Assembly (NCBI GenBank): GCA_963811165.1
Contig: CAWEQH010000003.1
Coordinates: forward strand, 1-46,892
Length of the DNA stretch: 46,892 nt
Direction: 5' to 3'
Source of the DNA: an uncultured Nitrospiraceae bacterium
Lineage (GTDB): Bacteria > Nitrospirota > Thermodesulfovibrionia > Thermodesulfovibrionales > UBA6898
Shown: positions 1 to 46,892 of the stretch, piece after piece
Position numbering within the stretch: position 1 is the stretch's first letter
Layout of the letters: the number at the start of each line of letters is the position of its first letter
The notes under the pieces: model-generated
Database searches by the model: none
The model's input: the letters and a program-made list of their open reading frames with translations, nothing else
What the model was told of the DNA's origin: nothing
Translations under genes and position numbers: made by a program

Positions 1-150
1 ATTATGCCTCGTACCCTAAGGTGGCAGGAGAATGCGGGAAAGGCTTACTCCAAACTGGACAGGTGGACGCGGATGGCGATACTTAATATCGACAATACGG
101 CCCTAGTCTAATTGGCTTTTCATCCCTGGGCACTTGCTAGGTTAAGTCAT

Positions 151-1071
151 TTATCTAAATCCTCTTATTCCCTCGAAATATTTTATGCCTTCCTTGCAGG
201 AAATAATGAAGGATCGCCATCCCCATTGCCATCCATATATTTTTGTGACATAGAACAGTCTTTTAAAAGCCTTTATGAATAAAGTACTCTTCTCATATCT
301 CTTCATCTGTTCCTTAACCCCGATCACATTCATGTATGCGCAGATCCATGAGTCCGAAATGGATCCGAAGTGCCTTTTTACGGTCTCCAGACATTCTTCA
401 TAATGTTTCTCCTGCAGGACAGTTGTTTTGGTTTCGCTATGCATTCTAGAATTTGCGAAATGCTTTCCCTTGAGGAATGCAATCATCGTTGAAGGATAAT
501 ATTTCCCAATTCTTATCCAGTAATCATAATCCATGCAAGTTTGCAGATCGACATTAAGGTCACCGATTTTTTTGAAGACCTCTGCCCTGATAAAAACCGT
601 TGGCTGGCATATATAACACGATTCAGCAAGCCGCTCGAATCTGAATTGTTCAGTTGAATATTCGCCAGTAATTCTTCCATCCCTGTCAATAAAATAGGCG
701 TCTCCATATACCATGACAACCTCAGGATGTCGAGCAAAGTACTCGGCCACTGTACTGATCGCGCCGGGGAGATAGGTGTCATCGGAATTTAACCATCCAA
801 GAATCTCGCCTCGTGCCATGCTGAACCCCTTGTTAACAGCATCAGCCTGTCCCCGATCGGGTTCTGAAACCCAGCGTATTCGTCCCTCGAAATGAGCAAG
901 GATGTCGGTGGTGCTGTCAGTGGAGCCTCCATCGACGACGATATGTTCGATCTTGGAATAGTCCTGGGAGAGGACACTCTTTATCGTCTCCTCGATAAAC
1001 CCCCCCTGGTTAAGTGAGGGAGTTACTACGCTGACCAGGGAGGGTATAGTTTTTGCCGGAATCTCAGCCAT
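151..1071 (-). CDS. Glycosyltransferase family 2 (WcaE/PGL-like)
   Basis: SVVTPSLNQ, VVDGGSTD, GQADAVNKG, WLNSDD, CQPTVF and MDYDYW motifs; intact 306 aa ORF. Confidence 0.93.
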   Translation of the reverse strand: MAEIPAKTIPSLVSVVTPSLNQGGFIEETIKSVLSQDYSKIEHIVVDGGSTDSTTDILAHFEGRIRWVSEPDRGQADAVNKGFSMARGEILGWLNSDDTYLPGAISTVAEYFARHPEVVMVYGDAYFIDRDGRITGEYSTEQFRFERLAESCYICQPTVFIRAEVFKKIGDLNVDLQTCMDYDYWIRIGKYYPSTMIAFLKGKHFANSRMHSETKTTVLQEKHYEECLETVKRHFGSISDSWICAYMNVIGVKEQMKRYEKSTLFIKAFKRLFYVTKIYGWQWGWRSFIISCKEGIKYFEGIRGFR

Positions 1072-1157
1072 AATACATGCACTTCCCCAGTAGCAGGGAG
1101 TATTTTTTCACTAGCATCTGGGGCATGTATGATATGAAATGCGACAATGTCACGCTC

Positions 1158-1511
1158 CTACCCGTTCGTCTGACACAAATATGCATTGCCTCTGCGGACA
1201 AGAAAACCCATAGCGAGCACAAAAGTTGTGAAATGCAAAGGCCATAACCGCGCAATCCTCGCCCGATAAAATCGTCCAACGGCGGGCAAACCGCTAAGTG
1301 TCGGGTAGGAATAGGCAAGCACAAATCCTGACAAGATAAAGAAGAAGGTGACAGCTTGGGCAAAATTAAAATAGTCACCCACCGCGCCGGGAATACCAAA
1401 ATTTCCCCTCGAATGATGCAGGACGATCATAGTCGCAGCAATAAACCTGAGTGCAGTAAGCGCGTCTAATCGGCGAACCATAGAACCGGCAATTACAAAC
1501 CTCCTTTCCAC
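1158..1511 (-). pseudogene. Truncated acyltransferase family 3 (OafA-like O-acetyltransferase), N-terminal fragment
   Basis: LDALTALRFIAATMIVLHH, FFFILSGFVL and FYRARIARLWP are Acyl_transf_3 N-terminal motifs; only ~117 aa are present and there is no room for the rest before the next gene. Confidence 0.8.
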
Positions 1512-1555
1512 ATTTGCAAAAACCTAGCGATCGAGTTGATTACTATTGTATCGCC

Positions 1556-2527
1556 TTAATGCCGTCTTTGCCTTGTCTTCAGCCATGTATGTACACGGTG
1601 AATGCCCTCCTTAAGGTCGATCTCAGGGCTCCAACCCGTCTCAGACCTAAGAAGAGAACTATCAAGAACACTGATGGGAACATCATATCCTCTCGATTGC
1701 TTATAAACAACTTCTACGGCGGCATGGATCTCCCGCTGGATAAGGGCAACAATATCGGTTAATGAATGCCCTATCCCGGTGGAGATGTTAAACACTCGGG
1801 AGCCGCCCTCGTGGCGGATGAGTTTCAATATCCCGCTAACAAGATCTTTTACATAAAGGTAATCCCGCTTGCTTGTGCCATCCCCCCATATTTCAATAGG
1901 ATGCCCTGAAAGCGCACGATCGAGAAAAACGCCGATAACACCCTGTCCGATATTGAGTTGTTGGCCTTCGCCAAATACATTTGCAGGTCTGCATATCCGG
2001 TATTGAATGCCGAATAGATCAGCATACATAGATACATATTTCTCTATGGAAAGTTTAGAGATGCCGTAGGAGGAAATGGGGTTTGTAGGGTGATCTTCAT
2101 GAATAGGATTTAGTTTTGGTATGCCGTAAACAGTACCGCCCGAGGAGACATATATCAACCTCGACAACCCTGTCTTGTCAAGTGAGGACAACCACTTCAC
2201 AGATGAAACAATATTGCTCTGTACGTCGTAAGACGGATCTATCATCGATGAACCAGGCACGGTAGTATGAACTAAATTCACGCAAACATCCATTCCTTGG
2301 AGAGCATTCAGCACATCCTCATGTCTTTCGATGTCTCCCTCAGCGATCTCAACATCTCCCTGGAAATCGCCAATCAGATTTCTTGAACCATATAATTTAT
2401 CAAAAATACGCACTCTGTATCCTTCATGCATCAAGGCACGGCAAAGATGACTGCCGATGAAGCCAAGCCCTCCCATGACTAAGACCCGAACACGATGGGT
2501 ACTTTTTTGAAAATCTTCGTGCTTCAT
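1556..2527 (-). CDS. NAD-dependent epimerase/dehydratase (extended SDR, GalE-like)
   Basis: GGLGFIG Rossmann motif, SSGGTVYG, catalytic YGISK (YxxxK). Confidence 0.93.
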   Translation of the reverse strand: MKHEDFQKSTHRVRVLVMGGLGFIGSHLCRALMHEGYRVRIFDKLYGSRNLIGDFQGDVEIAEGDIERHEDVLNALQGMDVCVNLVHTTVPGSSMIDPSYDVQSNIVSSVKWLSSLDKTGLSRLIYVSSGGTVYGIPKLNPIHEDHPTNPISSYGISKLSIEKYVSMYADLFGIQYRICRPANVFGEGQQLNIGQGVIGVFLDRALSGHPIEIWGDGTSKRDYLYVKDLVSGILKLIRHEGGSRVFNISTGIGHSLTDIVALIQREIHAAVEVVYKQSRGYDVPISVLDSSLLRSETGWSPEIDLKEGIHRVHTWLKTRQRRH

Positions 2528-2565
2528 TTCACTTTTTATGTATCACATATCCAGGATAAGAGAAT

Positions 2566-5151
2566 CTACATTTGCTCATAGTAATATGAAAGCAGCTCGT
2601 CGATATAGCGGTCGAAATCAAATAATTCTTCGGCAGTGCGCCTTGCCCCTTCTGATAACCGCTTAAGGAGCTCGGGGTCAGAAACAATTTTCATAAGGGC
2701 CGCGAGCATCGCCTCAGTATCGTTTAATGCTACAACAAATCCGTTGACGTTATGCAGTACCGCCTCTTTCTGCCCACCTACATCATAAGTGATTACGGGC
2801 ACGCCGCAGGCAAGAGAGCAAAGGCATGTCAAAGAAAGGTTTTCCGCCTGAGTAGGGTACAGTAACGCATCGCAAAGATTTAACGCATTGCACAACTCGT
2901 GAGGATATCTCAGAAATGGCAAAGAAGTGATTTTTAAGCCTGAAGGAACAATGTCCTTCACTTCGTCACTCCCCCGCCCGACAACAAGCAGCTCAAACTC
3001 ATCCGGATTTTGAGAATCAAGATCGCCCAACGCCTTGATAATGGGAAGTATGCCTTTCCGGGGGTCGGTAATATAACTGTGGAAGAGACCGACAACGAAG
3101 CGGGAACCCAGACTTACCCCGAGACGGTCCGCGCATACTATGGGGGAAATCTTCCGATTTGAATTGATATCAACTCCGTAGTGCAGCACCCGGCCGGGCC
3201 GCTGTCCGACAAATGTAGCTTGATAATGTGATGCCAATGCTTGTGTATGAAACAGCATGTTAACTTTCGATGACCTAAAGAATATACGCTTCAGATGCCA
3301 TAACAAACGTGTGGCATCCCTTGAGATTCCAGGATACGGCTCGGCTAGCCTTGGACATGACCCGCAGCCGTGCAGGTATCTCTCACAACCCATCGCATAG
3401 GGACAATACCCGGTAGACAGGAATTGATCAACGGGAGAGAGGACAATCCGTTTTGTCCAACTCACGAGGCCCAGTAGTGGTATACTGACATAATGTGCGT
3501 GCAAATTATGGAAATGCCAGATATCAGCAGAGCGAAGCCAGCGGCTAATACGCAGCAGAGCCGTGGAAGGGAAAAAAATATCATTCCATCCGGTCAACCG
3601 GGATAGTACGCGCTCTATAATTTTTTCCAAAGGAAATGTGGGAAGCCGGCGGACAAAAAAAGGCGGGTTATCGTCCATCTGTGAATTCATCACGTAGACC
3701 CGCGCATCATGCCCACGAGCAATCAGCGCCTTTGCCGTATTGTAGATAAGATGTTCGCACCCCGACCCCACACCAGCAGTGGAAGAAGAAAAAAAAGCTA
3801 TACGAAGCGGGGTATTCTTTATGTGGGTTTTCAGCCCGGATGCCTTTGAGTCCGACAAAGTGCCCGCAGGGTATTTTACTGTATCTGTGCTATCTTTCTC
3901 GCTGACTCCCAATTTGCTAAAGAATATCACAGGAGGTATATTCGGCATTGATTGAACCGAAATAATATGTTCTCCGCCCGGCTTTGGACACGACACGACG
4001 CTCAAACTAAAGTATGCTGGGCCCCAATTTTCCAGGGCGGGAACAAAATATCTGTCAGCAGTTATCCTGAACACCGAGAAGCGTTTGTTTGACGACAACG
4101 GCAACGTTATTGATATCGGCCGCTTTAAATCAATATCCCAGCTTTTTCCATCCAGATTAAGATACAGACGATGGGCACAGAGTCGTGGTACCGGGGCTGA
4201 GAATACCCAGTCCATCGTTGGTCCAAGAGTCTGCTTGTCGATAACATAGAGCGCCTCGGGACCTGTCCACCCGAAAGATGTCGTACCACGGACAGGGAGG
4301 ATACCGTTTCGTGAGTAGCGTTGCCAGATGTCTAACACCGCGCCGTTAAATGCATCCTCACTGCAGCCCTCTTTGATCCACTCAAGAATGGGCCTAGATT
4401 GTTGCTCCCACTTCGTCAGTAACCGCTTTCTTCCCGCTTCGGAAAACGGCCATTCCGAAAGCGTTATGGAGTAACGCCTTCCAAAATTCTCCCTAGCTCT
4501 TTTCATTTCATCCACATAACGTTCAGAAGAAGAACTTTTCTGGCCTTCCAGCATGCGGTGCATTCCGAGTATCTCCGGCAGGTAGGTGGATTTCCCTTCT
4601 CGAAAAAGGCGCAACCAGAGGTCGTAGTCCATCGCACCCCAATAGGACGGATCCACTCCCCCAACACGGGCATAGAGGCTACGGCGCATAAATGTCGCCT
4701 CCTGGTTAATAAGATACGGAGTCTCGAAAAGGTCTTTCCACGTGACAGGGACATGCGTGCCCAGTCCCACCGGTACAGAGTGCGCATCAATCATCAGACA
4801 GTCGCCGTACAGGACATCCACATCGGGATGCACAGAAAAGAAAGCTGCAACTTTCTGGAAGGCACCAGCCGGGTAGGCGTCATCGGAATTAATCCAGGCA
4901 ACGATCTCACCGCTGCCCATGGCCAGCCCCTCAGCTATGGCAGCAGACTGACCATCGTCTTTTCGCGATCGAAAATAAGCCAGCTTCGGTTCATACGACC
5001 GGATAATGTCCGCACTGCTGTCCGTTGAGCCCCCGTCCAAGACGTAATAGGAGACTTCGACCCCCGGGCACTCCTGCGACATTACGCTTTCCAGTGTTTG
5101 TCTTATATAGATTCCCTGGTTAAAAGAGGGAGTGACAATATCAAATCTCAA
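2566..5151 (-). CDS. Multidomain glycosyltransferase: N-terminal GT2, central domain, C-terminal GT4 (WcaC-like)
   Basis: IVTPSFNQ/DGGSTD/WINSDD at the N-terminus; WHFHNLH, CxGCxSCP and ENLSLTCLCSLACGVPV at the C-terminus; TTG start. Confidence 0.88.
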   Translation of the reverse strand: MRFDIVTPSFNQGIYIRQTLESVMSQECPGVEVSYYVLDGGSTDSSADIIRSYEPKLAYFRSRKDDGQSAAIAEGLAMGSGEIVAWINSDDAYPAGAFQKVAAFFSVHPDVDVLYGDCLMIDAHSVPVGLGTHVPVTWKDLFETPYLINQEATFMRRSLYARVGGVDPSYWGAMDYDLWLRLFREGKSTYLPEILGMHRMLEGQKSSSSERYVDEMKRARENFGRRYSITLSEWPFSEAGRKRLLTKWEQQSRPILEWIKEGCSEDAFNGAVLDIWQRYSRNGILPVRGTTSFGWTGPEALYVIDKQTLGPTMDWVFSAPVPRLCAHRLYLNLDGKSWDIDLKRPISITLPLSSNKRFSVFRITADRYFVPALENWGPAYFSLSVVSCPKPGGEHIISVQSMPNIPPVIFFSKLGVSEKDSTDTVKYPAGTLSDSKASGLKTHIKNTPLRIAFFSSSTAGVGSGCEHLIYNTAKALIARGHDARVYVMNSQMDDNPPFFVRRLPTFPLEKIIERVLSRLTGWNDIFFPSTALLRISRWLRSADIWHFHNLHAHYVSIPLLGLVSWTKRIVLSPVDQFLSTGYCPYAMGCERYLHGCGSCPRLAEPYPGISRDATRLLWHLKRIFFRSSKVNMLFHTQALASHYQATFVGQRPGRVLHYGVDINSNRKISPIVCADRLGVSLGSRFVVGLFHSYITDPRKGILPIIKALGDLDSQNPDEFELLVVGRGSDEVKDIVPSGLKITSLPFLRYPHELCNALNLCDALLYPTQAENLSLTCLCSLACGVPVITYDVGGQKEAVLHNVNGFVVALNDTEAMLAALMKIVSDPELLKRLSEGARRTAEELFDFDRYIDELLSYYYEQM

Positions 5152-5368
5152 CTCTTTATTTTCCTCAACTTCTCAGGGGGCATATATTTATACGCATGAA
5201 CTCAATGCACCGGATTTTCCAGAATATATGCAACCAAAGCCGTCATACAATATTTCCCTTAATATCTCCGAGTACTCTGTTTACTCATCATAATATATTG
5301 TAGCCCACGTCGGCTGAATTTATAAACAAACTCTGACTAATATTATCGAACAAGGAATATAAATATTA

Positions 5369-6514
5369 TCAGGAATCAAATCCTATAACATCGCCACTTG
5401 GCCAAGCGGGGAACCTATAAAAGTCCGCCTCCAGAAGATTGCTGTCAACTAAGGACTGGTATGCCGCCGTCCCGGGAGCAACGCGCTGTGAAGACAAAGA
5501 AGGATCACTGCTATTTAACGCCCAGCAAACAAAATCTACTCCCAACGCACGCCCAAAATGAAGGAAATCTCTCATCTCCTCTTCAGAGTCGTTCCAATTA
5601 AACAAAAGGGCTTTTAGACATATCCACGGCAGCTTTTTTCCGGCTAATTGCTTTAGTCGCACAAGATTTTCGATATTAGCTTCTATGCGTCGAATATCAG
5701 GACCACACCCGGCATATTTGATAAGTCCTTCCTGCGTATGCCCCCCGTGCAACGATATAGTGAGAAAATTGACCTTATGCTCGATAAGCGCCCTTGCTAT
5801 GGCATCATTCAGCAGCATGCCATTCACTGAAAGATATAAACACAGTGTGGGATTCTCCGTTCTCAAGTCGCGGATAATATCTATAATATGAGGGTGTAGA
5901 AATGGCTCACCATAATTATAGAGGCGAACCTGCTTTATTTTAGGGATCGCGGGCAATATGTTTTTGCAAAAGCTGCTCATATCGATGAACCCAATGCGGC
6001 CAAGTTCTCTTAAGCCGGAAAAACATCCCCGGCATGAATAATTACAGGATGCTGTTGGCTCGATCACGAGGGAGGTTGGAAAGGGATGAGATAGTTGTTC
6101 GAATTGTCGAATCATAGCAAGATCATCTGTCTTCTTTGCGTTGAAGGCAGCCATGTATCCGTTGTCAAGGCACATCCTGCAGAGTGGAGAATCCCAATCG
6201 GTGCCTCTCTCATTCGCGTCAACATTCTTAAGGTGCCACCGCAAGAAGTTTTGCTGCCATAACACATCCAAAGTCGTTTCGTTGATATTGCCAAGAGTAT
6301 TAGTTCCCTTGGCATCGAGGCAGCACGTTGTCACGTCACCATTTGATAGGATAACGAGTTCTCTCAGGTAAGCAAAACAGACAGGTACGACATTCTGTGA
6401 GCCCGTATGTGTTCGCACAACTTTTTTTTGACGGGGGGAAAATTGCGTGTCCTTATTTGCCCTGTCTTTGCCGGTCTTGCTAAACCATTTCGGAAATAAT
6501 TTATTGAAAAACAT
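5369..6514 (-). CDS. Radical SAM protein with N-terminal SPASM/twitch-like domain
   Basis: CNYSCRGC (CxxxCxxC) and YGEPFLHP in the second half; C..GDVTTCC..LGNINE..L..LW..CRMC in the first half. Confidence 0.85.
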   Translation of the reverse strand: MFFNKLFPKWFSKTGKDRANKDTQFSPRQKKVVRTHTGSQNVVPVCFAYLRELVILSNGDVTTCCLDAKGTNTLGNINETTLDVLWQQNFLRWHLKNVDANERGTDWDSPLCRMCLDNGYMAAFNAKKTDDLAMIRQFEQLSHPFPTSLVIEPTASCNYSCRGCFSGLRELGRIGFIDMSSFCKNILPAIPKIKQVRLYNYGEPFLHPHIIDIIRDLRTENPTLCLYLSVNGMLLNDAIARALIEHKVNFLTISLHGGHTQEGLIKYAGCGPDIRRIEANIENLVRLKQLAGKKLPWICLKALLFNWNDSEEEMRDFLHFGRALGVDFVCWALNSSDPSLSSQRVAPGTAAYQSLVDSNLLEADFYRFPAWPSGDVIGFDS

Positions 6515-6536
6515 GTTAACTTCTGTTATGAGGCCG

Positions 6537-7262
6537 CTATATATTAAGCGCCTTTTTTCTCAGGATATATCCAACGGAAGTAAGGCGATGATATAATTTT
6601 TTATTAAATCCCCGGCCATAGCCCATTTCAATATACATCTCGGGAGGTATAAAATAGGCATCTTCATCGCTCGTTATTTCTTCACGGGTCCACGGATGGC
6701 TTTTGGGGTCAAGCAGTTCCATGTCCAGGTAGGCGATATCGTCACGATAGTCATATCCTGGCGTTAGATCAAGGTTCATGAAATAATCTACGGTCACAAT
6801 CAGCAACCCACCTGGCTTGAGTATACGGCGAAACTCCTTTAGACATGGGTAATGTGCATGAGGCCGCTCTGGGGTTAAGATATGCTCTAGCACGCTCACA
6901 CAGGTTATACGGTCAAAGGCGTCATTAGCAAATGGCATGTCAAACATGGTGCCATGGTGATACCGAACAACGCCATCATGCATTTTTACCCATTCTTTGG
7001 GTATTCCGTATGTGTCAGGATAGTCTTTTTTTTCTCCCTGCAGATAGTCCAACCCGTGTGCTTCACATCCGAGCCCATGCAAATATGCAGGGAGTGGTGA
7101 CTGGCCGCAGCCGGCATCAAGACATATCAACCCGCGCGAAAAAAGTCCATTTTCGAGTATCCATGGGTATTCCCAGCACCTAGTCCCATAAGCCCAATCT
7201 GCCCAAAGTTTCTTTTCACTAACATATCTTGCAATTGCACTGATCCTCGCGTAATCTATCAT
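6537..7262 (-). CDS. Class I SAM-dependent methyltransferase (Methyltransf_11-like)
   Basis: CLDAGCG motif I, FDRITCVSVLEH, LKPGGLLIVT. Confidence 0.9.
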   Translation of the reverse strand: MIDYARISAIARYVSEKKLWADWAYGTRCWEYPWILENGLFSRGLICLDAGCGQSPLPAYLHGLGCEAHGLDYLQGEKKDYPDTYGIPKEWVKMHDGVVRYHHGTMFDMPFANDAFDRITCVSVLEHILTPERPHAHYPCLKEFRRILKPGGLLIVTVDYFMNLDLTPGYDYRDDIAYLDMELLDPKSHPWTREEITSDEDAYFIPPEMYIEMGYGRGFNKKLYHRLTSVGYILRKKALNI

Positions 7263-7352
7263 CCCCTTACCTCATCGTAAATGAATATCTATAAATTCTT
7301 CCATATTAGCATACTTCAACTTCGTCTTGTTTCGGTATTAATACTGTAGGCC

Positions 7353-9907
7353 TTAAACAGCCTTAACCCACGCCTGGGCGTCCATAGCACGACTGCCTCT
7401 TGCTCTGAGATGAACGCCAAATTCCCTAAGACCTTCGTATTCCCCAGAAAGTACAAGGAAAGACTGTGGACCCCAATCCTGTAGCAGCACAAATTCATCC
7501 TGTTTTTTGGCCCAGAATTTGAACTCAGGATCTCGGTACCCCTTGGATTCCGCCTTTAATATGAGCGCATTTCCATCACTGCTTAAAGAGATAACAACTC
7601 TTTTATTCAATGTCAGCCGCTCGCATGTTGTCTTTATTCTTCTGCCAACCCATGAGAGTCCCATTCCTTCGCCTAGTATTCTTTTCAACGTTGCCGCATA
7701 TCCCGGCATCAAAGGTGTGGCTACATGCTTGACATGAGCACGGATAAAAGACATCACCGCGCCGAAACGTTTCCGGTTGTCCAAAAGTTTCATTGTTGCG
7801 TCGAGCAACCTTTCGGCATCGGCATAGTGCTGGGTAATACCCCCGGGGCTTATCTTATACATCAGGGAAAGCTTCCAATAATGGGGTGTCCAAGATGACG
7901 GCCAGTATCGCCTGCTTACATTGATTAATTCTATCCTCGACCCGTAATTATCAGCAAAACATTTTGCATCAGGGTGGATACGATATCGGGCTATGTATGT
8001 ATGTACACGTTCAAATCGCACCTTACGGCTCATGCGCAGCCACAGGTCATAGTCCATCGCAAAGTACAAATTTTCGCGTAACGGGCCGCAGGCCTCCCAG
8101 ACTGCCCTGGTCCAGAAAATTGCTGGCTGACTGACCGGGGGTATCGCCAAAAGCGAAGAAACATATAATGGCTATAGTAGGAATATTGGTTTGCCGGATG
8201 ATCGGACATGAAATTTCCATCCGCATCGGTAAATCGGCTGTATCCCATTACAACACTATGGCCTAGCTGAATGTCTTTCACAACAGCGCTTACGGCGCCG
8301 GGCTCATACTCATCGTCTGCGCAGAGCCAGGCAAGGATGCTTCCCTGTGCCATGGCAAACCCCTTATTGATGGCATGAGACTGACCACGGTCTTTTTTTG
8401 AATGGATAACGAGATGGGGATATTTCTTGCAGATCTCCAGTGTTTCATCCGCGGAGCCGCCATCCACAATGATGTGCTCAATTCTCGGATAATCTTGTTG
8501 CAGCACGCTCCTAATACATGCATCTATCCATCGGGCCCCGTTAAAGACAGGGGTAATAATCGATACAAGCGGCAAGCCAGTTGTTGCAGCCCTTCCTTCA
8601 TCATTTGACATAGAATTATTCCGCACATTCCGAAGCAGTCTTTCGACAGAGTCATTAACAAAGCGAAATGGTCTCGTTATCCTCCATGAAAGGCTGGCAT
8701 GAATATTTGAGAGAGCTTCTTTTTTTTTCATCAGGTCCTCTGCCTGCCTATTTATCTCCACATCGCGGCGGCCGAGTTCTTGCGCAAGGCGGGTGATCTC
8801 CATATTGCGCCTGGCGATCTCCTCTGCCTGCTGTCCGAGCAAATCGACGCTGGCTTGAATTCTCTCACGTAGATTTTCAATTATTTCATGCTCAATCGCG
8901 CGGTCCGCCCCGATTTTTCTCAATTGTACTTCAAGATGGGTCGGCACAAAAGACCAGACCGCTTTTTGCGGCATATCAGAAAAAATAAAATCCAGCAATT
9001 CCGCCCCCTGGCCACACCAGCGGCTGTATCCCTCAGTTGCAGACTGAATCACAGGTCCGGCAAAGGCATCCGCAGAGGGAAATGTCAGCGGCCGGGGGGC
9101 AGCAGGATTGTACAAAAGTCCGTTTATTCCATGCGTAATATACTCATTCATGGTCGGATGATCCGGCGCCACGATAAACTTCCCCTGCGCCATCGCTTCC
9201 ACAAAGGACATGCCTATCCCTTCATACAGTCTCGGGACAAAGAAGACATTTGCCCGCGATGTTGCCTTGAAATAATCTTCACGGTTATCGAACCACTCGG
9301 ATAAGGTAATATTATATTTCCTGATTTCTTCGTCTGTCGGCTCGATTTTATCACACCCAGGCGGGTCGACGGCGAGATGGAGATGAAATGATCTGAAGTC
9401 AGCGCCCTCTACCAAGGTACGGATATGCTCCCAGGTTATGTCGCCTGTCCTCTGCCAGAAAAAACCACGCAGGCCGTTGTCTTTGCAGACCTTAGCCGCA
9501 GGCATGGCGGGAGGCAAGAAGAACTGGAAATATCTGGATCGTATTCCCAGGCGGCCTAGCTGCTGATGCAGCGCCTTCGAGAAATTAACCACTTTGAAGT
9601 CGCGATACTGAAGCCAGTACACATCGGACCAGCTGCCGCTATGATCGTACATGGGGATAAGAACGATATTCCTGCATCCGCTGTTTTTCAACTCTGCAGC
9701 TGAATATTTGTCGATCACCTGGAAAAAAATAGCGGTATCGAATCCCATCTTACCCAAGCGTGAAATGTCCGCACGCGGGCCATTTATCCACGACTCATCC
9801 CAGAATATCTCGACATCATATTCCTGCCTGAGCATATCCAACAGGAAAAAGGTAGCGGTGGACTTCTGATGAAACGAATGATCAATGAACGCAACCCGCT
9901 TATTCAC
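7353..9907 (-). CDS. Multidomain glycosyltransferase (GT4-like + coiled coil + GT2 + C-terminal domain), one frameshift
   Basis: ORFs 8030-9907 and 7353-8150 join at the G5 run near 8137-8141 (..FWRYPPVSQPAIFW..AMDYDLW); EGIGMSFVEAM, coiled coil ending SLSWRITRPFR, IVDGGSAD. Confidence 0.85.
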
Positions 9908-10197
9908 ACTCTACCCCCGTCGCCCCCAGAAAGATTATTATTCATCCCTGTCGGCAGACGCCTTAACACTAAACTGTTGCGGCTCGTGCAATGCGAATAC
10001 GCATCCGAAAAGGACTGCAATGCCACATTGCCGCAACAACGCTGTCTGTAAGATGTCCTCAATTTCTTTTCATCGTCAGGTATCATTCTTTACCCAATAA
10101 GATCTTTCTCATACCCCGTTGCAACCAACAAAACACCAAAGCGCGATCAGCACCATAGCGGTCCGCCCGAAAATGGCATCGCTTCTCAATAATGCAT

Positions 10198-10770
10198 TTA
10201 CTGGAAGTCATAGTGGAAGATCCTAATGTCAGGCTCAAATGTTTGCCTAACAAGTTCAACAGTCTCAGGGGTATAGTATTCCTGATACGGCTTAGTCTTG
10301 GATACATTAATTTTAGGAAGGGACGTAGAAATACCAATGCGCGTGCAGATATCCGCGAAGTCATCATCCAATCTCTCATATTTTCCTATGAAATCTACAA
10401 GTTGTTCTCCATTTTCTGAAAAAATAAAATCCTTCTGAAATCTGACTTCCTTATCACACCGCCATCGAATGTAGCCCTCGAAATTGCCAAAGCCCTTAAC
10501 AAGGGCGTGCTGGTGGTGCTGCTGGCTAGTGAGCATATATGTATAAAGCGAGACCTGCCAATCCCATGGGTTGCGCACAAAAGCAAAGGAGAAAAAAGAT
10601 TTATAGGCCTGTTCTCCCATGATAAGAATAAGTTCCGATGTCTTAATGTGGGGAGGGTAAATTTGTGGATCCAATAACTTTGCATATGGTTCTAAAGCTC
10701 GGGAAATGCTTGATCCCGCAGTTTTATAAATGTGCATAAAGATAAACTTATGTGTTTCAGACAATACCAT
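10198..10770 (-). CDS. Sulfotransferase family 2 (HNK-1/chondroitin-ST-like)
   Basis: KFIFMHIYKTAGSS (5'-PSB) and FAFVRNPWDWQVSLY (3'-PB) motifs, FIGKYERL. Confidence 0.88.
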   Translation of the reverse strand: MVLSETHKFIFMHIYKTAGSSISRALEPYAKLLDPQIYPPHIKTSELILIMGEQAYKSFFSFAFVRNPWDWQVSLYTYMLTSQQHHQHALVKGFGNFEGYIRWRCDKEVRFQKDFIFSENGEQLVDFIGKYERLDDDFADICTRIGISTSLPKINVSKTKPYQEYYTPETVELVRQTFEPDIRIFHYDFQ

Positions 10771-10921
10771 CTGCAGTTCTCCGTCTCAGTCGTCCAAAAC
10801 CACTGTCCGCCTATTACGAAACATAACGATAAAACTTCTCAATAGATTTATCATAGCCCATTATGGTTTAATGTATGAAATCTTTCTATGTCCCGGACAA
10901 GTTCCCATTCAATCTGCATCG

Positions 10922-13144
10922 CTATATGCGAAGTCCCACCAGAAATTTTCTGATTTCCTCAACGGCTTGTCCATCTTCCGAAAGATCCGTGGCAAAGTTT
11001 CTAACCGGCTCCAGGCTTGGGCTAACAAGATACCGATCTGTGGGCGGACAGTGAGAACCGGAACCGTCATGTCCGATATTGCGGACCAGTGATCTGCCTG
11101 GATGAAGGCATAGTCCCTGATTCATAAAGACGCTCGCATACCATCGGATCGCCCAGGAATCCAGCTTCCCGTCCGCCTGCAGCTGCAGCATGTTGAGAAA
11201 ATCCCTGCTGCCTTCAATGTTGAATTCATGTGAATGATTCCCCTTTTTAATCGCATGAACGAGGTCAGCTGCATTGGCCTCAAAGTGAGACCAGGCTCTC
11301 TTCCAGGTAGCCCATCCCCAGCAGGAAGGGACCCGGTAAAAAAAAGTTTCAGGAAGAACGCCCCGAACTGGATGCGTATACCCCGCAATATGCATGACCT
11401 TAGGAGTATCTTCATAGATCTTCAAGGCATCGTTCATATACCTCAAAAAATATCTCGAAACTATCAGGTCATCCTCGATCACTATTGCCCGACCTAGCAG
11501 ATTGGTTATGTACGTGACTCCACGAATGATTGAGTCTGCAAGACCCTGATTACATTCCTGCTCAATAATTGTCACTTTTTCAGCCCACTGTTGCTCTCTT
11601 ACAAGCGACCGGACTTGCTGTACACCGTCAGCATCGGAGGCTCCCCTTGACCCATCACAAAAAATAAAGAGGTGCGAATTTTCCGCCCCCTCACATTTCG
11701 ATAAAGCCTCCAACGCCCGTCGGGTATGGTGCGGTCTCTTGAAAGCAAAAAAAACAATAGGGGCCATATTTGCCGTTGCAATAGCTTTACCATCTTGCCG
11801 CCGGGCATCAACACTAAAATTAAAGGCCATAACTTCACTCACACCAGGGTCTCCGCCATGATCAGGCAAAACACAAGCCTTGGAAGCAAGAGCAACTACA
11901 GCCGTCGGATAGGCCATAAGTCTGTCTTCCGGTGGACGCACAACAAAACCGCTGATCTCATTCCAGAAAAAAAGATGAGCACTCAGGTTTTCAGTAAGGA
12001 CCGCAATATTTATCTTATATGCCTGGGGATAGAGATTCGGCCTGATTATTTCGAATCTGACTTTACCGGTTCCTTCGATAAAAGCAATTCTTGCACCGGA
12101 AGCGGTCGAATCCATGTTGGCAAAAAACTTATATGCCCCCATCGAGAAATTGACCCTGAAAATCGGTTTTTCAATTCTGTTGACTGCGTCATAGTCGAAA
12201 TCAATAATTATGTCTTCTCCAAAATCAATCTCAGGGGTACGCCCTTCTTTCCCTTTTTGGTAACAAGCTACATTGGTTATGAAAATGTCATTGGTCCCGC
12301 CCCTGTTACCACCATAAGAAGTCGGTAAAGCGCGGCCGAGTGAAGCCGCATCAGGGGGTTGGTGGGTCCGCTGGTTCTCGGACTTGCTTTCCTCATATGT
12401 GTATGCGTTAATTACCGCTGAAGGTTCACCGATCAACACAGGCTTGCCATTTTGCAGAAACAGAGCCTTCTGACACATAGTACTGATTTCGGACATCGAA
12501 TGAGAAACAAGAATTATTGTCTTCCCCCGATCCTTGAATTCGTTCATCTTTTCTTTGCACTTCTTCTGGAATCTCAGATCGCCGACAGCCAATGCCTCAT
12601 CTATGATCAGGATATCCGGATCAACGTTGACCGCGGCGGCAAAGGCGAGCCTCACAAACATGCCGCTAGAATAAGTCTTAACCGGCTGGTCGATGAAATC
12701 GCCTATATCTGCAAATTCAATTATTGAGTCGATCCTTCCGTCCATCCTCGCTTTATCAAAGCCTATAATTGCCCCGTTCATATATACATTCTCTCTGCCG
12801 GTCAATTCAGGGTCGAAGCCAGTACCAAGCTCAAGGAGCGAAGACATTCTCCCCCTGATTGCACATGTGCCTGTTGTCGGCTGTAACACGCCGCAGAGAA
12901 GCTGCAGAAGAGTGGATTTGCCGCTTCCATTTTTTCCGATAATGCCGAAGCATTCCCCCTTTGCCACTTTTAACGATACATCCTTCAATGCCCAAAATTC
13001 ACGGTGGTATTTCTTTCGGAAAGGGTGCAGCGCCTCTCTGAGACGATGCTTCGGGCTGTCGTAAAGATGGTATTTCTTGCCGAGGTCCTTGACCGAAATC
13101 GCAATGTTGGGATCGGGGACCTGGGACGAGCGATCAGCAATCAT
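10922..13144 (-). CDS. wzt: Polysaccharide ABC transporter ATPase Wzt with Wzt-C domain, fused in frame to a GT-A glycosyltransferase domain
   Basis: Walker A GKNGSGKS, YSSGM signature, ILIIDEALAVGD; C-terminal APIVFFAFKRP..IFCDG..IVIEDD..SCWGWATW domain in the same 740 aa frame. Confidence 0.9.
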   Translation of the reverse strand: MIADRSSQVPDPNIAISVKDLGKKYHLYDSPKHRLREALHPFRKKYHREFWALKDVSLKVAKGECFGIIGKNGSGKSTLLQLLCGVLQPTTGTCAIRGRMSSLLELGTGFDPELTGRENVYMNGAIIGFDKARMDGRIDSIIEFADIGDFIDQPVKTYSSGMFVRLAFAAAVNVDPDILIIDEALAVGDLRFQKKCKEKMNEFKDRGKTIILVSHSMSEISTMCQKALFLQNGKPVLIGEPSAVINAYTYEESKSENQRTHQPPDAASLGRALPTSYGGNRGGTNDIFITNVACYQKGKEGRTPEIDFGEDIIIDFDYDAVNRIEKPIFRVNFSMGAYKFFANMDSTASGARIAFIEGTGKVRFEIIRPNLYPQAYKINIAVLTENLSAHLFFWNEISGFVVRPPEDRLMAYPTAVVALASKACVLPDHGGDPGVSEVMAFNFSVDARRQDGKAIATANMAPIVFFAFKRPHHTRRALEALSKCEGAENSHLFIFCDGSRGASDADGVQQVRSLVREQQWAEKVTIIEQECNQGLADSIIRGVTYITNLLGRAIVIEDDLIVSRYFLRYMNDALKIYEDTPKVMHIAGYTHPVRGVLPETFFYRVPSCWGWATWKRAWSHFEANAADLVHAIKKGNHSHEFNIEGSRDFLNMLQLQADGKLDSWAIRWYASVFMNQGLCLHPGRSLVRNIGHDGSGSHCPPTDRYLVSPSLEPVRNFATDLSEDGQAVEEIRKFLVGLRI

Positions 13145-13273
13145 ACTGTTCTTCTCTTCGAAAAGCTCCAGGCGCCTGATAAATATCCATCACCAAAGCC
13201 ATGCGCACTTCCAAACATCCACATTTTTATGATCTTTCATTTACTAGTTCCCAGTCCCTATTTGCCAGTCCCC
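13107..13273. repeat. Short ~7-nt GGGAC-type repeats flanking the four-helix-bundle relic in mutually inverted orientation
   Basis: Plus strand ttgggatcggggacctgggacg (from 13107) versus ctagttcccagtccctatttgccagtcccc (13244-13273). Confidence 0.55.
13134..13240 (-). pseudogene. Relic of a four-helix-bundle protein (23S rRNA intervening-sequence protein / S23-like family)
   Basis: Manual translation MKDHKNVDVWKC/MALVMDIYQAPGAFRREEQYD resembles the family N-terminus (xxLxVWxxxMxLxxxIYxxTxxFPxxExY); one frameshift, then truncated. Confidence 0.7.
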
Positions 13274-13274
13274 A

Positions 13275-14087
13275 TCATAAGACATCCGCAAAATGGGGCC
13301 TCAGTCTCAGGAATATTATAGCGCCCAGGACAAAGACCGATCCAGTTACTCCCCAGTAGTAGAGTGTCAGCGGCCAGTGGTGCCAGAACGGAACAAAATA
13401 GATGAAAGAATCACGGTAACCCTGGACAATATAAAACATAGGATTCAAATTGATTAGTGACTGGGCCTTTTCCGGCATTATCGACGGGTCCCAGAAAATC
13501 GGCGTGCTCCAAAAGCCCAGTTGAAGAATGACGTTGACGATCTGCCCAGTATCCCTTGCAAAGATATTGATAGAGGATGTGATCCAGCTGAGACCTAACA
13601 CCAGCACGCTCATGGCTGCGAAGTAGTAGAATGCCTGCAACCAGTAAAGGCTGAAAGGCAACTTATACAGGAGTATCAAGACGATCAGGACGAAGAGAAA
13701 AACGAAATGGGTTATGAAAGAAGCAACGAGCCTTACTACAGGAAGGATGCTTAGCGGAAAAACCACCTTCTTCACCAGATGCGAGTTGTTCAATATAACG
13801 GATGTTGAACCGCTGACAATCTCCGCGAAGGTGTTCCATATGGACATAGCCGCTGTCAACCAGACGACAAAAGGCACGTTTCCCTTCGGAGCCGATTTGA
13901 ATCCCTTGCTGAATACGAACCAGAGGATGAATGTCGTGATCACCGGATTCACGAAGGTCCAGAAAAAGCCGAGAAGTGAGCCTACATATTGACTGGAGAT
14001 ATCGCGCTTAGCCATTTCGAAGATCAATGATCTTCGCCGATACAAAATAGCTATAAATTCAAAAAACCCCTTAATTAGTGAAGTCAT
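13275..14087 (-). CDS. wzm: Polysaccharide ABC transporter permease Wzm
   Basis: RDISSQYVGSLLGFFWTFVNP, LVKKVVFP, TPIFW, LNPMFYIVQGYRD; start set at the second Met (14087). Confidence 0.93.
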   Translation of the reverse strand: MTSLIKGFFEFIAILYRRRSLIFEMAKRDISSQYVGSLLGFFWTFVNPVITTFILWFVFSKGFKSAPKGNVPFVVWLTAAMSIWNTFAEIVSGSTSVILNNSHLVKKVVFPLSILPVVRLVASFITHFVFLFVLIVLILLYKLPFSLYWLQAFYYFAAMSVLVLGLSWITSSINIFARDTGQIVNVILQLGFWSTPIFWDPSIMPEKAQSLINLNPMFYIVQGYRDSFIYFVPFWHHWPLTLYYWGVTGSVFVLGAIIFLRLRPHFADVL

Positions 14088-14230
14088 TCTTTCGCCATTC
14101 CTGTTTATTCCTGTTGCCCGGCCGTCTAAACCTGATAAAACCAACAATGTCGGCGAAAAAAAGGCGATCAGTCTCTTTGCCGTCACGGACGGTATGCTCA
14201 GTATTCGGAGCCTTGGAATGCAGAGTGCCC

Positions 14231-14974
14231 CTACCAGTCTTCACCGGTTTCGTATCCCAGCTTCATGAGAACGGGATTATACAACTTCTTAAAATACTCA
14301 ATGTGCCGCCCGGTAAAGTGGTTCCTCCAGTCCCCCGGCACGCCCCTGCGATAATGATGGGAGACATCTTCTGTCCCGGCCTTCCGGCCACCGGAGAGTT
14401 TTTCGAACGAACAGCGTTCAACGATTTCGCACACAGACTGCTCGGATATTTTGTCCGGGACTAACCCGAGGAAGCGGAATATCTCTATGAATCTGTCGCA
14501 CTGACCCCGTAGCAGGTCCTCAAACCTCAATTGCAGAATCTGCGGGGTGTCGTAATCCCAGGACAGCATGTGGTGAAGGAAGCTGGAGGAGAACTCAATC
14601 TCCAGCATGAGGCCTTCTTCCTTTGAGAGGGTCCTCAGGTATCTCCTGTAAAATTTCAGGCGGGGCCAGTGTTCGACAGGATGACTGCTAAGATGAGAAA
14701 AATAGCCCGAGATGATGACGTCCCTCGGATCCCTCACAACATGGAACCCTCGTGTGTCGAGATATCTGACGAAGGTGTAATCGGCGTTAATATAGCACCA
14801 GAAATCAAAGGGGTTATTTCTTCTGTACTCCTCGATGTCTCCATCGAAGAACTCATCGGAGTGATGGGATTTCATCTTCATGGAAACGAGATTACATACC
14901 TCCATGACTATATAAAGTATCCAGGTCGAGCCGGATTTGTGATGCCCGTAATATGCAAGCAGAGGTCCGCTCAT
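14231..14974 (-). CDS. Sulfotransferase family 1 domain protein
   Basis: HHKSGSTW (5'-PSB), VRDPRDVIISGY (3'-PB), RRGVPGDWRNHF (RKGxxGDWKxxF-like). Confidence 0.9.
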   Translation of the reverse strand: MSGPLLAYYGHHKSGSTWILYIVMEVCNLVSMKMKSHHSDEFFDGDIEEYRRNNPFDFWCYINADYTFVRYLDTRGFHVVRDPRDVIISGYFSHLSSHPVEHWPRLKFYRRYLRTLSKEEGLMLEIEFSSSFLHHMLSWDYDTPQILQLRFEDLLRGQCDRFIEIFRFLGLVPDKISEQSVCEIVERCSFEKLSGGRKAGTEDVSHHYRRGVPGDWRNHFTGRHIEYFKKLYNPVLMKLGYETGEDW

Positions 14975-15079
14975 TGAATAATCCTCATGGCAGAAAAGCC
15001 TGTCTCTTCATAAACTCCCGTTTCATCGGCAAATTTTCCTGAAAGCGCCAGCCCTATTCTTAAAGGCAATAGTATTAAT

Positions 15080-15109
15080 ATTATAATGTCTGAACGAGAC
15101 AATGGGCAA
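15080..15109 (-). promoter_or_regulatory. Putative sigma70 promoter for the glycan operon
   Basis: Minus strand TTGCCC-N18-TATAAT upstream of 14974. Confidence 0.45.
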
Positions 15110-15146
15110 GTGAAGCTGCTTTTAGCAGCGTGCCAGTACAGGCCAT

Positions 15147-15185
15147 AAAAAAATCTGCTGCCTGTTATACTCAGACAGCAGATTC
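15147..15185 (-). terminator. Rho-independent terminator
   Basis: Stem aatctgctg(t/c)ctg with a 7-nt loop, followed by a T run on the minus strand, just after the stop at 15207. Confidence 0.75.
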
Positions 15186-15206
15186 TTCTAACTAATGAGG
15201 TTCTTG

Positions 15207-15989
15207 TTAGAACCTTGAAGCTTTTTCGAGTCGTTCGACCTTGGCTGCCAATGCTTCTATTGTCTTGTTCTGCTCCTTGACAACCTTCGTGAGCACGGCA
15301 ACAATATCCATCGGATCGATGCCGGTTCTCCCATTCTTGGCGACCAGATCCGGCACATCCTCCGCGATGAACCCAATATGACTTTCAGCCGGATATGCTT
15401 TATAGGTAAACTTCACAGGATTCAACTCTTCGATGGCTTCCAGCGCCTCCGATTTCTTTAGGTCAACAATATTGTCTTTCAAGGTCCTGGAAGACCCATA
15501 GGTGACGCCGTTTATTTTTGCGGGACCATTGACATCGAGGAGGGCTGTGGGAGTCGTGGTCCCAATCCCGACATAGCCATTTCCCAAGATAGAGACTCTC
15601 TGCGCATCGCCGTGCCCTCTGTCCCTGATAACTAAATGACCGTCAAGTGCAAGAAAAAAATCCCAATACCCGATTTTGGTATCAGGCGCAGACGTATTTG
15701 AATAAATCAACTCAAAGGCCGGGTTAAAAGTATCATGAATACGCCAAATCCTCATAACGCCCTGATCACCGATCAGGTTCATCGCCCTCGTCGCCCTGGA
15801 AGCGGTAACCATATTACCGAAATCACCCACGATCCCCGATGTCGTACCCGCGTCAGTTACATGAAACACGGTGTTAGTTCCAGTACTATCCTTTACAACA
15901 AGTTTATCCGTTTCCACCGCGAACGACGAAGCCACGAGCAAACCAGTAATAGCCATTACTGCCAGCATAACTACTAGAAACTTTTTCAT
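15207..15989 (-). CDS. Exported protein with C-terminal intramolecular chaperone autocleavage domain (Peptidase S74, tail-fibre type)
   Basis: RBS AAAGGAG then MKKFLVVMLAV..SSFA signal peptide; GYVGIGTTTP repeat; GSSRTLKDNI, LNPVKFTYK, HIGFIAEDVP and a C-terminal coiled coil. Confidence 0.82.
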   Translation of the reverse strand: MKKFLVVMLAVMAITGLLVASSFAVETDKLVVKDSTGTNTVFHVTDAGTTSGIVGDFGNMVTASRATRAMNLIGDQGVMRIWRIHDTFNPAFELIYSNTSAPDTKIGYWDFFLALDGHLVIRDRGHGDAQRVSILGNGYVGIGTTTPTALLDVNGPAKINGVTYGSSRTLKDNIVDLKKSEALEAIEELNPVKFTYKAYPAESHIGFIAEDVPDLVAKNGRTGIDPMDIVAVLTKVVKEQNKTIEALAAKVERLEKASRF

Positions 15990-16209
15990 CTCCGATCTCC
16001 TTTCAACAGAATGATTAATATGAAGGATAAAGTATATCCCGCCAGTTTCCCCCTCGGGCACTGCCTCCTTTTGTTTATTTATATATATACCATTTTTCCC
16101 AAAAAAAATCCGACCCCAATAATCCATATTATACCACTCCCAAGCAATTGATTAAATATCAAGTTATCCGCAAGCGGTTCCCCTCCTTCCCGCCCACTGC
16201 AGGCGATCC

Positions 16210-16350
16210 CCTCTATTCCCATGACATTTTGGCGTCCTGATTCGTCAAGTACTCGGTTCGGCAACCGTGCCGGCTTTTAGCGGACAAAGCAACAGACTGG
16301 AATGACAAGGCAGTAGATTTAGGCAAAGCCGGCAGATATGAAGAAGTCGG
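16210..16350 (+). pseudogene. Degraded copy of the 5' part of the TPR gene at 27983-28926
   Basis: gccggctttt..gcaacagactggaatgacaaggcagtag..gccggcagatatgaagaag aligns by eye with the reverse complement of ~28710-28850 (gccggctttt..gcaacggactggaataacaaggcagtag..gccggcaaatatgaagaag). Confidence 0.75.
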
Positions 16351-16419
16351 AGCGTTACCCGCCTACGGGCCGCAGTTTCATATTTCTGATCCTGAAAAGA
16401 AAGAGCAAGGCAGCGCTCC

Positions 16420-18555
16420 TCACATCACAACCACATTTCCGACAATTACGGTCCCCGCGCTGATCGTGAGTGTCCCGCTGATAGTCGTAGAGCCGGTCTG
16501 GGACGCGAAGGCAGGGTCATAGCCGCCCAGCAGACTTATCGTTATGCCCAGAGGCAGGTTAAAAACAGGGCTTTCGGCAAGAGGCGTTTCCGGACTCGTC
16601 GTTTGCAGACGAATGTCATCCCAGTTGCTGCAATCGCCGCCGGCAGCCTGGATGTCGGCATAGGTTGCGACAATTGCGCTGCCCTGCGCAAGCGCAATAG
16701 GGTCGTTGCCGCGTAAGGGAAGATTAAAGACAGGCTTTACAGTATCATCTGACGCGACACTCAGCTGGCCGGTCCTGGATCCTCCCGCCGTAGGGGAGAA
16801 CGTCACGTACACCGCGCAGCTTCCCAGAGGGGAAATAGGTAGGCCGGTGGAGCAATTGTCGCTCGTTATGGCGAAATCTCCGCTGATCGAAACGCCGGTC
16901 GGATTTATCGTGAGGTCTGCCGCGCCCTGGTTCACTATGGTTATCTGAAATGTCTCGGAAGTGTTGCCCTGCGGTATATCGAAGAAATCGACCGACGAAG
17001 GAACGCCGGCTATCTGGGGGACGCTCCCCTTGCCGAAATGATCGAAGGCGTAGAGATACGCAGCCCCCACGTCGAGAAGGCCGTATCCGTAAATATCATT
17101 AGGAGAAGTATCGTTAGGCGGCGAACCAACAAGAGGGGTTGCGGTCATCTGAAGGGCCTCCTCTATCTGATCAGGGGTGAGGCCGGGGATCGCACCTTCC
17201 AGCAAGGCCGCGCCCGCCGATGCATGAGGTGCCGCCATCGAAGTCCCCTGTAAATAGAAATATTCGGTAAGATGACCACCCGGACCCTGAGCTGTCACGC
17301 TGCCGAGCGGCACCGACGACCAGATCCCTGTGGCGCCTCCCTTTGTACCCGGAGCGACGATGTTAGGGAAAGGGACGTTGGCACTTATCCTGTCGGCGCA
17401 GGCGGACGGCCCCCACGCGCTGAAGGGCGCAATGACGTCGTCGAAATCGGTGCCGCCGACCGCGAACACGCCGAGATTATTGCCGGGGCTGTAACTGGAA
17501 GATGCCGTCGCCGGCGGCGAATTGACATTCCCGGCTGCAAAGACGACCTCTATTCCTGCAGCCCTGAGGGTGTCTATCGCCGATAGGAACGTTGTGTCGC
17601 AGGTATTCTGCGCATTGATCGTCCAGGAATTGTTCACCACATCCGGCGCGTTTGCCGCATCCCCCGCAGGCGCGAGTGCCCATTGAAGCGCGCCGAGGAT
17701 GATGCTATTTGTAGAGGTCCCGTCGGCGTCGGAGAATATCTTGGCCGATATCCACTTCGCCCCCGGCGCAACGCCGATCGGATCGCCCGAAGCAGCCCCG
17801 CCGACCATCGTGCCCATCGTATGCGTGCCGTGGATGTGGACTGAATCAACCTGCGTAAGATCGGCTTTGTATGGAAGACCATAGGGAACAGTCGTATATT
17901 GAAGGGGATTAGTATTTGGTATGGGGTAAGGATCGTACCAGCTCGGGCAATCTGGCGGGGCGCTGCAGGAACCCCCTCGCCATCTGTACATGAGGTCCGG
18001 GTGGTTCACGTCTACTCCCGAATCGAGACTCGCCACCACCGCCCCCGAGCCGTCGACGCCCGCCTCCCAGAGGGCAGGCGCGTTCACACTGTAAAGATGC
18101 CAGTTATTTACCGATTCTGCGGACGGAATAACCACTGGCGGCTGGACAACGGCATCGAGTTCGATGCTCGCTATCTGAGGCGAGCCCGAGAGTTCGTTTA
18201 TAGTTGAAGCCGGTACTGTGACGGCGATCGAATTTGTTATCCAAAGAGGCTTCGTCTTCTTTCCGCCCCTGCTCTGGAGCAACGCCTTGATCGGTCCCTG
18301 TGTCTTATTTGCCTTGTCCTTAAGCGCAGCGGCAATCGCATTTCTTCTAATTGCCCTGCCCTCCCGCGTACGACTCGCGGGGACTAAAGGAATTTGTTTA
18401 ACGTCTACCTTATCGGCAAGATTAATGATGATAGCTACCTCCTGACTGGAAGGAGCTGTTTGTAAGACCGCTTGGAGGTCAGGGCTTACAGTGGCGGCCT
18501 CACAAAGAGAGAAGGAAAGCAGAAAAAGTATCGAAAAAAAAAGGAGATGCTTCAT
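16420..18555 (-). CDS. Secreted subtilisin-like S8 serine protease (bacillopeptidase F-like) with Ig-like (ASH/choice-of-anchor D) and conserved C-terminal domains
   Basis: Signal peptide MKHLLFFSIL..CEA, prodomain, triad LDSG / HGTHTMGT / GTSMAAPH, FAAGN oxyanion motif; IVNQGAADLTI..VTFSPT Ig domain. Confidence 0.92.
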   Translation of the reverse strand: MKHLLFFSILFLLSFSLCEAATVSPDLQAVLQTAPSSQEVAIIINLADKVDVKQIPLVPASRTREGRAIRRNAIAAALKDKANKTQGPIKALLQSRGGKKTKPLWITNSIAVTVPASTINELSGSPQIASIELDAVVQPPVVIPSAESVNNWHLYSVNAPALWEAGVDGSGAVVASLDSGVDVNHPDLMYRWRGGSCSAPPDCPSWYDPYPIPNTNPLQYTTVPYGLPYKADLTQVDSVHIHGTHTMGTMVGGAASGDPIGVAPGAKWISAKIFSDADGTSTNSIILGALQWALAPAGDAANAPDVVNNSWTINAQNTCDTTFLSAIDTLRAAGIEVVFAAGNVNSPPATASSSYSPGNNLGVFAVGGTDFDDVIAPFSAWGPSACADRISANVPFPNIVAPGTKGGATGIWSSVPLGSVTAQGPGGHLTEYFYLQGTSMAAPHASAGAALLEGAIPGLTPDQIEEALQMTATPLVGSPPNDTSPNDIYGYGLLDVGAAYLYAFDHFGKGSVPQIAGVPSSVDFFDIPQGNTSETFQITIVNQGAADLTINPTGVSISGDFAITSDNCSTGLPISPLGSCAVYVTFSPTAGGSRTGQLSVASDDTVKPVFNLPLRGNDPIALAQGSAIVATYADIQAAGGDCSNWDDIRLQTTSPETPLAESPVFNLPLGITISLLGGYDPAFASQTGSTTISGTLTISAGTVIVGNVVVM

Positions 18556-18635
18556 GGTTATTTCCACCGTATATGCGGCTGATTGATCGTCTTTGATTAT
18601 CATTGTTTATTTTACCAAAAAGTTCGGACCGACTG

Positions 18636-18679
18636 AAAAAAGAAGCCAAAGCCGCAGGCTCCTTCCTGCGGCTTTGGCT
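18636..18679 (-). terminator. Rho-independent terminator after the multicopper oxidase gene
   Basis: Perfect 15-bp stem agccaaagccgcagg / cctgcggctttggct followed by TCTTTTTT on the minus strand. Confidence 0.85.
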
Positions 18680-18715
18680 CGCGCATCCTGGCTCCTAAGT
18701 ACTAAACATCAGCTC

Positions 18716-21700
18716 TTAGAGACCAGTTGTTGTGTATCCAGAAACGTTGCCTCCATTTAAGGTAAAGATGTTGAGTGGAGGCAGTAAGGGATCCATTCCA
18801 GCTGCAGGCCGATCCGTCGAAACCGCCCCACTCACTTGAGTAGGGGCGATAAAGCCTGTTGTGCTGTCGCCGTTTATGGCTTCCTTGAATACGTTAGTAG
18901 TAGTGGTGCCTTTATAAGCGACATCAAGTTTGTTTGTCGCAACGTTCCATGAAACGGCTGGAGCAAGCAAAGTACTGCCGGAGGCAAGCGTTTGCCAACC
19001 GCCGAATGATGTGCCGTCCGGATTCACATTGCCTGCAAGGATTCGATTGAGCGTATTACTTCTGACCGCCAACTGAACCTTGCCGGCCGAAGGGCCGGTT
19101 GTTGCGATCGCGATCGCCGGGGCAGAGCCCACAGTTCCCGCAAGCTGAACCTGGCTAGCGCCTGTACCGGTATAGCTCATGGAACCGACCCATACGGTGT
19201 TAGAAGCTGCCGTGATCGCATACTGGAGCTTGTTTGTATTAGAGTTCCAGGCGATCGCAGGAGAGGAAGTAACACCGATGGGGGACGCGGTCAATCCGCT
19301 GAATCCCGAGCCGTCGGCATTCATATTCCCGACCCAGAGATTCGTGGCAGTTAGTCCCTTAAATGCGATTATGACCTTGTTGTGCAACGGGTCCCAGGCG
19401 ATTGCCGGTGCAAAAGCCGTGGTTCCCGCAGGCAACGGAGCAAAATCAAAGTTAAGGACGCCGTCCACATTCGCCGTGCCGACGTAGATCTTGTTGTCGG
19501 CTCTCCTGATGGCAACATGGTACTTGCCCAACGTCGGGTTCCATGCGACCGAAGGAGCAGAGGCCGTCGGAACCGGTGCGATCTAGAAGACGTCGGCCGC
19601 ATCATGTCGAATTCTTCGTGGGCCAGGATGTGGCAGTGCCATACGTACTCAAACCCGAAGTCGGTCAGCGTGTTGGTGGTTTGGGCCACTGCCGGGACGC
19701 CGATCGGCGGCGCTATAGGCAGGAAGTTTGTGGTGGAACCCACAGGCGTCGAGGGGTCCAGCGGCCGGATGTTCGTGCGGCTCCGGGAACGGCAGCACCG
19801 GCTGGGTCGGCTTTAAGGCAATAAAGATGTCTTCAAAGGGGTTGGTCCTGATGGCTTCCCTCCAGCCCAGTTCATCAGGATAGGGCTGCTTTACCGTGTT
19901 GGCATAGTCGACCCTGTTTATCACCTGCAGGTCGAAGAGGTGGAAGTGCATCACATGGGAATCGACGCCGAGGTGCGTGATGCGCCAGAGCACGGTTTCG
20001 CCGTTGTTGAGGTACTCGGTCGGCGGGTCGATGAACTTCGCGATACCCACAACCGGGCCTGCGCCTACAGTCGGCGTAAGCGGGTTGGGGGTCGAACCGA
20101 GGAAGATGTTTATCCGTCCGTAGTCCGGGTCAAAACCTTCGGTCAGGTTCTTTCCGGTAGGAGCAAGGGCAGCCCTTCAGCAGCGCCGAAGCAGTGGCGC
20201 CCGTGCCGTTGTTCCCCGGTGCAGCGATGATGAAAGACCAGGGGCTCATTGATGCATCGCGCCCGGGTTCGTGACCGTGATCGAGCCGACGAGGCCTGCT
20301 GTTGCTACTGTCACCGAGCAGGTCGCGGCGGTGCCGCCGCTCCGCCGCGTGATGGTGCACGTCGGGGCCACCGCGGCAACTGCAGTGTCATAGTTGGAAC
20401 CCGGCTCCACAATGACGATGCCGGTAACGACACCGCCCGATACTGTTGCCGCTGCGGTAGCCTGTACGCCGCCGGCAAGAGGCGCGCCTAAGGTAACGGT
20501 AGGAACCGAGGTGTAACCGGTGCCTGCCGTGACGAGCGTAACCGCGCCAATGGGGTTAATCCCCGCGGTGGCGGTAGGCAGCGTGGTGCATCCGCCTGCG
20601 CCGGGACTATCTGGACCGAAGGAGCCACGGTATAACCGGCGCCGGGCAGTGTCGTCACGATCCTGGCGACGGGCTGACCCGTACCGGTTATATTCAGGCT
20701 GTCCATATAGCCCTGGCCAAAGATATCGGTCGTCGCGAAGCCGGGGAAGGCCGCATTATACGCCAGCTGCGGCACGAGGGGCTTTTCCTGGACCGCTGCA
20801 AAGGCCTTCGGCAGCACCGTTTGCAGAGCGGTGAACGTTGCCCCGAATGGACCGCTGAGATTCGGCGGCAGGAAGGACCCGGTAGGAGAGTCGGTCGAAA
20901 CCGGGCGTTGCCGTGACATCGTAGTTAAGGGTCGAGTCTTGGTCCCGGTGATCCGGATCTGCATGAGGGTCCGGGTGTTCGGGGCCGAAACCGGCCGGTG
21001 TCGGGTAGCGCGCCTACCGGTGAACTGATCGGGCAGTCGGTGTAGTAGTCATAGAAGCGTCTGAACATCGGCATAGGCGTCGGTGCGTCGTTGTACATGA
21101 TGAGCATGTCGCCTGCAGCGTAGCTGCGGAGAAGTCGACGATAACGTCAGCGCGCATCGCGCCCATGAGATAGAGCGTACGGCTGGTGACGCCTGCGAAG
21201 GGGAGATTCTGCCGGATCAGCCTCATAGTCGACCGGATTCTGCGGCCAGACCGCGAGCTGCGCCAGGAACCCGGCTTCGTTGCCGATCTGGAGCCAGGGC
21301 GGGCCCTGCGTGGTCGGATCAGGCACGCCTCCGTCCCTGCCGTCTATCGGCCAGGTCGGATAGTCCGGGTTCACTGCGGCGGGGACCATCGAGACTTCTG
21401 TGCAGAGATCTTCCCAGGTGTAACCCGCGGGCGGTGCGGCAAATGCCGGCTGCTCCTTTGCATATCGTGCCGGCAAGGTAGCCTGCGACCGGGGTTGGTA
21501 ATCGTGAAACCGGTGACCGCATCCGCCTGCATACCGATCGGCGTGGCTGTGGCAACCGTAGTCGGAGCGTGGCCGGCAACGTCCGTGATGGTCGCGGTGA
21601 GACCAGCGGTACAACCTGCGCCCGGGCTCAAAACCGAGATGCCGGTGACAACGCCGCCGCGTACTATTGTCGAAGCAATAGGCATGCGTTGTGCAGCCGC

Positions 21701-23627
21701 CGCCGAAGGTGACAGGGCAGGACCGACGGCCGCACTATACAACTGGAGGTTCAAGCTGCGGTCGTTTCCTGCGTCCAGTATCCTGAAGCGGACGGCATCC
21801 GGCGGCAGGTTGACGTAGGGGAAGGCCGTGCCGTTGACGACCGCCGTGTCCATGAAGGCCTCAGGCGTGATCGACGGGCTGGGCAGGGTGAGATACTTCG
21901 GGATCGCCGGCGGAATCATGAAGGGGCCGTAGTCCCACCTGCCGGTATCGGTGTATCCCGCTCGGGTCAAAGATGTTCTCGATCGGCATATACTCGTGGG
22001 GCAACCAGAGGTTCCCGCCGGGCATGCCGAGGCCGTTGTCGGAATATCACCCAGAGAGGGTCCGACGACCGAGGTGTCTGGGATTGGACTGGTAGTTAGC
22101 CGGGAACTGCCTCGGTATGGCGGGATAGGCGTTACGAATGGCATCCGTTGAGGCATCATTGACGAAGGTCTTGTCCTGGATGACCAGGGGGATTCCGTAG
22201 CGGTAGACCCCGCCCAGGTTAGGCAATATCTTAGTGGGCGCGATCCCCGCGGCGGTGAAGACGCCCGAAAAATTCGTGCCGTCGATGAGGTCATCTTCGA
22301 CCTGGTCGACGATCAGATAGGGCGCGGCCATGCCGTCATAGACGTTCAGGCGCGTAATGCCCCAGGCATGGTCGTGGAAGAACATCAGCCGGGGGCTCTG
22401 CTGGTTCGTATAATACAGGGTCCCGATCCCATCGCCGGCTGCAGGCGTGAAGCACTTGGCGCCGCCGACGCACGGGACGGACTCCATCCACCATGTCAGG
22501 GACATTCTGGAAGCCCGGGCCTTTCTGCATGCCCCAGGGATATCCTGGAATGGCAGTCCCGGTAATCGGATCTCCCGCAGGCGTGAGCCATTGGTGGGGG
22601 TGCCGTCGCTGATCCCCGGGGTGTGGCCGCCATGGAGGTGAATGGTGATGCGGTTCTGCGTAAAATTGGCGCAGGTCGCGATCCCGTAATCACAGGCGTG
22701 CCTGTCAAATCCTGGGGCCCCATTCCCGCGCCCATGACCGTCGTGTCCACAGGGAAGGGGAGCGATCCGCGCCGCCTGGGCTAGTAGGAAGATGGTTTTC
22801 GAACCTTAAGCGCACCGGCTTGCCGTTTACCGCGCTTCCAGAGGATAAGCACCGTGAATCCGGTGATCCCGGCCGGCTTGTCAGGATGGAAAGTGCGGGC
22901 TATGATCGCCGGTCCCAGATACTGAGGTGTGCCGCCAGGCGAGGGTCGTAGCGGTATCACCTTTAAGGTAATAGCCCCGGAGTGTTGTCGGGGGCAGGTC
23001 GGTGTGCATTTTGCGCGTGAATACTGCGCTACGCCGAGTTCATAATAGTCCGAAGCAGGGGCAATACCCGTTGCCGGAAAGCTTGCCGTATTGGGAATGG
23101 CAATCGGGATGTACTGTCCGAGGTTGTTTTGGTTGCAGTACCACCGGTAACATTAGGGGGTGTGCCGGTACCCGGCGTGCATCCCTGAATTCCCAGTCCG
23201 GGCAGCGAGTCAACGAACTTCCTGATGCTCGGGCTCTGGGCGAAGTTCGGAATGGTGTAGTCGACGACCGGGTTAAACCCGATCCCGGGCGGGAAAAGCG
23301 GGTTGGCCGCAACCGCCGGACCAACGACCTTGGACGGATAAGGCGGTGTAACCGGCCCGCTCGGCATCTGATTGATAGCCTCAGGAATCGGTCCGCGGAA
23401 CCTTTGTCCGCTGGCCTTTATCGTGTTCAGCATCTGTTGGTTCACTGCAGATACTCATTGTGTCTATCGAGGTCAGTATTCACTCCGCTTTGAAGCGACG
23501 GCGCTACCGTCCCCTTTGGCGGGTGGCCTCTTTCCCCTTCCTCTGCGTTGCCCCTGTCAACTCCCCATAAAAAGAGAGTTGCCGTGAGGAGCAGGCCCAT
23601 TACAACAATAATTTTTCGTCCATACAT
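18716..23627 (-). CDS. Large multicopper oxidase (Geobacter OmpB / Leptothrix MofA type) with C-terminal beta-propeller; many frameshifts (assembly error or pseudogene)
   Basis: RBS AGGAGG and a Sec-like signal at 23627; NFAQSPSIRKFVDSLPGLG; four Cu motifs HLHGG (~22635), FFHDH (~22372), HVMHFH (~19950), WHCHILAHEEFDMM (~19630), spread over frame-switching fragments. Confidence 0.85.
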
Positions 23628-24280
23628 TATGTTTGCCCTCCTACTTTTAAATGTTATCCTTCATTGCTCTTAGCCGTGACACATCATAATTCATAACTTC
23701 GTCTCAACACCCCCTTCCCTTTGTCGATTCTCCGACAATTTGATTGCTAAGAGTTCTATCTGGAAATATGCGTCTAGTGTACTATTTACTCCCCCCATCA
23801 AGCGCCCGCTTGAGTGGTATCCGAATTTATTAAGTATATTTAATGATGCCAACCGACGTTTAGTATACTTATCTATTTAGAAATTTCAATATAAAAATAT
23901 ATAAAATATAAAAACTGTGCATTTATTCTCCCACCATCCACCATGAATGTTGAATAATTTTAACCAACCAGGGGATTTTCAACAATAAGTCTTAGTCCGA
24001 AATTAATGTAGGATTCATTAACTTCGCATGTAAGTCATTTCCCTACAAAAATCGGGTTTAAGTTCGCCACCCATGATCCTGAATAATCAGTAACAAGCTG
24101 TTATAGCTGCTTTTTTTAGCTACCGCCGGTAATTTCGATTGTGAGCGTAATTGGAAGTCTCCAGGCCCAAGCAGATCATGCGGGAAGTCTTGCCGGAAAG
24201 CCCCCCGAGCTGCAGGCTTCCTCATTGCACCGTAAATCCCGCCGAGGCACGGGGGGCATTCTGTCATGTTTCGGAAACGC

Positions 24281-26059
24281 TTAGTAAATGACCCAATCGC
24301 TCTTCCTGATAAGTTCAGGTTTCGGTCCTTTCTTGAGCTGGACGATATAGCATCCCTTGGAGGCATAGCGTTGACCCGGACCGAAGCTCAGGCGCTCATA
24401 CGGAGCAATCTCCTGGTCCTCCATCATTCCAATGACATCCAGAAAGTAGTCACGGTAATATTTCCCCCTCATATCCATGAGCGCCCGGTCCAGGACCTGG
24501 ATAACGTCGTGTGTCCGCGCTGTAATCTGCTGAATATCGTCCTGAGCCGGCTTTCTCGTTACCGTCTCGATGTGGCCTACATACGTCGCTTCATCCTGGC
24601 GCAACCTGAAAGGGTAGGTTACGTAAGACTTGCGCAATTTGAAAGGGTAGGTTATATACGTGAAGTCACGGTCCTGATCCTTCAATTCCCAAATACTCTT
24701 CCCAAGATAGCTCGATGAGACAAAAACCATACGGGGCCTGTTATGGTCGGTGGCTGCCAGATCGTCGAGCGCCGACAGGGCCTCCGGACCGTCCCAAAGG
24801 ACGAGCACGGCAGGTTTTTCCTTAGCCAATGCCTTCCGCAAGGAGGCTGCAGTCAGCGCTTCCCCTGCCTTGAGGGTGACCGACACGGGGGGGCGATGTC
24901 CCGTTTCCTGCAATGTGTTTTGAAACCCGGCCGCCAGCGCCCGGCCTTCACTTGAATCGCGAAAGATCTGGAGTATCACCCCGCCTTTTGCCGGTTCGTC
25001 CTCTGCCGTATTGAGATATCTGGCCGCGCTTTCGCCTTCCTGATAATATCCCTTCGACAGATACCAGGTATACCAGTCATTTTCGGAAATGACCGGTAAA
25101 TCGGTAAAAGGGAAGAGTTCCGGGATTTTATTTGTCTCGCAGAAATCGTGTACCGGCTTCCAGTCACCACTTGTAATTCCCCCTATCAGAGCAAATACAG
25201 GATTGTTACGATAGTATTCTTCCAGCTGGCTGCGCCAGGTCTCCCGGGGACCTTTGAGCACCCAGACGGACAGTGACAGATCCCGGTATGCCTGTTCCGG
25301 ACCGGCGAATTGTCCCTGGGACACCGATGATTCCTGCACGGAGCGGCTCATGCCTTCCTCAACCTTTTTGAAATATGCATTGCTGTTCCAATTCACTATG
25401 TAGTTCTCCAGGGGACGCAGCATCGCCTTGCGAACTTCGGGGCCCACATCCTCGGAGATGACCGTCGCCAAGTGCAGCGTCGAAGCCGAGACCCCGGGAG
25501 AAAAATGAGATGAAAGCGATTTGAGGTAGAAGATGAGCACTGCCATGTCCTTATCATCAAGCAGATAACGAGGCATGACCTCGCTCAGGACCCGGCCTGT
25601 CGGATCTATGCCGCCCCTGATTACGTCAGCCAATGTTTCGTCCGTATACGCCGGCCGATATAAAAGCGGCGTGGGAGCTTTTTGAAAATAGCCTGTATAA
25701 AATTCTATCTTGTACGGATGAAAGAGCTTATTCCCGGTTGTAGGGGGCGTGATAACACTGCCCTCGATCGAGCCGAGCCCGCTGCGCAGGTGACAACTGA
25801 CGCAGCTGAAGGCCGTTCCCGCTACGGGGATTTCCCCGTTTACCACGGCCTCCATCGGTTCTCCCGAGGGAAGGATCCCGTCGCGATACATCCGTTCCCC
25901 AAGGCGTACTGCCTCTTCATTGGTTATCCCGGGAGCAGGGAGGGGCTTTACGTCATCTGCCCATACAGGCCCGAGCCAATAAAGCCCGAGCAGGGTAATA
26001 AAAAATCGCAGACCGATCAATGCCCCGCGTCCTGTCTTTGCAATATATGTTTTCATCAT
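24281..26059 (-). CDS. Cytochrome c domain fused to a type I periplasmic-binding-protein-like domain
   Basis: Signal peptide, single heme motif CVSCH, distal MPRY Met; NPVFALIGG..CETNKIPELFP PBP-like fold. Confidence 0.8.
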   Translation of the reverse strand: MMKTYIAKTGRGALIGLRFFITLLGLYWLGPVWADDVKPLPAPGITNEEAVRLGERMYRDGILPSGEPMEAVVNGEIPVAGTAFSCVSCHLRSGLGSIEGSVITPPTTGNKLFHPYKIEFYTGYFQKAPTPLLYRPAYTDETLADVIRGGIDPTGRVLSEVMPRYLLDDKDMAVLIFYLKSLSSHFSPGVSASTLHLATVISEDVGPEVRKAMLRPLENYIVNWNSNAYFKKVEEGMSRSVQESSVSQGQFAGPEQAYRDLSLSVWVLKGPRETWRSQLEEYYRNNPVFALIGGITSGDWKPVHDFCETNKIPELFPFTDLPVISENDWYTWYLSKGYYQEGESAARYLNTAEDEPAKGGVILQIFRDSSEGRALAAGFQNTLQETGHRPPVSVTLKAGEALTAASLRKALAKEKPAVLVLWDGPEALSALDDLAATDHNRPRMVFVSSSYLGKSIWELKDQDRDFTYITYPFKLRKSYVTYPFRLRQDEATYVGHIETVTRKPAQDDIQQITARTHDVIQVLDRALMDMRGKYYRDYFLDVIGMMEDQEIAPYERLSFGPGQRYASKGCYIVQLKKGPKPELIRKSDWVIY

Positions 26060-26637
26060 TTGGCCATCCTTTCATATTCGGCCAAAAGGTCGGAAGTCCC
26101 GATGAGACCGTAGATTCTGAGCCATCGTTTGTCAGCCGAAGAATACAGCAGGGCCAGCGGCAAGTGGGACATCTTATTCATGGTGTAGGCCTCCAGGACC
26201 TTTGTCACTCTTTCGATATCTCTCTTGGAACCTGTCAGGAATTCCCACCCTGGTTTTGCACCATAACGTTTAAGGTACTCGGTCAGCCTTTTCGGGGTAT
26301 CATTTTCAGGATCAATCGAGATGGAAACGAGCAACACATCCTTCGGATCCTGGCCGACCCTCTTTTGGAAATTTGCAAAGCCGGCTGAAAGCACCGGACA
26401 GATCGTGGTGCAGGTGGTAAAAATAAAATCCACCAACACTACTTTCTTCGAGTTCAGCAGCTCAATGAGCTTCACCTTTTTTCCATGTTGATTCAGCAGC
26501 GTCACGTCCGGAACGACATAGTCTTTGAACGTCCTCGTGTACTTTTCCTGTGTCCCGGCGCTGACTATCTCCGCGGGAAGTAATAGCGTAAGCGCGGCCA
26601 ACAAAACCGGGAAATACCATATCTTGAGTTTTGGCAT
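26056..26637 (-). CDS. SCO1/SenC family copper chaperone
   Basis: FIFTTCTTICP (CxxxC), SISIDPENDTP, WEFLTG, conserved His (MSH); ATGA overlap with the downstream gene. Confidence 0.92.
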   Translation of the reverse strand: MPKLKIWYFPVLLAALTLLLPAEIVSAGTQEKYTRTFKDYVVPDVTLLNQHGKKVKLIELLNSKKVVLVDFIFTTCTTICPVLSAGFANFQKRVGQDPKDVLLVSISIDPENDTPKRLTEYLKRYGAKPGWEFLTGSKRDIERVTKVLEAYTMNKMSHLPLALLYSSADKRWLRIYGLIGTSDLLAEYERMAK

Positions 26638-26762
26638 TGCAAAACCTCCATTATATTTTTACACTGACTTTTTTACTCTATCATAAAAAATCACGGGGGG
26701 CTAGCAGACGAAAAGGTGCAGCCTCATCATTATCCCTGCAACCAATTCCCTTTTTGTCGCCC

Positions 26763-26791
26763 TTGTCTTGAAGTGTTACGTCTGATATGAT
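26763..26791 (+). promoter_or_regulatory. Putative sigma70 promoter
   Basis: TTGTCT-N17-TATGAT with a TG extended -10, just upstream of 26809. Confidence 0.5.
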
Positions 26792-26808
26792 GGCTGTATT
26801 ACATCCTC

Positions 26809-27798
26809 ATGAAAAGGAGTCTTATGAAATCAAGATTCGCAGTTTTCATGGTCTTGCTCTTTCTCTCACTGTCTTCTCTGAGCTATGGGACTGATCGGTG
26901 TCAGGAATATTTGAATAAAGGAGAATATGACAAAGCGATTGATGCATGCACAGCCATGATTCAATCGCCGGACCCTCAGACATATCGTAACTTCTACAAT
27001 CGCGGGTTTGCCTATTCCAAGAAGGAACAATACGACAAGGCCATTGCGGATTACACCGCGGCAATTGAGCTGGCCCCCCGAAACGGGGGCATTTACGAGG
27101 CACGGGCATCCGCCTACGAGAGCACGAAGCAGTACGATAAAGCCATTGGGGATTGGAGTAAAGCCGTTTCAATCGCTCCCTCAGAATATAATTACCTCCA
27201 TCGCGCAGGTCTCTATCGAAACAGTGGGCGATATCGTGAGGCCATAGCGGATTACGGCAAGGTCATACAGTTGGACCCCGAAAAGGCCGCAGGCTATTGG
27301 TTTCGCTCAGTTGCCTATTACGAAGAGGGGTCGTTCGCGGACAGCGTCCGGGACAACAGGAAATTGATAGAAATAATGCCGAAGACAATCCATGATGTGA
27401 AATTGGATCTTCTCTATGTGCGTCTTTTAAATTCCGCAGGGAAGCTTTCTCAAGGCGAATACGACAAAGTCCTCGCAGAACTCCGGAGCTATGTGGCCTC
27501 TCACGACGTTTCATCCGTCGACGAAAAATGGTGGCGGGCCATTTCAAAGTATTACCTGGGGATGGGTGACGTGACGGATATCCGATTGCTTGAGGAAGCG
27601 CGCAATGGCAGGACTGAAGAAGCGGTGCAACATAGGCTTTGTGATGCATACTATTCGATCGGCGAAAAAAAACTTATGGAAAGGGACAGAAAAGGGGCAG
27701 AAGGGTCCTTTAATAAAAGCATAGAAACGGGCGTAAATTCATATTCATCAAGATATGCAAAGGCGATGCTGATGCTGATGCATGAGGGAAAGCTGTAG
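26809..27798 (+). CDS. Exported TPR protein (NlpI-like C-terminus)
   Basis: Signal peptide, several YxNRG..AIADY..AI.L.P repeats, C-terminal LCDAYYSIGE..FNKSIE. Confidence 0.85.
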   Translation: MKRSLMKSRFAVFMVLLFLSLSSLSYGTDRCQEYLNKGEYDKAIDACTAMIQSPDPQTYRNFYNRGFAYSKKEQYDKAIADYTAAIELAPRNGGIYEARASAYESTKQYDKAIGDWSKAVSIAPSEYNYLHRAGLYRNSGRYREAIADYGKVIQLDPEKAAGYWFRSVAYYEEGSFADSVRDNRKLIEIMPKTIHDVKLDLLYVRLLNSAGKLSQGEYDKVLAELRSYVASHDVSSVDEKWWRAISKYYLGMGDVTDIRLLEEARNGRTEEAVQHRLCDAYYSIGEKKLMERDRKGAEGSFNKSIETGVNSYSSRYAKAMLMLMHEGKL

Positions 27799-27982
27799 TT
27801 CCCTTCCCGTGTATCTTTGCTTTTGTCCTTACGGAAACGTGACCGGTCGGTCCAAATGCAGACGAAAACGTCTGTCCCCCTTTTTCCCGCAGACAGGTTG
27901 AACTAAAGCGCCTGCCTCCACGGCCGAGGGGGGGACCCTATCCCGTCTATGCGCTACGCCAAGAATACGTCGCAGAAGGTGT

Positions 27983-28926
27983 CTACTCGAAGGGGGCGGT
28001 GGTTACATCAAGTTTTATTGCCTTATCGATAGCCTGTGCCGCCTCTTCATTTCGGCCTAGAGCTCGAAGGCTTACGCCTTTATAATACCAGGCATACACT
28101 TCCTCTTCATGGCCCAGGCCGAGGCTTATCGCCTTATCGTACGCCTTTACCGCTTCTTCATGCCGTCCCAGAGTTCGAAGACTTGAGCCTTTCAAATACC
28201 ACGCGTGAGGAGTTAACTCCTTCTTGAGGCCGAGGCTTATCGCCTTATCGAGGGCCTTTACCGCCTCTTCATTTCGTCCTAATGCTTGAAGGCTTAAGCC
28301 GTTTAAAGTACCAGGCATATGCCTCGTCTTCCTTCTTGAGGCCCAGGCTTATCGCCTTATCGAAGGCCTTTGCCGCCTCTTCATGCCGCCCCAACGTTTG
28401 AAGGTTTGACCCGTTTGAATACCAGGCATATGCCTCGTCCCTTTTCTGCAATCCGAGGTTTATCGCCTTATCGAAGGCCTTTATTGCTTCTTCACGTCGG
28501 CCCAAACTTCCAAGGCTTGCCCCCTTTTCATACCACGCATAAGCCTCTAAATCCTTCCTGGGGCCGAGGCTTATCGCCTTATCGTAGGCCTTTATCGCTT
28601 CTTCATGCCGGCCCAAACTGTCCGAGGCTTAACCCTTTCATGATCCACGCCATAGTTTCATCTTCCGGCTTCAAGCCAAGGCTTATCGCCTTATCGAACG
28701 CCGCTATCGCTTCTTCATATTTGCCGGCCTGGCTTAACCCTACTGCCTTGTTATTCCAGTCCGTTGCATCGTCCTCTGCAAAAGCCGGCGCGGCTGCTGA
28801 ACCGAATACTATGAAACAAGACAGCAAAAATGCCATTGCAGTAAAATAGTAAGTGTTTTTTCTCGCTGCCGCACTCATCGGTTCTTTCACCGGACGGCCA
28901 ACTTCGTGGGAATTAAACAAAATCAC
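27983..28926 (-). CDS. Exported TPR protein with seven 37-aa repeats; two +1 frameshifts
   Basis: RBS AAGGAGG before GTG 28926; signal peptide ..APAFA; three ORF pieces join near 28615 and 28305; AWYxKGxSLxxLGRxEEAxKAxDKAISLG units. Confidence 0.85.
28010..28760 (-). repeat. Tandem ~111-bp coding repeat, 7 units
   Basis: Anchor (g/a)aggcttatcgccttatcg or a variant at 28010, 28121, 28232, 28344, 28455, 28566, 28678. Confidence 0.9.
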
Positions 28927-28964
28927 TTTGTCCTCCTTAAAAGACCATTCTTTTTATGATATCA

Positions 28965-28992
28965 ATTATCATAAAAAAATTTATTTTGTCAA
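28965..28992 (-). promoter_or_regulatory. Putative sigma70 promoter for the TPR gene
   Basis: Minus strand TTGACA-N16-GATAAT. Confidence 0.55.
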
Positions 28993-29191
28993 TCGGCCTG
29001 TTTCAGACCCCTGACTTCCCGCCCTGAGAACAGTTGAGGCTTTTGTTAACAGTTACCACGCACTCCGCGATAGTATCGCCCGCCTCCGCGCAATTTTTAT
29101 CAGCACAATCGTTAAATGCCGTCTGAATAGCGGGATGCGGACGGCGGTCGAGCGCAACGTAGTATCGGCAAAGAGATCTTTGCGGCCGTTT

Positions 29192-29811
29192 TCAATAGGG
29201 AAACAGATTGCAGCAGTGACCCCTGAACTGAGCAGGTTTAGTCACCGCGAAATGATTCTCTGATACTCCCGGGTAATCGCCAGCTTCTCCGTACATCCTC
29301 ATCGCGCCCTGCTCAAGCCATAGGACCTTACTACAGAGTTTTCTGATTTCTTCCGCGTTGTGTGAGACGAAAAGCATTGTAACCCCCTTTTCCCTGAAAC
29401 CGGATATCCTCTCATTGCACTTTTTTTTGAAATGTTCGTCGCCCACAGCCAATATCTCATCGATGATCAGAACATCGGGATCGACCTCCGTGGATGATCG
29501 AAAAACCGAGGCTGGCGATCATACCCGATGAATATGTCTTAGGGGGCTGCAAATAAAACGCCGAACTTGGAAAAATCTACGATCGGTTAAAACTTGCTGT
29601 CGATCTCCCTTTTTGACAGTCCGAGGATCGAGGCATTGGTGGCCACCTTGAAGATCTGGAAAAAAACCATGTTGAGAGTGAGTATTATAAACAACAGATT
29701 CAGCGTGACCCAGGACCTCTTGTAGCGTACCTTGATGTCCCGCATTACGAGGTTCCTGAGGAATTCCTTGCATTTAAGGATGCTGAATATTTCGCTTTTA
29801 TATGGTGCCAT
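29192..29811 (-). pseudogene. Deletion relic fusing the 5' end of a second wzm to the 3' half of a second wzt
   Basis: LRNLVMRDIKVRYKRS..LNMVFFQIFKV (Wzm N-terminus) runs directly into NASILGLSKREID..KTYSSGM..VDPDVLIIDEILAVGDEHF..FVSH (Wzt); Walker A absent; several frameshifts. Confidence 0.85.
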
Positions 29812-29961
29812 TGCCGTGTCCGGTTTGATATTATGCAGCATCCGCTCTTTCTTCTTCCTTATGTCACTGAAACTGTGAAAGCCCGCGCTTGGCTGTGCTA
29901 AACTCATACATGGTTCAAGAGTCCAAAATGATTTTAATCACGATAAGAAGGCCCTGAATAA

Positions 29962-31065
29962 TTGAAGATAGGTATTAATGCAACATTCCTGAGCGAAAAA
30001 CCGACCGGCTTAGGGGTTTTTACACAAGAGATATCCCGCCATATCTCTGCGCTTAACAGGGACTTCGTCGTATTTTCGCCGGTCGCCCTGGAAGGAGTTT
30101 CGGAAGTTTTTATCCATAAAGTCCCGCCTTCGGTCAGGGGTTCTCTGAGGTTTCGCGATAACCTGCTGCGGTTTGCGTATCTAAACGGTCTCTTCCCCAT
30201 GCTTTGCCGGAAGAGCAAAGTTGATGTCCTGTTTTGCCCGATGATAGAGTTTCCCTTTGTACCACTTGTCCCGCTTGTTGTGCAAGTCCATGACCTGCAC
30301 CCGATACAATTTGCCGCGCAGTTCAAGCGCGCTGCAGTTCACTTCAGATTATCACTGAAAAGGTTGGAGAAAGTCGCCGGAAGGGTGACCGTCTCGTCCG
30401 AGTTTGTAAAAAAAGTTCTCCTTTCGGCAACTAACTTGGGAGAAGACATGATCGACGTAGTCCCGCTTGCCTATAACCGGGAGAGGTTTTATCCAAGAGG
30501 CCAGGAGGGAAGAGCCGGGTTCCTGGCAAAATATTCCCTCAATGGCCCTTACATCCTTGCGGTGGGAAATCTCTTTCCTTATAAAAATATTGGCAGCCTT
30601 GTTGAGGCATTTCTCAGGATTAAAGGTAAGGTGGCTCATTCATTGGTCGTTGTCGGCAGAAAGGAATTTGCGGCATCGCAATTGGCCGATGACGAACGGG
30701 TACTGTATACCGATTATGTCCCGGACGAGGACCTCCAGAAATTTCACTCCTACGCCGATCTTCTTGTACACCCCTCCCTGAGCGAAGGCTTCGGACTTAC
30801 TCCTCTTGAAGCGATGGCCTGCGGTACGCCGGTCATATGCTCTGACCGCGCATCATTACCGGAGGTGGTTGGAGACGCAGGGCTGCTTTTTGATCCTGAC
30901 GACAAGGCCGCCCTGGGGGAATTGATTTTGAAGGTGCTTAGTAATGAAGGACTGAGAAGAGAACTCTCGGCAAAAGGGCTGAAAAGGGCGCAACTATTTT
31001 CCTGGGAGAAGACCGCCTCGGGCATCCTTGATTCGTGCAGGAAGGCGCTAAAAGAGAACCGGTGA
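29962..31065 (+). CDS. Glycosyltransferase family 4 (MtfB/WbpY-like)
   Basis: VHDL, VGNLFPYKN, SEGFGLTPLEAMACGTPV, FSWEKTA. Confidence 0.92.
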   Translation: MKIGINATFLSEKPTGLGVFTQEISRHISALNRDFVVFSPVALEGVSEVFIHKVPPSVRGSLRFRDNLLRFAYLNGLFPMLCRKSKVDVLFCPMIEFPFVPLVPLVVQVHDLHPIQFAAQFKRAAVHFRLSLKRLEKVAGRVTVSSEFVKKVLLSATNLGEDMIDVVPLAYNRERFYPRGQEGRAGFLAKYSLNGPYILAVGNLFPYKNIGSLVEAFLRIKGKVAHSLVVVGRKEFAASQLADDERVLYTDYVPDEDLQKFHSYADLLVHPSLSEGFGLTPLEAMACGTPVICSDRASLPEVVGDAGLLFDPDDKAALGELILKVLSNEGLRRELSAKGLKRAQLFSWEKTASGILDSCRKALKENR

Positions 31066-32177
31066 AGATACTCCATCTGCTTTACGAAAGCAAGGGCGAT
31101 TATTTCGGGATCGGCGGTGTCGGAACGCGCGCATACGAGATTTACGGCCGCCTCAAAGGCAGGCACGAAATTACGCTTTTGTGCAAAAAATATCCTGGCG
31201 CACGCGACAAAGAGATAGAAGGATTGGCACATATCTTTGCGGGTACCGAAAGCAGGAGTCTCACCAGGACGCTGCTGTCCTACGCATACAGGGCGGCCCG
31301 CTTTGTCGCTGAAAAGGGGATAGAATATGATCTCATAATTGAGGAATTCTCCCCGGCCGTACCGACCTTTCTCCATGCCGTTACGAAAAGGCCGGTTGTG
31401 CTGCAGGTCCAGGGATATACGGGGTCCCTTTATTTCAGGAAGTACAACCCCCTCTATTCTTCGGTCCTTTTTCTTTTGGAGCACCTGCGGCCGTTGCTCT
31501 ATTGCAACTTTATATTTATAAATGATGAGACCGCGGGCAGGCTCTTTCTCGATAACAAAAAGCATAAGACGGTCATCCCAAACGGCGTGGCCCCCGAACT
31601 CTTCGGCCTCCCGTTTCGGCGAGGGGATTACATACTTTACCTGGGCCGTATCGACATGTACGGCAAGGGGCTCGACCTGCTTCTTACTGCGTATACTGAA
31701 TTTTGCAGGTCTTTCGGCAACATCAAACTGGTCGTGGCCGGGGACGGCAGGGACATGGAAAGGTTAAGGTCCGCGGTGACGGCACTGCCGGAGGGCGTAA
31801 GGGGGAACATCGAACTTCCCGGTTGGGTCTCGGGAGTAAAGAAAAGCGAAATTATCGGTGATGCCTCTTTTGTCGTCTTTCCTTCCAGGCATGAGGTCCA
31901 GCCCATATCGGTCCTTGAGGCTATGGCCTGCGGGAAGTCTGTTTTAGTGAGCGATATCCCCGCATGCTCTTTTGTCACGCAAAACGGGGCAGGGGTCTCC
32001 TTCAAGTCAGGGGACCCGGTCTCGCTGGCCCTCTCTATGAAAGGTCTCGCCGAAAGCTCCGCACGTGAAGAAATGGGGATCAAGGGAAGGGAATGGGTCA
32101 AAAATTTCACATGGGACAGGATCGCCGCTCAATATGAGAAGTTCCTTGTCGAGACAGTCGAATCTTACTCGGAGTAA
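31062..32177 (+). CDS. Glycosyltransferase family 4
   Basis: GTGA overlap with the upstream stop; YLGRID..KGLD, PSRHEVQPISVLEAMACG, FTWDRIA. Confidence 0.9.
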   Translation: MKILHLLYESKGDYFGIGGVGTRAYEIYGRLKGRHEITLLCKKYPGARDKEIEGLAHIFAGTESRSLTRTLLSYAYRAARFVAEKGIEYDLIIEEFSPAVPTFLHAVTKRPVVLQVQGYTGSLYFRKYNPLYSSVLFLLEHLRPLLYCNFIFINDETAGRLFLDNKKHKTVIPNGVAPELFGLPFRRGDYILYLGRIDMYGKGLDLLLTAYTEFCRSFGNIKLVVAGDGRDMERLRSAVTALPEGVRGNIELPGWVSGVKKSEIIGDASFVVFPSRHEVQPISVLEAMACGKSVLVSDIPACSFVTQNGAGVSFKSGDPVSLALSMKGLAESSAREEMGIKGREWVKNFTWDRIAAQYEKFLVETVESYSE

Positions 32178-33385
32178 ATGACCGCCTTGATCTTCTCCTT
32201 GTCTTTTATCTTTGCGGCCAATTTTGCCGACTCTTTTCTGTCTGAGGTATTTCCGATCAGCACACGGTAGAAAGTCCCTTTGTCTTTGCCGGAGCCCCTG
32301 ACCACAAAGGCATCGTATCCTTTCCCCTTAAATTTATTCGTAAGCGCAACAGCATTGTCTTCGCTTTTAAACACGCCCAGTTGGACGGAATAAACTGCCT
32401 TCCCTGAAGGTTTCGCTTTAGCCGAAGGCGTGGGCGCCGCTGCGGCAGGGAGAGGCGGTCCTTTTTTCACAGGCATTATGGGTGCCGGGGAAGGCGTTGC
32501 AGGGGCTGTTTTCCCGGCAGACGGGGAAGCCGCAGGGGCCGTTTTATTCTCAGCGACTGTCTGCTGTTTCTGCTGCTCATTTACCGGAGCAGGCGACGGA
32601 GTCGGAGACTGAGCGGGCGCCGGAGGTTGGGCCTTCGGCTTCATCGCGGTACTCAATGGCTTTATGGGGACGGCCTTTTTGGCCCCCATTCCCGGTATCA
32701 GCCCGAGGTAAAAGAGGGCGCCTGCAGCGATTCCGACAATTAAAATGGCCGCTCCGGCGATGACCGCAGGGAGGCTGCTCTTCTTTTTTCTGCGCCTTGA
32801 CGCTTCTTTTGAAATGTAGGCATCCGCAGGCTCCGGAACTTTTTTCTCCCCGTACACAATTTCTCTATCAGGCTCTTCGTCAAGCTCCGGTATCCCCGGC
32901 ATCTGAAAAATCTGAGGCTCGATGTCAGGGGCCTGTTTTACAGCCGGGCGCTCAATGGGGAAGGCAGTCTCTTCGCTTTCAAACGCACGTTCTTTTTCCT
33001 TGACGTGCAGTACGATGGGGGCCTTTGTATCGAGGACTTTCGCGGTCTTTTCGAGGAGCTCCGCGGCGGTGAAAGGGACGGTAAGCACATCGGCAACGCC
33101 GAAGGCCGAAGAGACGGCGGTGTCTACTTTGCTCAACGGAGATGTCAATAACACGAGGGGGACCTTCTGCAATGACTCGAACCCGCGGATCGTCCTGCAC
33201 ATCTCAAGCCCTGTTTCATCGGGGTTTATGAATATGAGGGAAGGGCTGACTTTCTGGGCCATTTCCGTTCCGACGTCACCGCCGGGGACCGCAAAAACGA
33301 GATACCCTTCCGATTCGAGAGTCGACGCGATAAGCTGCTCCGTCTCGCTGTCGGCGTCAATTACAAGGATTGTTTTGCTTGACAT
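32165..33385 (-). CDS. Pseudo-receiver domain - acidic linker - single TM - Pro/Ala linker - SPOR domain protein
   Basis: CheY-like N-terminus (TILVIDAD..PSLIFIN..VPLVLLT..VLTVPF); RRRKKK then hydrophobic TM; PAPA-rich stalk; YSVQLGVF..NA..YRVLIG SPOR domain. Confidence 0.88.
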   Translation of the reverse strand: MSSKTILVIDADSETEQLIASTLESEGYLVFAVPGGDVGTEMAQKVSPSLIFINPDETGLEMCRTIRGFESLQKVPLVLLTSPLSKVDTAVSSAFGVADVLTVPFTAAELLEKTAKVLDTKAPIVLHVKEKERAFESEETAFPIERPAVKQAPDIEPQIFQMPGIPELDEEPDREIVYGEKKVPEPADAYISKEASRRRKKKSSLPAVIAGAAILIVGIAAGALFYLGLIPGMGAKKAVPIKPLSTAMKPKAQPPAPAQSPTPSPAPVNEQQKQQTVAENKTAPAASPSAGKTAPATPSPAPIMPVKKGPPLPAAAAPTPSAKAKPSGKAVYSVQLGVFKSEDNAVALTNKFKGKGYDAFVVRGSGKDKGTFYRVLIGNTSDRKESAKLAAKIKDKEKIKAVIYSE

Positions 33386-33425
33386 AGTAAATTCCCTCTC
33401 ATTGGGTTAACGTATTCAGGGGACC

Positions 33426-34454
33426 TCAAAGAGGTTCCCAGTACTTCGAAGGCATATCTTGCGCCAGTTTGAGCGCGCCGTTTGACCCGGCAAACAGGGG
33501 GTCTTCAACGCATGATACCCTGCAGGGGCCGTATTCTCTCAGTGCATCCTGCAGATATTCGCGGAGGCCCCGGATCAGGCTGCCGCCGCCTGCTAAGACG
33601 ATGTTGTTTTTTATCCTGACCTGGAATTCCGGATCGAACCTCGCGATCATCTCGGTGGTCGTCTCGGTGAGCGCCGGAAGGATGCTTTCGCAGGCCCGCT
33701 TGATCTCGTTTTTTATGTCGTGCATGACGGGCTTGCCGTCGACCGGTATTTCCGCGCGGACCTCTTCGGCCGTGTCCCTTACAAAGCTGTATTTTTCCTT
33801 GAACAGACGCACCATGTTCTTATTGAACCTGGAGTTGGGATACTTCTCGCTCAGATAGCTGAACAGCTGGTCGTCTATGTAGTCGCCCGCGGTCAGTATG
33901 GTCTTTTGGTCTTCCTCAGTCGGGATCGCCCCGTGCATTATGCAGAAATCGGTCGTGCCCGCGCCGATATCGATGACGAGCGAGTTGTTGAGGAGGTTCA
34001 TTCCGTAGGCGACCGCAAAAGGCTCGGTGACCACCATCAGTGCCTGGACGAATTCCGTCACGGCATTTCTTATGGCGAGTTTGTTGACCTTGAGGGTATC
34101 GGCCGGAACCCCCACGACCGCGTGTATCTTTTGTTCCGGTGAGGGGCCCGCAAGTTCGATGAGATGCTTTATGATCTCCTTCACCGCCTCTTCGTTTTTG
34201 CCGATCCCTTCCTTTATCACCCCGTGCTCAAGAGGCCTGCAGACGTCGAGGGAGAGCCTGTTTTGGAGCGCCTCGGCGCCGAAGAGCACCGGCTTGCCGA
34301 CGACCTGCATCGAGATAAAGTCCTTGGGCCAGCCCACGAAACTCTCGATCCATTCCCTCTTGTCGTTGCCGGCCGAGATCGCGGACCTCGATGTCCCGAG
34401 GTCGATCCCTACGAACAGGATGTTATCTTTTTTCTGCGGATCCGTTTGCCTCAT
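33426..34454 (-). CDS. MamK-like actin-family ATPase
   Basis: GIDLGTS, VGWPKD, PLEHGV, AVVGVPA, EPFAVAYG, DIGAGTTD, AGGGS, CVEDPLFAG..GALKLA..P..YW match the recalled MamK layout better than MreB. Confidence 0.88.
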   Translation of the reverse strand: MRQTDPQKKDNILFVGIDLGTSRSAISAGNDKREWIESFVGWPKDFISMQVVGKPVLFGAEALQNRLSLDVCRPLEHGVIKEGIGKNEEAVKEIIKHLIELAGPSPEQKIHAVVGVPADTLKVNKLAIRNAVTEFVQALMVVTEPFAVAYGMNLLNNSLVIDIGAGTTDFCIMHGAIPTEEDQKTILTAGDYIDDQLFSYLSEKYPNSRFNKNMVRLFKEKYSFVRDTAEEVRAEIPVDGKPVMHDIKNEIKRACESILPALTETTTEMIARFDPEFQVRIKNNIVLAGGGSLIRGLREYLQDALREYGPCRVSCVEDPLFAGSNGALKLAQDMPSKYWEPL

Positions 34455-35472
34455 AGCTCATTTCTCCTTTATTTAGGTAATCCAGTATCCCGGCCTCAAG
34501 ATAATGGGCGATATTCTCCCTGTGCCCCGGGGTGTTCAGCATCTGTTCCTCCTCTTTGTTGCTCAGGCATGAGACCTCCGCCAGCACGGCCGGTATGTCC
34601 ACTCCAAGCAGCACGACGAAGGGCGCCCTCTTGACCCCGAAGTCGTAGGCGTTTCCGTTGTCTTTCTTGAAGTTCAGAAAAAGCGTTTTTTGTATGGAAT
34701 ATGCAAGGCCCCTGGACTCCTGCGTCTTCATCCTCTCCCCCAGCTTTTCGATGATCTCCTTGAAATCGCTCAGGCCGTACTGGGACCCGGCGTTTTCCTG
34801 TTCCGCAAGCCTTTGCGTCTTGGTATCGGCAGAGGGACCGAAAAAGTAGGTCTCGATGATATTGATCGGTTTGTGGGGAATATAATTGAGATGAATGGAC
34901 AGGAAGAGGTCCGCCTTTTTTGATACTGCCATATCGACCCTTTTATTGAGGGGCACCGTAACGTCCTGGTCTCGGGTCATCAACACGTTAAACCGGCCGT
35001 ATTTGTCTAAACGTTCCTTCAGCCTCCTTGCGATGTCTAAGGTGATGTCCTTCTCAAGAGTGCCCATTACTCCCTTTGTGCCGGAGTCTGCGCCGCCGTG
35101 CCCCGCGTCTATCATGATCGTCCTTACCCCTAGGCCGAAGGTGCGGCTGACCGACATATCGGGATTGGTGATAAATGCCCGAAAATCGGCCGGACTTGAT
35201 TTGGGGCCGGGAGTGAGAATTTTTTGACTTATCTCGCTGGCGGTCAGCTGTTTTTCCGAGAAGAACGAGTTTGAGACGTAGGAGCCGTGGACCAGGATAG
35301 CGACCGTTGAGATAAGCAGGGTCAGGAAAAACTTATTGAGGAGAAAAGGTTTTTGCCGTGATGCAACGCCGTCGCCCTTGCCTATGATCCGCAAATTTTC
35401 TTCATAGACGCCCCGCAGCATCTCCTGCTTTATTTTGAGATCGGTCCTTTTCCGCGAAAAAATAGAGATCAT
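34423..35472 (-). CDS. Membrane-anchored N-acetylmuramoyl-L-alanine amidase (Amidase_3, AmiA/AmiC-like)
   Basis: IDAGHGG, EKDITL, SIHLN and LAEVS Zn/catalytic residues; AEQEN helix; N-terminal TM FFLTLLISTVAILV; 32-nt overlap with the actin gene. Confidence 0.92.
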   Translation of the reverse strand: MISIFSRKRTDLKIKQEMLRGVYEENLRIIGKGDGVASRQKPFLLNKFFLTLLISTVAILVHGSYVSNSFFSEKQLTASEISQKILTPGPKSSPADFRAFITNPDMSVSRTFGLGVRTIMIDAGHGGADSGTKGVMGTLEKDITLDIARRLKERLDKYGRFNVLMTRDQDVTVPLNKRVDMAVSKKADLFLSIHLNYIPHKPINIIETYFFGPSADTKTQRLAEQENAGSQYGLSDFKEIIEKLGERMKTQESRGLAYSIQKTLFLNFKKDNGNAYDFGVKRAPFVVLLGVDIPAVLAEVSCLSNKEEEQMLNTPGHRENIAHYLEAGILDYLNKGEMSYEANGSAEKR

Positions 35473-35484
35473 GACGTTCACAAC

Positions 35485-35513
35485 ACTTTACCAATTTGCG
35501 GGAAAAAATTCAA
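35485..35513 (-). promoter_or_regulatory. Putative sigma70 promoter for the amidase-actin-SPOR operon
   Basis: Minus strand TTGAAT-N17-TAAAGT with a TG extended -10, 12 nt upstream of ATG 35472. Confidence 0.5.
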
Positions 35514-35557
35514 TGGTGAATGCGGGTTGCGTAAGAAGAGTGAGCTTCGGTTGGATC

Positions 35558-36458
35558 CTAACCGTTTTCTAATTTCCCGTATTCTCGGATAAAGTCCCTT
35601 ATGCCCCTAAAATACATTCTCAGCTTCTCTATTTTTTTTGATTCCCATAATATCGTCTTTACAGGTCTCCTGATTCAGCCTGAAGATCTCAAAATAGAGG
35701 AATGACCTATAGTTCTTTCCGTATTTAAAAAGGGTATATAGGCTATTTTTCGTCTGGTAATACACTCTTACGGGTTGATGCTCCCTGTATTGAAAAAAAA
35801 GTTTTTGTTTTGTTTCGGCAAGGGAGTGATAAAGCAGGGCATTTTTGCTTAAGAGTATTCTGAGATTTCTATCCAGAATTCTGAAACAATAATCAAAATC
35901 GATATAGTCAATAAACAGGTTTTCGTTCATTAATCCTATTTTCGAGACAAGCTCATTTTTCAGAAGACTGCCGGAAGTAATATGGAAATGGACAAAGCAA
36001 TCACCTGCTGGAGTCTCAATTTTTTTGTTAAGAAAATTAGTGGTGATGACCGACGGCAGCATTTTTTTGAAATTTCTGTCATATACCGTAGGAACTACCA
36101 AAGCCGTTTCCTTTTTTGCTTCCTCATCAAGATCATTATATGACCGAAGCATTTCACCTATCATACTTTCCGCGAGGATGCTGTCCTGGTCCAAAAGGAG
36201 TGTCCATTTGCAGGCATTATCCAGAGAATAACGAATTCCCTGGTTCAAGGCGGCTGCGAGTCCCTTATTGCAGTCATTGAATATAAAAGCGATCCTGTTG
36301 GCGTGCGGCAGCGCGAGGAGTGCGTTTCTTACCCGCTGATCAGCGCTGTTATCGATTACTACAATTTTATCTGCCTGGTTCTCTAACGAATCGATACAGG
36401 TGATCACACTTTCAGGCGAATTGAAGGAAACTATGACCGCGCAGACCGAATTATTTAT
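35558..36458 (-). CDS. GT2 rhamnosyltransferase (RfbF-like); atypical start and a C-terminal frameshift
   Basis: VCAVIVSFN upstream of the ORF-track start, IDNS, NKGLAAALNQG, LLDQDS, ITSGSL, FIDYIDFDYC; alternate frame ..MYFRGIRDF..* ends at 35558. Confidence 0.82.
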
Positions 36459-36606
36459 AAATCCTTTCCGTTTACCGGTGAATTATACCCCGAAAGGCAA
36501 TTAGAAATGTACTTTTGCCGTGGAGAATCAGCAAAGAACAGCAGTAACACGGGCGGGGTGCAGGCGAAACTTCTTCCACGGGACCGCAAAATATCCGGCA
36601 GTCAGT

Positions 36607-38238
36607 TCATTCGAGCCTTAATTTTTCCGGCACTGCACTAACCTCGATAGAATTAAGGTAATAATCGCCCGGCACCTCGCCAGGGTCTAAACGCAGTTTT
36701 CCATAAAGATCAGCAGAAGGCACGGGAACAAACAGCAAATTTTTCCCCTTCCTGAGAAAACGTCTTATGCTCAGCGTTTCGGTATATTCCCGTGAGGCGT
36801 TTGTCATATAGTATAGCTGCAAATTTGTATCTGCAGGACTCATAATATCTATTTTGATGATAGGATATCTGTCTTTGGGCAGAGAGAAAAACGGGAGTTC
36901 AATGAATGGGTCTCCTCCCGTAGCTTTAATTCGCAGGCCGGATTTATGAAGACTTTCCTTTGAAATGCTGGCCTCATGCAAAGGGACAACACCTGCGTAA
37001 TTTGTTTGAGGATTGCCGAGTATCAGAATATCGGACGTGCTGTAAAAACACTTCCGGAAAAAAATATTCTGGAACTCCTGGCTGATAGGCAGGGCGGGCA
37101 ATTTTTGGAGAGAGCGTTGACTATTTCATCTATCACGATATCCGGCCGCTCATGAGAGATAATCGGTTGGTAAAGATTGTCTTCCAAAATATAAACATAA
37201 ACGCTCCGTCTGAAGTTTTCGGAAAGATAGGGGACTAGCGCATCCCGGAAGGAGTCCCCGAATAAGACCATTTTAGGGAGATGCCCTGCTCGTTCCTCAA
37301 AGACAGGGAGTGTCCAGTCCGGAAACCCCTTTAAGTGCTGCAACTTATAGACAAGTTCAACTTTATGCGCCTGTAAAGGGGAAAGCCTGGAAAACTGCGG
37401 AACAGTTTCCTCAAGAAAAGCACTGCTCACCAACATATCCGAAAGATCAAATCCTTTGCGGACTTTATACTCAATTTTGAAGTCCTCCGGCAAAAGAGGG
37501 CGCATACTAGGAAAATAAGCGGCAACATTCCTTATGATTTCGCGATAGGCGATAAAAGCCCCAAATTCGTTCCAATGGGTATCGTTCTTATAATAAACTG
37601 AGTGGTCCTTTTTAGCCTTGATCAATGCACCGTATACATCAACCATCCGTATATACGACTTCTCTTGCAGGTGCCGCCGAAGTTGATCAAGATGACTTCC
37701 CCTAGGGGCATAAGCTTCGGGGAGAAATTCGGGATAGATGGATTGCTTATCGGGCACCATTATCTAAGAAATAGGGGATACCTTGTTCAGCCAGCCATTC
37801 GTGCTTGGCTTCCAGGTAAAACTGCAGTTGCAAAAGCTGTATCTGATCGAAAGGAGTGTTCAGTAAATAATCATCCTTTAACGTTGAGACATTATCTCCA
37901 CGATAAAAAAGCCATCCCTGCTTCCCAATGACTACCTTGGGAACCGGGGAAGTCGATAGAAACCGGGTTTTCAGGTAGCTGTTCAAGGCTATTAATTGGC
38001 CTCGTAGTGGGAAACGGTCATTGTAGTATTTCTCGAATTCCCTTGGAAAATTTCTTAGGGCAGACACCCCGAGGGTGACCCTTGGAAACGGGGCAAGAGC
38101 CCTCTTTTCATTTAGTCCCGTCGCGTTTTTGATATTAATAATATCCCATACTAGTGGGGAAAATATGGCGGCAAAGAATAAAATGATTACGAACTTCTTT
38201 GAAACTGAGCCAATCTTTGCCGGACTATGCTTTTTCAT
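36607..38238 (-). CDS. AlgJ/AlgX-like SGNH O-acetyltransferase with C-terminal beta domain; two frameshifts
   Basis: N-terminal TM, EKRALAPFP, GKQGWLFY, PDKQSIYPE, DTHWN (DxH), GDSF across ORFs 37747-38310, 37023-37760 and 36607-37101. Confidence 0.82.
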
Positions 38239-38245
38239 CCCGCTC

Positions 38246-39692
38246 CTAAAATCTGAAATAAATAAATGGATTATATGTCCCGCTTGCAAGAGATATGACA
38301 GAGGCGACAAAAACGAGACTTAGTCCTAAGCCCTTACAACGTGCGCTCCATACGTGACCTCCGGTAGTGTCCTAATTTTAGTGTCCGCGTTGACCAAATA
38401 AAGCGCTAATAATGGCTTCAAAGGCACAGAACCGGCAATGCCGACAAGCACCGCCAATAATAACTCCGGCGTCATGTACATCGAGACCGTATGTTTTACG
38501 CCTGCATATCTGTGAACTCCGCCCATAATGGACAGGTAATCGAGCGCGCCCGAAAGAAGTGTCAGCCCTAAAAAAAACCCACCCCACGGTGACAATGAAA
38601 AGTGTATAGAAATGCCTTAAGGGCGCTCTCTTTTGGTCGAGCCATCTTCCGAACCCCGTACGCTCAAGGACGAGGAAGACACCGTGCAGCATGCCCCATA
38701 TTACAAAATTCCATTTCGCACCATGCCACAAACCGCAAAGGAAAAATACTAGGACAAGATTAAAATATGTCCTTCCAACAGAATTCCGATTGCCCCCAAG
38801 CGGTATGTAAAGATAATCCCTGAACCAATTGGACAGGGAGATGTGCCATCGCCTCCAGAACTCCCTTACTGATTTTGCAATATAAGGATAATCGAAATTT
38901 TCGAGAAAGCGAAACCCGAACATGCGGCCAAGTCCAATCGCCATGTCCGAATATCCCGAGAAATCAAAATAGATTTGGAGCGTGTAGCATATGATTCCCA
39001 GCCATGCCAGTCCCGTCGAACGGGTACCGGAGGGAAGGGAAAAAATCTGGTCGACGGTCAGGGCCAGCGTGTTTGCTATCAACGTCTTCTTTCCGAGACC
39101 GATAATAAATCGCCTTATTCCAGTCACAAATCCATCCAGGCTCGGCAAACGGGAGGCGATTTGGTCCGCTACGTCGTGATAACGGATGATCGGTCCCGCT
39201 GACGAGTTGCGGGAAAAGAGAAACGTAGAGAGCGAAATCAGCTGGATTCTTCTGCACCTTCACAATCCGGCGATGCACGTCGATAAGATAAGACATAGTG
39301 TGGAATGTATAAAAAGATATGCCAATGGGAAGATGCACAGGAGCGAACGCAAGCGGACCGATTCCGGCGATATGCAAAAGACCGTTTAGGTTTTCGGCCA
39401 GAAAATTTGCATATTTATAAAAGCCAAGTAGAGAAATATTAAATATGACGGCACCCGCCATAACCGGTCCCGCCTTCCACTTGCCGTGAAACCGATCTAT
39501 CAGAATGCCGAACAGATAATTACATGCGATCGAAATAAGCATTATGAAGATATAAAGTCCTTCTCCCCAGGTATAAAAGCAGAGGCTTGCAGCCAAAAGG
39601 AACGCATTTTGGAATTTTTTCCCGATCAGGTGATAAACTGCCAGGACTAGGGGAAGAAAAAGAAATAAAAATATCAGCGAGCTAAAAACCAA
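38246..39692 (-). CDS. algI: AlgI/DltB-type MBOAT O-acyltransferase; frameshifted
   Basis: [56 protein letters not shown]-terminal [12 protein letters not shown] ends at 38246. Confidence 0.88.
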
Positions 39693-39963
39693 CTGACTCT
39701 CCGAATAAAAAATAAAAATAACTGAATTGTCTCATGAGGCCCCGCCCAAGAGTTTGCATGGAATATGCTGAAAGACTAGTGAATGTACGCATCGCCTGAA
39801 TGCCATATATGCTTGTTCTGATCCCAAAAAAAAATTTACTTATATTATCACATCTGCAGGAAATAAATGGTTAAGCGGTGACTATGAAGGGCTAATATCT
39901 TAATATATCCTGTCCTGCTCATTTCTTGATTTAGGTCCGTTTATCCTGCATAATAGCACCGGC

Positions 39964-40730
39964 ATGTCTATTACGATTCTCAAGAAATTCCAAAAACTAT
40001 TAACTTTTTTCTCCAGCCGACAGCATTCGGAAACCGTAGCGGAGCAGAAGCAGCCCCTTTCGCGTCACGAAATTGCCGTCGGCTATCTGACAGGAACCGG
40101 GCTTGAGATTGGAGCCCTTCATAATCCATTATCTGTGCCGGCAGATGTGACTGTCCGCTATGTTGACCGCCTCACCCTGGAAGAGCTGCGAAGGCACTAT
40201 CCGGAACTCGATAGAACAAGTATCGCTGCACCTGATATCATCGATAATGGAGAAATATTGGCTTCCTTGCCCGACGCCTCCTTTGATTTCGTTATCGCAA
40301 ATCACATGATAGAACATAGTCAGGACCCTATCACGGCGCTGAAGAACTGGCTCCGGGTGATAAAACCCGGCGGGATAGTGTATCTGGCCGTCCCGGACAA
40401 ACGGTATACATTTGACAAAGACAGGCCAATAACGTCGATAGACCATCTAATGAGAGATTATCGCGATGGGGGACAGCGATCAAAAAAAGATCACTTCGAC
40501 GAATGGGTCAAATTAGTCTATAAGATTCCCAAAGAAAAGTCGCCTCCAGGGTTCGAGAACTACTGGATATGGATTACAGTATCCATTATCATGTGTGGAC
40601 TCCAAAAGATTTTTTTGAACTGCTGACGCACTGTCAGGAGAAATTACATTTTCCATTCCGGATAAAATTATTCCAGGAAAGCAATGATGAAGTTGTTGCT
40701 ATATTGAGAAAGGATCAGCCGTCTCAATAG
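39964..40730 (+). CDS. SAM-dependent methyltransferase (type 11); frameshift near 40545
   Basis: GLEIGAL, FDFVIANHMIEH, KPGG; alternate frame SIHYHVWT..AILRK..* ends at 40730. Confidence 0.82.
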
Positions 40731-40882
40731 CCTCTCATCTATAACAGCAGGAGCCAATCCCCGCATTTACTTCGGCGCACGAAAAAAGTTACGATTATGA
40801 AATAAGTTATAGGGGAATCGCTGGAGGCAGTCCAGCCAACTGAATAGCTTTAATAATACGAGGAAAGTCATAGGATAAGGAT

Positions 40883-41839
40883 ATGCTCGACGAATATACT
40901 TTAAAGACAAAGCTCATGTTGAATGAGAGGTTTAAGATGGTTGATGAGGATGGGGTATACTGGGCACATCAGCCTGTTTACGGGTTTCGATCGGGTCATG
41001 AAGAAGCAGGCCGGTTTGACCAGTATATTCGCACCTACGAGATAATGAGAAGTCTTTCTCATCTTGACTTTAAGACATTACTGGATGTGGGCGGGGCAGA
41101 AGGCTGGAAAGCATTTCTTGCAAGAGAACTGTTTGGAGCTGAAGTAACAAACTCAGATCTTTCGGAAGAGGCTTGTAAAAGAGCTGCTGAGCTTTTCGGG
41201 ATTAGATCGGTTCCCGGGGACGTACACGAGCTGCCATTTAACTCCGACGAGTTTGAGGTCGTACTCTGCAGTGAAGCCCTGGAACACGCTAAGGACGTGA
41301 ACAAGGCTCTCAGAGAACTGCTGAGGGTCGCAAGAAAAGCTGTAGTGATTACGGTGCCGCACGAAACAAAAGAAGAGGTGGAGAGGAACATCGCGGAAGA
41401 AGAGGTACACGGTCACATACATGTTTTCGATTTGGAAAGTTTTAATTTTCTAAAATCCGATGGATATGAAGTTCTTTGCAAGAAAGTCATGACCAAGTAT
41501 TCGGTAGCCCTTGCACTCAAACTAATTGACAAGGAACTGGTGCAGCAAAAAGTCGTGGGGGCAAAGACTTTTAAAGCGCTATTATCTCATTTGTGGAACT
41601 TGTGTGTGCCGGTGGCCAATAAAATCTTATTCGATAAGAGTACGACTGCACTAATCATGAAACTAAATAGTTTGATTTCGCCTTTCACGGAAACATACTA
41701 TAATACGTTATTTGTGATTCTGAAAGATAAAGGATGCCTTAAAAGGAAAAAAATACGAACTGTTTCAGCATATGATATCCTAAATTTCAAGCGTCCTTTG
41801 TATTACCCGGATATGAAGGAAATCAACAGTTCAACATAA
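40883..41839 (+). CDS. Class I SAM-dependent methyltransferase
   Basis: LLDVGGAEG, GDVHELPF, VLCSEALEH, VITVP. Confidence 0.88.
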   Translation: MLDEYTLKTKLMLNERFKMVDEDGVYWAHQPVYGFRSGHEEAGRFDQYIRTYEIMRSLSHLDFKTLLDVGGAEGWKAFLARELFGAEVTNSDLSEEACKRAAELFGIRSVPGDVHELPFNSDEFEVVLCSEALEHAKDVNKALRELLRVARKAVVITVPHETKEEVERNIAEEEVHGHIHVFDLESFNFLKSDGYEVLCKKVMTKYSVALALKLIDKELVQQKVVGAKTFKALLSHLWNLCVPVANKILFDKSTTALIMKLNSLISPFTETYYNTLFVILKDKGCLKRKKIRTVSAYDILNFKRPLYYPDMKEINSST

Positions 41840-41898
41840 TAAGGCGAAGCTGTCTATCGACAATAAAATAATAGCTTATTCAATAGGGTCCGACAGTC

Positions 41899-42915
41899 CT
41901 ATTCGAGAGGGTCAGATTGAAGGATGGTTCCGCCACTCACTATAACAAACGTGCCGTTGCCGCAAGAGACACTGTAAAGATCATTGGAAGTCCCTGATGT
42001 CCTTTGCTTCCATGATATTCCGTCTGATGAGGTAAGAATGGTTCCGCCGTTTCCCACTGCAGCGAAGCTGTGATCACAGTAGGTGACTGCCAAAAGATGG
42101 TTAGAAGTGCCCGATGTCCTTTGAGCCCATGATATCCCATCCGGTGAGGTATATATAATTCCCGTCTTGCCAACGGCGACAAAAGTGCCATTTCCGTAAG
42201 CCATATCAAAAAACTCATCGGAAATACTCGATAGCCCGCCGGTCCATGATATCCCATCTGACGAGGTTACTATAATGTCATTGGATCCATCGTATCCCAC
42301 GGCGCCGAAGATCCCTTCACCATAAGTGACATCCAAAAGAGAGTTGGTTGTTCCCGACGATCTTTGAATCCACGAAATCCCATCCCTTGAGGTCCATATC
42401 ATTCCGCCATCTCCCACGCCAACAAAAATGCCATTGCCGTAAGCGACATCGAAGATAAGCGGGGACTGCCTTCTGGTCCACGATATCCCGTCAGATGAGG
42501 CGATCATAGTGCCTATAAACTCAGGGACAACAAAGACGCCATTGCCGCAAGTAACACCGTAAAGATAATTGGAAGTGCCCGATTCTCTCTGAGTCCAAGA
42601 TATCGCATCGGGCGATGTGAATATCATGCCCGCACTTCCCGCCACTTTGACGAAAGAAATCTGTCCTCCAACCCCAACAAAGAGACCATTGCCATAGCTT
42701 ATCCTATTCAAGCCTATTCCCGCTGGCAGGGGATTTCTCAGATACCAGTGGTCGAGAGGGTTGCCAGGCGTTGGTGTTGGTGTCGGCGTAGGGGTGGGAA
42801 TGGGTGTTGGATTCGGTGTCTGGTTAGGTCCATTGCCGCCCCCGCAACCGCTCGGCATCAGGAACATCCCAAAGATGACAAGTGAACTAAAGAAATGCAA
42901 GTGCTTTTTCCCCAT
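41899..42915 (-). CDS. Lipoprotein with Pro-Thr linker and Asp-box/BNR-like beta-propeller
   Basis: Lipobox PSG-C, (PT)n stalk, about 7 repeats of YGNGxFVxVG..IxTSxDGISW. Confidence 0.85.
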   Translation of the reverse strand: MGKKHLHFFSSLVIFGMFLMPSGCGGGNGPNQTPNPTPIPTPTPTPTPTPGNPLDHWYLRNPLPAGIGLNRISYGNGLFVGVGGQISFVKVAGSAGMIFTSPDAISWTQRESGTSNYLYGVTCGNGVFVVPEFIGTMIASSDGISWTRRQSPLIFDVAYGNGIFVGVGDGGMIWTSRDGISWIQRSSGTTNSLLDVTYGEGIFGAVGYDGSNDIIVTSSDGISWTGGLSSISDEFFDMAYGNGTFVAVGKTGIIYTSPDGISWAQRTSGTSNHLLAVTYCDHSFAAVGNGGTILTSSDGISWKQRTSGTSNDLYSVSCGNGTFVIVSGGTILQSDPLE

Positions 42916-42945
42916 TTAAGTTCCCCTTTTTTGCAGGATGGCCGC

Positions 42946-42974
42946 ATTATAGTGCGCTCAGGACATTACGTCAA
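42946..42974 (-). promoter_or_regulatory. Near-consensus sigma70 promoter
   Basis: Minus strand TTGACG-N17-TATAAT, about 30 nt upstream of ATG 42915. Confidence 0.7.
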
Positions 42975-43010
42975 TTACCGGTATAATCTCCCTGCAGGAG
43001 AATCAAGTCA

Positions 43011-44359
43011 CTAAATGATGCTTTTGTAAATGCCAGTGACCTTTTCGAAATGGTTTTCGAGCGAATCGAGTTTGACCTCTTGCGCGCCTTCGATCAGTCG
43101 TTTCAGAAGGTCCCTATCTCCAAGTATTCTTCTCGTTTTCTCAAGAAGATCCCCTTCCTTGAAAGGGTCAAATAAAAGACCGTTCACCCCGTCTTCTACA
43201 ATTTCCGGCACCCCGCCGAGATTGCTGGCTATGACGGGTTTTCCGGACAAAAGCGCTTCCCTTAATACTATTGGAGAATTCTCCTCCCAGACGGACGGGA
43301 ACAAAAGGACATCAAACGTCGATAGCACCTTCCAGAGTTCCTCAAAGCTATTCTTGTACGGTCCGCAAAACTCACTGCACCAGCTGGGAGGTTTGCCGTC
43401 TTCGTGCGAATCTCGTCAAAATAGCCCAGGTCGTATGGCTTCCCATAGACAAAAAGGCTTACGGCATCCTGCCGAAGCAGTGGCAAAAGTTCTCTCACAA
43501 CGACGGCCAGGCCTTTGGGATGATTAATGTTTCCCATATAACCAAACCGCAATTTTTTACCCGGGTTAGCTTCTACCTTGGGGACCGGTGGAAATCCGAG
43601 AGAAAGATACTGCATCCCCTCAAACCCTTCTTTTTCAAACCTCGCGATCAAATGTTTAGACGGGCTGATTTTATATTTCAAGAAATTGAACTGTCTTTTA
43701 AGAAAATTCAGCCTGAAATTAAATTCAACCGCCCGCATCTCCCGAGACGTTCTTAGCATGTCGACCTCTTCTTTTACCTTGGCGACATGAGCCTTCAACC
43801 GGCCCGGTACGAATCTCTTGAACCTGTTGATGACCCTGTACTCACTGATGGCAGGGGGATCAAAGCAGGAAATGCAGTTGACGCCGTCAAAGGGGCCCGG
43901 GCATATCCTGTTTTTGCCGTCAAGAAACTGAACCTTGGGGCAGAGAAACCAGTAATCGTGAAAGGTCATGAGACATGGGATATTATATGAGCTGGCTATT
44001 TCTGGGAGTTCCGCCGACAGAAGGACGAGATGCTGAAAGTGGATGAGGTCGGGTTTCTCTTTGTCGAGGATATTCCTGAACGCACGCGAGATATAAGGAT
44101 TGAGAAATTCCTTCAGACTACTTGAGCTGTCGATCGCTTTGTATATCCGAAGGCCTTCTAAATCCTGTCGGACATATCCCTCCGAATGGTCATCTTTTCG
44201 GGACAGAGGACCGGTCAGCCTGGTAAATACTACCACCTCGATGCCTCTATCGGAAAGCGCCCGGGCGAGGTTATAGGAATAGATTTCGGTCCCCCCTAAT
44301 TCAGACGGAGGAAACCCGTGCGTAACAATTAAGATTTTCTTGAGGCTGTGGTTTCCCAT
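43011..44359 (-). CDS. Glycosyltransferase family 4; frameshift near 43350
   Basis: VTHGFPP..GGTE, IHFQHL, TFHDYWFLCP, GYMGNI..KG; continues in ORF 43011-43328 (PSVWEENSPIVLREA). Confidence 0.87.
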
Positions 44360-46892
44360 ATTATATTTTCAAGTTGACTGACAGCATCTCTGACGTTTGG
44401 AGAATAAGGAATGATATGAAACAACGTTGCCCATGGATGAGGAATGTCCACATACTTATCAGAGCCGGGCAAGTATACCAGGTGTGCTGTCCTGGCTCTC
44501 TGTGTGTAGGCGGTCACAGAGGAGTTATACGGGTCGGTACACAAGAGCACATCATGAGACATCATAGCACCAATTTCTGCAACGGAGATGCTGGCCGCCG
44601 TGTTCATAGACCCCGGAATTTCCCCACCTGCGTGATCGCCGTTGCTCCCATAATAATAATACGTTATGCGATGTCCGTTCTTCGCCAGTTCTTCTGCAAC
44701 TGCAGTCACACGGCGGTATGCCTCCTGGTTAGCCGGACTATCAGCAATAATAAAGCCGGCTGAAAAACTCTTTTCAGGGATGTTGCGCTTCTGTCTAGCG
44801 GCTGTAATTATGTTGCGATATACTTCGTTTGCCTGACGGGCCAAGGCACCCGGAGAATAGAACTTCCTGACGTGCTCATGAGCCTCATTACCCATGGCGG
44901 CCCTCAACGCCGGGTCGGTCACCAACGTCTTCAGATGTGTATACCATTCATCAACCGTGGAGGCAAGAAACCCGTTTTCGCCATGCGTAATGGCATGTCG
45001 GAAGGCATCGGTGGGAGACGTTACACTGGGAATTTTCATCAGGCCGGCGTATATATACTTGAGTTCGCTCTTGGCCTCACAAAAAATATTACCGCTCTCA
45101 AGCGGAGCGATGTTTATATCACAAGGCAGCATGGCCGCAGGCAACTCTTCAAGCGGGACGAGAGGTACCCTTTCTATCCTCTCAGAAAAGAGGTCGAAGC
45201 GCCGGTCCATTTCCATCAGGCCGCAAATATATAGATCGCGCTTTCGCACTCTCTCAAGTACCCGCGACAGTGCCGGAATAATATGTTGAAAATCCTTTTG
45301 GTGCGTATTCGTGCCGCTGAAATAGCCGATCCTCACCTTTCCGTCAGACTTCACTGCCGCCTTGGATTGCAATTGGTCCAGAAAACTCTGGTACAGCGCC
45401 TCACTGAAGCCATTGCGTATTACAAAGGCTTCCCGGCCGATTTCCCCAGCTTTATTCGCCAGAAACTCAGTGGGCGCGATGAAATAGTCGCAGGCCTCCA
45501 GCGTCTGCCGGCACTGCAACATATGTTCGATCAGCCGCTCCCGTTCGGTCCCTTTAGTATGTTTGACCCACTCCACCTGGTGGATTACCGAAGCCTCGAA
45601 AAGATAATCGTCTATGTCGAAAACCGAGACAATGTTCCGACTCCTGCAAGCGCTAATGAACTCCTTCAGTAACGGAGTCATCGGTATCCTGTGTATGACG
45701 ACCAGGTCGAACTCGAACACTCGTGGAATATGGTGAGGCAGATCCTCCAGGTCGAAGGACCTCTGCCGGCGTTCCGTTTCTTTTCAGGTATTCGGCCATG
45801 TTATCGACCCTGTAATGATTTGTAATGCCCGCCCATTCCCACTTCACAAACAGAACTCGGTAGGCTCTCGGCGACGGAAAATGATCCGGATACGCACGGG
45901 ACGTGGGCAGCATAGGGGAAGTAGGTTCAGTGGAGGAACCATTACCACCTGACCGGGTTAGCCCATTTCCTGCCTTCCTCAGAAAGACTCCGGGCCCCTC
46001 ACGCTGCAAGACACCCAATGCCTTCTTACCGGATCGGTACGCATTGCCCCGGGCAAGACCGGCTGGTAGGATGGCTTCCCTCGCTCTTCTAAAACGTTCC
46101 AAAAACTTCCATCCGCGGGTGTTTCTTATAGCCTCAAGGTCGTTCCGAAGTCTGACTATTTGTCCCTCTTTTTCTTCGAGCGTAATATCTTTCTGCGATA
46201 AACGGTTTTCAAGCTTGTCTATGTGCATATCTTGCCTGAGAATCTCTTTGTCTCTTTCAGCAACAGATTTCTCCAGATTGCCTATACGGATGTCTTTTTT
46301 TGTAAGGGTTCTTATCAACTCGTCTCTCTGCCCGATCAGCCTGTCTCTGTCAGCGACAGCTAATTCCACCCCCGCAATTGACTGTGTCTTTTCTCTGAAT
46401 ACTGCCCGAAGTTCCTCCAGTTGCGCTAACAGAGCATCTCTTTTTTGTTTCATGCGATAAATTAGCTGGGGAGTAATACGGTGCAAGTGCTTGCCGATAA
46501 TTCTTAGGTGCGTCTCAAACATAATATCAGTATCCGCCTGGTTAATCTGCAATTCGCTGCTCCACTGATAATATTTTGCGGTGGTTTTCTTAATATGGAA
46601 GAAAACATAATCCCGTGCCAGGCGTATTAATAGGTCCCAGTCTTCGTAAAGGTCGAAGGACTCGTCAAAGACACTTCTTCCGGTCCAATAACTCAGATTT
46701 GAAGAGGAGAGAATTAAAAGGGATATAGTTGTTGATGAGAAGTTCTTCATAGACAAAATCTTCCGAAAAAAGAGCGGTCACTGTCTCTGTCATGCGTTTA
46801 TCTTCGGGAGAATAAAGCTGGGACACCATTTCCGTGTCCGCATAGGCTATTTTCAGATCATTTGCCTCAGTAAAAGAAACCAGAGTTTCCAC
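44329..46892 (-). CDS. Multidomain glycosyltransferase (GT2 + coiled coil + GT4-like), 5'-partial, frameshifted
   Basis: NNYIP..FDESFDLYEDWDLL (GT2), long coiled coil ending RGWKFLERFRR, FDIDD, GYFSGTNTH, DINIAPLE..KSELK; joins near 46690 and 45740. Confidence 0.82.

Follow-up and report, generated by a model that had tools for sequence, protein, structure and literature searches.

A conserved amidase-actin gene pair of non-magnetic bacteria, with a MamK-like actin predicted to bind the cytoplasmic tail of a cell-wall hydrolase

Introduction

The genome of an uncultured Nitrospiraceae bacterium contains an amidase gene overlapping that of a MamK-like actin, followed by a gene for a receiver-like protein ending in a SPOR domain. 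The question which this locus raises is what a relative of the magnetosome filament protein does next to a cell-wall hydrolase, and which of the three genes belong together. An earlier note on the 46,892-nucleotide window (the whole stretch of DNA analyzed) had proposed a self-contained three-gene system.

Gene organization and expression signals

Three minus-strand open reading frames are found in the order amidase, actin, REC-TM-SPOR, and all three genes were confirmed. The Amidase_3 gene (34423..35481) specifies a bitopic product of 352 amino acid residues counted from a GTG, the actin gene (33426..34454) a 342-residue MamK family protein of the amidase-linked clade described below, and the third gene (32165..33385), a lineage-restricted companion, a 406-residue protein consisting of a pseudo-receiver, an acidic linker, a transmembrane segment, a Pro-Ala linker, and a SPOR domain. 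The layout given in the earlier note was verified in every detail: the amidase and actin genes overlap by 32 nt, the ribosome-binding site of the actin gene (AAGGAG; 34464..34469, minus strand) lies within the 3′-end of the amidase gene, 9 nt ahead of the actin ATG, and a terminator scan revealed no terminator-like site in the 40 nt separating the actin and SPOR genes. Of 80 loci examined, 73 have an SD-like motif ahead of the actin; ahead of the amidase, none of the 38 leaders inspected has one.

The single promoter postulated in that note is likewise upheld as a likely sigma-70-type element (35485..35513, minus strand), read from the sequence and conserved in related loci, with a −35 hexamer of TTGAAT (35513-35508), a 17-nt spacer, and an extended −10 of TGn-TAAAGT (35493-35485). 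A consensus promoter scan missed this site, which at 8/12 matches falls under the scanner threshold, yet footprinting recovered it; the −35/−10 pattern occurs in 37 of 70 related loci, which are kin and statistically non-independent, compared with a shuffle mean of 1.8 and a maximum of 7. Immediately upstream of the promoter the related loci diverge in sequence. As transcription is expected to begin downstream of the GTG and the homologues start at the corresponding Met, the true start of the amidase is most likely the ATG at 35472, giving a protein of 349 residues; residue numbers used here are counted from the GTG. The locus is present in three copies, those on C1 and C2 being frameshifted and situated within near-duplicate contig stretches. 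They are more likely to be strain haplotypes of one locus than paralogues.

The actin belongs to a separate MamK-like clade

Against the NCBIfam MamK model (NF040964) the actin scores 409.2 bits, which passes the cut-off of 400. Its structural model (pLDDT 92.5) has as its top fold match the MamK filament 5ljv_A (TM 0.91, rmsd 1.5, 40% identity); MamK structures are PDB entries 5LJV, 5LJW, and 5JYG. The nucleotide-site residues are retained, with D18, G20, D162, G164, and G166 in 101/101 sequences and E144 in 99/101. Phylogenetic analysis reveals that amidase-linked actins form their own clade (support 98/91 with IQ-TREE, 67 rows; 96 with FastTree, 189 rows), which stands apart from magnetosome MamK, BeeR, and MreB. 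The claim of a MamK-like, non-magnetosome actin is supported by HMM score, fold, and clade, the protein falling outside both MreB and magnetosome MamK.

Other identities were considered and rejected. The protein is not a canonical MreB (92 bits; cut-off 293), and the genome possesses a separate MreB (C1:88787-89818; 27% identity). Nor is it a BeeR, since it scores 233 bits against a cut-off of 530, lies on a separate branch, and has only about 10 disordered N-terminal residues versus an extension of 30-50. In Mad28, according to PMC10653835, Ser replaces the phosphate-2 Asp and identity to MamK is 15-17%; D162, present in 101/101 sequences, and approximately 40% identity to MamK exclude it on these two sequence grounds. 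The suggestion that the locus reflects an ancestral role of MamK-like actins is not adopted, neither tree giving a firm order of the deep branches. Amidase-actin fusions were also sought, and none of 23 long homologues scanned contains an amidase domain.

The amidase possesses an intact active site and a conserved cytoplasmic tail

The earlier assignment as a cell-wall amidase stands. The protein matches PF01520 (Amidase_3) with 143 bits, and the match and alignment place the catalytic domain at residues 122-332 (34486..35118, minus strand). The zinc ligands and catalytic Glu are kept in nearly all loci (H128 in 103/106, E143 and H197 each in 105/106, and E302 in 106/106), and those lacking H128, E143, or H197 represent alignment gaps. 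Judged by these residues, the active site is intact and the enzyme predicted to be catalytically competent. AmiA, AmiB, and AmiC-type amidases are autoinhibited by a blocking helix, an acidic residue of which covers the zinc site. The present amidase has the AmiA/AmiC-type helical insertion, and its residues 234-244 are modeled at pLDDT under 50; the acids that follow the conserved EN in AmiA align to Ser-Gln here.

A transmembrane anchor is predicted at residues 46-68 (35278..35346, minus strand) from hydropathy and a helix in the model, and across the loci this segment lies some 40-50 residues from the start. Upstream of it, alignment and model indicate a conserved cytoplasmic helix, the predicted actin-binding element, at residues 7-32 (35386..35463, minus strand; AlphaFold pLDDT about 67). 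Its motif is centered on L22-N29, with N29 in 62/62 and L22 in 56/62 aligned tails, and a pattern search detected it in 94 of 97 full-length amidases.

Distribution of the pair

The clade actin was found in 17 of 300 other Nitrospirota genomes (62-85% identity). The identical 17 hold the tailed amidase (E≤4e-85), adjacent in all 17, while the next-best amidase matches in the phylum (E≥1e-51) are without the tail region. In the class of genome L212 (titled Thermoanaerobaculia; Acidobacteriota), 77 of 121 genomes contain the actin and 76 the amidase; all 76 amidase-positive genomes are actin-positive, with 75 adjacent by coordinates, and in both exceptions the actin is at a contig start. Without the unpublished genome G409 the counts are 76 and 75 of 120. 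In total, 106 distinct paired loci were collected, of which 91 show the amidase/actin overlap, and the amidase and actin tree distances correlate (r=0.95, 36 pairs), to which kinship contributes. In a deep clade member (L190) no amidase match was detected within 379 bp upstream of the actin.

The module is patchy and looks deleted in a genome of the same genus (L126); it is therefore non-essential. A search for a fourth conserved neighbor found none, the top family being present in 10/106 loci. The conserved unit is two genes, amidase and actin, not three: of the synteny expected in the earlier note, the amidase-actin part holds in 106 loci, and the third gene adjoins in only 50 of these. A literature search, thin on subscription journals and excluding supplements, found no published description of the pair.

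Prediction of a tail-actin complex

One critical question is whether the two products touch. Complex prediction with the amidase tail and the actin gave an ipSAE of 0.84 versus 0.01 for the best of three controls; the runs share at least 89% of contacts, with partner pLDDT of at least 70. The ipSAE mark was passed by 116/157 solved complexes and 2/215 mismatched pairs, rates which are only rough with the alignments used here. In the model, L22, V25, Y26, and N29 of the tail contact the groove that separates subdomains IA and IIA of the actin, and the cytoplasmic helix of the amidase is accordingly predicted to dock into this cleft. The ParR helix occupies the same groove of ParM. As helices commonly bind in this groove, the score may reflect the predictor's exposure to known structures of ParM-ParR or WH2-actin complexes. 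The earlier proposal of a coupling between a cytoplasmic tail and the actin survives in altered form, as a predicted and conserved contact made by the amidase's own tail in place of the SPOR protein.

Conservation of the predicted interface within the clade was rejected as independent support, for its level (0.717) does not exceed that of random positions (0.696), 1728 of 5000 draws being as high. Of 13 clade-specific residue-class shifts, five are located in actin helix 118-132, which lines one side of the site (p=9e-5 in a post hoc test), and only two in the predicted interface itself (p=0.21). A putative mapping of the site onto filament contacts and eukaryotic cleft residues follows the general actin fold.

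Model and alternatives

We consider it probable that the pair is a two-gene module in which the tail-docked amidase ties wall cutting to an internal actin filament. The actin would polymerize with ATP, as MamK does, and the amidase would be made in lower amounts than the actin because of its short leader lacking an SD sequence, compared with the strong SD of the actin. By binding at the IA/IIA groove, the tail would keep the ends of filaments attached to the membrane, much as ParR holds ParM. Amidase concentrated at these ends would then remove stem peptides locally, and such cutting could shape or separate cells beside the usual machinery of MreB, FtsZ, and AmiC, with a pore as a further conceivable outcome. 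The REC-SPOR protein, where present, would likely bind denuded glycan and be dispensable.

A bolder version, which we regard as unlikely though deserving attention, views the tail as a membrane-bound WH2- or ParR-like regulator that captures or nucleates filament ends through the IA/IIA groove, so that a treadmilling MamK-type filament moves the amidase along a track as it cuts the wall. If true, this would represent a cytomotive wall-cutting machine found in about ten phyla in addition to the elongasome and divisome.

The roles could also be reversed, with the amidase acting mainly as membrane anchor, cap, or monomer trap, the filament positioning a different cargo or some structure that spans the envelope, for which wall cutting would only clear space. 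The identical complex prediction fits this arrangement, MamK relatives place cargo, the groove of eukaryotic actin hosts monomer-binding and capping helices (PMC2583105), and in ParM it is the barbed end to which ParR attaches (PMC6599009). We find it improbable, however, for the amidase active site is conserved throughout and no extra gene family accompanies the pair (best 10/106 loci).

The three-part circuit of the earlier note held that the amidase writes a mark of denuded glycan, the SPOR domain reads it, and the pseudo-receiver and acidic linker adapt the reader to the filament. The identity of this third protein is as described there. It contains a Response_reg domain (35.5 bits, residues 6-113), a linker (121-195) with 18 D/E among 75 residues, a transmembrane segment (207-227), and a SPOR domain (PF05036; 51 bits, 331-403). 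The receiver is a pseudo-receiver by sequence, with Asn in place of the phospho-acceptor Asp, which occurs in 2/52 adjacent rows and 1/12 stand-alone copies. The SPOR residues Q335, F339, and R374 are invariant (15/15), and the domain, keeping the residues for binding denuded glycan, is a predicted binder; PMC6895207 assigns this contact to the SPOR Gln. The biochemistry is compatible with the circuit, as are the terminator-free gap, the kept Gln, and the adjacency of the gene in 50/106 loci and, judged by a REC match, in 14 of the 17 Nitrospirota genomes sampled that carry the pair. This adjacency is, however, confined to Nitrospirota and some Desulfobacterota-type bins, with none in loci of Acidobacteriota, Aminicenantes, Rokubacteria, Pseudomonadota, Rhodothermota, or Desulfobulbaceae. 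Whole-genome searches of five genomes outside the adjacency range gave weak receiver-type matches or none in four; the fifth, of Syntrophales type, was positive. Furthermore, the gene is unlinked from the pair in G272, G190, and G256, which carry both, it occurs in pair-negative genomes, magnetotactic ones included, and the source genome encodes three other SPOR proteins and a second, AmiC-like amidase. The REC-SPOR gene is a local companion only, not a conserved adaptor; the self-contained module of three genes is not sustained, and we judge the circuit to be quite improbable.

It is very unlikely that the genes are merely co-regulated and co-transferred, their products making no contact. Operon neighbors are not required to bind, conservation of the interface is unremarkable, and the prediction may show no more than an amphipathic helix of generic type lodging in a sticky groove; against this are the invariant Asn and the conserved helix, which lie on the cytoplasmic side although the enzyme is periplasmic and so demand a cytoplasmic partner, the near-complete mutual presence in two phyla, and the score of 0.84 versus 0.01.

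The absence of a magnetosome link, noted earlier for the window, extends to the whole source genome (95% complete, Thermodesulfovibrionales-like), where homology searches found no magnetosome gene set: matches to MamA, B, M, P, and Q are generic paralogues (22-38%) on scattered contigs, and MamI has no match. That the actin is a magnetosome MamK, or the relic of a lost island, is hardly credible and, at the level testable here from sequence, refuted, for although it clears the MamK cut-off, has MamK as its closest structural match, and comes from an order which includes magnetotactic Nitrospirota, the genome is without mam orthologues (MamM model, 125 bits; cut-off 350), the identity to Nitrospirota magnetosome MamK is only 42-45%, and an AU test rejects grouping with these proteins (p=9e-132).

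Comparison to known systems

By analogy, the bactofilin module BacA-LmdC of Hyphomonas neptunium and Rhodospirillum rubrum appears to be the closest working counterpart. According to PMC10945521, it too comprises overlapping, widely conserved genes for a protein of the cytoskeleton and a bitopic enzyme that hydrolyzes peptidoglycan, and the bactofilin binds a short conserved cytoplasmic stretch at LmdC's N terminus; for the amidase tail, binding is predicted only. Unlike the nucleotide-independent β-helix of bactofilin, the polymer here would be an actin-fold ATPase, an Amidase_3 takes the place of the M23 peptidase, and the tail is α-helical instead of a β-hairpin. None of the three proteins has a family match to a bactofilin or M23 peptidase domain.

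The likeness to magnetosome MamK extends to fold, nucleotide-site motifs, and about 40-45% identity; the differences are the separate clade, the lack of mam genes, the clade-specific residues on helix 118-132, and an amidase as partner instead of magnetosome adaptors. As in ParM-ParR of plasmid R1, where binding is at the barbed end (PMC6599009), a short partner helix is placed, here by prediction, on this face of the actin; unlike DNA-linked ParR, the helix belongs to a membrane enzyme and the pair is chromosomal. Non-magnetotactic bacteria also possess the MamK-related actins saltatorellin, which formed filaments in E. coli (bioRxiv 10.1101/817700), and BeeR (PMC11929497; PDB 8R2N). The Planctomycete homologues and BeeR occupy other branches, no upstream amidase was found in those of their loci that were inspected, and the actin described here lacks the long N-terminal extension of BeeR. 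The amidase shares the Amidase_3 fold with septal AmiA and AmiC and, unlike AmiA/B/C, has a membrane anchor and a tail in the cytoplasm, while the genome retains FtsZ and its AmiC-like amidase at other positions; the bitopic SPOR protein is laid out like FtsN.

The pair is spread over many phyla of non-magnetic bacteria, where the filament likely determines the site of wall cuts. A large non-magnetic branch of MamK thereby gains a concrete partner and a testable interface. If binding holds, bactofilin-LmdC would be joined by a second module of cytoskeleton and hydrolase, of independent construction and with an ATP-driven polymer. The outcome would bear on how MamK-type filaments engage adaptors, and a 42-residue peptide and one soluble protein suffice for the experiment. 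Since 17 of the 27 other MamK-HMM-positive Nitrospirota genomes fall in the amidase-linked branch, a match to this HMM in these genomes is no sign of magnetotaxis. Databases annotate members of the clade as either "MamK" or "MreB."

Gene organization and expression signals

The locus lies on the minus strand and consists of a gene for a bitopic Amidase_3 protein (34423-35481) and one for a receiver/transmembrane/SPOR (REC-SPOR) protein (32165-33385), both recognized by domain search, with a MamK-family actin gene, recognized by profile search, between them (33426-34454). The co-orientation of the three genes, the 32-nt amidase/actin overlap and the actin ribosome-binding site within the amidase gene, all claimed in the earlier note, were borne out, with AAGGAG situated 9 nt ahead of the actin ATG; the 40-nt gap between the actin and SPOR genes likewise revealed no terminator-like site when scanned. 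The putative promoter upstream of the amidase was missed by a promoter scanner run on the window, and was recovered by footprinting across related loci as TTGAAT-17-TGnTAAAGT. This −35/−10 pattern is matched in 37/70 such loci (shuffle mean 1.8, maximum 7; the loci are kin and non-independent), and conservation ends just upstream of it. Its position points to an amidase start at ATG 35472, preceded by a very short leader. A Shine-Dalgarno-like motif is found in 0/38 short amidase leaders and ahead of 73/80 actin genes, from which we surmise that the actin would be made in larger amount than the amidase. The SPOR gene shares its last 13 bp (32165-32177) with the end of a convergently oriented glycosyltransferase gene, and no terminator-like site lies where the two meet.

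The conserved amidase-actin pair

The conserved unit comprises two genes, amidase and actin, which are coupled and inherited together. The earlier expectation of three-gene synteny held for their adjacency, seen in 106 distinct paired loci (111 rows minus 5 duplicates), and failed for the REC-SPOR gene, which adjoins the pair in 50/106 (seven loci had no room downstream). The paired genes overlap in 91 loci; in 13 they are at most 50 nt apart, and in two the distance is larger. The MamK HMM was passed in 27/300 other Nitrospirota genomes, 17 of which carry an actin of the amidase-linked branch (the clade), with the amidase directly upstream in 17/17. The remaining ten possess distant actin forms at 11 loci, nine with mam genes, and no amidase was found near any of the 11. 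Amidases with the conserved cytoplasmic helix ahead of the membrane anchor (the tail) were matched in the 17 clade-carrying genomes (E≤4e-85); the next 20 matches cover the catalytic domain alone (E≥1e-51), and one genome, G294, has both kinds. In the 121 genomes of a class titled Thermoanaerobaculia, counts for which include one unpublished genome (G409), the actin occurs in 77, and the amidase is present in 76 of those and in no other; 75 pairs are adjacent, as judged from coordinates, and both exceptions lie at contig starts.

Paired loci are labelled Nitrospirota, Thermodesulfobacteriota, Acidobacteriota, Aminicenantes, Rokubacteria, Pseudomonadota, Myxococcota, Rhodothermota, Gemmatimonadota, Sumerlaeota, Chloroflexota and Bacillota, those phylum labels resting on a single bin being possible binning errors. 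Five clade loci end too near upstream to be judged for the amidase, one of them showing an amidase end, and L190 is a possible exception to pairing, with no amidase match in 379 bp upstream. Across 36 pairs, distances in the actin tree track those in the amidase tree (r=0.95, partly kinship), and no other neighbor family accompanies the pair in more than 10/106 loci. In G280 (L126:5699-8571) the genes that flank the operon in same-family genomes are kept with a 118-residue SPOR fragment alone between them, which suggests block deletion of amidase, actin and receiver.

Amidase tail and predicted docking

The amidase active site is intact, zinc and catalytic residues being retained in 103-106 of 106 loci. 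In the structure model a cytoplasmic helix (residues 7-32, counted from GTG 35481) precedes a membrane helix (46-68). Within the tail, Asn29 is invariant (62/62) and Leu22 is found in 56/62, four loci having been dropped from the alignment (three mis-picked motifs, one frameshifted actin); by pattern, the motif occurs in 94/97 full-length amidases, the three misses being near variants. The tail is predicted to dock onto the actin: residues 4-45 folded with it gave an ipSAE of 0.84 (best control 0.01), with at least 89% of contacts reproduced between runs and a partner pLDDT of at least 70. The score mark, reached by 116/157 solved complexes and 2/215 mismatched pairs, is only a rough guide with the alignments used here. 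Predicted contacts run from L22, V25, Y26 and N29 to actin residues 139-142, 150-156, 175-177 and 330-338, with 122-129 alongside. The site is presumably the groove between actin subdomains IA and IIA, which we take to be the equivalent of the eukaryotic actin subdomain 1-3 cleft, on the barbed-end face.

Amphipathic helices use the subdomain 1-3 cleft of eukaryotic actin (PMC2583105) and ParR binds the barbed-end face of ParM (PMC6599009). By analogy, this likeness offers a possible mechanism for tail docking; the favorable score may also stem from prediction memory of known actin-helix complexes. Independent checks, drawn from residue conservation, were mixed. The interface is not conserved above random positions (1728/5000 draws as high), nor are clade-specific shifts enriched there (2/13, p=0.21). 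K122 and R129 are basic in the clade only, L139 is clade-specific, and 5/13 such shifts fall in actin helix 118-132 (p=9e-5, post hoc).

We consider it fairly probable that a tail-docked amidase and an actin filament together direct local wall cutting. The actin would form ATP-dependent filaments, the ends of which a few amidases would hold at the membrane, becoming concentrated there, and local removal of stem peptides would serve cell shaping or separation. That the amidase is instead an anchor or cap for a filament carrying other cargo, a role for which the same predicted docking would serve, is unlikely. The system closest in working to the local-cutting scheme is bactofilin-LmdC, which has neither domain in common with the pair (PMC10945521); the non-magnetic MamK relatives saltatorellin (10.1101/817700) and BeeR (PMC11929497) belong to branches other than the clade. 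An amidase is not mentioned in the passages searched of the saltatorellin paper and of PMC10653835. A literature search that excluded most subscription journals and all supplements turned up no account of the pair; it is a real and apparently unpublished two-gene module, a candidate for the cytoskeleton-tethered hydrolase type.

The REC-SPOR companion

The REC-SPOR gene is a companion of the pair and not part of the conserved unit. Its adjacency is limited to Nitrospirota and to Syntrophales-type or unclassified deltaproteobacterial bins; the family stands alone in genomes lacking the pair, magnetotactic ones included, and lies away from it in three pair-carrying genomes. The protein thus cannot be the conserved adaptor between wall mark and filament that had been envisaged. 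The receiver phospho-Asp is mostly absent in both settings (2/52 adjacent and 1/12 stand-alone rows, the latter the full-length members of 14 stand-alone or unlinked loci). The SPOR domain retains Q335, F339 and R374, matching residues which bind denuded glycan (PMC6895207), and the protein may read the amidase product. A three-part amidase/SPOR/actin circuit would draw on such reading, and is improbable given the incomplete adjacency and the three unlinked cases. Mere co-regulation of amidase and actin, to which the shared layout also lends itself, is more improbable still. Across Thermodesulfovibrionia (L121-L134) the pseudo-receiver/TM/SPOR protein constitutes its own family, with varied neighbors and a conserved motif after strand 4.

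Host genome and locus copies

The window is the entire contig C3 of a 3.66-Mb genome (95.4% complete), the nearest named relatives of which are Thermodesulfovibrionales. The absence of mam genes, noted originally for the window, extends genome-wide. Queries drawn from the magnetosome loci of other Nitrospirota, seven in all, matched only scattered generic paralogues: MamA, B, M, P and Q at 22-38% identity, and MamE at up to 44% across the protease domain; MamI had zero matches. The locus has no magnetosome link, and a magnetosome relic, suggested by the MamK-family assignment, can be practically dismissed, the MamM model scoring 125 against a cut-off of 350. The genome retains separate MreB, FtsZ, an AmiC-like amidase and three further SPOR proteins; the amidase-actin unit therefore supplements the standard machinery.

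Two frameshifted locus copies (C2:29565-32966 and C1:600300-603595) are embedded in near-duplicate sequence and probably represent strain haplotypes. The C2 copy shows ~71-82% nucleotide identity over the amidase, actin and receiver start and 97-100% downstream, a pattern resembling a block-swapped allele or a mixture of strain haplotypes. Homology with both copies stops just upstream of the promoter (35520), and the glycosyltransferase/AlgX/MBOAT/methyltransferase cluster beyond (35607-46756) differs among them; the operon thus adjoins a variable polysaccharide locus.

Actin phylogeny

The actin narrowly passes the NCBIfam MamK cut-off (409 vs 400) and fails the BeeR and MreB models, so that neither of the latter identities was retained. 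Its model (pLDDT 92.5) best matches the MamK filament (TM 0.91), and nucleotide-site residues are retained in 99-101 of 101 full-length clade actins. Trees, built without ParM, FtsA and Mad28, were computed with FastTree (189 rows, from 316 sequences thinned at 80% identity) and IQ-TREE (67 of these rows, LG+G4). All amidase-linked actins fall on one branch (support 96 and 98/91, respectively), separate from proteobacterial magnetosome MamK, from BeeR, and from Nitrospirota/Desulfobacterota magnetosome MamK with planctomycete homologues, as the earlier note's proposed phylogeny was to decide. Grouping the Nitrospirota clade actins with Nitrospirota magnetosome MamK was rejected (AU p=9e-132). 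Magnetosome MamK identity was likewise rejected: the protein is MamK-family by sequence, on its own branch, in a host without mam orthologues. The order among branches is not settled in either tree, so an ancestral role of MamK-like actins cannot be claimed.

In IQ-TREE the MamKs of magnetosome clusters are not monophyletic, deep-branching members joining non-magnetic planctomycete homologues (100/99); forcing one clade was rejected (AU p=0.002, the group being picked after the tree, under a simple model). G262 encodes two actins that belong with Nitrospirota magnetosome MamK in the tree (L101:9234-10346 and L102:9364-10443), with no mam genes in ~20 kb, one among response regulators and the other behind a gene that is CheW-like by eye. 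An archaeal bin, titled Candidatus Methanoperedens, encodes a MamK-family actin (L194:5001-5975) that has no amidase upstream. In P0157 (768 aa) FtsZ, scoring above the ftsZ cut-off, is joined at the N-terminus to a C-terminal MamK-family actin that branches among proteobacterial MamK; the fusion may be genuine or an artefact of assembly. N-terminal extensions of ~190-900 residues, with no Pfam domains and low-complexity in the four printed, are found in the MamK-family actins P0125, P0127, P0129, P0130, P0133-P0136, P0139, P0141, P0142, P0144, P0148 and P0153; the 13 that were placed form a single clade (FastTree support 99).
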